The translations under genes were made by a program, and so were the position numbers. The notes beneath the pieces are model-generated. The model was not told where the DNA came from and did no database searches. It was given only the letters and a program-made list of their open reading frames with translations. From contig NC_058133.1 in the NCBI RefSeq assembly GCF_016433145.1, forward strand, positions 267,296,898-267,360,897: a DNA stretch of 64,000 nucleotides, read 5' to 3'. Origin of the DNA: Gracilinanus agilis. Its lineage: Eukaryota. Below, one piece after another: positions 1 through 64,000 of the stretch; positions within the stretch are counted from its first letter, which is position 1, and each line of letters begins with the position of its first letter.

Positions 1-300
1 GATTCCCAGAATACCTGGAGGAGGAGAATAGGGTTTAGGAAAAGGTTGGGTTATGAATGGCTTTAAAAGTCAAACAGAAGATTTTCTATTTAATTGTGGA
101 GATAATTGGTAGCCACTGGAGTTTACTAAATAGGACACAAAGAAAGGGGGAAGAGGACAGAGAATATATCTAGAAGAAAGTGGTGGTCACTATATGTAAG
201 AGGTAAAAGACTGAGAAGAAGTTATTTGATTCAGAAACAGAAATCATTCATTGGTGACTTCTGAGGGAGCAATTTTGTAAAATCAGAAGTCAAGACTGTA
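1..300 (-). mobile_element. L2 LINE fragment
   Basis: Purine-rich L2-like sequence (gccactggagttta...); boundaries approximate. Confidence 0.55.
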
Positions 301-514
301 AGGAGCTAGTTTCCTCATTTATAAAATAAAGATACTTTTATTAATGCATAACGGGTTTTGTAAAGAAAATATTTTGCATATCTTAATATATGTGCATTAT
401 TCTTCATAAATAATAAATATCAAAAATGTATCTAGCTCAATGTCACAAAATTTATAGTAACCTATTACTCAATTATGTAATGAACTTAAACCATTTTAAA
501 CTAATGACAACATT

Positions 515-750
515 ATCTTGGCAAAGTAGATAGAGCACTGGATTCAAAAAGACTGGAGTTAAAATTTACCTTCAGTTCCTTACTAGATATGGGACCCTAG
601 GCAAGTCATTTAACATCTAGTTGCCCTCATCTATAAAAATTGTGATAAAAATAGTATCTACCTCACAGGCTTTCTGTGAGGAAAAAATTATCTATGTGGA
701 CAGTGATCTGCAAACCTTAAAGCACTATATTAAGTGAATATTATTATTAA
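515..750 (+). mobile_element. MIR-type CORE-SINE
   Basis: ggcaagtcatttaac...cctcatctataaaa core. Confidence 0.75.
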
Positions 751-944
751 CCATGCCTACTCTTAAACAGCATTAGTTTATCAGTATGTAAAGAAAAATA
801 TAAGTTTATCTAGGAGGTAAATAATATACACAGAGATAAACTTTTTGACATAATTTATTATATAAAGTACCAATGTACATGATTATCCATTTTTTAAGAT
901 CCTTCTTAGGAGTCATTTAATCCTCCATGAAGTCTTCTTTGCCC

Positions 945-1180
945 TAATAAGTCAATAAGCATTTACTGGGTTGCCTACTTTGAGCCAGGCACTATGCTAA
1001 AGCCTGGGGATTCAAAGAAAAACAAAAAAATATTCCCTGCTTATGAAAAGCTCATAGTCTCAGAGGGGAGACAATATGAAAACATGATATACACTGGATA
1101 AGCTTTTTGCAGAAGGTAATACTTTAGCTGAGATTTGAAGGAAGGCAGAGGGCAGAAATGAGGTTAGATATCATCTCTCC
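945..1180 (-). mobile_element. L2 3' end
   Basis: caataagcatttact...ccaggcactatgctaa is the reverse complement of the L2 tail. Confidence 0.75.
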
Positions 1181-2529
1181 TCATTCTCATAGTATACTGT
1201 ATTTCTAAGGATTATTTCATTTTCATTTGTATTAGTTATTTCATTTGTTGTCCTCACTGATTTCTTCTCCTAAACTGTAAGTTCCTTGAGAGGAAACCTG
1301 CTTTTTTCTAATCATTAGATTATGATCCCAGTGCTGTATGCACCACAGATGATTAATCAGCATTTACAAAACTTATAGAATTCTACTGTGCTGGATAATT
1401 TTTATCATTAAGTAAAATGAAAACAAATTAAATGAATTTAAATTAACAGTTGTTTTTTTAAAAGATCCTCTACCCTACATCAACTCAAAAGAAGAAAAAT
1501 GGACACTTATGGTCCTTTTATCAAATGCTAAGGCATCAAAAGCTGGTCTGTTGTTAATAGTGCTTTTCCTCTGAAGAGTTCCATAGGCTTTATTACTGTC
1601 TCCAATTTATAAATTATTTGTACCATAAACATCATTAAATGTTCTACTATTAATAAATCATGGGGAAAAACATGATGATATATTAACTCAGAGATATAGC
1701 AGAAAGATGGAAAAGGGAGGAAAAAAAGACAAGCACTTTTATTTATTCCATCTTCTCTTCATATTTAATCGCTAAAGTATAAACTTAGGAAATGGAACAG
1801 AACAGTTCTAACTTTAGATTTTATCTAATGCTCAACAAAATGTTAGCATTTAATAAGTTGCAAGTAATACCACATATCTTAGGGGCATTATAATTTAATA
1901 TGAAATATTCTACAGTGAGGCCCATTTTGTGGATTAGGCTAGTTATCCATAAACCATATTTTTGATAAACTGGCTTATGACACAATAAACTTTATTGTAT
2001 TACAAGAGAAATATTGACTTATAGTATATTATGTGCTTGCAAATCCCAAACCTATAAAGTATTTATTTTTTATTTAAGATTTATAAAAACATGTCCATCT
2101 AAAGATGCCTCTGGGCACTCATACAGTAAAAAAGCCAAAACAAAAACAGGAACAAAAAGAAAAACTAAGCTCAGTTAAAAGGTTTTCTGTTTATTTGTTT
2201 AAAGCTCTAAAGAAAAGTAAGCCTTGTACTTGGAAGTCAACCAAAATAGCTAAGTTGGGTAAAGTTGTAAAGTCAACAAGTCTCTAAAAAAATTCAGGAA
2301 TGCCTAGAGACTTACAACTTGGGCTTCTTTATGGTTAAGATTTAAAGCTGATGGAATTTGGGGGCTGACCCCTATACCCAAATCCTCAAGCAGCCTCCTT
2401 AACATAACTTTGCCTTGAATATATTCTAAGACTTAAGCAATTGTTTTGCAAAATAAGTCACATGCTTCAATTATATTTTGGCAAATATATTATTATAATT
2501 TAATTTGAAAAATAGTTTCCAGTAATCAG

Positions 2530-2785
2530 AATGTGATTTGTTGTTCAGTTGTGTCTAATCTTCATGAACCCATTTGTGGTTTTCTTGGCAAAGATCGTAG
2601 AGGAGTTTGCCATTTCCTTCTCCAGCTCATTTTATAGATGAGGAAACTGAGGCAAACAAAGTGAAGTGAGTTGGGCCAAGGTCAAATAGTTGGGAAGTGT
2701 CTGAGGTCAGAGATGAACTCTAGAAAAAGAGTCTTCCTGAATTCAGGCCTACCCACCTTATACACTATGGTGTCACCTAGATATG
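2530..2785 (-). mobile_element. Mar1-type marsupial CORE-SINE
   Basis: gttttcttggcaaagat...ccagctcattttatagatgaggaaactgaggc. Confidence 0.8.
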
Positions 2786-2789
2786 GAAC

Positions 2790-5000
2790 AAAATGTGATT
2801 ATTATTCTATATTCTGCCCTGGTGAGATCATATGGGGATGATGTTCAGTTCTAGATACTACAGTTTAGGAAGAATATTAATAAGCTGAAGTGTTAAGAAG
2901 AAAGCATCCTGGATATTTAAGGGACATGACTCCACAGCACATGAAAATGTGTTTTTGAAAAAGAACTTCTATTTAGCCTGTAGAAAAATAAGGGGTGGGG
3001 GGAAGGGGCACATGATAGCTGTTATCATTCTACCCAAATTAATTTACTTATTTAGTGCCATACCTATCAAACTACCAAAAAACTTTTTTACAGAATTAGA
3101 AAACACTATAACAAAGTTCATTTGGAAGAACAAAGGATCAAGAATATCAAGGGAAATAATAAAAAAAAAACATGAAGGAAGGTGGTCTAGCAGTACCAGA
3201 TATTAAACTATACTACATAAAGCAGTGGTCATCAAAACAATATGGTCCTGGCTAAGAGACAGAAGGGAGGATGATCAGTGGAATAGACTTGGGGTAAGTG
3301 ATGTCAGCAAGTCAGTGTATGATAAACCCAAAGAGCCCAACTTTTGGGACAAAAATCCACTCTTTGACAAAAACTGCTGGGAAAATTGGAAAACAATATG
3401 GGAGAGATTAGGTTTAGATCAACATCTCACACCCTACACCAAGACATATTCAGAGTGGGTGAATGACTTTAATATAAAGAAGGAAACTATAAGAAAATTA
3501 GGTGAACACAGAATAGTATACTTGTCAGATCTCTGGGAAAGGAAAGATTTTAAAACCAAGCAAGAGTTAGAAAAAATTACAAAATGTAAAATAAATAATT
3601 TCAATTACATTAAATTAAAAAGGTTTTGTACAAACAAAAGCAATGCAACTAAAATCAGAAGGGAAACAACAAACTGGGAAAAAATCTTTATAACAAAAAA
3701 ATCTGACAAAGGTCTAATTACTAAAATATAAAAGGAGCTAAATCAATTGTACAAAAAAATCAAGCCATTCTCCAGTCAATAAATGGGCAAGGGACATGAA
3801 TAGGCAATTTTCAGATAAAGAAATCAAAACTATCAATAAGCACATGAGAAAGTGTTCTAAATCTCTAATAATGAGAGAAATGCAAATCACAACAACTCTG
3901 AGGTGTCACCTCACACCCAGTAGATTGGCTAATATGACAGCAAAGGAAAGTAATAAATGTTGGAGGGGATGTGGCAAAATTGGGACATTAATGCACTGGA
4001 GTTGTGAATTGATCCAACCATTCTGGATGGCAATTTGGAACTATGCCCAAAGAGAGTTAAAAGAATGCCTGCCCTTTGATTCAGCTATACCATTGCTGGG
4101 TGTGTACCCCAAAGAGATCATAGGGAAAAAGACATGTACAAAAATATTTATAGCCACGCTCTTTGTGGTGGTAAAAAACTGGAAAACAAGGGTATGTCCT
4201 TCAATTGGGGAATGGCTGAAGAAATTGTGGTATATGCTGGTGATGGAATACTATTGTGCTCAAAGGAATAAAGAACTGGAGGAATTCCATGTGAACTGGA
4301 AAGACCTCCAGGAATTGATGCAGAGTGAAAGGAGCAGAGCCAGGAGAACATTATATACAGAGACGGATACATTGTGGCACAATCGAATGTAATGGACTTC
4401 TATTCAGAGGAAGAACTACAGGAGTGGAAACACAGAAGAAAAACAACTGCTTGAACACATGGGTTAATGAGGACAGGATTTGGATGCAGACTCTTAATGA
4501 CCACCCTAGAACAATTATCAATAATATGGAAATAGGTCTTGATCAAGGTACAGGAAGAAACCAGTGGAAATGTGTGTTGGCTACTGGGGGGCTGGGGAAG
4601 TGGGGAGAGAGAGCAAGAACATGAATCATGTAACCATGGAAAAATTTTTCTAAAAAATAAAAATAAAATAAAAAAATAGAATTAAAAAAATGATATCTGT
4701 TATCAAATATTTGAAAATTGCTATGTAAAGGGATTAGTTTTGGAGCTGAGAACAAAACCAGGAGTAATAGAAATTTATAAAGAGAGGAAAATTTAGCCTT
4801 GATATTAAAAAAAACTTTTAACAATTAGAACTATACAAAAATGCAAGGAACTAGTTGCCTATCAAAGGAACGGGTTTCTCTTCAGTGGAAGTCCTTTGAG
4901 CAGAGGCTAGAGCCCATTTATTGGGTAAGTTGTAAGAGAAATTCTTTTTCTGATATTGATTAGACCAAAAGGCAACTTCACAACTCTAAAATTTGCACAT
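2790..5000 (+). mobile_element. L3/CR1 3' fragment split by an L1 insertion (2790-3026 and 4690-5000)
   Basis: CR1-like text runs continuously across the L1: ...catgatagctgttatc | aaatatttgaaaa...gtcctttgagcagaggct. Confidence 0.75.
3027..4689 (+). mobile_element. 5'-truncated marsupial L1 (ORF2 C-terminus, 3' UTR, A-rich tail)
   Basis: ORFs 2949-3206, 3225-3731 and 3796-4392 are frameshifted L1 ORF2; 15-bp TSD atgata(g/t)ctgttatc at 3012-3026 and 4690-4704. Confidence 0.95.
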
Positions 5001-7097
5001 GACAGGAAATTTCAGAAAATATACACCTATTTGTATTTGTTTACTGGTAATGTCTTCATAGGTAGAATCACTGCTATAAATAGTTTTAGTAAAAGTTGGA
5101 TAAAATACAAAGCACTATGCATATAACTTCTAATAAATTTATAACAATAGAGAGTATAATCATTGCAAAAAAGGAATTTTCAACAAGTAATGAAAGGGAT
5201 GATATAGCTATTAATCATATGAATGTTGTGAACACAAAAATTATCAGAGATAATTGAAGAATCCAAACAACAGTGGTGTTGTAACTGAAGTAACAGATAC
5301 TGAGATATAGATGACAATTCCAAAAATATTAACTCTAATATTCATGCACAACAAGGATCTACCCACTCAGAAAATGGCTCAAGATCTTTTACAAACTGGT
5401 TCTGAACAGATTAATCCACACTTAAATCACATATGAAGAAATCATAAAATATAGTTGTCTGAGTGGTTTATCCACATATATTTATCTACACACATGAGAC
5501 TTAAAAGATCAAATTATTTATCTTCTATATTATGCATCTCATAAAAAACAGAACACACATTTTTTGCCAACATACTTGATTTTAGTTATAAATGTATCCA
5601 AGGAGTCCAGAAAACTCACAAGAGGTTCCCCCAATAGAAAATATTCTAAGATGTAAGGAGTTTAAAAGAAATAATTCCTAGCCACAAACTGTAGTTTCAG
5701 CAAGAAATTCCACACTTTCAAATGTAAATTATATGCTAACCTCTGTTAAGCCCTCTATTTTTGATCATCAGTTATCTATTCCAAATTTGAAATGTTTCCT
5801 CACAACAAATCTATAATATACTCCTCTCTCGAAACACATCAAAAACATTTCCAGTTTCTGGTTTCAGTAACAAGTGATAAAATTATTTCAATTTCACTCA
5901 TTTTCACTACACCAAAATGGTATACATTTGCCAGGCTAAAACAATCCGTTTCTCTTTCATTTACACACTTATCTCTGAAGGCAGCATGAAGTATGTCATA
6001 AGAATCATCTTTCTTCACAGCCTGTTACGTATGCTTTGTAATTTAGTGGAAATTGAAATCATCAGTAATCATTTCTTCCTGTTCTCTTGTCTGCTAATGT
6101 CCTTTTTTCAGGTCTTTTCTACTCAGCTTTTGCCAACACATTTTTTTAAAAAGCCATTTCCCTTCTTTTTAAAATGAAAATGTGCCTACAAGGTTCAATA
6201 TTTTTAAGTAGTACATTTTTAGGTGGCACCTTGGAAAAAACATACACCATTTTCAAAGCAAAATTTTCCTTTTGCTCAATTCACATGCTTTTCTGTCTCA
6301 GAAATATGTCCTTAGAGGTATGTAAATGAAGGGAGAGGCAAGGCATATGCAACATCTCTAAAAGAAAATCACACACCAAGATTCCTATTTGAACGCTGAC
6401 ATGGTAATTCAACATTAAGATATCTGCTTCCCCAGAAGACAAAATCTTTTAAAGGTCAATGTCAACAAGCTTAGGCCAGAAGCAAAATCTACCTTTAAAT
6501 TGTTGTAACTTGATAGAAGAGATAAAAGTTAGACATCTTATCCCTTAAAAGAGAAGGTAAAAAAAGAGAAAGAATAAATTTATAAGAAAATGAATGTAGC
6601 TAGGCAAAAGTTACACCAAAGACACCAGTTAAAATAAAAAATAGTCAAAATGGATAAGTGAATCCACGGATACAAACCCCTTGTAAATTCTAAGGATGTA
6701 AGGTTTTTCTTTATATTATCACTGGTTTGTGCTATAAGCCACAATATAAGCCAATGTGATGCTTTTTTTTTTTATACTGATGCTTAAATATCTGGTACTA
6801 TTATTGAACCTGGTATTTTATAAACAATCATATAAGAATTCCAAAGGACTAAAAGAATTGAAACAAGTACAATACTAAGGGCTAACAGAAATAGAAAATT
6901 ATTGGAATTGAAGTTCATGTTAACAATCCATTTGAATAGTTTTACATAATATTCTTAAAATATAGAACTTAAAATACAGAACTCCTAAAGCCAGTGAAGG
7001 AGTCAGATTCCTATTCTATTCCTAATACTAGGAAAACGGTCAACATTCAATTAATATTTGTTGGCTAATTCACTGTCCAAAATGGCAACAGTATGTA

Positions 7098-7310
7098 AAT
7101 ATATATACATATATACATATACATACACACATACACATATGCATATGTGCTATATAAAATATACATGTTACACACATGCAAAATATAAAAACAAAACCAT
7201 CCCTTTAATTAGCATCAATTTCATATAATCTAGTTCTTCTAGATACTGTGCTCAGTACTACATGAAAGATCTATCTACTTAGACACACACACACACACAC
7301 AAACACAAAG
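7098..7310. repeat. (AT/AC)n low-complexity tract and (CA)n microsatellite
   Basis: Seen directly at about 7098-7180 and 7283-7307. Confidence 0.8.
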
Positions 7311-7484
7311 GTATTTACCTTACAAAAGGCAGTTCTGGCAGTGAACTGAAAGCTAGGTGGCCTCAGAGACATAAACCACAGAAAGAGATTAAAAAATTGG
7401 CCCTGGCTAGTAGGTGGGATGGGAGCAGAATATTATAAGCTGAGGGAAAAAGCACCATTGGGAAAAAGGTTGCCTTTAAAAATA

Positions 7485-7683
7485 GGGCAGCTGGGTGGCT
7501 TAGTGGATTGAGAGCCAGGCCCAGAGAGGGGAGATCCTAGCCTCAAATCTGGCTTCAGATCCTTCCTAGCTGTACAACCCTGGGCAAGTCACTTGAACCC
7601 CATTGCCTAGCCTTTACCACTCTTCTGCCTTGGAACCAGTACTGTATATTGATTCCAAGATGGAAGGTAAGGGTTTAAAAAAA
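7485..7683 (+). mobile_element. Opossum SINE-1 (SINE1_Mdo-like)
   Basis: gggcagctgggtggc...gtggattgagagccaggcc...gcaagtcactt...gaaggtaagggtttaaaa. Confidence 0.9.
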
Positions 7684-7689
7684 TACTAC

Positions 7690-9930
7690 ACTAAAATAAC
7701 TGAAGAGACATATTCAGAAGAAGAGAAAAAATTCTTAATTTGAAAAAAAAATAAGAGGGAAACAGAAAACTATAAACATAATTCTTATAACTTCCAAAGC
7801 AAATGGATTAAATAATCCAATAAAGTAAAAGGGAATGACAAATTGGATCAGAAAACAAAATTCCACTATCTGTTGCTTATAAGAAACACATTTAAAAAAC
7901 AAAGACATACACAAAATAAAAATGAGGAACTGAAAAAGATGTACTAATGCATTAAATAAATCCAAAAAAGGAAGCGTTTTAAAATGTATTATGAATGAAA
8001 TGAATGTAAAATAGATTTAAATCAGAGATGAAGGGATAGTTTAATATTAGGAAAATAACAAACATAATCTTATTAAAATGGAAATATTCAAAAAGCACAT
8101 AATTAAAAGAATAGCTGCAGAAGAACTTTTGTCAAAGTACAAAATAAGTCAAAGGACTCATACAGATTTCATTACAGAATGCTCTTTGAAGAAATAAAGA
8201 ACTTAAATAATTGGAAGACTTTTTTATGTTGAGCTGTGCCAATTAAAAAAAGATACCACCAAAGTTAATTTACTGCTAATGCTATATCAATCAAATACCA
8301 AAAGGTATCAAAAGGGATATTCCATAGAACTTGATAAAATAATAACAAAATTTATTTGGAAAAACAACAGATCTAGACTACCAATGGAAATAATGAAAAG
8401 AGGCAGGGAAAAAGGGATAAATAGCACTTCCAGAAGTAAAGGGGAAAAAATTAGTTTTGGTTGGACTAAATATTTAAAGGGGTGGTTGCCAAGGAATTGA
8501 TTTAATTCCTAATGAAAGACTCAAGTCAGAATGACTTTTATGGTAGTTTATTAGAGAGTGAAAGTAAGAAAGTCAGAGAAAGGATAGGGCAAGATATTTA
8601 ACCTAACATGCTAAATATATTTCCTCCAGCTCTTGGCTCAACCCAGTCAGGGCTAATTAGTCCTCAATCAGAGGGGCCTTAGCCTTGAGCCGAGGGCCAA
8701 GATCCTGGGGATGAATAAAGGAAAGGCTTCAGTCACAAAGCCTCTCTTAAGAGGAGAGTCTCTTCAGAACAATACTGGAAAAAGTCAGTCTTTTTCATTC
8801 ATCACGTGGTAGTTCAAAGGGAGAGATTTAAGAACAGTCTCACCAAGTCTAAGGTCTCAGGTCCAGTAAGCAGATTCTTTACCAGCCTCCAACTCAAACT
8901 CCCAAGAACGAAGAAGTCCCACAGGAAATTGTAACTCCCTTTTAAAAGCCCTTCTTTTGCATCACTTCCTGTGCAATCCTGCCATTTTACATTTACCAAT
9001 CACAACAATTGCTTAGGATTGACTGCTGGGCAGTCAGTTGATTCTGATTAGTTACCTACTCTAGTACACATGGGTCACAGACCTCCCCCTCTTGAGAATT
9101 AAGTGAGGTTTTTTTATGCTTTGGTGATTTAATCTAAAAATAGGCAGGGTAGAATTAATCCCATCTTCACACAGACCTCAAATGATATTAAAAAATTAAC
9201 AGTTTTCAAAACCATCTGGTTTTGGTTATGAAACAGAGAGGTATCAATGGAACAGACTGAACAAGGGAGAATCAACTCTATAGCCCAGTACTTGACAAAG
9301 AATTGTAGAGAATTTATAACCACATGAAAGAATGCCCCAAATATTTAAAAATTAGAGAAAAAGAAATCAAAACATACTGAGATTTCACCTCACATCCCAA
9401 AAATTGACAAATACAAAAAAATGTAATAGTCAATGTTTAAGATGTGGGATGATAGGTATACTAATATACTGCTGGTAGCACACCGAAATGGCACAACTAT
9501 TTTAAAAAGAAATTTGGAACATATAAATAAAATAACAAAAATGTCCATATCCTCTGAACCAGAGACTACATTAATGGGAAGATCCCAGAGGAATTCATCA
9601 ATAAGAAAAAGTCTCCATATAATCCAAAACAGTCATGAACATCACTTTTTTATGATTACTAAGAACTGGAAACAAAGTAGATGTCCATAGATTGGTGAAT
9701 GGTTAAGAAGTCATAGTACCTGTAATAGAATATAACTGTGTTGTAAGAAATGATATATATGATAACTACAGAGACATATAGAAAGATATGCGTAAACTAA
9801 AATTAAGTGAAGTAAGCAGAGCCAAGAAAATAATATATACAATGGCTACAACTATGTAAATGAAAACCACTCAACACAAAAAAAAGTAGCATATAACAAA
9901 ACTATAAAGAACAAGCAGGACAAGAATAAA
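7690..9930 (+). mobile_element. Old L1 ORF2/3' UTR fragments interrupted by an LTR
   Basis: IKANGLNNPIK-like and [12 protein letters not shown] segments; L1 text tagcacttccaga|cctc resumes after the LTR. Confidence 0.8.
8435..9171 (-). mobile_element. Solo LTR, probably ERV1-like, sense to BTBD9
   Basis: 4-bp TSD CAGA (8431-8434 and 9172-9175); minus-strand start tgtgaagatgggattaa matches the LTR at 41671; AATAAA on minus strand at 8547-8552. Confidence 0.85.
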
Positions 9931-10254
9931 AAGATATGAGAAGACACTCAACCTATCCTTTTCATGGAGTTGAGAGTTTCACAGGTAAATGTACATCACA
10001 TAGGTTTTTGGGTTTTCAATTTACTGATTGGTTGAGCAGGAAGTTTATTTTTTTCTATTATTTTTCTTATTTCTTTACTTTTGTCTTAAAAATATTCTTT
10101 GTTTTATGGGATGGCTGCTCTCTAGGTGTGAAAGAAGTAGAGTAGGGAGAAAATATGTTAAAAAAGACAGCAATAAAAATTTATTTTTTATAAAGAATCC
10201 ATTCCCTCTAGCTATGAAATTACCAGATCTGGTTCTCTTTCAATTTTTTTGAGG

Positions 10255-10500
10255 GAATGGGGAGCACAGTGGATAGAGTGGCAGGCCTATAGTCAGGGAG
10301 ACATGAGATCAAATACAGTTTCAGACAATTACAAAACTGTGTGACCCTGGGAAAGATAATTAACATCTCTGCCTCAGTTTCCTCCTTTGTAAGATGAGGA
10401 TAATAAGAGTATTTACCTCCAAGTACTGTTGTGAGATCATTAAAAGTGTTCAGCATGGTGCTTGGCACATACTGAGCTCTAAATAAACATTATCCCTTAT
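10255..10500 (+). mobile_element. MIR-type SINE
   Basis: ctgtgtgaccctgg...tgcctcagtttcctc core. Confidence 0.75.
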
Positions 10501-10708
10501 TATTCATTGTATCCATTTTTGGTTTACTTAGTTTTGGTGCCAAATTTGGTATGCACCAATGAAGGGTCAATTGTCAGTGTAGGATTTAACACCTCAGAAA
10601 ATGGCAAAAAAATTGAGAGTTGACTTATTGTTGTTGATTATCTAGACTTAAGAAAGTGATGGAAAAAACATTAATAATGCACATTAAACTTGCAAGTTTG
10701 TCCTGTGT

Positions 10709-10923
10709 GTGTGTGTGGTTTTTTTTTTGGTGGTTGTTGTTTTTTTTAACCCTTGTACTTCGGTGTATTGTCTCATAGGTGGAAGAGTGGTAAGGGTGGG
10801 CAATGGGGGTCAAGTGACTTGCGCAGGGTCACACAGCTGGGAACTGGCTGAGGCTGGGTTTGAACCTAGGACCTCCTGTCTCTAGGCCTGACTCTCACTC
10901 CACTGAGCTACCCAGCTGCCCCC
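10709..10923 (-). mobile_element. Opossum SINE-1
   Basis: TSD tgtcctgtgt at 10699-10708 and 10924-10933. Confidence 0.92.
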
Positions 10924-11959
10924 TGTCCTGTGTTTTTAAGAGAGCCTGTTGGTTTAAACATTAACACACATACCCTTGTGTAAGCCATGTATCGAAATCT
11001 AGTTTCTACCAGACTGTTTTCCATTTCTCTAGAAATTCCAATTTTTAAAATCTTATATCAAAATAAGACCTATATATGTTACCTCTGAAATTTAGTCACC
11101 GTAAAGACAAGTCCCTAGATCTAAGTACCTCTTCAATTCACTTACCCAAGACCAGTAAAGCAAAGGATAAAATTCAGTGCTTTCACAGGACAAATTTCAT
11201 AGAATATAAAATGTTAATTATATATCAACAAAACAGTCATATGAATGAAAACAATAGAGAATAAATAATATAGTCTAAGGAAATGATTTTCCAACCTATA
11301 CTTAGAACAAGGCTCTCCTGAGCCATATTTAGTTGAGAGCAGAAAATTCAACACATCATGTTCTCCCATTTGTCTCTCTTCTCTAATAATTACAAAAAGT
11401 ATAAATTTTTCTTTCAACTAGAAAGAAATTAATTTGAAAACTTCCAAAGGAATTTAGTTTGTTTTCCTTTCTACCACAAAAAAAGGATTTTCTAGTTAGC
11501 ACAACTTTTGATTGAAGCATTTAGATATTAGAAATCAGTAAATTAATATTAAAAGTACAGAGAAGCAACTAAGTGACTTAATTTTTCTTCTCAGATGATA
11601 AAATAAGACAAAATGATATTTATTACTATATCAAAAGAAGAAGACAATATGGGGTGGAGCTTTTTCAACTTAGATTATATTTATGACTGGACTTTTTAAT
11701 ATTTGGATGAAAATCAAACCTAATGACTACCACTGTAAAAAAGCAAGATGAGTTGCTATAAATGGAATAAAGACAAGCCATTATTTTGCAGTGGGAAAAA
11801 ATCTCACTTCCATTATGATATTCACAACATGAGCACTTCAAGATATTCATATACTTCTAAAGAAAAGCACACTAGTCTGGCTACCATCATACCATCAGAC
11901 CTAAAGAATAGCAGGTCACACAATGCACTTGCTAAGAATGAATGAATAAATATTTTGTT

Positions 11960-13560
11960 ATTATTTCAAGTGAAAATTCTCTATCTCTTCTTCCTGGGTT
12001 TTGTTACTAAGGTACTTTAAAAAATTGATTATTTCTATGCCTTTATTTTATATCCTGCTCTTTAATGAAGTCTATTAATTGTCTGAACAAATATCTATGG
12101 TATTCTAAGTAAACCATTATGTTGTATAAAAACAGAAATAATTTGGCCTCTTATTTGCGTCTATTTATTGCTTCAATTTCCTTTTCTTGCCTTATACCAT
12201 AGATAAGTGTATTTTCTAACATTATACCAAATAACAGTGAAGTCACTGGATATCTTAACTTTACAACCCTGACCTTAACAGCAATCCTTAGAATGCTTTT
12301 CCATTACAAACACTGGCTCTTGAACTTATATACTTTTTATTATTTTAAGGAAAGTTCTTTTTCATTCCTATGCTTTTCAGTGTTTTAACATAAATAAACA
12401 AGACCTACATTTTGTCAAAATATCAATTCATATAATTATATTTTTATTTTGTGCTTATAATTTTCCTAATATTAAACTATCCTTGCACTCTTGTTATAAA
12501 TCAAACTTGTTAAAAGACTTACTAAATGTTTTATTTGATGTTTTTGTATGTATTCTTAAGTGATAGTGATTGATAGTTTATTTTTCTGTGCTTTATCTTT
12601 TCTGGTATCAATTTTGAGTTAAAGTCCTCTCCTACAAAGGGAAAGGGAAAGAACAACTGAGGTAGAGTGAAGTATTAGGACCATATTAGATCCAAAGAGG
12701 GATTGTAGTAGGGTGTCTTCCTTCTCTACTTGTATAATGAACTTATATAACAAAGAGGTTAAATATTCTTTCTGTATTTAAAAATATTCATTTGTAAATC
12801 CATCTTGTTTCAACATTTTCAGAATTTCTTTAGAGCAGTGATGGGCAAACTTTTTAAAGATGAGGCCAAAGGAAAGGAAATGCTCATCTATCAGTCTGTT
12901 TCTAAGGCAACTCTTTTCGAAGTTTCATTGTATTGTATCCTACTCATTGTATTAATCAGATTAGGAATAATGTCACCAGGAAGAATAGAACATTTCAGCC
13001 CCCCCCCCCCCCCCGCATCTGGCCCGCGGGCCTTAGTTTGCCCATCACTGCTTTAGGGAGTTTATTTATGAATTCTCAATTTTTCTAATAGTAGATGTTT
13101 AGACTTTCTATTTCTTATTCTGTATATTTTAAAGAACTTTTAACCATTTAACTTTTTGGTCTGGTTGGCATATAATTGGGTATAACAGTTTGTAATTTTA
13201 AAAAATTTACTCCATTTACTATGAATTAATTTTCTCTTGTCATTTTTTGAGCCAAATCAGCTAACAATTTTCTTGCTGTATTATTTTTTAAATTAGCTAC
13301 AGATTTATCTCAATAATATTTTTATTTTCAAAATTTATCCCTTCTTTGATTTTTACTATTTCTACTTCTGTATTCAAGGCTGGATTACTTTGTTGCTCTT
13401 CTGTTGTTTTTTTTTAATCATATGCACAAATCATTAATCATTTTTTATTGATGTGGTTTTGGAGATATTGTTTTCTTAATTAATTATTTCTTTGATTTGG
13501 TTTCTGACACACTCAATATTTAAAAGTCATTTGCCTCCATTTAGGTCTGAACCTTTTGTT
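11960..13560 (-). mobile_element. Old L1 ORF2 fragments hosting a hAT MITE
   Basis: T-rich antisense L1-like text (tattctaagtaaaccattat..., aaatattcttctgta...). Confidence 0.65.
12836..13050. mobile_element. hAT MITE family A, copy 1
   Basis: TIR CAGTGATGGGCAAACT...AGTTTGCCCATCACTG; 8-bp TSD ctttagag/ctttaggg. Confidence 0.95.
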
Positions 13561-15087
13561 CATATTTCCCTTAGTGAGAGGCAAAGTGGAATGAGGGAGC
13601 TGCTGGAGAAAGACATGGCTTCAGACTCTGCTTCAAAGAATGGATAGTTGGGTGAATGGGCAAATGGTTTCACCATTTTGAACATTAGTTTTCTCATGAT
13701 AAAATGCTAAGAACAACAGCTGCCTGACAGGGCTACTGTGTATCAAATAAAATAATATATGTAAAACACTGAAAATTTTAAAACATTATATAAAACATGG
13801 ACTATTTTTACTGATGACAATTCTTGTTGCATTATGATCACTGAAGGATGTACTTCACAGTTCTGTCTTTCTAAATTTATTAATGAGTTTTTTATATCTA
13901 AGGATATGCTTTTTTGGTAAATGTGCAATATGATTAAATATAGGCATACTAATTAGACTATTAAAGAATTATCATACGTAGTTTTTCTGATATTCAAATT
14001 TTCAACCTTATTTCCTGATTGTCTTTGTTATTTTTGTCTGTATGAAATAAGCATGTTGTAGTCCCTAACAATAATTCACTGTGCCTGACCTGATCAAGTC
14101 CAGAGTGAGATCAAAAGCCCCTGACCAAGCCTGAGCCCAGATTCTGAGCCCAGAACAGGGCAGCTCATAGTGCTCCGAGCTCTACAAGCTATCAGCAGTC
14201 CCAGGGGTTGACTGAGTTAGCAGTGGGAAGTGGCTTTCAAAGCTCCTAGCCCATAGGCCATTATACCACCAAAAGAACTAAAACTTGCAGAAACCCAGAA
14301 ATAAAATTAACAGTATCTTCTACAAGAATCTTCCCATAACCCTTAATTCCAGTGCTTTCCCTCTTTTAGTTAAAATTTCTATGTATCCTGTACATAGCTT
14401 GCTTTGTATATATTTGTTTTAATGTTGAACTCTGCTCTCCAAATGGTAGGCTTCTTGAGAGGAGAGGCTGTCTTTTGCCACTTTTTGTATCCCCAAGGCA
14501 TAGCACAAAGCCTTACATATATGTAGGTACTTAATAAATGTTTATTGGTATTCTGCTACTCTCCTATTTTATTGCTGAGTACTTTGCATTCATGACCATA
14601 ACTAAAGCTTTTCTTTCCATCAAATCCTGTTAAAATAGTTCCTGTCTTCCTAACCTGCCCTTTTAAATTATCTTCTCTTCTTCTTCTTTTCTTCCTTGAA
14701 TCCTTTTCCATTCCTATCCAGTGCCAGGGTCCAGCAGTTCTCCTTACTTCATTATATTTCTATTACTATATTTTTTCATTTACTTAAAAGATTTTAAATC
14801 TTTTCTTTCCCAATCAATAGAGAAAAGAGATTAATGAGATAACACAATCCTCATACCACCGATTTCTATGTTTGAATAATATTTTCCTGTAGTAATAAGA
14901 AACAGCAATTTCTTTCTCTCCTCTCTCCATTCCTAGGATATTTCTTCTCTACCTTTAAAACAACAAAACAAACAAACAAAATCTAAATCCATAGTTCTTC
15001 CTCATTTCCCTATTAACCTTTAGAAAGTCTCTTGGGTAGTCAGAGGGTACAGGGTAAACAGGAGTCTATTTATTCTATTATTTATGT

Positions 15088-15288
15088 TTTTTTTTAACTC
15101 TTACCTTCCATCTTAGAATCATGACTGTGTATTGGTTCTAAGGTAGAAGAATGCTAAGGAGTAGGCAATGGGGGTTAAGTGACTTGCTCAGGGTCACACA
15201 GCTAAGAAGTGTCTGAGGTCAAATTTGAACCTAGGACTTCCTGTCTCTAGGTCTGGCTCTCAATCCACTGAGCCACTCACTTATCTCC
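15088..15288 (-). mobile_element. Opossum SINE-1
   Basis: TSD tatttatgt at 15079-15087 and 15289-15297. Confidence 0.9.
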
Positions 15289-15496
15289 TATTTATGTATT
15301 TCTTAACTAACATCTATAAAATTGTTACTGTTTTCTAACAGGTTCCTTTTTTTTTTTTTTAATGTGTCACTGATGAACTTTTGGAGTGTTATGTTCCCAT
15401 CCTCACTTTTCCCATAAGCCCTATGGTTTTTATTGCCTGATTTTGCATAAGGAAGTGATTTTTTTTAAAAAAAGGATCTACTTTTAAAAAATGTCT

Positions 15497-16074
15497 TATT
15501 ATTGCAGAACTAAATCTTAAAAGTTTCTCTTCCTTGAGTCTCTGCCTGATATGTGAGTACAGGACTTCCTAGGTACCCTTAAGGCCTAAGGAATCCAACC
15601 AAGGTCAAAGAGTATGTGAGGAATTCCCTTTTCTTACAACCCTGCAGTGCTGGCTAAAGGAAGCCTACCTTAAAGCAACTAAAGAAATCAGAACTGTATG
15701 ATAAAAAAATTTGAGAGCTATATTTCCTTTGCAGCACAGATATGTACCTTCTGTTTGCATCTCATTCATTTCCTGAGATGTGCAATTCACCCTCTTTTGT
15801 GATCAGGGACATCTGTGCTTTTCACCCTATACCTGTACATTAATCCCCTCACCGCCACCTCTGTTTCTGGTCACATAGTCCCTTGTCCCTAATAAGGTAT
15901 AAAAATCCTGGACCCTCTCCTCTTTGAAGATGCAGTCTTTTATTTTAACTGCACCTGCCACCAGCCATTCAACTTAATAAATTTCTCTATTTTAAAAGAT
16001 AATCATCAGATCATGTCGATTCATTGAGGAAGTCTCCTTCCCAACCCAGAGTAATATTAAGTTCTGCCACAACA
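15497..16074 (+). mobile_element. Solo LTR
   Basis: Degenerate inverted termini tattattgcagaact...agttctgccacaaca; TATAAAAA near 15898; AATAAA near 15976; flanks tgtct/tgccc. Confidence 0.75.
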
Positions 16075-17330
16075 TGCCCAGGAATGAAAATGAATTCCAT
16101 AAAGTCTTCATAGTATTGTTTTGTGTGTGTGTGTGTGTATGTGTAGCTATACATATATAACCTGGGAGCTTACGGTCTTAATCTCATTTCTGGGTATATT
16201 TTAGTGCAGTGATGATGAACCTTTTAGAGATGGAGTGTCAGACCCCACCCTTGAGACCAAATGCCATGTCTGCCCCTCATCCAAGACCAAGTGCTATGTC
16301 CTGCCCTCCCCAGAGACAGAGTGCCATGCCATGCCCCGACCCAAGACTGAGTGATGCACCCCTCTTTTGCCCACCCCCGCTTACCCCAGACAGGGGAAGA
16401 AGGAAGCTCTCCCATTGGGCTTCTAGGTAGAAGGGCGGGTGACGAGAGGCACATGTGGAGAGGGGGAGGAAAGTGGCCCTAGCTTTCCACTCTCCTCTAG
16501 CTATATGCCATGTTGTGAGCTAAACCTCCTTCACACCTAGCTCCTCTCTAATTCCGCCACAGGAATCATCTTCATAGGCTGCCATCTGCGCCCCTCATGT
16601 GGTATGTGCTGCTATCTCACTCCCAGCACCTTAGTCCAGACTGGAGAAGGAGGAAGTGCTCCCATTGGCTATTGGTCAGAGGGGCAGGGGAAATGAGGAA
16701 TGTCCTCAGATGCATGGAGAAGGGGAAGGGAGCAGCTCCACCCTGAGTTACTCTGGCTTTCAAGTAACGAACTCTGGCAGGCAATTACAGGCTCTGTGTG
16801 CCCTTTTTGGCACACGTGCCAGAGATTAGCCATCTCTATTAGAGTGGAATTTTTCTGATGATTCTATTGATCTGCACTTTGTCTTCTGGTTCCAATACTT
16901 ACAGACAACTTATTTTATGATTTCTTGAAATAGAAGACCTGAGATTTCTTATTCTGTCATGGTTCTCTGAGAGCCTAATGATCCTTGGATTATCCCTGCA
17001 TGCCCAGTTTTCAGGGACAATTGTTTTCTTCATATTTTTCCAGTTTTATTGTCCTTTGAATTTACTCTAATATTTCATGTTGTATAACTGAATTTTTGAG
17101 TTCCATTCAGAGTACCTAAATGCTATGTTAAAATGTCCACAATTCTGTTCTAAGCTGTCTGTTCTATTCACTTCTTTCTTTATTTCTTTTATTGAATGCT
17201 CCAACCACTCAGTCATTGTGATCATTCCATGTTTAAAAGGGGGGAGGTTAAACTAGAATTGTTTTTTTTTTCCCCTATCCATTCCTTCTTTCCCTCCATT
17301 CTTTTATCCCATAGGATTTCCCCATCATTT
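16075..17330 (-). mobile_element. Old L1 (ORF1 region) fragments around the MITE
   Basis: Antisense L1 ORF1-like text (ctattgatctgcactttgtcttctggttcc...); approximate. Confidence 0.55.
16207..16838. mobile_element. hAT MITE family B, long copy with internal ~30-bp GC-rich repeats
   Basis: Starts CAGTGATGATGAACCTTTTAGAG, ends GGCACACGTGCCAGAGATTAGCCATCTCTA; degenerate TSD ttttagtg/ttagagtg; homologous to 27736-27904. Confidence 0.8.
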
Positions 17331-18214
17331 CAGGCATTTTTCTTTGTTTATGTTCTCATTTTGTTCCTGCCTCTAATTCTCTTGAGGGCTTATCTTTACA
17401 ACTCTTCCTCTAGGAAGGGTGGAATACTAATGGAAAGAGACTGTAATGTATGGCCTACAATTGGTTTTACCTACAGTTGGTTTCATCAAGCTTACTTTTT
17501 CCCCAGTAACTGGTTGGTGTCACATAGGACTGACAGCATGGCCCTTCTTGGCTTTCTTTTACTTTTCAGTGGGGGATGACCTTTCCAGAATTTCATTCTT
17601 CACTTCTACTTTTACTCTTGCTTTATCAAGCGCATTTGAGATTGGTTTTAAAGTACATAGAAAAAGGGAGGTTTTGATCAAAAACTTTTTCACTCTCTTT
17701 TTCTACTGCCTATCTTGGCCCTTTTTGTGATATTAAAATTTGATACTACTTTATTTCATTAGGCTTAATCAAGTTACTTAAGATAAAAGTCAAATGCATC
17801 TCATGAAGTGCTAATGTCAAATATTCTAAGCTGTGCAAAAATTCCCCAAGTTGTACAAAATTCCCATGTACTAATTCTAGCCAATCCTAAATGGATAATG
17901 CTCACATTGCTAATAATAGATTATGTCACTTCTCTATGGAAGAACTGCTTCATTGTCAAGAGGATACTTGGTTACTGAGGAGCCTTAGACCCCATTTATT
18001 GTCAGTTGTGAGCTTTGCTAATAAACTGATCATTCTTGGAACTTTGTTTTTCTTATTATTTTATCTTTTTATTCACAGATTTTTAGAGTGAATCTATCAT
18101 TTTCTAGATATAGAGCAACACATTTTTAATAGGATTTGAAGATTTATAGCACTTCATGGACTGGGCATTCATGCTTTCAATAGTAATTGTGTTTCCATTA
18201 TTCTCTTACTTCAA

Positions 18215-19150
18215 ATGTTCAAAAGATTTGAACAGGCAATTCTCAGATGAAGAAATTTTATTCTTCAGTCATTGAAAAAATGCTCCAAAGCACTATTAAT
18301 TAGAGAAATGAAAACTAAAACAACTCTGAGGTAACATCTCACATCCACCAGACAAGCTAACATAACCAAAAAGGAAAATGATAAATGAGGGGATCTGGGA
18401 AAATTGAGAAACTAATACACTGTTGGTAGAGGTATAAACTGAAACAACCATTCTGAAAAGCAATATGGAATCATGCTCAAATGGCCATCAAACTATGTAT
18501 ATCCTTTGACCCAGCAATACTCCTAATAGATCTTTATCCCAAAGAGATTAAATATAGGGGAAAAGTACTTACCTGTATAAAAACACGTAAAGCAACTCTT
18601 TTGTGGTAGCAAAGAATTAGAAACTGAAAAGATGTCCATCGGTTGGGATATGGCTGAACAAGCTGTGGTATAAAATTATAATGGAAAAATACTATGACAT
18701 AAGAAAAGACTAACAAGAAGATCACAAAAAAATCTGGAAAGACTCATATGAAGTGATGCAAAGTGAAGTGAGCAGAATCAGGAGAACACTGTACACAGAC
18801 ACAATAATAACATATAATAAGGAGCAGCTGGGTAGCTCAGTGGATTGAGAGCCAGCCCTACAAACAGGAGGTCCTAGGTTGAAATCTGGCCTCAGCCACT
18901 TCCTAGCTGTGTGACCCTGGGTAAGTCACTTAACCACCTTTGCCTAGCCTTTACCACTCTTCTGCCTTGGAACCAAAACATAGTATTGATTCTAAGACAG
19001 ATGATAAGGGTTAAAAAACAAACAAAGAACAATAATTTATGATAATCAACTGGGAGTGACTTAACTATTATCAAGCAGGGGAAGAGAGAGAGGGAGGGGG
19101 AGAACATAGGCTGTAAAATTTCAGGAAACAAATATTTAAAATTGTATCAA
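18215..19150 (+). mobile_element. Old L1 3' end containing a SINE-1
   Basis: aaacaactctgaggtaacatctcacatcc...ctttgacccagcaatac...gtgagcagaatcaggagaac. Confidence 0.85.
18821..19024 (+). mobile_element. Opossum SINE-1
   Basis: Full head-to-tail match to the other copies. Confidence 0.9.
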
Positions 19151-19180
19151 CATGTTAAAAAAGAAAAGACTCAAATCACA

Positions 19181-19368
19181 GTTCAGCTAGGTGGCTCAAT
19201 GGGTAGAGCACCAGGCCTGGAGATAGGCCCTGGGTTAAAATCTAGCCTCATATACCTCCTTGCTGTGTGACCCTGGACAACTCACTCCCTTGCCTAGTCT
19301 TTACAGTCCTTCCTTGGAACCAATACTTAGTATCTATTCTAAGTCAGAAGGTATGGGTTTAAAAAAAG
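19181..19368 (+). mobile_element. Opossum SINE-1 (older copy)
   Basis: cagctaggtggctcaatgggtagagc...cttggaaccaatacttagtat. Confidence 0.85.
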
Positions 19369-19369
19369 A

Positions 19370-21430
19370 ATCAAGCAGGAACAAAAGAAGCAATTCTACC
19401 CAATTCTTTCTAAAACAGAAATGTAGTCTCAATACCTAAAACAGAGTAAAAAACAAATAAAGAAAACTATAGACAATAACCCTAATGAGTATTAATGAGA
19501 GAAATATTAACAAAGAGGCCAATAGCAACACAGCATAAAGACTGAACACTATAACCAGGTTGGTTTTATATAAAAATGCAGATTTGGATTAAAAATAGGA
19601 AAAATATATACAAAGTTGATATTATTAATAATGAAAACAATTAAAACATATGATTATGTGTATAACTAGAGAAAATGGATTTGGGAAACATTTATTATGC
19701 ATTTCAGTTAAAAACACTAAAAAATATAAGAATAAATGCAATTTCCTTAATACAGTAAAAAGTATATATCTAGCTATCTACCTATATTTAAAATCAAGAG
19801 CTGAGATCATAGTTGATGTGGATAAATTAGAATCCTTTCCAATAATGTCAGGGATAAATCAAGGATGTCTATTGTCACCAATACTATTTGATATAATGCT
19901 AGAAAAGATAGTGATAGGAATAAAATAAGAAAAATAAATTGAGGGAATAAGCACAGGCAGAGAAGAAATGAAATCATCACTTTTTGCAAATGATATGATG
20001 GCGTAGTTTTGAACTCTCGAGTTAACAAGAAAAGTAGAATAATTATTAACTTCAGCGAAATTGCAGGATATGAAATAAATCTACATAAATCATAATTTCT
20101 GAATATTACCAATAAAACCCATCAGGATGAGAAAAATTCTGCTAAAAATAATTACAGAATATATAAGATACCTGAGAGTCAATCTACCAACATATATAGA
20201 AAGTTATTTGGTTTTGTTCAGGCATTTTTCAGTTAGGTCTGACTATTCATAATCTCATTTGGGATTTTGTCATTTGCCCTTTCCTTCTCCAGCTTATTTT
20301 ACAGAAGAGCAACTGAGGTTGATAGAGCTAAGTGACTTTCCCAGGGGCACACAACTAGGAAGTGTCAGGCCACACTTGAACTGAAGATGAGTCTTTCTGA
20401 CTCTAGGCCCAACACTGACTAATATATGTAAGTACAATTTTAAAAGTTCTAAATAATTTGAGAAGTATTTATTTGAGAAGTGGGTAGGCTAACTAAATAT
20501 AATAAAAATGACAATGCTACCAAAATTTTGCATAATGTACATATAACCCAGATCAAATTGCAAGAAGAGGGAGGACAGGGAAGGAGGGAGATAATTTTCA
20601 TCTTATAATTTTGGGAAACATGTTGAAAATTGTTATTAAATGTAATTGTGAAAATAAAATGTCTTTGAATTTAAAAAATTATTTTATAGAACTAGTAAAA
20701 CAATAAGATATTTCATTTGAGGAATGAAAGGTCAAACATCTCAAAGAAAATAATTTTTAAAAAAGTAGAAATGAAAATGAACCTAGCAACATCAGATCTC
20801 AAATAAAGCATAAATCATCCAAACTAGTTCTGGTTAAAAAATAAAGAGGTGGGGTTAGCTAGCAGGCTCAATAGATTAGGAGCCAGGCATGAAGGGTTCA
20901 AGTCTAGCCTCAGATACCTCCTAGCTGACTCTGGGCAAGTCACTTAACTCCCATGGAACTAATACACAGTACTGATTCTAAGATGAAAGGTAAAGTTTGA
21001 AAAAAAAAAAAAAGGTGATTAGCAGAACAGATTATGTATATACAATATTTCAACCATATAAAATTTAAAGTTTTTGCCCTAAATAAATCCAATGCACCTA
21101 AGACTAGAAGGGAAACTAGGGAAAACTTGAATGAACTAATGCAGAATGAAATAAATAAAACTAGGAGCACAGTTTATACCATAACATTAACATTGTAAAA
21201 ATAGATCATTTTGAAGGACTTAAGAACTCTGATTGATGAAATCAACCAAACCACTCATCTCAAGACAGAGATACAATGGACAAATGAACACATTGAGATG
21301 TATTTTTATGCATGGCTAACAAGATAATTTGTTTTGCTTGATTATATTTATTTGTTGCAAGAGTTGCTCTTTTTTCTTTGAGGAGACTGGAGTGAGAAAA
21401 ATGCTTAACGATTGAAAAAAAATAAAATTT
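19370..21430 (+). mobile_element. Old L1 ORF2 and 3' fragments with nested Mar1 (20205-20420, minus) and SINE-1 (20850-21012, plus)
   Basis: ORF 19650-19928 contains the RT motif SGINQGCLLSPILFDIMLE. Confidence 0.85.
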
Positions 21431-22529
21431 AACTTAAAAAATAGTTAATAAGGGGAGAGCAAAAGATTTGTTATGTGGCAATGATCAGGCAATCAAAATT
21501 TGTAGTCAACTCTATGAAACTGGCCATAACCAACCAATTAATCAACAAATATTTATAGAACATTTATGATGTACAAAAGCATAGTGGTAGACCTATGAAT
21601 AATATAAAAGTTCATAAGATACATTTTCTACCCTTAAAGAGCTTACAAAGTTAGGAAAGCAAACACATATAAATAAAAAGATAACTTCATAGTCACTTTC
21701 ATTGAAGGGCATAGTTATTAGTGAATAACATTTGCTGGATAACAATCTCCAAAACTTTTGTATCTGTAGCCTTCCAAGGGCATATTCTGATACTATCTTC
21801 TAGATTAACTTGGATATGCCTGTGTATGATAGACTAAAAAACAAGTAGCTGTTTCAGTCTCTTGGTGAAAGAAAAATCACTCTGATTTGGAGACACCACC
21901 TTTAACCAGAGCAGCCCAATTATGATAAATAAGCTATGTTTCTTGGCTAATTAATTTGGCCATCCAAATATATCTCTACCAGCTTGCCTGTCTAATCCAA
22001 CTGATGGTATGGGTATTTTTGGAAGATCAATGAGAAGGTGGGAGGGAGGAAAAGAGAGATAGGGGGGAAGAGAGAGACAAAGAGACAAAAAGAAAAAAAG
22101 ACATCTGATGGTCTGCTTTTGCTTTGCTACAAAGTTCATGCCACAGATTAAACTCACTGTGACTCTGAATGCTCAGTGACAGGAATCTTGAAGAGAAAAC
22201 TCAAAACAATACAAAACTCTGAAACCTCACTGAAAGCACAGACAATTGTGACAGGTAAGGCAAGAATCCTAAAGGGATAGTAGTAATACTTCACTAGATA
22301 AACAAGAGAGCCTGTCAACAACATGCTGTGATAGTAACTTCATTCCACATATGACAAAATCAACACAACAATCAGAGCTACAGAGAAAAATGTATTTCTA
22401 AACTCATAATATCTCAGGATTTCAGAGTTGGAAAGGTTGTCATAAATCATTTAGTTCAAACTGGATCTGAATAAGAGTAAACTCTACAACATATATCCAT
22501 ATTATTTATTACATGCATCTGCTTCTTTC

Positions 22530-23230
22530 CATTCGCAAATGTCATTTTAGTTCAGGACCTTACTACTCTCCCTTTCCAGGACTATTACAATTGGTCTTCC
22601 TGCCTCAAGTTTCATCCCACCTCAATGCATATACCACACAACAGCCAAAGTGATTTTCCTAAAGGACAAGTTTGACTATATCATACTTCTTTAATCAGTA
22701 AACTCTAGTGGTTCCCTATTACTTTCTAGGATTACACATAACATTTTTGAAAGTTACATCATCCCAATATTATTAACATTACTCGCCTTACATGTTATGG
22801 CCCAGTGAGTCTTTGCATTCCTCATACATACATATATATGTACATTCATAATACACATATACATATATACATACAAAATATTCTTATCCTTCATCTTCCA
22901 TCTCCATGCCTTTGCACTGACTATTCCTCATACCTAGATGGTATTCCCCCTTTACCCCTCCTCATCTCTTCTTCATAGAATCCTTAGCTTCTTTCAGAAT
23001 TCAAATCATGCACCACCTTCTACATGAAAACTTTCCTGATCTTCCAGCTTCCCACTCTCCCTCTTCCTCCTCCATATTTACTTTATATTTATTTTACACA
23101 TATTTTGCATATATTTATATACATACTTCTTATTCCTGATTGAAAGGAACCTCCACAGGGGCAGGTGCTGTTTCATTTTTGTTTTTGTATCCCTAATACC
23201 TGAAATATAGTGGGTGCTTAATAAATGCTT
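22530..23230 (+). mobile_element. L2 3' fragment
   Basis: ccaaagtgattttcctaaag...gtgcttaataaatgctt. Confidence 0.8.
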
Positions 23231-23239
23231 CTAAATAAC

Positions 23240-23870
23240 TGCTAGCTCTGATTGTTTAGAAGTAATTCCTCACATCAAGCCCAAACAGCCCTCTTTGTAA
23301 CTAACACTCATTGTTCCTGATTCTATACTCTTGGGTCAAAGAGAATAAATTTAATCCCTCCTCCACATGACATCCCTTCAGCAGCTACCATCTCATTCCA
23401 TTTACCAAGTTTTCTGTTTTCAAGGCTAAAAATCCAAGTTCTTTCAATAGATCTTGCTATGACACAGAATTAAGGTCCATTATCATCCTGGTTGCCCTCT
23501 TCTGGAGATAATCTTCAATATATCAGGATCCTACTTAAATTGTGGTAATTAGAACTGAATATAATATACCAGATATAGTCAGACCAGGGTAGGTAACAGA
23601 GGGATTATAATCTCCTTATTTCAGTAAATTATGTCCCTCTGAAAGCAGCCCAATGTCTCATTAGCTCTTTTGGCTAAAACATTACACTATATACTCATAT
23701 TAAGCTTATAGTACACAAGAAATCCCAGATAATTCTTCAATTGCTAACCATACCTCTTCTCACCTTGTACTTGTGAAATTTGTTTTCTGAACCTAAGTAA
23801 GTATGGGGCTTTACATTAATTGTTACTGAACTATACCTTATGAAACTGTCTAGATCTTTTTGGATCCTGA
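23240..23870 (-). mobile_element. L3/CR1 fragment
   Basis: atcctggttgccctcttctgg...agaactgaa...accagatatagtcagacc, antisense CR1 RT end. Confidence 0.75.
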
Positions 23871-26190
23871 CTCCCCAAAGCCAATTCCCATGCAACATAC
23901 CTCACAGATACAGATGATATATTTCTGAAAAGCTACATAGAAATCAAATGTTTAAAAACAGAATCCTATTTTAAGTGTACAAAGAGACTGCTATGAAGGG
24001 GACTTCCATGGCAAATATAACATAGCAAAGATTCTTTTTGCACACTGAGTGATCAGCCACATTCTCTTTTTATGCATATAAAGCTATCCGATTTTCAATT
24101 TACTTAAGAGCAATAAAAGTGCATCTTGATTTCTTTCCTTAATCAAATTTTTGCCCTCAAACATACAATGAAAAAATCAACAATAAAATAGAAGTTTAAG
24201 AAAAATATACCATCAGGTATGACAGCACACAAATGTGAATAATACACTACACTGTAAAAGAAGTCTCATACAATCCAAAAAACAACACAACGTTTAGACA
24301 CAAAATGTGCCCTAAAGTTTCCAGCTAAGGAAGAAAGTTTCATCAAAATATTGTCAGCTACTTAAGTGAAGACTTTAAAGGCAGAAAAAAACAGCCTCAT
24401 TGTATTCTTTTGTTTTGTATACAGGAACTCAATATGCAAATTAACCAAAAATGGATCATCATTATCTGTTTCACATGCGCAGAGTAAATTAAGTACTGCA
24501 GTGGTATAAATAAACACATCTATCCATGTAACTCCACAAACTATGCTTATCCATCCTTTTAGAAAAAAGAAGCATAAAATGCTTTCTTCATCATTAAATG
24601 GATCACAGATGGTAGGAATTGATCAACAGATCAACAAAAATAAAATAAAGCTGAGCACTTTCAAATCTTGCCCCTCACCAAAGTATCTTAACTTCTTCCT
24701 TTAGAAAAATACCAAGTAGTTTTACATTATGGTTGATTTCCAGGTGCAAAATTACAATAGGCAATAGCTTTCAAAAAGGGAATAAAAGGTAAATTATCTT
24801 TTAGCACAGAATCTCTTGTATAGTCTTGGGAAAGAGATAACAGAAACTTTGGAGTCCACATAATACTATATTTTTATCAGTATCTAATGTGTAAATTAGC
24901 TCTTTCACTAACTAGAGGTTTTAACTTTCAAAACACATAATTACTGATCATTTTTGTTCATATCACATTTCTTTGGCAGGGTGAAATGAACTAAAACAGC
25001 TGTTACATTCTAATAGCTTGAGAGGGTGCAGAGAATTTCTATGGCTATCAGAAATTAAACCTATGGCTTCCTAACATGCAGAACATATTCATGTGTTCAG
25101 ATGACCCGCATTATTTGGAAAAATCATTATTAACTTATGAAATTATAATTTGAAACATAATGAAATAAGGTTGCTAAAGAAAATATTATAGCTCATAAAT
25201 GAGGTCTGAGCCACCATCCCTGAGTGATGGGTCCTCTCACCTTTCCTCAGAGCAATAAGGAACTTTGGCTGAAAGGAGTCCAAAATGTTCATGCAAGCAC
25301 CATTCCTTGCAGAGATCAAGCCCTCTATTTTCTTACTAGAAAATGAATTTTTAGAAAGTAAATCAAATCTGGCACTCTGCCCAGAATTTCTGGCAGCTGA
25401 CAAGCAATTTGGTTTCACTTTTGGTCTACTCTCCCCAGAGCTAACCTAATGTCAGAAGGCTCCTAAATCCTAAGGGTTTGTATTCTTTATAATGATCACT
25501 AAGAAAAGCTCTGATGATTTTACTGACAATGAGAATTGTTTAAACAACTCATTTTTTAGTCAACTTCCTGTGGAAAGATGAGTATAAAACTCTTTAGTCC
25601 TCTAGTATCTTCTTCCACAATGGAGAATGTAGACCACATCATAATGATTTTGCAGAAATTGGTATTTTACAGGCAAAGAGTCTTTAGATGAAGTAACACA
25701 ATTTTGAGGGGTTTAAGGGACTGTGTCTGAAGTAGAGAAAGATACTATGGGGGTAAATTTCAGACATTTGTATACCCCCCCAAAGTGACAAAGAGAACAT
25801 CAATAACTATCAATTTGCATGTCTGCTTTCCAATCGATATATAGTTTTTACAAGAACAATCTAATTATATATTGAGGGTCTTCTTTGAAAGAAACAGAAT
25901 TCAAGATCCTGATATACTTATTGTGTAAGGAATAAGGAAAAAAATCACTTAATACTAGAGCAAAATGCCACTTTAAAGATTCCCTCCCAACAAAGTATTT
26001 TCCATGCATACTTCAAAATTATACAAAATTCCTTGAAATATATAACAAAACTCTTTTGACATTTATTATCAGGCAAGGCATACAACAAGGAAACAGTCAC
26101 CAGTGGGGTAAAGGAGATCCAACACAAAGCCCACATCAAGTTTGCAAATAGCATTGAGTGCCAAAGCCCTCTTCTCTTTTTCCTCTATAC

Positions 26191-26400
26191 CAGTGATGGG
26201 CAAACTTTTTAAAGAGGAGGCCAAAGGAAAGGAAATGCTCATTTGTCAGTCTGTTTCTAAGGCAACTCTTTTGAAGTTTCATTGTATTGTATCCTACTCA
26301 TTGCATTCGTCAGATTAGGAATAATGTCCTGCAGCGGGGGATAGAACATTTCAGGAGGCCGCATCTGACCCACAGGCAGGCCGTAGTTTGCCCATCACTG
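26191..26400. mobile_element. hAT MITE family A, copy 2
   Basis: Same TIRs as 12836; TSD ctctatac/ctctattc. Confidence 0.95.
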
Positions 26401-26722
26401 CTCTATTCCATTTCACTTGGTGACCTCATCAACTCTCATGGATTCAATTATTATCTCTAAATAAATGATTTTCAAATCTTCTTATCTAGCCCATATATCT
26501 TTGCTAACCTCCACTCTCATGCCTCTATTGGACACCTCAAAATGGATGCTCAGTAGTCTTCTTAAACATGAACAATGAATTTATTATCTTTCCTCCAATT
26601 CTCCCTACCAAGCCCTCCTCTCTTCTTAACTTTTTTTTGTTATTGTTGAGGATCTTAGTTGTTGGCTTTTTGAGAATAAGGATTATCATTTCCTTTTCTT
26701 TGTATTCCCAGAGCTTAACATA

Positions 26723-27569
26723 TGTTGTGTGCAGATGCAAAGCATGGAATCCCTGCAAAGGTACAGGGAGAGCCTCACTCAGAATTCCAGGGGACCCCCC
26801 CCCCTGGAGAACTTTGGGTGAGGGGCAGTTGAGAAGGGTTGGAGACAGTTAATTTGTGGGATTGGATGTGAGCAGACACTCTGCTTGATTCTCCTGACTT
26901 GGGGTTTCTCCTGAGGTGAGCTACTCATAGGGTTAGCCTATTTGTTATTACTATTCTTCATTAATATAATTATATAATTACTTAGTAATTAGAGAGTAAG
27001 ATATTTATCTGTAGCAAGAGAGCCAGTTTTAGTTAAGTGCTTCATCCCTCCAGTGAGGAGGGGGAAGGGGGCATCAATTTAACAGTTCAGGGTCACCTTT
27101 CCTTTATCCTAAAACCTTCATTGACTTCTCTAATTTTCCTTGTTAATTCCTAATATAACTTTTTACCTTCAAATCTGTGCCTGATAATTATTTGGGAAGA
27201 TACTTACAATTCAGTCTGTATATTTAGTTTGAATCCTGTTGGCTGCCAGTTTAAGATCTCCTCTGTCCTCAACAGTTAGATAAATAATTTCTATATACTC
27301 ATCTAACTGACCTGTGAGGAATATAAATTTAAGAAAAGAAACATCAATTGGGGTTTCAGCCATAACTGAACTTACCAGAGGAATCTTATTCCTGTCTTCA
27401 TTACCAACTGAAGCAGAAGCAGTTGGGGGGGGGGGTTGAGAATCAGGAGTGTTTTACCCCCTCCTTTCCTCACTGTGGCCTGTCAATCTCGGGCTCTTGA
27501 CTTAAAGCTCTATTTGGCCCTGACACATTTATCTGCTTCTCCAAACTATCTGTTATTATCATTATAACA
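26723..27569. mobile_element. Solo LTR, 847 bp
   Basis: TGTTG...ATAACA termini; 4-bp TSD CATA (26719-26722 and 27570-27573); removing it restores colinearity with 28570-28708. Confidence 0.85.
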
Positions 27570-27735
27570 CATAATACCATTTGACTGTCTCAAAATACAA
27601 TAGAGCTACCAAACTAGATCCATCATCACTCAAATGAGTTCAGCCTCACTAAAGTTACTGTTGAGGATCTGGTACCCTAGTGATCCAGGCTCACACCCTA
27701 AATGTTACCCTGTTACTCAGGTTCACCATATACGT

Positions 27736-27904
27736 TAGTGATGGTGAACCTTTTAGAGACCAAGCGCCCAAACTGCAACCTTCATGCTGCATGTGAGCCC
27801 CCCCCTTTACCCCAGACAGGGGAGGGAGGAAGCGCTCCCATATTGGGCTGCTGGGCAGAGGGGCAAGTCATATGAGCACGTGTGCCATAGGTTTGCCAAC
27901 AGAG
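27736..27904. mobile_element. hAT MITE family B, short deletion derivative
   Basis: TAGTGATGGTGAACCTTTTAGAG...GTGCCATAGGTTTGCCAACAGAG; degenerate TSD atatacgt/atttaggc. Confidence 0.8.
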
Positions 27905-28914
27905 ATTTAGGCATTATCTTCAGTTCCTCATTCTGTCAGTTACCCATAACCATTCTGTTGCCATGTTATTATTTTTGCCTTTGTAATATCCCTCCTATGT
28001 GCCCCCTTTTCTCCTTTGACAAGGCTACCATCTTCATGAAGGCACTTATCTCCTCACAGATACTATCCTACTGGTTACTTTTCCTTTCTCATGTCTCTCC
28101 CCACTCCACTCCATCCTCCAAACTCAGTTATACAAGCAATCTACCTATCAACAGATGTGACCATGTCATTCCATCTACTCATTTAACTCCAGTGGCTCCC
28201 TAGCAATTCCAGAATGAAAAAGAAAATCTTCTCTTTAGCATTTAACCTGTCTCCCTGCCCCCTTCAGCCTTCTAGAATCTCCACAACAGCTCTGTGACAG
28301 TGGCACTGACTTCCTGGCTGTTCTTCAAACAAGACACTCCCATCTCCCCACTTAAACAGGTTATTTTCTATGTCTTGAATGATCTCCCTCTTCATCTCTG
28401 CCTCCTGGCTTCCTTAAAGACCCAGTTAAAATTCCACCTTTTTTTAAAGAAGTCTTTCCCAGTTCCTCTCAATTCTGTTGCCTACCTTCTGTTGATTATG
28501 TCCAATTTATCCTCCACATAGCTTGTCTGTATATAATTGTTTGCATGTGTCTCTCCCATGAGACTGTAAGCTTTTTGAGAATAAGGACTGTCATTCCCTT
28601 TCTTTGTAACCTCAGGTCTTAGGACAATACCATTTGTCTGACTATCTCAAAATACAGTAAAGCTACCAAACTAGATCCATCATCACTAAATTAATTTCAG
28701 CCTAACTAATCACACAGGAAAAACGTAGTAGTTGAAGAATGTCTATTGTACAAACTCTGTAAAGAGCTCGACCATCTGGTTTTGTGTGTGGTAGCCACTT
28801 TAAATGGAGAATTAGCTGGGTCCAGAATAGGACAAGAAGAGAAGAGACTTTGAAAAAGAGCAGTTTGGGATTTAAAAAAAAAAAAAAAGATCCTAAGTTT
28901 CTCCCTAAAACAAC

Positions 28915-29355
28915 GGTCTATCTTTTCAACCTTAATATTCTTCCAGTGATGTTGTATAGTTTCAGCCAAACCCCAAGGTCTTCAAAGAAATTAAGTATCA
29001 CTCAGAGTGCAATGGAAAAGAGTATAATACACACAACTCCCACACGCTACAATCAGGGCATTAAAATAGGGAAAATGGTGACAAGAATGTCATCAAAGAA
29101 ATGTCTAATTGAGAGATAAGATGGTCTAGCCACAGAAACAGGGTAAGGATTACATGTGGGACAGCCTGAATGCTTTACAACTATATTCAGGGTGTCAAGA
29201 GAATACAAGGAAGGCCCCCAGAATGTCAGGAACTCCCTGTGGTGAAATTTATGGAAAGAGAATGAAAACAAATTATATAAAATAGGCAATATAGATGGAT
29301 TGTGATTCACTGGGAGAAACATCCAAATCAACAAGATCACAAGGCCATTCAAATA
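28915..29355 (+). mobile_element. RTE LINE 3' fragment (marsupial RTE)
   Basis: LFNLNILPVMLY...KLSITQSAMEK in ORF 28784-29119, followed by an RTE-like tail. Confidence 0.8.
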
Positions 29356-31239
29356 TTAGAGTGGAGCCCTCTGGATCAAGAAAAGTTATAACCTATAAAG
29401 AATAATGTGTGCCCTGAATCTTAGATGAAAGGAACATCTAAGACACGTAAGATTCATAACAAGCCTACAATTTGATTAACAAACAACTTCACACAGTATA
29501 TAAGTAAATGCTTAATTTTGAGGTGCTCTAGGAATTCAGGTAAAAGATCTTGAGTGCTTCTCTAAACATATCACTTCTGCCTTTGGTATTAGTATGGGAT
29601 GACATATCTACACTCCCGCTGAAGGAGTTAAGGAATTCTTTACCAGTAAATTATTTTGACCATATTTTTCAGAATATTACTAAAGAAAGAGGACTGGTAA
29701 ATAGAATTATGATTCACTAAAAGTTTAATTTGGTAAGTGTTTAGTTCTTCAAAGGATACTTCTCTACCTTCTTGATCTTCCAGAGGACAATGCTATTAGG
29801 GAAGCCATATCCCACTTTCCAAAAACAAAGCTCCTATCCTCTGCAGAAGAAAAGTTGCATTAAAAGCTCCTTGTTTTGGGAATATCTGCTGTTCTCTCAG
29901 TGTGACCTGGGACAAATAACTTTATTTAAATTTCTCCTCAGGAAGTCTTTTAATTCTGACCTGGTGGGACTGTCCTTTACTGTATCCTTTTGTACTCTTC
30001 CTCCTCCTAACTCCCAGTTATCCTCCCACAACTCAATGGAACCTTAAGGCTACTCTGCATTCATCAGATTCCTTGGTCCAATACTCATGGTCAATATGCT
30101 GGGCCCAGAGGCTCATCAACTTTGGTTACTGTGCAGTATTTGTTCTCTACCTGCTAGGCTTATGATCCTAAGTCCATAAGCATCTTGCTTGAAGAGTTCC
30201 AGGGTTCCATTATAATGTCCTAGAGCTTCTGGTATTGAGAGATTTGAAATGTCTGAAATCTCAGGAAGAAATTTCTAATGAACATGTAAATACCAATAAA
30301 TGCTTTTCCGTATATTCAAAAATTATTTTAAAAAAAGATGTTTATGGTAAAATGTTTCCTAGCCAAATGAAAGTTTTTTTTTAAATGAAAGCTTTTATTC
30401 CCTAAAGAGTCTAAGTTACATTTTTTCTCCATAAGTTTCTTGATTTTTCTGAAAGAAATAAAAAGTGAAGTCCTGAGGCTTTAAAGCAATCCAAATAAGT
30501 TTCTAATAGTTGACATCAATAAACAAAAGGGAAGTGAGGCAGAACAGAAACCAATAGGCATCTACTTATTTCTGTAAGCCTAAAAATATAATCCAGAGGG
30601 GGATGGATAGACCTTAGAAGTGGGGACAGATTAACAACCCATTCCTTTCTTAAATATTTACTAAGCATCTATTAGTGAGGAAAAGATTAGTGAGGAAAAG
30701 AGAAAAAAACAATATAGCCCCTGTTATCAAGTATATATTTCTTAAAAAGAATAAAATACATCATTTTTGAGGACCAAAACAATTAAGTATATTTGAAATC
30801 TTCATTTACATTTTTTTCAAATTAATAGGGTTTGGAAGTAGTAATTTACTAAATGACTGAAGTATATGCAACTTATTCATCCATATCTCTACATGAGCTG
30901 TATTTACATCAATAGAGCTTGATTAAATGCAACTTCAAGAAGGCTACAGTATGGTGTTTATGATGTGATTTTTTTTCCCCTCTAATCAATTTTCTCTTAA
31001 TAATTGCCTACTTAACTTCTCTCTAAATTATTTTCATTTAATGAAGTTTATGTGCTAAATGTAGAAAATGAATTTGTATCAGATCTTTTGTTTTCTCCAT
31101 GACCATTTGTGTATGTTAATATGGAGGTTCTGTGAATTCGGTTATTTTAATGAATTAACGAAAACTATTAATAAAGAAGCATAAATATATATATATATGT
31201 AAATCCATTAGAAAACAATTTGTTAAATAACACAAAATC

Positions 31240-31800
31240 AATCTATGATAACATAGGATTTCTCAGAGAAGGAATCTTGAGCTAAGTCTTAAAGGAAATG
31301 GCTACACATTTATAAATGTGGTCAGCATTGTGCAAAGTGCTGAAAATATAAAAAAGGCAAAAGACAGTTCCTGCCTTTGAGGTACTCACAATCTAATGAA
31401 AGAGTCAACAAAAACAAAATGTACAGAACAAGCTATAAACAGGATAAATAAAAAATAAGAGAGGAAAGGCACTAGAATTAAAAGGGGTTGAGAAGGGCTT
31501 CTAATAAAAGGTGGTATTTTAGCTAAGACTTAAAGGAAATCAGGAGGGAATATAAGGAGGGAGAGCATTCCATGTAAGACAGATAGCAGATGACTGTCTT
31601 ATACCAGGAATAGCAAGAAAGCCAGTGTCACTGGATCAAGGTGTCCAGAGGAAGTAGAGGTGGGGGGTCTGGAGGAAAGGTATAGGTATAAGAACACTGG
31701 AAAGATTGAGAGAGGGTAGGCAGGTTATAAAGGTAGGCATACCAAAGAAGGAGGAAAAGTATTTAAGGTAATAAGAATATTCTAAGTATAAGCACATGGA
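31240..31800 (-). mobile_element. L2 fragments
   Basis: cattgtgcaaagtgctgaaaat...gacagttcctgcc; gccagtgtcactggatc. Confidence 0.7.
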
Positions 31801-32669
31801 AGAGAACAGGACGATACTCATAATTCCTACTCTTCCCCTCTTCTCCAACAAAAGACTTCTTACAAATTACTATAAATGATAATAGAGAAGTCAAAGAGGC
31901 TAGTTAATTAATAGCATGGAATGTTAGGTCAAAGAGTTTAATTTTAGCTAAGTTTCTAATAATATATCTATTTACAGACACAGAAGAAATGCTTAATACA
32001 TGGTTCAGTTGCACTACTGAACTAAATAAACCCTATTATATCCTAAAGACATATAAGTTCTAAGAGAATCTGAGAGAAATAATGGAAATGGTACCTGAAA
32101 ATCAGCTGGGATAATTTTAGCTGAAATTTAAACTATGACCCAAGTGCTCTGGAGACCTCTCAATATTGGTATTTATTTTGTCTATTTTTGTCCAAGTCTG
32201 TGTTTTAACACAGAAGATAGTAATTTTAAAGTAGTATGGTGGCGAAACTCCTTCCACCTATGAAAACTGGCAACTCTTTTATAAAATAAGTCTACAAGTT
32301 GTCTGGGAATATTGAGAGACTCCAGGAAGAGGAATGTAAGAAGGAAATCATTACATAGCTTTTATTAATGTTAGTGCATCCCTTCCGATGATTGTCACAT
32401 TAACAATTTGTACATTGTTTTTTGCATGCTGATTTTCCCCATAAGACTATGAGTTTCTTGAAATCTTGAAAGCAGGGGCTGTTTTTGCCTTTTTGGTATA
32501 CCACTAACGTTTAGTACAATACCTGGCACAATGTAAGTACCTAATAAATGCTTGTCATTTTGAATTTTGTTAGCCCAACATAGAGATTTCCAGAAATTCC
32601 TTTACATGTTAACAAAATAACTTTCTAAAACAAAAAAACACTTAGTGCACTGTTTAAATGTTTTTGTAA

Positions 32670-32920
32670 ATCACTTTAATGTCTGGCATACCAGAAGACA
32701 GTGGGTCTTCTATTGCTGCATTCAATCTGTTGCAATATTTGTTCAGGTTGAAGTATAAGAAAATCCAGCCTGACACATATTTGTAGTTGAGAAATGGAGT
32801 AGTATTTTAAGAGGCAAATAGCATACTGATATTACCATCAAAATAGTTTTGATCTCAAAAACTTTTTGAAAGGGTCTTAGATTCCCAAGAGTCCACAGAC
32901 CATACTTTGAGAATTGCTAC
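32670..32920. mobile_element. Charlie1-derived hAT fragment with terminal end
   Basis: gctgcattcaatctgttgcaata...ccagcctgacacatatttgtagttg; end gtccacagaccatactttgagaattgct. Confidence 0.65.
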
Positions 32921-35149
32921 TATATCCAACTATCTCTGGTTTCCAAAGTTGGATCATGTTGAAATATTCTATAAAGAATCTAAGTTATTTATACAATAAG
33001 TTCTATTTAAAAAAAAAGATATAACTATTTTACAAGTTTACTTTGAAATTCTCCCTTTCTTTACTGTTCTCTAAATGCACAAGCAAGAAGGCTAAAAATG
33101 GAATGATTTTTACACAGCTATACAAAGGCAGCCTGAAAGGCCATATTTGCTATATTTTCTAGATGACATATAAGCCAAGAAGTGATACTAGCATATGAGC
33201 CAAAGAGAACATCCAGCACAATTAATGTTCTACAGTGGAAAATTTTTAAATAGTATAAATAGTTTAATATGTGATTTCACAAGTCACAGATTTCAGAACA
33301 ATTTATATTTAAATGTGCTGGAAAAGCAATTTCATATTTTACTTGGTTCTAAAGAAAACTAATGTTATAGCTTAGTGACACCATGTGGCTTCATTCTGTG
33401 TTGCACTTTTCTAAGACTAGGTTCTTCATCTGCATGAGTATTTGCTAGAAAAAAATAAAAGCATGTGGGAGGGTGGAGGGAGGGGGACAAGAAGAAGTTT
33501 ACAATGCAAACTAATCATGAACTTTTAAAAATTATTTTAAGGAAAGAATGATGATATTTTTGATTCCCTAGAGCTCCAACAGTTTTCTTTAACAATGGAG
33601 TTCACACTAAATTAAAAAGCGAAGATACAGCAAAATTCAATGAAGCAATAAGAGCAGAGCTTGTTGAACTGCTAAATAATTGTAAAAGTGCTCACTTATG
33701 AAATAAAGCAAAAAATTTAATCTATATATATGCATATTCAAGGTTACTCAAAAAAGGAACAATACTTTTCATAAATAATTAGCCTTCTTTGTTTCATGTC
33801 TGCTCTAACTAAAGAACCATATATTATTACAATTTAGTGAAAATAACTAAAAAATCTATGTAACATCTAATAGTCAGAAAAAAAGTGAAATAGATGAGCA
33901 GTAAAGAAAGCCATGGAAGAACTTCCATGGCTTCCTGCTATACAAGAGCAACTCTTAATCTGTATTTCTGAAGCCCACTCAGCAATGTTACTTACTCTAC
34001 TCAACCAGACACATTTCCATACGTATGGATATGAGGGAGGCAACATCTAGAAAAGCTATGAGCTGCTGTATACTTGCTGCATATCCTTTTTGTGTTAGGG
34101 CAAAGTAAACCTCATGTATTCATGTCAACTAACTTGTGAATGCCTCATTTCATTACAACTTTGAAACCAAATTAAGAGAATGTAGGCAGTTGAGCAACAT
34201 TTTACTACACAAACTAAGTCCCTATATCCAAAACAAAGATGTTTTCTCTTGAAACAATGGGGCAAAATCCTATGTTTCTATTTTCTTCTATCTCCTTTTC
34301 TTGTTATAAGAGACACAACCCAAGTAGCCTGTGGTAACTTCAACATAATTTACAGTAGAGGGAGTGACTTGCCATTATTTATGGTCTCAATTTCCTCATT
34401 TGTAAAATGGGGATAATAACTATATTACCTTTACTTCAGAAGGTTGTCGGGAGAAAGGCACTGTGTAAATGACAGAGCTACACACATATTATATTATTAC
34501 TTATGGTTGTTATCTGATCATGTATGTATGTAGTCAAGGGAAAGAACTAACAAAAGGAGTTCTTTACACTCAAGTTACTTACATAAGGCCCCATATTAGT
34601 AAAGTTCTTTTTTAAAACACTTAGCTATAAATTACCTCTGCTAATCCCCCATAAACGAAGTGCTATGTTGGAAATTGGCAATTATGTCATCACATTTAAC
34701 ATGTTCTCTGGTCTTAGAAATAATACGATTGTTTCCATCTTTGTTCCTCTCTAATCCTCAGATTGACTCCCTCAGGATTTCATTAGCTCACTTCCTAACT
34801 ACCCCATGTCCTCATAAAGGGTTTGTGCTTGATTTTCCTCTACACCTGTCTTAACTCCTGAAGAACCAATGAAATTAGGAATTCTTGTTTCCAAGTATCA
34901 CTTAGTTGCTTATGATATTCAAGCCTATCTTTCATACTCTTTAAGTAACTCCCTCAATCTGTTCCTGAATTCCAGCAATATAATACTACTACTTCAATAG
35001 CCAGCACTGTACTGAGCTACATATAGCATAAAAGAAGTATTAACTTTATTCCATTTGGCCTCCAAAATAAGAATTGGAACTTTACAAGCAAGAATTACAA
35101 AAAGGTAAGATTTTATATAAAGATTTTAACAATTACAGTTTACAATTAC

Positions 35150-35720
35150 ATGAAATGGAGGGCATATAGGTTATGCAATGGATATAACACCAAGCTTGAA
35201 GTCAGGAAGGCCTGAATTCAAATCTGGCTTCAGACACTTACTAGCTTTGTGACTCTTGCTAAACCACTTAACTGTGTTAATAGGATTTTCCTCATCTGTA
35301 AAATGAGAAGGAAATATTTGCCAAGAAAACCCCAAGTAGGGTCACAAAGAGTCAGAAAGAAATAAACAACGAATATGAAATGGGTTGCCTCAAAGGAAAG
35401 TAAGTTCAGATAATTTTCCAGAGAAAGATTTGCATTGGAATTATTTTTCCCCTGAGAAGAGGCAACTGCAATATGACATCATAGGTCTTCTGGCATATGA
35501 AGATTATTATGCCATATATAAAAATCATCTTTTTCTCATCTCTGTAGAAATCAGAATAAGAGGAATAGAGTTTAAGCTAGAAAATGAATATAGGCTGAAT
35601 TTAGACAAGTATCCACTTTTGGCCAATTGTTCTTAAAAACTATCATTTTCTAACAATTTTCGTTGTCTAGATAGTTTGATTCCCTCCATCACTAGAAAGG
35701 CAATATGTTTATGGAAACAC
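35150..35720 (+). mobile_element. Mar1/MIR SINE (35150-35375) followed by L3/CR1 3' fragment (35430-35720)
   Basis: Tail tttgccaagaaaaccccaa; ORF 35385 has FSPEKRQLQYDII...RIRGIEFKL, a CR1 RT end. Confidence 0.7.
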
Positions 35721-36688
35721 CTTTATTGTTTTAAGAGCCATCAGAAAGTGAAGAACAATAAAGTTAAGGGGGCCCACATAAGAAAAGTTCAGTGTAAATT
35801 AGTGAATGAAGTCAAATCTTCTTCCCTGGAGATCTTTAAACATGGATAATATTCTTACTAGGCCTGAGGTCTCACCACTCTTGAGAAGGGGTAAGTTACA
35901 TAACTTTCACCATTCTTCATATGTAGTTTTCTTTTCATCTTGGAATGCCTAGAATAGCTTGCTTTCCAGTTTTCATTAAACATGTACTTTCCATTTAAGA
36001 ACAAATCCAAAATCAGATTTTCTTTTCTTAACATTCCCAAATGCCTCTTCCAAAAAAGAACTTAAAATACTATATAAATCTCCAGAGTTGGTTTACACCA
36101 ACAAAAAGTTATTTAATCACTTAGCATGTTAATGTTAAACCAATCTGAGTCTCTTCCACTAGACAGTAAGTTCCTTGAGAATCTGAATCTTTTTTGTCAA
36201 TATCTGAGTGGCCATGGAGTGCAGGACCATATGTTAGGTGCAATAGAAAATAAACAAAATTGGGTTACCTGCACACAACTTTGAAGGTATTTTTCTTCTC
36301 TCTCTCTTCCCTTTTACACACCCAGGACTCCCAAGAAAACACAAGAAAAAGACTAAAGAGTAATCATGATATAGAATTAATTATTATTAAATTTTAATTA
36401 ATATGGTACAAACTAAGTCCATAAGTGCTAAGGAGACACATAAAGGAATAATAAAATATATGAGATTTATCAAGGAAGGTTATCTGCAGAGATAAATTCA
36501 AAAGATGGTTAGATCAAAAAAGTTTGTTGTAATTACCATTAGAATAATAAAAAGTCAGGGTAGAGATACCACTTGGATTATAGATTGATATTTAGCTATT
36601 ATTTCTGAATATTTTAGGTGCTATTAAATTATTTCCCGGCTATCACAAAATGGTCAAGTTTATCAAGTAATGCAGTATCAATATTTTA

Positions 36689-36877
36689 TTTTTTTTCTTT
36701 TAAACCCTTAACTTCTGTGTATTGACTTATAGGTGGAAGAGTGGTAAAGGTGGGCAATGGGGGTCAAGTGACTTGCCCAAGGTCACAAAGCTGGGAAGTG
36801 TCTGAGGCCGGATTTGAACCTAGGACCTCCCGTCTCTAGGCCTGGCTCTCAATCCACTGAGCTACCCAGATGCCCCC
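36689..36877 (-). mobile_element. Opossum SINE-1, young copy
   Basis: Perfect 18-bp TSD tgcagtatcaatatttta at 36671-36688 and 36878-36895. Confidence 0.95.
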
Positions 36878-36929
36878 TGCAGTATCAATATTTTAGCCTT
36901 ATAGTAGTTTGGCTTTGTTGTGTATTTCA

Positions 36930-37450
36930 ACACTTTGATGAATCTGTGATCTCGACAGTTTAGCTACTCCCTTCACTTCCACAGATTCTAATTCATCATG
37001 TTTTTATCCTGTGGAATTTTGCCTTATGTTTTTTTTGCATAGCCTCTAAAGCCAATATACTGGTGGTCTCTGGTTCTTTTAATGTTTCAAAGACATTGGT
37101 ATTGGCAGCCAAGCTAATATGAATCTATTTTTTTTTTCATGACTAGTTCATCTCCTTTTCCAACCTAATGTGAAAGTCATTGATGATATAACATTCCAGA
37201 CTATCTATTTATGTCCACCATTTTTAGTGTTGTTGATAATAATAGCTAACATCTGAATGGCACCCCAAAGTTTACAAAGTACTTGACATATGATCCTCAT
37301 TTGATCCTCACCAGAATCCTATGAGGTAAATACTATTATTATGCTTATTTTACAGATGAGGAATTGAATGAAGCTGGATGCTTAAGTAACTTTGTCAGAG
37401 TCACATAGCTAGTGTCTGAGGCAAACACTGGTCTTTCAGATTCTATCCAC
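36930..37450 (-). mobile_element. RTE 3' fragment (36930-37200) plus MIR (37240-37450)
   Basis: gatgaatctgtgatctc... is antisense to the RTE tail at 29340; MIR core cccattttacagatgagg-like. Confidence 0.65.
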
Positions 37451-37523
37451 CTAGCTCCTTTAGAATAAAAAACACCTTAAAATACTATGTCAAGAACCCT
37501 TCTTTGTCTTTTAGCTCACTAAC

Positions 37524-37577
37524 CTTGAAATTCGTCATGATTACTCCTTTTATACTAAACAACTCCAAACTGAGTGC
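37524..37577 (-). other. Candidate 54-nt cassette (poison) exon of BTBD9
   Basis: TTATTTTTGTCCTGCGCAG| acceptor and AAG|GTTAGT donor; in-frame TAA when joined to the 120-nt exon; no expression evidence. Confidence 0.3.
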
Positions 37578-39361
37578 CTGCGCAGGACAAAAATAAGTAA
37601 TGTATTCATGAAGACTGACTAGAGAAAAAGCTACAAAGATAACAAAGAATGAGAAAAAATGGATGAAAGTGATAATTATGATGATAAAAATGGTAACAAG
37701 ATGAATGAAAAGCGTAGCTTTATTTTTCATACTGATACTTTTCTCACTAACAAAGAACTATCATTACCTACTAGACACACACTTCAATCCAAGCCCTATC
37801 TTGGTCAGTTCTGCCATCCTAAAACTGGGAGGTTTTGATTCAATTCAATTCAACAAATATTTATTTAGAGCCTACTATGTACCAGACAATTGTCCCAAAG
37901 TTAATACAAACACAAATCTATCCATCAGTATCATACAGTTTGGCTGTTATGTTTGTCTTTTTTTTTTTAATCACTCAAAGTGTAATAACCCTAGTCAATG
38001 TGAACTAAATCTTATTCTGTTTTAATTCCCCTTTGTTACTTACAAAGCATCTCTAGGCAGTTCTGATGTACATAATCTTCACTCAATTTCTAGTCTTTCA
38101 TTTTAATCCATTCAAAATTCCTTTGATAAAAGAATAAGTGCAGACCAAAGACACTTTAGTCCCTCTTTAGGAAATAAAATTGATTTTCTTCATTTTCACA
38201 TAAGGATCCTCATCTAACAGCACTACGTCCAGTCATATTGATAATAAAAGAGACACATAGAAAGAAACTTTTAATATATCAGATGCTGAAAGGTAAAATA
38301 GTAGTCCTTGATGAAAGTTCCAAGGTAGGGTCTACTCTTACAAACCATAGGATAAGTCAAAGTAGACAAGGATCATGTTATATCTAAGCAACCAATATTC
38401 TAGATGGTCTTCCATGCAGAAATGAGCTTATAGTGATTGAGAAAGCTTTCAGGAGACCCATCAGGGAAAAGACTACTAGAGCAGTCTAGCCTTCATCCTC
38501 TATCTCCTCTGACTTCAGGAAAATAAGAAAACTGGAGATGATTCTGCCCAGTCCCCTCCTAGGAGCTCTTCTACTGATAGAAGCAGAAGAAAATAGGGCC
38601 AGAAGCAAGGGGAATATTCATCCACGTTCATAATAACTATTCTACAATAGGAAAAGGTAAGTGAGTGAAATAAGTTGAAATACTTTCAACTCTTAGAAAC
38701 AAATAATATGTAGATTAGGACCCAAATCTTTTACTGCTGAAAAAAATTAAAAATTTTTTTCCTGCTTAGGTTATGCCACCTCTTTTACCCATAATCTTAA
38801 TGGCTTTATATAGATTTTACAGTATTAGAGGGTTTTGGTGAAATGAATAAAGAAACATAAAAGCACAGAATGAAAATTAAGGGAGTATGTGATTTTTCCT
38901 TTCCTGTCTTGGAAATTTTATGTGAAGCCCTTCTCTGTACATATAACTTTTCTATGATTTTCAAATAAATGTACATCCCACTTATTATATATCTATGATC
39001 TGAGGATATGGCATGGCATTTAGACAATTTTTTTACATTCCTTAGATGCTCTTATAAATTACTTACCATTTAATGTGAAGTATAAAGCCTTCTGAATATT
39101 CCTATATTATATCCCAAACCTATACAGTCCCATCTCTATGTTCATAATTTTCCACTTTTTCCAAAGTTTTCCCACTTAGGATATTGGGTAGTTTGTTCCA
39201 TAAAAGAGTTTCCTTTTTATCATAAGAAGGAAAGATGAAATCTGCCTCTCACAACTAAGTGTGATTGGAAAGTCGATGTTTATACATGTGTTTTAAATTT
39301 ACTTGGACCAAATCAATACACGTAAAAATTTCAATCACACAGTTAATCTATGGAAACTAAC

Positions 39362-39481
39362 CTGCAGACCCGGGCAGGAAAATACAGCTTTTGCCAAGAA
39401 CGACAGAGGTATTTTGAGTGATCAATTACTCTGATCCAATCTAGTTCATCCATGGACACTTCAATGTAGTAGGAATAAGAC
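39362..39481 (-). CDS. BTBD9: BTBD9 coding exon, 120 nt (SYSYYIEVSMDELDWIRVIDHSKYLCRSWQKLYFPARVCR); not in the ORF track
   Basis: Manual minus-strand translation; CCAAAG| acceptor at 39482, AG|GTTAGT donor at 39362/39361. Confidence 0.97.
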
Positions 39482-41362
39482 CTTTGGAATGGAGGGGGGG
39501 AAAAGTATAAAGAAATCACTAAATAAATATCAAAGAAAATAATTTATTCACGAACTACATTTTTTCACACATCACTGAATGCTCATTTCATCAAGTTATT
39601 TGCTTCTTCTAGAAACAGAACTTGTTTTCCGTCATACATTCAAATTCTAAATTCTAAGTCCTAAATTAACAGATTAGCACAGTCATGAAAAAAAGAAGGG
39701 CACAAGATAGAGAAAGGGGTATATTTTTCTTCTACTTTTCCATGATTCTGCTAGCTATGCTCACCCTCTCAGGAGCAGAGCCAATGCAGAATGGTTCCTC
39801 ACCAGAGCTTTAGATTTTATTTTTGTTTTTTTGGCTTTTTTCTCTCCTCCCACTATTCCATATCCCACCACTCTACATAACCAGCCAAGAGACAAGTAAC
39901 TAACACTGCTAAAGATAACACAAGTGCAAGGTTGACAACCTGAAATTTGTGGTCTAATAATCCTTAGTAATGTTTAACAGACCATTTCCAAGTAAGCTAT
40001 CTAGTACTCTACTGCTCACCTATAACACAAAGAACTAATTTTAATGCCCTCTCCCCCAAGATAAATTTAAATTCGAGGGGGGTATTATTTCTACTGCAAT
40101 ATCAACAAGGTCCATCCCAGAAAGATTTAACAGACTGTAAATGTCAGCTTGTAGCCAAAAGTCATGACTAGGAAAGGTCAACTTATTTTGTGACTCAATT
40201 CTCTCATTTTCTGTTGTCCCTTCACTCCCATTCATTTTATCTCACAACAAACTGGTTATAACCTTTTCTTGAACCTCTCTAGGTTATCAGTAATACAGGC
40301 TGTAATTCTACAACATGTGCTAAGAATTTTTTTGGCTTTCGATCCTGAATGTTTCACTTTTGGTCAGAATGACAACAGCTCTTGTTATAAGGGTATTGGA
40401 TGACCATAGAACAAAGCTAAGCCACCTATAAATGAAAAGAGCTTTGTACAAAATAAAACATTTTGTAAATGTTTTTACAGGCACAAGAACTACAAAGATA
40501 ATAAAATAAACTTCTTAATCTTCAAGGTTCCTACCCCCTTTAGAGTAGTTTATGTTCACTCAGAAATGGACTACAAGCCCCATTTAACCAATTAATATTA
40601 AATTAAACAGGGAAAGGAACTAGGAAACATTTATTTGATAAGAAGAAAATGAGGAGGGGACAAATTGGGGACCTCACACATATAAGCACCAAGAAGCCAA
40701 TTTATCCCTAATTTTCAATTAGCCTCCCTCCTGGAATGTAACAACAAGCCACAACCCTCATCACTGCCACCACATGCAAACATCACATGCCCAAAGGCAA
40801 TAAGGAATAAAAATGATGTGACATGAAAACCTTGATGCCACACCAAACAGTGCTGATAGAAAATGGCTGTTGGTGCTTCCTAAAACTTTAAGTGTGACCT
40901 CTGGTACTGCAGACTCCCTAAACTCTTGAGATCCAGGCTATTCTTGGTGGATTTGGAGTGAGATGTTTTTGCTAATGGAAGGGGAGTATTGGATCACTGG
41001 ATTGAAGTATGGTCTTTTAAATCAGTGCTCTGGTCGATGGAGTCCCTCACTCAATTCCATGCATTTGTTTGTCTACCATGCATTTGTTGTCTCTTTCAAA
41101 AAATGTTAGACATCATATTCTGTGAGATAGAATATAAATAAGAGGCTTTTAAATAATTAGAATCAATTGTTAAGTGAATTATGCCTTCCCATTCCTTTCT
41201 AGGGGTTTCAACAGAAATGTTAATGATATGAAATTTTAAAATTCTTAAGTTATAAGAAATTTAAACATAACAAAGCATAATTTTAAACCATCAACAGGTT
41301 AAGTCATTTCAATCAAAATAAAATGTCAATTCCTCTTTGAATCACACTATTATTACACTTAC

Positions 41363-41582
41363 CGGCTATCACGATCCCATAGGAGTATGCGTATATGATT
41401 GATAATTGATGGCTGACCTAATTTAATCTCAATGCCAGACCGGCAGTCATCATCAATTGGATGCCTAGAAAATCCATGATCCAAATCATAATTTTGTGTA
41501 TCACCATCAAGTAAGGCAGATTTCAGCTCCCCTTTCACTACCTGGGCTCCATGCTTCATAGTTGCAATGTTCTCTTCTGGTA
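41363..41582 (-). CDS. BTBD9: BTBD9 coding exon, 220 nt (IPEENIATMK...LLWDRDSR), first discoidin/F5-8-like domain
   Basis: TTTAG| acceptor at 41583, CG|GTAAGT donor; phase joins A+TA = Ile. Confidence 0.98.
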
Positions 41583-41670
41583 CTAAAGTTAGAAATAAAA
41601 AAGGCAGCATTAATAGTTCCTTAATATATGATTCTCCCACAACAAACAAGAAACATAAACTAAAAGTTAT

Positions 41671-42316
41671 TGTGAAGATAGGATTAACTCTCCCCTTGTC
41701 TATTTTTAGCTAATCAAATCAAGGACTTAAAGTTCCCCTACTTACCATTAAGTATGAGAGTTCACAAGCCACTAAGTGACAACTCCAAAGACCACCACCC
41801 ACTCCCTCCTTGGGCAGTGCTAGGGAAATTGAAAGACTGCCATTGGTTTCTGTGAAGAAGGAGGAGTGACGGGAAGTGACAGGAAGTGACATGGAAAAAA
41901 GGGGTATAAAAATGACCAACCTGGTCTAGCATATCATTCCCTTCCTGGCATTTGTAGAAATTGGTTCCAGAGATCCCTGCCTTGGCTTGGAGGAGACCTT
42001 TTCCCTGGATCCTTAGTCGGCTTGTTGGCTGAAGACACCTCTGGGACTTCTGGCTGAGGATTACCAGGAAATCCACATGGGGACAAGGGACGTGGGGAAG
42101 CCCTTGAGGTGCTGAGCCTCACTTCACCCAAGAAGGGCCGGTAGGCTTGTTAAAATCTGTCTCTTTCGCTACATTTTTCTACTTTCACTCTTTCTATCTC
42201 TTTATAAATAAAGCTGCTATAAGTTATTTTGACTTAAGCTATAACATTGTAAATTTGGTGACCACGATATTACTTTATAACTATCATATTCAGCATAAAG
42301 CCTAAGTTTAAACTCA
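41671..42316 (+). mobile_element. Solo LTR of the same family as 8435-9171, antisense to BTBD9, 88 bp from the 220-nt exon acceptor
   Basis: Starts TGTGAAGATAGGATTAA; GGA(G/A)GTGAC x3 at 41861-41890; TATAAAAA 41905; AATAAA 42207; right end approximate, TSD not resolved. Confidence 0.8.
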
Positions 42317-42699
42317 AACTACGGTAAAGGCAAATTTCTTGAGGATAGAATTAGAACCAATATCCAATATTTGAAACACTGATTGAGTTTCATATTTACA
42401 TTTTTCCAGTCTAGTTAGTGTAAATTTAGTCTAAATATCAGGGACATCTATTCTAAAGGAAAAAAGGAAGATCTATAAGGATAAATGTAATTGTTAATAA
42501 TGAGTACTCACAAAATGCCTGGAATAAGTGGTCATGGTAAAGTATTAGTACATGGTAAAGGATATTACCTATAAAGAAAGTCATATTTCCTTTCAGGAAG
42601 CATTAATCAGCTATATTTAGACCATTTTATATCACTAGTTAGTATTTAAAACCAAGCATCACATATAATAATAATAGCTGACATTTACATAGTACTTGT

Positions 42700-43740
42700 G
42701 ATTATATTCTTTTTCTTTCTCTAATTATTCCCCTCTCTGGTTCCTCATCTTCTTCCTAGTTACTTAAAGTAGATGTTCTACCACAAGGTTATATTCCTGA
42801 TTGGCTTCTTTTCTTTCTCCTCTTTAACAATTATATTCACTCCAGTCTCTTTAATTATCAACTTTCATGTAGAACTTTTTCTAATCTGTTATCCTCAAAA
42901 CTTAACTCTCTTTTGGGCTCAACTCTATTTTCAAAACCAGACTCTTCTCTCATTTACCTCTCATATCCAACTACCAGCTCCTTTAGAGTCTAGCTCCACA
43001 ATATTTCAACATTGTTCTCTCCATTAAATTCCTACTTCTCTCATTTTCACAAAAGATTGCATTATCAGTTATCTAAAACTACTTTATCAATCCCCTAAAA
43101 GGTCTTGCTACCTTCTCCCTCTTTGTCCTCCCTGTAGAGGTTTATTATCTTGTTGATTTTTTTGGTCTTAGACTACTTTGCTGTCTAATGAAGCCTATGA
43201 ACCCTTTCTCAAAATGTTTCTAAATTAATTAAATAAAATGCATAGAATTACAAAAGAAACCAATAATGCTGAAATTCAGTTATCAAAATCTTTTTAAAAA
43301 GAAAAAAAAATTCATGGATCCCAGGTCAAGAACCCTAGCCCTACAATATCTCTTCATAGCACTGCAGGAAGTTTCTCATTCTTTACTCATAGATCTAGTC
43401 ATGTCACCCTATTCAAAAATATTCAGGAGTTTGCTACTGTTGATTAAGTATACTTCAAATACATTTACTGGACATTCAAGGACCTCCACCACAATTTATT
43501 GCCAACCTACTTTTCCAATCTTATGTCATATTACTCCTTTCTATGCATACTGCTTTAAACACAAACTGGACCACTCTCTGACCCTTCTGACTATACTTTT
43601 GGTTATGCTGGTACCTAAATCCTGACATTTCCTCCATCTAACCCCTCTACTGACTACTGAACTTCTACTTTTCCTTTAAAAAGCCTATCAAACATGTCAT
43701 CATCTATAAAATCTTCTCTAGTCCTTCTCAGATGTCACAT
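42700..43740 (+). mobile_element. L2 fragments containing a short Charlie4/MER103-like hAT element at about 43170-43340
   Basis: gaagcctatgaaccctttctcaaa...atggatcccaggtcaagaaccc. Confidence 0.65.
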
Positions 43741-43794
43741 CTCATTGTTTTTGTCAATTTATTTTATAATGAATCTAAAAGTTAAGATGTCAAA

Positions 43795-44631
43795 CAGAGG
43801 CAATCAGAGTCAAGATAGTGGCTTAGAAGAAGCAAAAATAGATTCCTCTGTGAAAACTCTCTCATTCTAATAAAAAACAAAGCACTTCAAGAGGGAGAGA
43901 AAAACCAAATCCAACAACAAGACAGAGCTATGGGATCCTCCTGCTCAATTGAACTTAAAAGGTACACAGAGACGGTTGAATTCTTGGGGTTTAAGAAAAA
44001 GAAAGAAGGTAGTGGTAAACTGTATAGTGTAAACTGCATAGGACAACATGTAAAAAACCTAGGGGTAAAAAAAGAGGATAATACTAAGAGAAATGGGAAA
44101 AGAGATAATATGGGGTAAATATATATATATTATCATAAAGAAGCACATGGGGGAGGGGGAGAAAAGACCAATATAATATAAGGGAGGAAGAGGGTGGCAA
44201 CAAGTAATATTAAATCTTACACTCATCAGAATTGGCTCAGAGAGGGAAAAAGAGATCCACTAGGGCAGAGAATTATATCATGCCCTATATAAAAATAGAT
44301 GGGTAATAAACAGGCTGGTGGGGCAGGGAGCAATACAAAGGAGGGAGAGGTTGAGGGGTCATTTAAAAGGCACTATAGTAAGAGGGGAATAATAAAAAGG
44401 GAAAGGGTAGGAAGGGGAGTACCATTAGGGAGGTGAAACAGGTGAGACTGAATGAAAGTGAAAAGTTGGAGAGGAGGCTAAGAGGGATAATAGAAAAGGT
44501 AGAATCAAAGGAAGAAATCAAAATGGAGGGAAATACACAAACAGTGATCATAACTGTGAATGTAAATGGGATGAACTCACTCATAAAAAGGAAGCAGAGA
44601 GCAGAATGGATTAAAAAACAAAATCCTACTG
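43795..44631 (+). mobile_element. Old L1 5' pieces (5' UTR start, inter-ORF region, ORF2 start)
   Basis: gagtcaagatagtggc start; ITVNVNGMNSLIKRKQRAEWIKKQNPT endonuclease start in ORF 44433. Confidence 0.75.
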
Positions 44632-45700
44632 TGTTACTGGAAATATTGGGGTCCTTGAACTACATTTCCCATGAGCCCACTGGCTTCCTATCATTACACA
44701 ATGATGTAGACAGAGGGATAAAATTGAGAGGCTGGCGTTTCACTTCCTCTTTGCTTCTGATCCACCATGGTGAGAGCTAGGAATAGCGGGGCTTTTAAAC
44801 TGACTAAGCTAGCATGGCACGTGGCTATATTTTCTAGTGGCTACTAATAAATCTTACAAAAACCCATAATATTTTTAAAGTTATCCTTTTACATTAATTT
44901 TATTTTTTACATTGATGGTGACCACCTGGAAAAACAACTCTCAATTTTTTAAGATAGCCTAGATAAGATAAATTATAAAAAGCCACATTTCTCCTGTCAT
45001 GGCTTTTCACCCTCCCCCCACCTCAAGAACTCTGAGAGAACTCTAAAACTCTCTCCAGAGCTGCTTCTGCCATTTTTGTGTTTTTTGTTTTTTCTCTTTT
45101 TACTGTTTTCCCTGGCCACCTGGCTGCTTTCCTTTGAGTAGCTTTTCTTGGAGCTCTTGGCCGAAAGGGAAAAGTCACTTCTCTTGCCAATCCAAGCTAT
45201 TTGCTGTGCCTGATATCCCCTGCCTGCCGAACTCCACCTGCCCCTCCCTGGGAATGGAGCTTCAGCCGCTGTTGCTGATAGTCCCTAGAGCTGATGCTGC
45301 TGTCACTACTGCTTGGAGCCAATCTCCTGAGGCTTGGGAAGTATAACCCTCCCTTCTTTATCATTGTGCACAGCTGAGACTTTCCTTGCTGCCTGCCTTG
45401 GAAGCCTAGGTGTGTTTCCTCTTAGACAATAATTAGTCTCCTAAAAGGGTTTTTACCTGAGGAGAGCTTCTAACTCTTAACCCCACTTCCCCCTCTAAAT
45501 GAGTTTTTGAGACTGCAGCTTTTCTAGTCCTTACCTCTCAGTTACGATTCTATGCTCTGCCTATGGGGAGGGGACCGAGACAGCACGGGGACTCCATGAT
45601 TTTCTTGAAAGTCTCTGTACTTATTGTACTTTGCTAATTGTTTGCTTTACGATTTAATTTTGCTGTTTTACGATTTAATTTTGTTGTTTTATGTTCATGT
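44632..45700 (+). mobile_element. LTR plus probable ERV leader-like sequence
   Basis: L1 text stops at TGTTACTGG; GATAAAA and AATAAA(t) signals; tggtgaccac motif shared with the other LTRs; higher-GC downstream segment; PBS not identified. Confidence 0.55.
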
Positions 45701-46984
45701 TAATCTGATCAATATCTTTCTGTTACACTAAATCATTTTAAGCTACTGTGTTTTTGCCTATTAGATAAATTCTGTAACATGATATTATTTGTACCTCCCC
45801 ATGCTTGTACTAGAGCAAATATCATTGTAAAAATGTAGTCAACTTACACAACAAACCTTTCACGAGATCACATTGCTTTTTATTCTATTTTCACAATTGT
45901 ATACAACCTTTGGGGAATTTAATGAGTTAAATATATCAATTGATTTTAAGGAATCTTTAGGCCCTATTTTAGATATCTAGTATTATTTGCTTGCCTCTGA
46001 GTTGTTTGTAACAAGAAATATGGGTCCATTGGTAGTTGAAGAGATGTGCAATGGCACTATTTTATCCTCACTTCCGCATTTATAAAAATATAATGGATGA
46101 GAAATCTCAAGTGATTTTCACTATTTAATTCTCTGCTCCATGTGAAATGGGTGGGATATTTTGTTACAGTCCCATACCAGAGGGAGCAAGATGCCCAAGA
46201 GGCTTAATTACCCTGTAATGGGTTATAATCTCATCTGGGAAGTGGGAAGGATTTTCTCTGAATTATAGTAGCTTTGAAATAATTTTTAAAATATTTATAA
46301 CCCTTCAATTTATTCTACTTTTCCACCATGAGGATCTAGACTACTTGGTGACATTTTAGACCCAAAAAGTTTTGTTTTATTTTTTTTATCAGTTTTGGTG
46401 ATCCTAGCCTTCTATCTTTTGATATAAACATAATTCTTCCCTGAGACATTTATCCTCTCTCTATGTTAAAATATTACTATAGGCACTGTTTCACTCTCAA
46501 TTTCCAAACAATTCATCATTTCTGTATCTTCTCTATTGATATCTTTCCTCTCTACTTTCCCCAGTTTTCAAAGATCGTGTGACTTAACCATTATATTAAA
46601 AAATATCACAATGACCAGATTAAGAGAATCAGAGGAGTTTTGAAGAAGTTTGTGAATTTGTCAACTGGCAATCAGTTAAATAACATTAGTTAATAAGCAA
46701 CTACTACGCTACAAATCAGCAACAATAGTTGCTTAATGTTATTTAACTAACTGCCAAATGTCAGACAAGTAAATGCTGAAGATTCAAAGAAATGGGCAGG
46801 TTGGGGTGGGGTGTGAAAAAGTCCATGCTCTCAAGGAGCACACAGTCTAATGAGAAAGAAAACTCTCGAATAAGTATGTGTAAATAAGATAAATTGGGGA
46901 TGGTCTCAAAGGGAAGTCACTAAGATTAGGGAGGAAAGGGAAAATGCTACTTAGATAAGATTTGAAGAGTGTATATTCATACAC

Positions 46985-47030
46985 AACACACACACACACA
47001 CATACACACACACACACATACACACACACA
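46985..47030. repeat. (CA)n microsatellite
   Basis: Seen directly. Confidence 0.9.
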
Positions 47031-47568
47031 TATTCTATCTCTCTAGATTGTCTAGTATTTCTAGGATCTAGCATAATATCTAGGACATAGTAAATGCTTA
47101 ATAAATGCTTACTGATTGATTGATTATACTATTACTGAGTGTTCTACTCCTTGGCCTACTCCTCTGTCACCTCTTCTTGCTCTTTTACTTTCTTAGTATT
47201 GTACAGTGCCCTTGACTTTCCATTTCTCTCTCTTTCTCTTGGAAAATGTAATTAACACTGTAATAGTTATTTCTATATTTCTAGCCCTGACCTCTCACTT
47301 ATGCTTACATTAAATATTCCTCCTGCATGTTAGGAATTTCTACTTGGATCCAATGCTTTCTAAGTGACTGAAGAGGGTATTACAAGGTATAAGAAGTAAA
47401 ATTCCATATTAGAGTTAACTATTACACACATAGCTATAAAACCTATAAACACTATAGCTATGAAGCTGGAGCAGCTAAATGTTCTGTGAAAGGTGACAAA
47501 ATCTTTTTGTGAGCAAAACTTCAAACCCTCCCGACCCCCATATACATTTAAAAGAAATAGGTACTCAC

Positions 47569-47833
47569 TAAGCATGCCCCGATAATTGAGATCCATGTCC
47601 CGACTCTCTGAGCGTACTTTAATTGCATCCAAGATGGCATCAGGAGACAACAATGTAGATGGTCTGACAACATTTAGAAGCTCAGTGAGGCTCATCAGGG
47701 GCAAACGGACTGCTTGCATGATTTCAGCATGATCCTCTTTTGGATTGTGCTTACACCAATTCAATAAAGCTTGAAAAATATCCTTTTCAGGAGCTGCAAA
47801 TGAATCTCTTAATACAATATTGAGAAGTGCTGC
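47569..47833 (-). CDS. BTBD9: BTBD9 coding exon, 265 nt (AALLNIVLRDSFAAPEKDIF...DLNYRGML), BACK domain
   Basis: TTAG| acceptor at 47834-47837, A|GTGAGT donor; the ORF track covers only part of it. Confidence 0.98.
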
Positions 47834-49186
47834 CTAAGAGGAAAAGGATAAAAAGGAAAATTCTAGTTAAAAATAGAATGCAGCAAAGCAGATCAGGAAG
47901 GGATTACATGATTTGGGGTGTTGGTCTTTTGAACTCTTCTCCTCTTCCCAGCTTAGCTCTCCATTACCCCAATCTTCTTAATTTTCTCAACCTGTAAGTT
48001 ATTATTTACCATTCTCACTTGTACTACCTGTCGTTTCCATTTATTTTAACTTTCTACCCTTAATTCCATCTCTTCTTCAACTTGTATAACTAAAATTTTA
48101 ATGAAAAATAGTAAAACATTCAAAACTTGTTTTAAATATATGAAGTTAATTTAAAAAAAAAAACACTATATCCAAGTAAGTGTTATCTGCTTTATGTGGC
48201 AAGCTCCATTTGAGGATGTTTTCAAATATTTATAAATAGAACATTATTCACAACTAAATTAATCTTTTAATAAAACCTTATTATGATACCAGGTTCTGAA
48301 AAAAATCTGAGAAAATGTAATAATAATAATAGCTAGCATTTATATAGCACTTTAGAGTTTAGTCCTAAAAGTATAGGGTAAACTGAATTTATTTAACCTG
48401 GGAAGAAGGGGAGTCAGAGTTGACTTTGATATTAGATAGATAAATAAACGTACATATGTGTATAAAGCTGCTGATATATCTATATATTTTATAAATATAG
48501 TTATAGATAGATCAATGGCTTTATTTGTCCTAGAGCCAAGAAAGAAAAGGAATTCCAACAGGAAATATTTTTAGTTGGTCAAAGGGGAGATTTCTCCTAA
48601 CTCTTATTATAAACTATCAAGAAGTTTTGAAGTCTCATTCTCTGAAGTACTTTGTTTCTTAACAGATTATATTTCTATCTCAGAAGACTTGTATATGATC
48701 TGAGGTAATGCACAATGTATTGCATATGAATGAAGTAACTGCTCTATTAAGATCCATTCCATATTAAGGAATTTCATTTTAAAATATCCATAGATCTAAG
48801 AGTGTATATTACATTTAGCTTTGTGAACTAAGGGTACTAACAAGAGATCTGGAACATCATGTTGTGTTTATTTAGGCCATGGTTTCATGTAAACTTTTTC
48901 ATTCTCTTATTTTCTCAATTCTAGTACCTGCACCTTGCCCCTTTGAAAAAACAAGGGAAATGAGAAAGAAGTCAAAACATAGTAAATATGTGTCAGAAAC
49001 AAAACTAGAATCCAAGCAGTTTGACTTTAAGGCCAGCTCTTTATCCACTAATTAGTGCTGCTCTCTTTTTAAAGTTTCACCATGGGTACTTTCAAGTTTT
49101 TTCTCTATGTTATACAGAGAGACAAGAGCAGCAAGAACTGGCAAGTCTTCTTTATATTGGGAGCAAGAATTGAGTTTCCAGTATAG

Positions 49187-50496
49187 AGATCTAAAATAGA
49201 AGTTTTGTATATGTAGCAACCTCACAGAATCATAGGATCATGAACTTAAAGTCATCAAATGTGCTGTTAGAGAAGAGCTAGTAAAAATTTCTAACTTAAA
49301 AAATGAGGAAATAGAAGTTCCAAGATCACCCAACAAATAAATGGCAAAGTCTCAAACCCAAGTCTTCTGATTACAACACGTGTTCTTTCCATTGCACTGT
49401 TCTACCTCTCACTTAAATACTACTTAATGCTCTTTTATTTATTTAATTTTCAATTCAACAAAAATATTTATTCTTCTGGGTAATTATTAATATTTATTTA
49501 TGCAACTAAATATTGAGTTCAAATAAATTCCTGCAAAGACTGATAAAAAAACAAAGGAGAGTGGCATTAAAAAGGCAAAGATTTTATAATGATATTGTTC
49601 CTGAGTCTATTATTATAATTCCATCTTACAATTACATGCAAAACAATGCTCTACAATGGAAGTATTTATATACAAAGACACACCTTAGAAAGAGAAAGGA
49701 AACCTTCACTGGAAAGTACCTCCTGAGCATTTCTGTCCATAAACATACAGCACATACAAGTGAGCTTTGGAAGCAAGTAGAGACTAGCAACATCAAAAGT
49801 CATGCAGACGTTCTGAATGTTAAGTATGGTGCAGAGATAGTCAGAGGTTGAATCCTCTAGCTCAGGGAATCCATATTTATGAGCCAGGCTTAGGAAGTCC
49901 AGTAGCACCTCCTCCTTTTCATCTGTCAGTGTTGCCCGTCCTGTGTAGATGTATTTAAGTAGCATGGTAAATGCCTCTGCAGTGGTATCTTGGAGAGGGA
50001 TTTCTGCTTCAGGCTGAGACTCTCGCATTCCACCATATAATAATGCTCTGCACATATAGAGAACAAATACATAAGAAAATTACACCCCACTAGAATTTGC
50101 TACAGAATATTCAAAATACTGGTATTCCACAAATACAAATGACAGAGACATTCAGAAGAAAATTTTGAACAATAAAATATATTAAAATAAAAGAAGGTAT
50201 GTAACACAAGATGACAACTATTTTGAATTGCTGCTAAAGACAATTAGAATTTCATATTATTCTGACAGTTTAACACAAATATTAGACAATAAGTACATAG
50301 TTGAAACAGTTTTCATGAGAGAAAAAGGTATCTAAAGATCTAAAATAGAAGTTTTGTATATGTAGCACCTCACAGAATCATAGGATCATGAACTTAAAGT
50401 CATCAAATGTGCTGTTAGAGAAGAGCTAGTAAAAATTTCTAACTTAAAAAATGAGGAAATAGAAATTCCAAGATCACCCAACAAATAAATGGCAAA
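49187..50496 (+). repeat. 162/161-bp direct repeat pair (49187-49348 and 50336-50496) flanking the 364-nt BTBD9 exon
   Basis: Base-by-base comparison shows one substitution and one 1-bp indel. Confidence 0.97.
49684..50047 (-). CDS. BTBD9: BTBD9 coding exon, 364 nt (ALLYGGMRES...EGFLSLSK), BTB/BACK
   Basis: CAG| acceptor at 50048-50050, AAG|GTG donor at 49684/49683; phase joins CG+A = Arg. Confidence 0.98.
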
Positions 50497-50520
50497 AAGA
50501 AAAAGGTAAACTATCTAAAG

Positions 50521-50704
50521 CAGTGGTTCCCAAACTTTTTTGGCCTACTGCCCCCTTTCCAGAAAAAATATTACTTGGAAGTTAATTTTTTAAAAATTTT
50601 AATAGCAATTAATAGGAAAGATAAATGCACCTGTGGCCATCACCGCCCCCTGGATCGCTGCAGCACCCACTAGGGGGCAGTGGCGCCCACTTTGGGAATC
50701 ACTG
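50521..50704. mobile_element. hAT MITE family C
   Basis: TIR CAGTGGTTCCCAAA...TTTGGGAATCACTG; TSD atctaaag/atctaaaa. Confidence 0.95.
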
Positions 50705-51469
50705 ATCTAAAAGTTGATAAGGAAACTTAAGCTACTGTTTGTCCCTTTAAAATTTACAATTAGAACACCAGAGAGAGCCAAAGAGTTTGCATTTCCATAG
50801 ACTAAAATCATTAGAATAAATGTTATTAATTTAGATGTGATCAAAAGATAAGAAATGTTATTTTTATGCAAAGAAAAATATTACAACAAAGTACTGCCCC
50901 AGTTTTTTAATTGTGATGAGATAAAATGTTGGCCTACGCACTGTCATAATTCCAGGGACAATAGGACAACAGGACAGCATGACCAAGAGCAATCATAAAA
51001 CCTTATTCAGAATGAGGGGACAGAGAAAGAAGAATAATTGTTTTAGTTATTTCTCCTGTTTTTGCTCATCTTCAGGGCCTAGCAATAATGTTTGCCCCAG
51101 AAAAACGATGAGAATTACTTGGCACAAGATTTAGGAGTCAACTTCCAATCATTGTCTTCATAAGAATATCCAATCCCTTCATTTAGCAAGTCTTTACCCA
51201 GATCATTATCCCTGCTCTGACCTCACTTTCTTCTTTTCCTAATCTCAGTCATATGATTAATCAGTTCAATTCTACAACATTCTCTACTCTCTCTCGGGAG
51301 GAGGAGAAGCATACCCACCACCTCCTACCCCCTGAGTCTTACTGATGCTGGTATTTTGCTAATTCCAATTCTGGTTTTCTCCCACAACCTACTTCCTCAG
51401 TTCCTACTGAAGTACTGTTGAAAGAAGCCTCAATAGCAGAAACTGCTAAGTCTATCACAGTTGATCATT

Positions 51470-52110
51470 CTACAATATTATTGTTATTGTGTTACAATGT
51501 TTTCCTGGTTCTCCTTATTTCATTCTACATCAGTTCATGTAAGTCTTTCCAGCTCTATCTAAAATCATCCTATTCATCATTCCTTACAGCACAATAATGT
51601 TCCATCACCATCATATACCACGATTTGTTCAGCCATTCCCCAATTGAGGGACATCCCCTTAATTTCCAATTCTTTGTCACCACAAAAAGAGTAGCTATAA
51701 ATATTTTTGTAGAAGTAGATCCTTTCTCCTTTTTTTAAAAAATCTCTTTGGAATACAGACCTAGTAGTGGTATTACTGGATCAAAGGGTATGTATGCTTT
51801 GTTTTATAGTCTTCTCAGGCATAATTCCAAATTGCCCTCCAGAATAGCTGGATCAGTTCACAGCTCCACCAACAATGCATTAGTATCCCAATTTTGCTAC
51901 ATCCCCTCCAACATTTGTCATTTTCCTTTAATGTCACATTAGTCAATCTGATAGGTATGAGGTGGTACCTCAGAGTTGTTTTAATTTGCATTTCTCTCAT
52001 CAAGAGGGATTTAGAACATTTTTTCATATTGATAGCTTTGATTTCTTTATCTGAAAACTGCCTATTCACATCCTTGTACCATCTGTTGATTGGGGAATGA
52101 CTTACATGGG
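51470..52110 (-). mobile_element. L1 ORF2 C-terminal/3' fragment
   Basis: ORF 51815-52069 (MNRQFSDKEIKAINMKKCSKSLLMREMQIKTTLRYHL...). Confidence 0.92.
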
Positions 52111-52243
52111 ATATATTTTATTAAAAGGATTTTTTGATTTGAGACCTAGAGTTCTGATTGATCCATTGTACCCTATCTGACACCTTCTTATCTCTGCCTC
52201 TTACCCTTTTTGCCTTCCTTTAAGTTATATGTATAGAAATCAC

Positions 52244-52288
52244 AGTTGAACCCATGGCTGAACCCATAGTTGAACCCATAGTTGAACA
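52244..52288. repeat. 12-bp minisatellite (agttgaacccat) x about 3.7
   Basis: Seen directly. Confidence 0.85.
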
Positions 52289-53544
52289 CCAAAAAAGAGT
52301 TTTGAGAGAGAGAAAAAGCAGTGTACGATGCCAACATGTTATCTTATTGGGACCTTGATGAAATTGCTATTCATGAGTCCTGAGGCATGGAAGATGATCT
52401 GACAAAGGAGATTAAAAAGAAGTTATTCATCAGACTGGAATAAGAGAATGAGGAAACAGCAATATCACCAAAAAAACAAAACAACAACAACAACAACAAA
52501 AAAAAAACAGGGAGAAAAGAGTAATGAGGAGGGGCAATTGCCAAATGTAAAATGCCAAGAATAAAAATTGAGAAAAGGCCACTAAATTTGGCAATTAAGA
52601 AACTGTGAGTAACAGAATATTTTCAGTTGAGGAATGTGGATGGCAGTAAGTCTGTAAGGCATGGAAAAGTGAATGGAAGGGGTGAAAAAATGAAGGTGGT
52701 TAAGTGTAGAAAACTTTTTCTAGGAGTATGGTAGAGAAATGGACAACAGTTATAGAATTCACATTTAAAGAAAGGTAAGATCAAGTGACAATTTCTTGTT
52801 ATTGTTGCTGCTGCTGGTACTGCTGTTTGAAAAATAGAGGAGATCTGGGTATATTTATAGGAAGCAGGGAATGAACCAGTGAGTGGCTAAAGAGATTTGG
52901 GGAAAAAAAATGAGATGGCCAAATGTGCAAGTTTAACGCAAGCATCTAAACAATTATAAGCAGATAGATAATTGAATGGAAAGTAGGAAGTTGCTACTGT
53001 ATTGCTGACTCATAGTTAACAATGATTTTTTAAAAAATCAAGTTGAAATTTCCACAGGAGGATACCTGAAATGTTATTTAAACTACCAATATTCAAATTT
53101 AGATAACAATCTTTCCTGGTCAATGCTATAATAAATTCTCTAGACCCAAAGTAAATTTATCAAGGGCAAGTTATCATAATTCCAATTTTTCAGTGATGCT
53201 TTCTTCTAAGTATTACTAATCACTCATAAATATGGGGAAATTTTATTATTCATGTAACTGAAAAAGTAGGAGTTAAAAGATCACACAACCCATGAATAAA
53301 AGAGTAAGATTTTAATAATATTTAAATAAACTATATAAACTCTGGCTAATCTTAGAAACAGAAAAACTATATAAGGAAGTGAATGACTTTTTTGTCAGAT
53401 CTGTTAACAATGAGTTCTCTTAGAATGAAAAGTTATGACTTTCCCTGGATTGATTGCACTAACCCGATGGGTCTGATAAACTGCATAACGTTCTTTTGAG
53501 TTTGAAACCAAGAAACATATATGTATACATGACATGATTTTTTA

Positions 53545-53733
53545 AAAACCCTTACCAACATTTACCAAAACTTTGTACTGGCTCCAAGGCAGAAGAGTGG
53601 TAAGGGTAGGCAATGGGGGTCAAGTGACTTGCCCAGGGTCACACAGCTGGGAAGTGTCTGAGGCCGGATTTGAGCCTAGGACCTCCTGTCTCTAGGCCTG
53701 GCTCTCAATCCACTGAGTTACCCAGCTGCCCCC
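53545..53733 (-). mobile_element. Opossum SINE-1
   Basis: Full body match; imperfect TSD tatac(at)gacatgat. Confidence 0.92.
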
Positions 53734-54071
53734 TATATACGACATGATAACCCAACTTCCAGCCTCTAGCAAGTCAGGATGTCAATCAATATTCCCAAAA
53801 TACAAAGAGTTCATCATCATGTCTAACTCCTATGGAAGGAAATTCTGATCAATGAAGATATTAGGCACAAAAGTAGAATTTGCCTTTTCCCGCCCTACCT
53901 TTAACCCACAATTAGAAAAATCTGACATACATCTACTTAAGACAGTGTAGGGGTAGTCTGGTTCATACATGAAGTCATCCCTAAAGGGACTTAATGGCAA
54001 TGATTTTAAGATGACTCTAGTAAGAAAAGTGTTGCAATGGTTTCCATGAATTTAGGTACACTAATCTACAT

Positions 54072-54540
54072 ATTCAATGTGACTGCCTGCAGCCACAAAT
54101 TGATATATTCCTGAGTGGACGCCTGAGAAGGAAAGCTAGAAACTGAGGGAAAATGGGTGAAGGAGAAAGAGAGAGAGAGAATACAATAAAGGAAGAAAGA
54201 CTCAGAGACAAAGGCTTCAAGAACATGGGATCCAGCATGCGTGCTCCTCTGATGGTGGAAGAGAGCTACATGTGTCCCCAATCTTTTATTGGAGAATCAA
54301 GGAATGGGGAATGGGAGGTAGTTAATGATCATGTGATATGGCATATGATTTGACATTGGCTCAATTGACAACCATAAGGTCAAAGAGAAGGAGGTTAATC
54401 AAACATGTGACCTGGTAGGGAATCTGGTCTGTCAGGGTAGGAGCTAGGACCCTGTAGCAGCTAATGTCCTACCCAGGAATTCTCCTGACCTTTGGACTGT
54501 AGTTTTGGAGAGTGGTCAGAATTAATAGAGTATCAATTCA
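54072..54540. mobile_element. Probable degenerate solo LTR
   Basis: TG...CA bounded, higher-GC block unlike the flanks; no TSD resolved. Confidence 0.35.
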
Positions 54541-54722
54541 ATACAATGATCAAGAAATAATATGACCATGAGTCTGGTACATGAGCAAAAAGGTTACAAT
54601 ATTAATATATCAATAATACTTTCAAGATTAGAATATATCTGGGATACCACATTCACTGAAACAGAAAGTACTAATATTTTCTAAAGTTAATTTTATTTCT
54701 GTAGAAAGTATTGAATACTTAC

Positions 54723-54907
54723 CGAAAATAGTGACACCTGGCAGCTAGAATCACTCTGTGGGCAGGAAAACGTGTCTTTTCCACTATAAATGTGACATCG
54801 CCATATTCTTCCCCATTTAACAAGGCACCAATATTTTCTGACAAGATGTGCACATGGTCAATTTCTCCCACAGCAGTGTAGGGGCGGAGTGGGTGGTTGT
54901 TGCTCAT
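54723..54907 (-). CDS. BTBD9: BTBD9 first coding exon, 185 nt CDS (MSNNHPLRPY...AARCHYFR), start of BTB domain
   Basis: Translation matches the known BTBD9 N-terminus; AAAATGA start; donor CG|GTAAGT at 54723/54722. Confidence 0.98.
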
Positions 54908-54934
54908 TTTGTAGAATAGATAGTATTCACTGAT
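54908..54934 (-). other. BTBD9: BTBD9 5' UTR part of the first coding exon (27 nt)
   Basis: Acceptor TAAAATAG| at 54935; 27 nt upstream of ATG agrees with my recollection of the human exon start (c.-27). Confidence 0.75.
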
Positions 54935-57489
54935 CTATTTTATAAAGAATAGATAAAAATTAATATTTTGAATTCCACTCTAAAAACAACACATCTAAGT
55001 CACAAATATAGAACTTTTTCTCATAGATTATATGAATGAAAGATTTCACATTCAATCAAATGCCAAAAATTCATTAATTCTGCAAATCAACTCAGTTTTG
55101 CCTCTGAAAGGTGGTCCATTAGTTCTGATTTAGAACAATTTCAACAACTTTGCAAACTTTAAGCACCTGCTATGTGCTATATATGAAAGTAGGACTAGAT
55201 ATACAAAAAGAGAAATACACCTTGTATTAAATATATTTACCAACTAGAATAGGGAATAATTACACAAACTAGAATGATAAGCACATAGGAAATCTATCAC
55301 CAAGCATTTAAAATTTTATTATGTCAACTACATGCCAAGTGCTATGCTAGGTACTGAGTATACAAATATATAAAAGAACTCATTCTTCACTTCAAGAGCT
55401 TATATACATAAAAGGAAATAAATGTATATAAAAAGAAGCACATTTTAAAATATATGGATTAATTCACAGTAGAAGGTACTAGCATCTGAAAACAGAAAAG
55501 ACCTCAGGTAAGACAAAACATAAACATAAGCTGAGTTGAGATGGAAATGAGGTATTCTAAGTGGCACATGGAGAAAAAGTATTCCAGACACTGAATACAG
55601 TCAGTACAACAACACAAGACAGGAGATAAAGAAAAGAAAGAAGTCCATTTTAACAGGACTCTTCAAATATCTCTCTTCCCGTCTTGCTGCACTCATTTTG
55701 TACTTCTCTGGCTTCTCCATCATGGTTCCCATAAACTCATCAAAAGGAAATCATATCATCTAGCAAGATCCAATCAACCTAGTTACTCACACCCCATGAG
55801 TACCCTCTAATCCTCTGATCATAAGAAGAGTCATAAACTCTTCTATTTAAGAAGAGGAACAGGACTGACATCTTGGACATCTCATTTCCTACCTGGCTGA
55901 ACTAATTTTGAACTTTTTTGGCTGGCTTCTCCACCATGCTGGATACCCATCTTCTCCCAGACTCATTTCAACTTTCTTTTGTGTATTCTTTCCCCTCACT
56001 AGGTAGACTATCTTTTACATATTTGTATCACCAGCACTTAATATAATACCTGACACATCCAAAGGCATTTGTTTACTGAATACTGACTGACAAGTACAGG
56101 AAAGAGAAAAATGCATTATAAAGCTGGAAAAGTAGACTACAATAAGGTTTTAAAGGGCTTTAAATGCCTAGGTCTTACATTTTATTCTAGAGATTAACAG
56201 GAGTCACTGAAGATTCTGATTAGATCTGTACTTTAGGAATATCACTTTAGCAACTCTTTATAGGATGGATTGAAAAAGGGAAAAACTTGAGTCAGGGGGA
56301 CTAATTTGGAAGCTACTGATTAGTCCAGGTAAGAGTTAGTGGGAGTTAGAAGCACTTTCCATAGTTATGTGAGTGGAAAAGAGACTGGTATGAGATTGTT
56401 GGGAATAAAAAAAGGACAACATTTGGCAAATATTGTAGGGCCCCCTTAAAGTATAAATATTTTGATTCATTTTATAGTGTCTGGTTGGTGGTTTCTAAAA
56501 CCCTTATGAGGTATAGAAGGATATATTTACTTCTTATAAGTTTGAAACTACAAATATTATCCTTCCTCACTGGGAAATATAAAATGATACTGCTTGCTAC
56601 AAAATAGCTATATGCCACACATAACTACAAATAATAAGGCCTTTTTCTCCTCTTATGATCTTGGTGCACTGGAAGTATAAGCAAAAAACATCTGCAAAAA
56701 GCTTTTGATCTTCACTTTACTAGAACAATCCAAGGCTGCCTTTAGCTGGCACTGGTCGGGCAATTTAAAGTAAAATTCTCTGGGAAGCATCAAGGCAATG
56801 TTGACCAACTACTGTACCCTTATAAGCCAATGTAACATTAATTGCTTTTTGCTTTCTTTTGTTTTTATCCCTGAATCTAGCCAATAAATTTTTCCCAACT
56901 AGATCTTCATACCTGGGCCTAAATAATTCCATAGCTTCTGAGATCACAATTAAGTCTCTCCAACATCCACCTATCTGGCCAACCTTCAATAAATTAGGAA
57001 ACATTCCTATACCACATTCTCATCCTACTCTAATTATTATGCTTAAATTAAAAAATTAAAGACCCCAAAGATTAGATCTGAAGAAGAGGTCTTAGATAGC
57101 GTCTTGTTTCTACCAGTCACCATCCTGGAACTGTCTCTTCTTCCCAAAATACAACAAAAGGAGTAAGCATCTCCAACAAATATCAGACTATGGGACTTTT
57201 CCTTAAAAAAAAAAAAATGGAAATCTTGGAAGCTATCTTCAGAGCTGCCACACAACTATCCCAATTAAAAGTAGATATGGGTACCTGCATCATCTGTCCT
57301 CCTGTCTCTAACCAGATAGAAAGAATATCCTTTAATAAATCTCTTTTGAATGCATAAGTCTTCTGTGTATGTTTCCTCCTTTTCCCCTTCCCCAGTGCAA
57401 ATGCTAGGGTTGCTATAAAATCACTTAGTTGATGAAGTTGAAATGGAAAGGAAAAACTGATCAAGTCTTGTTCTCATTTTTTAAAACTC

Positions 57490-57533
57490 TGAGAATTCAG
57501 ATAGCACTCATTGAGAATTCAGATAGCACTCAT
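57490..57533. repeat. Perfect 22-bp tandem duplication tgagaattcagatagcactcat
   Basis: Seen directly. Confidence 0.95.
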
Positions 57534-58469
57534 TCCAACTTCAAAAGTGAGTAGCAATAACTATAGGGTATAAGAGCAGAAGATGTAGAGGATAACTCCA
57601 AGTTTGCAAACCTGCATGACAAAGAATAATGGTGCTCAAAGATTGGAGGTCAGTTTGTGGGAGGCAGTGTTAGATGATGAGTTCTGTTTTAAATATGCTG
57701 AATTCAAGATGATAATGAGACATTCTGTTTGAAACAGTAAACATGCAGATAATGATGCAGTAGAGACTAGGGAAAGATCTTAATATCCAGGAGTCATCTG
57801 CACAAAGATAATCATGGAATCCATCTGTGCTGGAGTATCATCCACCAGAGGGCTCTCCCATGTAGGTTAGTTGAATTTTTTCCCTAAATGGTAAGGAAGT
57901 TGTTCCCAAAGGACATAAATTCCAAGCACAAAAGCTCAAGCCTTTGACCAAGTTTGCCCATCACCTAAGGGCATAAAAAGAGACAAGCCCACATTAAGTT
58001 CAACCTTGGCAATATCTCACTGCCATTAGTTACCCCACCCTGCTAACTAGTTTTTATCTGGAAAAGAATGAAGCTGTATCAATCTGAACACGTGTTGTAT
58101 CCTTGTTCAGCATCCTTTCCATGAACAATTACATAAAACTTTTGTGAACTGTTAGATGATCAATGAGTGGGTCATTTCACACCAATTCCAAATCTGAACT
58201 ACCAGATTAGTCAAGTATGATTTACAATACCATGGGAGCTGATAAGGTCATCAAGAAAGAATACAGACAGAGAAGAGGAGGGTTCAGGAGAAAAAGCTTG
58301 AGATATAACCACATTTAGGGGTAGAGCATAGATAAATAATTCAGCAAAGGAGATTGAGCACAAGTGAAGCAATCTAGACAGGTTTGAGAAAAACTAAGAG
58401 AGAGTATGGTGTCATAAAAATCCAGAAAGGAAAAAGTGTGCAGGAGGAAAAAGTGGCCAATAGCACCAA

Positions 58470-59185
58470 ATGTTATTGTTCTTTAGTCATTCTGGTTATG
58501 CCTGACTCTTCATGACTTCTTCTGGGGTTTTCTTGATCAAAATACTAGAGGGGTTTGTCATCTCCTCCAGCTCATTTTACAGAAATTGAAGCAAATGGGG
58601 TTAAGTGACTTGCCCATGGTCTCATAACTATTAAGTGTCTAAGGCCCAATTTAAATTCAGGAAGATTTGATTTCTTTGTTTAAATTTATTAATATTTTCC
58701 AAAGGTTATATGATTCATGTTCTCTCTCTCCCCTTTTCCCTCCCCCCTCCCAGCGTTGACAAGCAATTCCACTGAGTTATACATGTATCATTGTTCAAAA
58801 CCTATTTCCATATTAGTCATATTTGTAATAGAGTGATATTTTAAAACCAAAACCCCAATCATATACCCACCCAATCACATGATCAACCACGTTTTTCTTC
58901 TGCATTTCTACTCCCATAGTTTCTTCTCTGGATGTGGATAGTGTTCTTTCTCATAACTCCCTCAGAATTATCCTGGATCACTGCATTGCTACCAGTAGAA
59001 AAGTCTGTTACATTTGACTGTGCCACAATGTTTCACTTTCTATATACAATGTTCTCCTGGTTCTGCTCATTTTACTCTATATCAATTCATGGAGATCTTT
59101 CCAGTTCACATAGAAATCCTCCAGTTCAGAAGATGAGTTTTCTTGACTCTAGGTGCAGCACTCTATCCACTGAGCCACTAACTTC
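58470..59185 (-). mobile_element. Mar1 SINE split by a short L1 3' end (about 58670-59135)
   Basis: Mar1 text resumes after the L1 tail; flanks ttcaggaagat/ttcagaagat. Confidence 0.75.
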
Positions 59186-60559
59186 CCTCAACATCAAAAG
59201 TAACAGAAAAATAAAGGGCAAGAACTGAGAAAAGAGGCATAAGGTTTGTTAATTAAGTTAATTAGCAAATTTGGAAAGAACAATTTCAATTGAGGAATGA
59301 AGAGAGAAAGTGTAGGGATTTTTCCAGGCATTGGGCTATTAAATGGGTAAAGAAATATAGAGAACTTAAAGGGACAGTAGAGGCAAGCAAGCTTTTTTTT
59401 TGGCTGCTGTCGGAGAGTATGATAATCAACTGGGAAAGAATAAAGAAATGTCGCTGCATCAAAGGTACAGTTAACATTAGACAACATATTTGTAGCAGAT
59501 TTTGTTGTCATGGTTGACTGGCTTACTCCAAAACTAAAGTATATATGGACTTAGGGTACATGTGGAGGCTGGAGAATTCAAAATAATATTCTGAAAAAGA
59601 CTGCCTTTCAATTCATTTAGCTGACTCTTAAGTACATGGAGATTAGCAGTATAAAAGAAGGTTAGAGAAAAATTCTCAAGGATCTTGAATCCTAGACTAA
59701 AGTGTTTTTTGTTGTTGTTTTTTTAAATCCTATAAGCACTACAGAGCCATGTAACGGTTATGAATAGAGTAATGATCTGACCTAAAGATATTTTGTCAGT
59801 AGCCTGACGGAATCAACAAAAAAGGAGAGAGACCTATTAAAAGGAGATAAAATTGCTTAATTAAGAAGTAAAGAGGGCTTGAACTAGGTTAGTGGAAGTC
59901 AAAGGAGAAAGGAAGATGTGAGAAATGTGTTGACAGAATCACCAGCAACTAACTTAGAGGTGTTAAGGATAGGAGAAAAGTAATGGCAAAAGAAGGGAAG
60001 TAACATACACTGAAAAGAGCCTTGGGTTCAAATTAATTTTTCTGGTGCTTACTAACTCTGTAATATGAGACAAGTCACAAATTCCTTAGGCCTTAGTTTC
60101 CTATTCTTTAAAATGAAGGAGTTGAACTAGAGGACCTCAAAGGTCTTTATGATAAAAAATATTATGATACCGATCATAGATATGATTTTTTGTTGTTGTT
60201 TTTTATCCCAGGCAATTGAGTCAATATCATTAACAGAAATAGGAGAAAGAATAGAGTTTTAAGTGGAAAACAATGAAATTCAATCCAATTGGTTTTGGAC
60301 ATGTTGGAGTTTAAGGTGACAGCAGTTCATCCAAGAAGATATCTAGTAGATTAGAATTAAGGGAAAAGGCAAGGGGTAGAAATAGAGTTGGGAGTGATCC
60401 ATATAAAGGCAGTATTTCAAACTATGGGAATACACAAAATTCTCAAGTGACAAAATAGAGAGAAAAAAGGGGGAAAGTCCAAGGGCAGTCCTTGGGGGAA
60501 CATCCACATTTAGGGAATAGGAGAAAGAGAAATTCATGCATAGGTTGAGCCAATATATC

Positions 60560-62200
60560 AAACATGACAATTCTACCTAAATTAATCTACTTATTCAGTG
60601 CCATATAAATAAAAATACCAAAAGATTGCTTCACAGGATTAGGAAAAAAATAACAAAATCCAAACAAAGTAATATTCATATAGCAGACGGATGTAAACAA
60701 GATAGAGTAGCTAGGTTTTCAGTTTATATCCCAGATGATGATTATGTACATTTAGTGTTTGATACCCCTGTCTTTTATCCACTAGTTGATCCCATTTTAG
60801 GCAAAATGGATAAACTTGCATTCCCTGCATGGAGGTGCTACTGTAATCATAATTGGTAAGGAAAAAAGTGGAATGAAAGGGCCCTAAGCCATACTAGCTG
60901 TCAAACTAAGCACAAAGCAGTAATTATTTAAATAATTTGATACTGGTTAAAAAATAGGGAGACCAATAGAACAGATCAGGTACAAAAGACAACAAACCTC
61001 AGTATGTGATAAACCCAAAGACTACGGTTACTGAGGTAAAGGCTTCACTATTTGACAAAAACTACACAAGTTTTTACAGAAAACTGTATAACAATATGGC
61101 AGAAATTAGGTTCAGATCAACACTTCATATCATAAGCCAAAATAGGCTCCAAATGAATATATGACCTAGGTATTAAAAAACCACCTCAAAAAAGGAGGAA
61201 TGTTCAATTGTTTCAGTCATATCTGACCTTATTTGGATTTTCTGGACAAAAATGCTGGAGGGGTTTATCATTTCCTTTTCCAGCTCATTTTACAAATGAA
61301 GAAACTGAGACAAACAGGGTAAAGTAACTTGCCCAGTGTCATACTGCTAGCCAATTGAAAGATGAGTCTTCCTGCCTCCAAACTCTGTACCCTATAAAGT
61401 AAAAGTTCATGATCAAAGAAAGGATAAATTATAGAAAAATTTTAAAAAGAAAATATTGGCTACATGAAATTAAAGTTTTTGAACGAACAAATCCAATGTA
61501 GCTAACTTTAGAAGGGAAAGAGTTAACTAGGTAGGTGAGAAATCTTTGCAATAAATTTCCCTGATAAAATTCTTATTTCCAAAATCTATAAGGATTCAAA
61601 TCTGTGAGAACAAGAGCCATTCCCTAACTGATGAATGATCAATTATAAACAGGCAGTTTTATAAGGAAGAAAGCCATGCTATTTACAGCCAAATGAAAAA
61701 TGACCCATAACACAAGTTAATTAGAGAAATTAAAATTAATAGAAAATTCTACCTCACATCTATCAGACTGGCAAAACTGACAAAAACAGAAAAATGTCAA
61801 AAGTTGGAAGGACCATGGGGAAAAAACCAGACACATTGGTGAAGTTGTGAATTGGTAACAGTATTTGGAAATCAATTTTGAGCTATGCTCAAAAAGTTAT
61901 TAAACTCTAAATACACTTTGACTCAACAACATTATTTATTACTAGTGCATTACCCTCAATTCCTACCCTCAAAGAGATGAGAAAATATATTCAAAAATAT
62001 TTACAGAAGTTCTTTTTGTGGTAGCAACGAATTAGAAAATAAGTGAGCACCCATCAATTAGGAAATGAACGAATACATTTCAGTAAATGAATATAATGGA
62101 ATACTATTGTGCTAAATAATGAAAGAGATGGTTGCAGAGAACAGACAGATTATCCACCGCCATCTCTCTTTGCAGAGAAAACTAGAAAGACTTGCATATA
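60560..62200 (+). mobile_element. Old L1 ORF2 C-terminal fragment carrying the AKTIP patch and a Mar1 SINE (61195-61395)
   Basis: atgacaattctacctaaattaatctacttattcagtgcc... is homologous to the L1 at 3027. Confidence 0.85.
60669..60860 (+). pseudogene. AKTIP: Degenerate AKTIP (FTS) cDNA fragment embedded in an L1
   Basis: VIFI then GCKQDRVARFSVYIPD----DDYVHLVFDTPVFYPLVDPILGKMD-KLAFPAWRCYCNHNW aligns to recalled human AKTIP [61 protein letters not shown] (about 33/56 identities by hand). Confidence 0.85.
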
Positions 62201-63074
62201 GTAATGCAAGGTCCTTTAGTGTTTTAAAAGTGTGAATTGGCTGTTTTAAAATATGGACCTGTGATTTCATCTATTAAAGAAAATCCTTCTACTCATACAA
62301 AGAGGCAATTATCCTTCAGCTCCTAGTTTTAGAGTTACCTGGGAAACTAAGAGGTTAAATGACTTTCTCCTTGGTGACACAACCAGTTTGTGTCAGAGAT
62401 CGAACTTTTAAAAAATTAATTTTAAAAAATCTAATTTTTTTCTCCTTCCCACCTCCCTTCTCCCCTGAAAAAAACTTGTTTTTACAATAGTTTCTATAGC
62501 ATAAATTGTTCTTCTGGTTCTGCTCACTTTACATCAGTTTGTTCTTTTTAGACAGCTGAAGACTATTTTTCTAACATAAAGCTAGCCTAGTATATAATCA
62601 CCTCTTTGTACCACAACTGTGTTATGGTACCTGGCTATGGCTCCAAGATTTTATATGAAAATGTTTGCCACTGATGCTATTGCAGACATTCATTTGTTTT
62701 GGTTTATATACTTTTCGTGAATGTATAGATGTATTCTTGAGCCTAAGTTAAGTACATAAAATGCAGCCAGACTAAAACCCACCAAGTTAATGAATATTTA
62801 CACTACATAATAATGAAAATGAAAACATGAACCTAAACAAAAAACCTAAACAACTGAAACAAAAAAAAATTTATCAACCAAGCAAAAGTAGCATTAATAA
62901 TGTTAGAATGTACTTATAACATAATTTTTTCAAAATAGAAAAAAAAAAAGGATCTAAATTCATTCCCATTAAGATCTATCAGGCTGCTAGGGTTTATGAA
63001 CTTTACCAAAATAAAAACTGATATATTTTTAGAATCCAAATGCTTTCAGTTCTAACAGAAAATACTCAAATAGC

Positions 63075-63205
63075 AAAGTTCTCCAAGGTGGAGGTGCCAG
63101 TAAGTCCTTGAAAGATGCACAAAATTCCCCAAGGAAGCCATCTCTGCCCAGGCTATTTCCTGACTGAAGAGCCTTTATGGGGGAAAAGACCTTCTGCTCT
63201 TTAAT
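63075..63205 (-). mobile_element. Ancient L1/Tx1-type reverse transcriptase fragment
   Basis: IKEQKVFSPIKALQSGNSLGRDGFLGEFCASFKDLLAPP resembles the LINE RT motif [30 protein letters not shown]. Confidence 0.65.
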
Positions 63206-64000
63206 TGCAGAATATAAATGATCTTTCTCTAGAGGGAAGAGATGGCATTTACAAGCATATGGTTTTGCAATTTCTCTGCTCTTGTTACCCATGTGGTGTG
63301 TAATTTAAAGGAGTATTTCTGAAATTTTAAATTAATATCACTTGGGGAGATGAATGAAGTCCTGTCTGCATGTTAAACACGTATACCCAAAAAAAAAAAA
63401 TCACCTTCTGCTTTCCTCAGGGGAAAGACACCTCTCTGGCTCTGATCATATATACTCTATTTCTTGGCACACATAAGTTAAACAAGCAAGTATAAATTGT
63501 CCACATTGAAAAGTACGTAACCTTGATTCTAATAACCTATCCATCTAATTCCAAAATTTGCTGAGAAGTAATATCATAACTAGAGTAAAGTGATACCCAA
63601 AGTCCACTATCAGAATTCAGGAGGGCAGACTTAGGTCTTTCCAGATCATCATAACTGTTAAATGAAATTTTTCTCCATGGTGACCACATGAAGCTACAAG
63701 GGTAGTCTGACTAAAAGAGAGACCTATCAACCAGACTGCCTCCCTTCAGAAAAGAATGTTGAAAGCTTAAATATTTTAAATGCATTATATTATTCCAATA
63801 AATGAAATGCAAAAGGATGAAGTAGCTACTGTTGGTTCTTATAACCACCATAATTTTTCTTTTAATTGAAATATATACTTCTTTACCAAATAATTATATA
63901 TTTGTAAAGAAAAGTTTATAGATGTTAATTTTAAAATACTGGTAGAATTATATCTTAACATCTTGAGAGGACATAAAAATACCTTGACAGAACTATAAAA

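What the first reader, a model, noticed from the sequence alone, without database searches (positions are those of the whole stretch)
60669..60860. Internal AKTIP mRNA fragment patched into an L1 without polyA or TSD
About 190 bp encode a decayed piece of the AKTIP/FTS UBC-like domain (about 33/56 identities to the recalled human sequence, with a 4-codon loss between ccagat repeats). From memory of the human gene, the piece crosses two exon junctions (near c.414 and c.503), implying a spliced RNA template. It is co-oriented with the L1 and has L1 on both sides. Compared with the L1 at 3111-3190, about 25-30 nt of L1 are missing at the site, and there is loose microhomology (L1 aagaatatca versus gtaatattca). 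This is unlike a normal processed pseudogene. It fits a double template switch during L1 reverse transcription, or RNA/cDNA-templated break repair. If the chimera occurs at many loci, an L1 lineage captured and spread a host gene fragment.
Basis: partly seen in the sequence, partly recalled or inferred. Interest (0 to 1): 0.72.

Follow-up and report, generated by a model that had tools for sequence, protein, structure and literature searches.

The report
Spliced AKTIP fragment inside old L1
A 195-base piece copied from the spliced messenger RNA of the host gene AKTIP is lodged inside an old, dead L1 element; it is a real but single, ancient and decaying scar of a kind already described, not a gene fragment spread by L1.

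Summary
Window 60668-60861 (+) is a decayed internal fragment of AKTIP. It matches residues 110-175 of the solved AKTIP chain (E 6.5e-12). It is about 74-80% identical in DNA to three consecutive exons of the Tasmanian devil gene.

Both introns are missing (848 nt and 78 nt in the devil; junctions c.414/415 and c.503/504). The template was therefore spliced.

The fragment lies in sense orientation inside L1 ORF2 sequence, near ORF2p residue 850. It replaces about 25 nt of L1 (21-35, depending on the alignment). It has no poly(A) of its own and no target-site duplication.

It evolves neutrally: differences by codon position are 13/12/15, and it carries a +2 frameshift, 12-nt and 3-nt deletions and a stop.

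Public contigs show it is single-copy at 80% likeness or more, while the flanking L1 has hundreds to thousands of look-alikes. A related species about 9% diverged carries the same patch at the collinear place. The idea that an L1 lineage captured and spread it is therefore rejected.

The mechanism is not settled. I favour a cDNA patch inserted into an already resident L1 at a break (class-2 templated sequence insertion, about 0.55) over a double template switch during L1 reverse transcription (about 0.3). This is a new member of a known kind, of modest interest.

The parts
60520..60667 (+). Left L1 ORF2 flank. It reads ..[19 protein letters not shown].. then ..ITK. The 5' limit of the L1 copy lies at about 60500-60530.
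   Evidence: 79-80% identical to the L1 copy at 3027-3115. Read depth jumps from 27 (60409-60509) to 336,586 (60510-60610). The homologous stretch of the copy at 8279-8497 aligns to human ORF2p core residues 599-630 (weak).
60668..60748 (+). AKTIP-derived part 1. It corresponds to codons about 108-138 of the exon that ends at c.414. It carries a +2 indel near 60681-60697 and a 12-nt deletion after 60736.
   Evidence: blastn to L001 4925-4991, 79.7%; exon map; exon-wise alignment 64/79.
60749..60834 (+). AKTIP-derived part 2. This is the whole 89-nt exon c.415-503, with a 3-nt deletion. It is joined directly to part 1 with no intron (848 nt in Sarcophilus).
   Evidence: 62/86; codon alignment HLVFDTPVFYPLVDPILGKMDKLAFPAW against [29 protein letters not shown].
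60835..60861 (+). AKTIP-derived part 3. These are the first 27 or so nt of the next exon (c.504 to about c.531), joined without the 78-nt intron. It ends inside the exon, and Q176 reads TAA. The right limit is fuzzy (60858-60869).
   Evidence: 18/27 to the exon start, the unique best offset in L001, against 9/27 for the intron.
60862..61160 (+). Right L1 ORF2 flank. It resumes at L1's own A-run and reads ..MKGP*AILAVKLSTKQ.., corresponding to [15 protein letters not shown].
   Evidence: Aligned to L1 copies at 3160-3442, 8243-8500 and 20610-20870. Depth 2,800-4,400.
61161..61455 (+). Later insertion in the L1. It is a very abundant SINE-like repeat (core 61217-61345).
   Evidence: Other L1 copies join 61160 to 61456 in both runs. 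Depth 1.36 million. Copies also at 2559-2706 and 58507-58644.
61456..62400 (+). Remainder of the same L1: the ORF2 C-terminal part and the 3' end. The end point is approximate.
   Evidence: 61461-62116 aligns collinearly to 3606-4263, downstream of the reference L1 copy. Depth is elevated to 62125.

Best explanation
What it is (shown). This is an internal fragment of spliced AKTIP mRNA, about 195 bp long, running from about c.322 to about c.531. It covers the end of one exon, the whole 89-nt next exon, and the first 27 or so nt of a third. It sits in sense orientation in the ORF2 region of an old, 5'-truncated L1 and replaces about 25 nt of L1. It has no poly(A) and no target-site duplication. 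It is single-copy, shared with a related species, and decaying neutrally.

How it most likely arose (inferred). The L1 copy was already in the genome. A break, or an L1-endonuclease-like nick at the element's own A-run, was sealed with a short cDNA copied from a piece of AKTIP mRNA. A few tens of bases of the recipient were lost, and 2-4 nt of overlap remain at each joint. This is the pattern described as a class-2 templated sequence insertion, or endonuclease-independent/atypical retro-insertion. It has no function.
For: Identity and splicing.

Recipient geometry: the L1 on the two sides is collinear. Only the stretch between ..GAACAAAG and the A-run (25 nt in the copy at 3017-3270) is missing. 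A filled break predicts exactly this. A polymerase that leaves its template for another RNA has no obvious reason to return there.

Ends: both ends of the fragment lie inside exons, so trans-splicing is not involved. There is no A-tail beyond the A-run that all L1 copies have.

Copy number: single copy at 80% likeness or more. Depth is 32 against a baseline of 27, while the adjoining L1 bins reach 2,800-336,000.

Age: it is old. dN is about 0.25, with differences spread 13/12/15 over codon positions. It is present in a species about 8-11% diverged: contig 4 of run X1 spans 60643-61193.

Literature: class-2 insertions lack TSD and poly(A). They show microdeletion and microhomology, and can carry several spliced exons (PMC5110952).
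Against: The sense orientation relative to L1 is only a 50% outcome for a random patch. The patch lies about 150 nt from the 5' end of a roughly 1.6-1.9 kb L1 copy. That is about a 1-in-10 coincidence for a random break, but natural if the polymerase was losing its template near the end of synthesis. The ages of patch and L1 could not be separated. No species was found that has the L1 without the patch. The donor could have been a retrocopy (DNA) and not RNA.
Confidence: 0.55

Rival explanations
1. Double template switch during L1 target-primed reverse transcription. ORF2p copied L1 RNA from the 3' end and jumped to an AKTIP mRNA near c.531. It copied about 200 nt, jumped back to the L1 RNA about 25 nt upstream of where it had left, copied about 150 nt more and stopped. 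The whole unit was inserted as one tripartite element.
For: The fragment is in the same orientation as L1. It lies within about 150 nt of the L1 copy's 5' limit: depth steps from 27 to 336,586 at about 60510, and there is no L1-like reading upstream. Tripartite chimeras attributed to double jumps are described in fungi, mouse and human (PMC2104539). The neutral distance of the patch (about 0.25) is compatible with an old L1.
Against: A return to the same RNA within about 25 nt of the departure point is not expected for a non-homologous jump. No TSD was found for the L1 unit, although that test is weak at this age. Known chimeras carry the foreign RNA at the 5' end, not L1 again.
Confidence: 0.3
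2. An ordinary AKTIP processed pseudogene, or a DNA copy of one, is the source. Either a full retrocopy landed in the L1 and was later trimmed by deletions on both sides, or a stretch of an existing retrocopy elsewhere was copied in by DNA-templated repair.
For: Splicing proves only that there was an RNA stage at some time. AKTIP-like retrocopy models exist in rodents (one search lists 'AKT-interacting protein-like' entries).
Against: Trimming needs two independent deletions that remove all of the 5' and 3' parts and the A-tail, yet take only about 25 nt of L1. No second AKTIP-like copy at 80% or more was seen in the runs. Older retrocopies would escape that test.
Confidence: 0.1
3. An L1 lineage captured the AKTIP piece and spread it to many loci.
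For: None found.
Against: The AKTIP core has single-copy depth in both species, while the L1 flanks have about 100 to more than 10,000 look-alike contigs at the same 80% threshold. There is no second copy in the 64-kb window.
Confidence: 0.03

Closest known systems
Class-2 templated sequence insertions (TSI/TSIP; Onozawa et al., reviewed in PMC5110952)
   Same: A short patch copied from a distant transcript, which may contain spliced exons. No poly(A) and no target-site duplication. A small deletion of the recipient and a few bases of overlap at the joints.
   Different: Those are recent human polymorphisms or experimental break repairs. This one is fixed, tens of millions of years old, in a marsupial and inside an L1. 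That the recipient L1 existed first is inferred, not shown.
Bipartite and tripartite chimeric retroelements formed by LINE template switching (Buzdin/Gogvadze; PMC2104539). The same comparison applies to the L1 chimeras with mRNA fragments catalogued in bioRxiv 10.1101/2025.02.02.635956.
   Same: Co-oriented fusion of an L1 3' part with a copy of a cellular RNA, without an A-tail between the parts. Double jumps are documented.
   Different: In the described cases the foreign RNA forms the 5' end and the unit is framed by direct repeats. Here L1 resumes upstream of the foreign piece almost where it left off, and no framing repeat is detectable.
Canonical processed pseudogene
   Same: Intron loss; made from host mRNA by reverse transcription.
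   Different: It lacks the 3' end of the mRNA, the A-tail and the TSD. Only about 195 nt from the middle of the coding region are present.

Membership tests
AKTIP/FTS-derived sequence | Significant, specific similarity to AKTIP protein and gene | tested here: met
   PDB 8qat_D, E 6.5e-12. The best library hits are all AKTIP-type and their relatives carry PF00179. DNA hits to Sarcophilus exons at E about 1e-11.
AKTIP/FTS-derived sequence | Functional UBC-like domain (Pfam UQ_con hit, intact frame) | tested here: not met
   Pfam finds nothing in the 77-aa ORF. There is a +2 frameshift, 12-nt and 3-nt deletions and TAA at codon 176. Differences by codon position are 13/12/15.
Retro-derived (spliced) copy | Exons joined without introns at the gene's own junctions | tested here: met
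   Junctions c.414/415 (848-nt intron) and c.503/504 (78-nt intron) in L001 are both absent from the window.
Canonical processed pseudogene | 3' end of the mRNA with a poly(A) tail | tested here: not met
   The fragment ends inside an exon at about c.531. The A-run that follows is L1's own and is present in three other L1 copies.
Canonical processed pseudogene | Target-site duplication | tested here: not met
   The recipient shows a loss of about 25 nt and no duplication.
Class-2 templated sequence insertion | No TSD and no poly(A); microdeletion of the recipient | tested here: met
   L1 is collinear on both sides and 21-35 nt are missing.
Class-2 templated sequence insertion | Microhomology or untemplated bases at the joints | tested here: inconclusive
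   There are 2-4 nt of possible overlap at each joint (AG on the left, AAG/TAA on the right). About 20% decay blurs the limits.
Class-2 templated sequence insertion | Recipient site existed before the insertion | not testable with these tools
   This needs orthologous loci from more distant marsupials. The one related species available already has the patch.
LINE template-switch chimera | Same orientation of the parts, with the L1 3' part downstream | tested here: met
LINE template-switch chimera | Direct repeats framing the whole chimera | tested here: inconclusive
   No repeat of 10-16 nt (0-3 mismatches) was found between 60470-60550 and 62100-62700. The element is old and its 3' end is only roughly placed.
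Transduced or captured sequence spread by an L1 lineage | Several copies that share the junctions | tested here: not met
   Single-copy depth over 60712-60812 in both runs at 80% likeness or more, against 2,800-336,000 in the L1 flanks.

The most novel reading that the evidence does not exclude
The structure is the footprint of one L1 reverse-transcription event. In it, ORF2p left its own RNA, copied about 200 nt of a bystander mRNA and returned to the same L1 RNA about 25 nt further on. That would mean the original template stays held in register in the complex during an excursion. If so, internal sense-oriented host patches in L1 copies would be a readable record of such excursions.
Probability: 0.27. 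Interest if true: 0.5.

Novelty: new member of a known kind. Interest (0 to 1): 0.3.

Why it matters
On its own it is a neutral fossil. Its value is as a clean, dated example of a non-polyadenylated, spliced mRNA fragment fixed in a marsupial germ line. Both joints are readable, and the recipient sequence is known from sister L1 copies.

A genome-wide census of such internal patches in L1 copies could separate break repair from polymerase template jumping. The census would record orientation, distance between departure and return, and position relative to the 5' end. A single case cannot make that separation.

Tried and rejected
- Pfam on the ORF gave no family.
- The word search with the 77-aa ORF gave no candidates. 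This was expected from its length limits and means nothing.
- The right edge reads TGgtaagg and looks like a splice donor. I rejected that reading: in the Sarcophilus gene the exon continues well past this point (TGGCAAGTACTG..), so it is AKTIP exon sequence and not an exon-intron boundary.
- A retained-intron template, as in Sarcophilus isoform X1, was rejected: the intron matches 9/27 and the exon 18/27.
- The 77-codon ORF as a sign of constraint was rejected. A +2 indel means the first part is out of the AKTIP frame, and differences are even across codon positions.
- A TSD search around the L1 unit found nothing.
- Direct proof that the flank encodes ORF2p failed, because the pieces are too short and decayed. 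PDB and Pfam gave nothing on eight stop-free flank pieces. The L1 assignment therefore rests on three things: DNA similarity to other copies in the window, one of which lies downstream of an ORF that hits human ORF2p at E 6e-8; a weak ORF2p alignment of another copy; and the very high copy number.
- Dating the L1 separately from the patch was not possible without a subfamily consensus.
- Joined step left out. I built no joined (spliced) AKTIP model. All comparisons were made exon by exon against the genomic locus L001.

Full report
**What is there**

Window 60626-60856 (+) is an open 77-codon stretch. Its residues 17-77 align to residues 110-175 of AKT-interacting protein (PDB 8qat_D) with E 6.5e-12. 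Pfam does not recognise so short and decayed a piece. The word-based protein search found nothing, because it only sees proteins of similar length.

The exhaustive search of 1.84 billion representatives gave nine hits, best E 1.1e-8. A follow-up search from one of them showed these to be AKTIP proteins carrying PF00179. The identification as AKTIP is therefore secure.

**Is it spliced?**

I fetched the Tasmanian devil AKTIP gene (protein P0097, locus L001) and mapped its exons by tblastn:
- One exon ends CCA|GTAAGT after codon 138 (c.414).
- After an 848-nt intron, the next exon runs from CGC TTA GTA.. to ..TGGAG (c.415-503).
- After a 78-nt intron, which isoform X1 retains in frame, the next exon begins GAGAAACCATAATCACATTTGGCAAG.. 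and continues to codon 228.

Against this genomic locus the window gives two strong DNA matches. Window 60668-60736 matches L001 4925-4991 (79.7%), and window 60752 onward matches L001 5867 onward. There is no intron sequence between them.

Only about 27 bases lie beyond the second junction, so I tested them separately. Placed directly after TGGAG, they match the start of the third exon 18/27. That is the single best of all 17,828 offsets in the locus (binomial P about 1e-5). They match the intron 9/27.

All of this was done exon by exon against the genomic locus. I did not build or search a joined model.

**State of the fragment**

Relative to the devil gene the window differs as follows:
- a +2 indel near 60681-60697, so the ORF is out of the AKTIP frame at its start;
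- a 3-nt loss;
- TAA in place of Q176.

Over 52 in-frame codons, 32 amino acids and 74.4% of bases are identical. Differences fall 13/12/15 on codon positions 1/2/3, and dN is about 0.25. This is neutral decay over a long time. The open frame is a chance survival.

**The surroundings**

Left of the fragment (about 60520-60667) and right of it (60862 onward), the sequence aligns collinearly to other L1 ORF2 copies in the window, at 3017-3470, 8243-8500 and 20610-20870.

One of these copies lies downstream of an ORF that hits human LINE-1 ORF2p residues 618-676 at E 6e-8. Another aligns weakly to the ORF2p stretch [26 protein letters not shown]. That places the patch near ORF2p residue 850. Direct protein searches with the decayed flank pieces failed.

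The sister copies read ..GAACAAAG-GATCAAGAATATCAAGGGAAATAAT-AAAAAAAAACATGAAGG... The site has ..AAACAAAG, then the AKTIP piece, then GGAAAAAAGTGGAATGAAAGG. About 25 nt of L1 (21-35, depending on the alignment) are thus replaced by about 195 nt of AKTIP.

Possible overlap at the joints is 2-4 nt. The A-run to the right belongs to L1 and is not a tail.

The L1 copy starts only about 150 nt upstream. Read depth steps from 27 to 336,586 at about 60510, and there is no L1-like reading further up. The copy is interrupted by a SINE-like repeat at 61161-61455 and continues to about 62400. I found no target-site duplication for it, which means little at this age.

**Copy number and age**

Two public runs hold the stretch. 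Run X2 gives contigs identical to the window, so it is the same species. Run X1 is a relative about 8-11% diverged, whose contigs cover the unique flank 59728-60659 and then 60643-61193. The second contig runs through the whole AKTIP piece and well past the right joint. On the left it has 25 aligned L1 bases, a little under the tool's 31-base rule for bridging, and it abuts the contig that carries the unique flank.

At 80% likeness or more, the AKTIP core bin (60712-60812) has depth 32 in X2, against a single-copy level of 27. In X1 it has depth 49, where two contigs overlap at 60765-60775 (not resolved). The adjoining L1 bins have depths of 2,800 to 336,000.

Many L1 relatives of this copy are therefore detectable, and none carries the patch. 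The fragment was not spread. It predates the split of the two species. With dN about 0.25 against about 0.045 per lineage for that split, it is several times older.

Other agents' notes call the genome an opossum or mouse opossum. I did not test that. The SINE and L1 content look marsupial, from my own knowledge.

**Mechanism**

Three things are shown:
- a reverse-transcribed, spliced, internal, tail-less mRNA piece;
- a sense orientation;
- a small loss of recipient sequence.

The rest is inferred. I weigh two families of explanation.

(a) A patch put into a resident L1 copy at a break. This matches the published class-2 templated sequence insertions: no TSD, no A-tail, microdeletion, microhomology, sometimes several spliced exons (PMC5110952). 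A variant is an L1-endonuclease nick at the element's own A-run (the site reads like AT/AAAA), with priming on a non-adenylated RNA and a small target deletion. This family explains, without further assumption, why L1 resumes almost where it stopped.

(b) A double template switch within one L1 reverse transcription, as proposed for tripartite chimeras (PMC2104539). This explains the shared orientation and the closeness to the 5' end. It does not explain the return to the same RNA within about 25 nt.

I put (a) at about 0.55 and (b) at about 0.3. A retrocopy-derived or trimmed pseudogene gets about 0.1, and spread by an L1 lineage about 0.03.

**Verdict**

This is a real and correctly read observation. 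It is an old, single, neutral example of a known kind of event, and its exact route remains undecided. A recent catalogue of L1 chimeras (bioRxiv 10.1101/2025.02.02.635956) looks at sequence 5' of L1. By its abstract and its section on defining insertions 5' of LINE-1, it would not pick up internal patches like this one, so a census of them would be the way to make this case useful.

Noticed in passing
window 61161-61455: A very abundant SINE-like repeat sits inside the same L1. Summed contig depth is 1.36 million, and the consensus of the look-alikes reads ..TTTCTTGGCAAAGATACTGGAGTGGTTTGC.. and ..GGTCACACAGCTAGTAAGTGTCTGAGGCCA... Other L1 copies join 61160 directly to 61456. Further copies lie at 2559-2706 and 58507-58644.
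   Followed up: partly
window 60005-60206: A moderately repeated element (depth 1,100-3,300) reads like a MIR/THER-type SINE core (..cttaggccttagtttcctattctttaaaatgaagg..). The 300 nt between it and the L1 are single-copy at 80% or more, but look like an old, unidentified repeat.
   Followed up: no
window 19650-20870: Another L1 copy. Its 92-codon ORF (19650-19925) still hits the human ORF2p reverse-transcriptase core (residues 618-676, E 6e-8). About 750 nt lie between that ORF and the stretch homologous to the patch site, against about 480 expected, so it probably holds an insertion.
   Followed up: no
L001 5953-6030 (Sarcophilus AKTIP): The annotated devil isoform X1 (P0097, 319 aa) differs from the 293-aa form only by reading through a 78-nt in-frame intron. 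It may be an annotation of an unspliced transcript and not a real isoform.
   Followed up: no
window 60765 and 60775, run X1: In the related species two contigs overlap here and both carry the same two differences. This could be an allelic bubble or a local duplicate. It was not resolved.
   Followed up: no
proteins P0001-P0006: The 50%-identity representatives that matched are mostly faulty gene models: AKTIP cores with unrelated N- or C-terminal ends, for example the Sphenodon entry P0002. The normal 292-293-aa AKTIP appeared only in the second search.
   Followed up: partly
If so, the L1-AKTIP scar would lie within or next to BTBD9, probably in an intron. I did not check the exon or its strand.
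   Followed up: no
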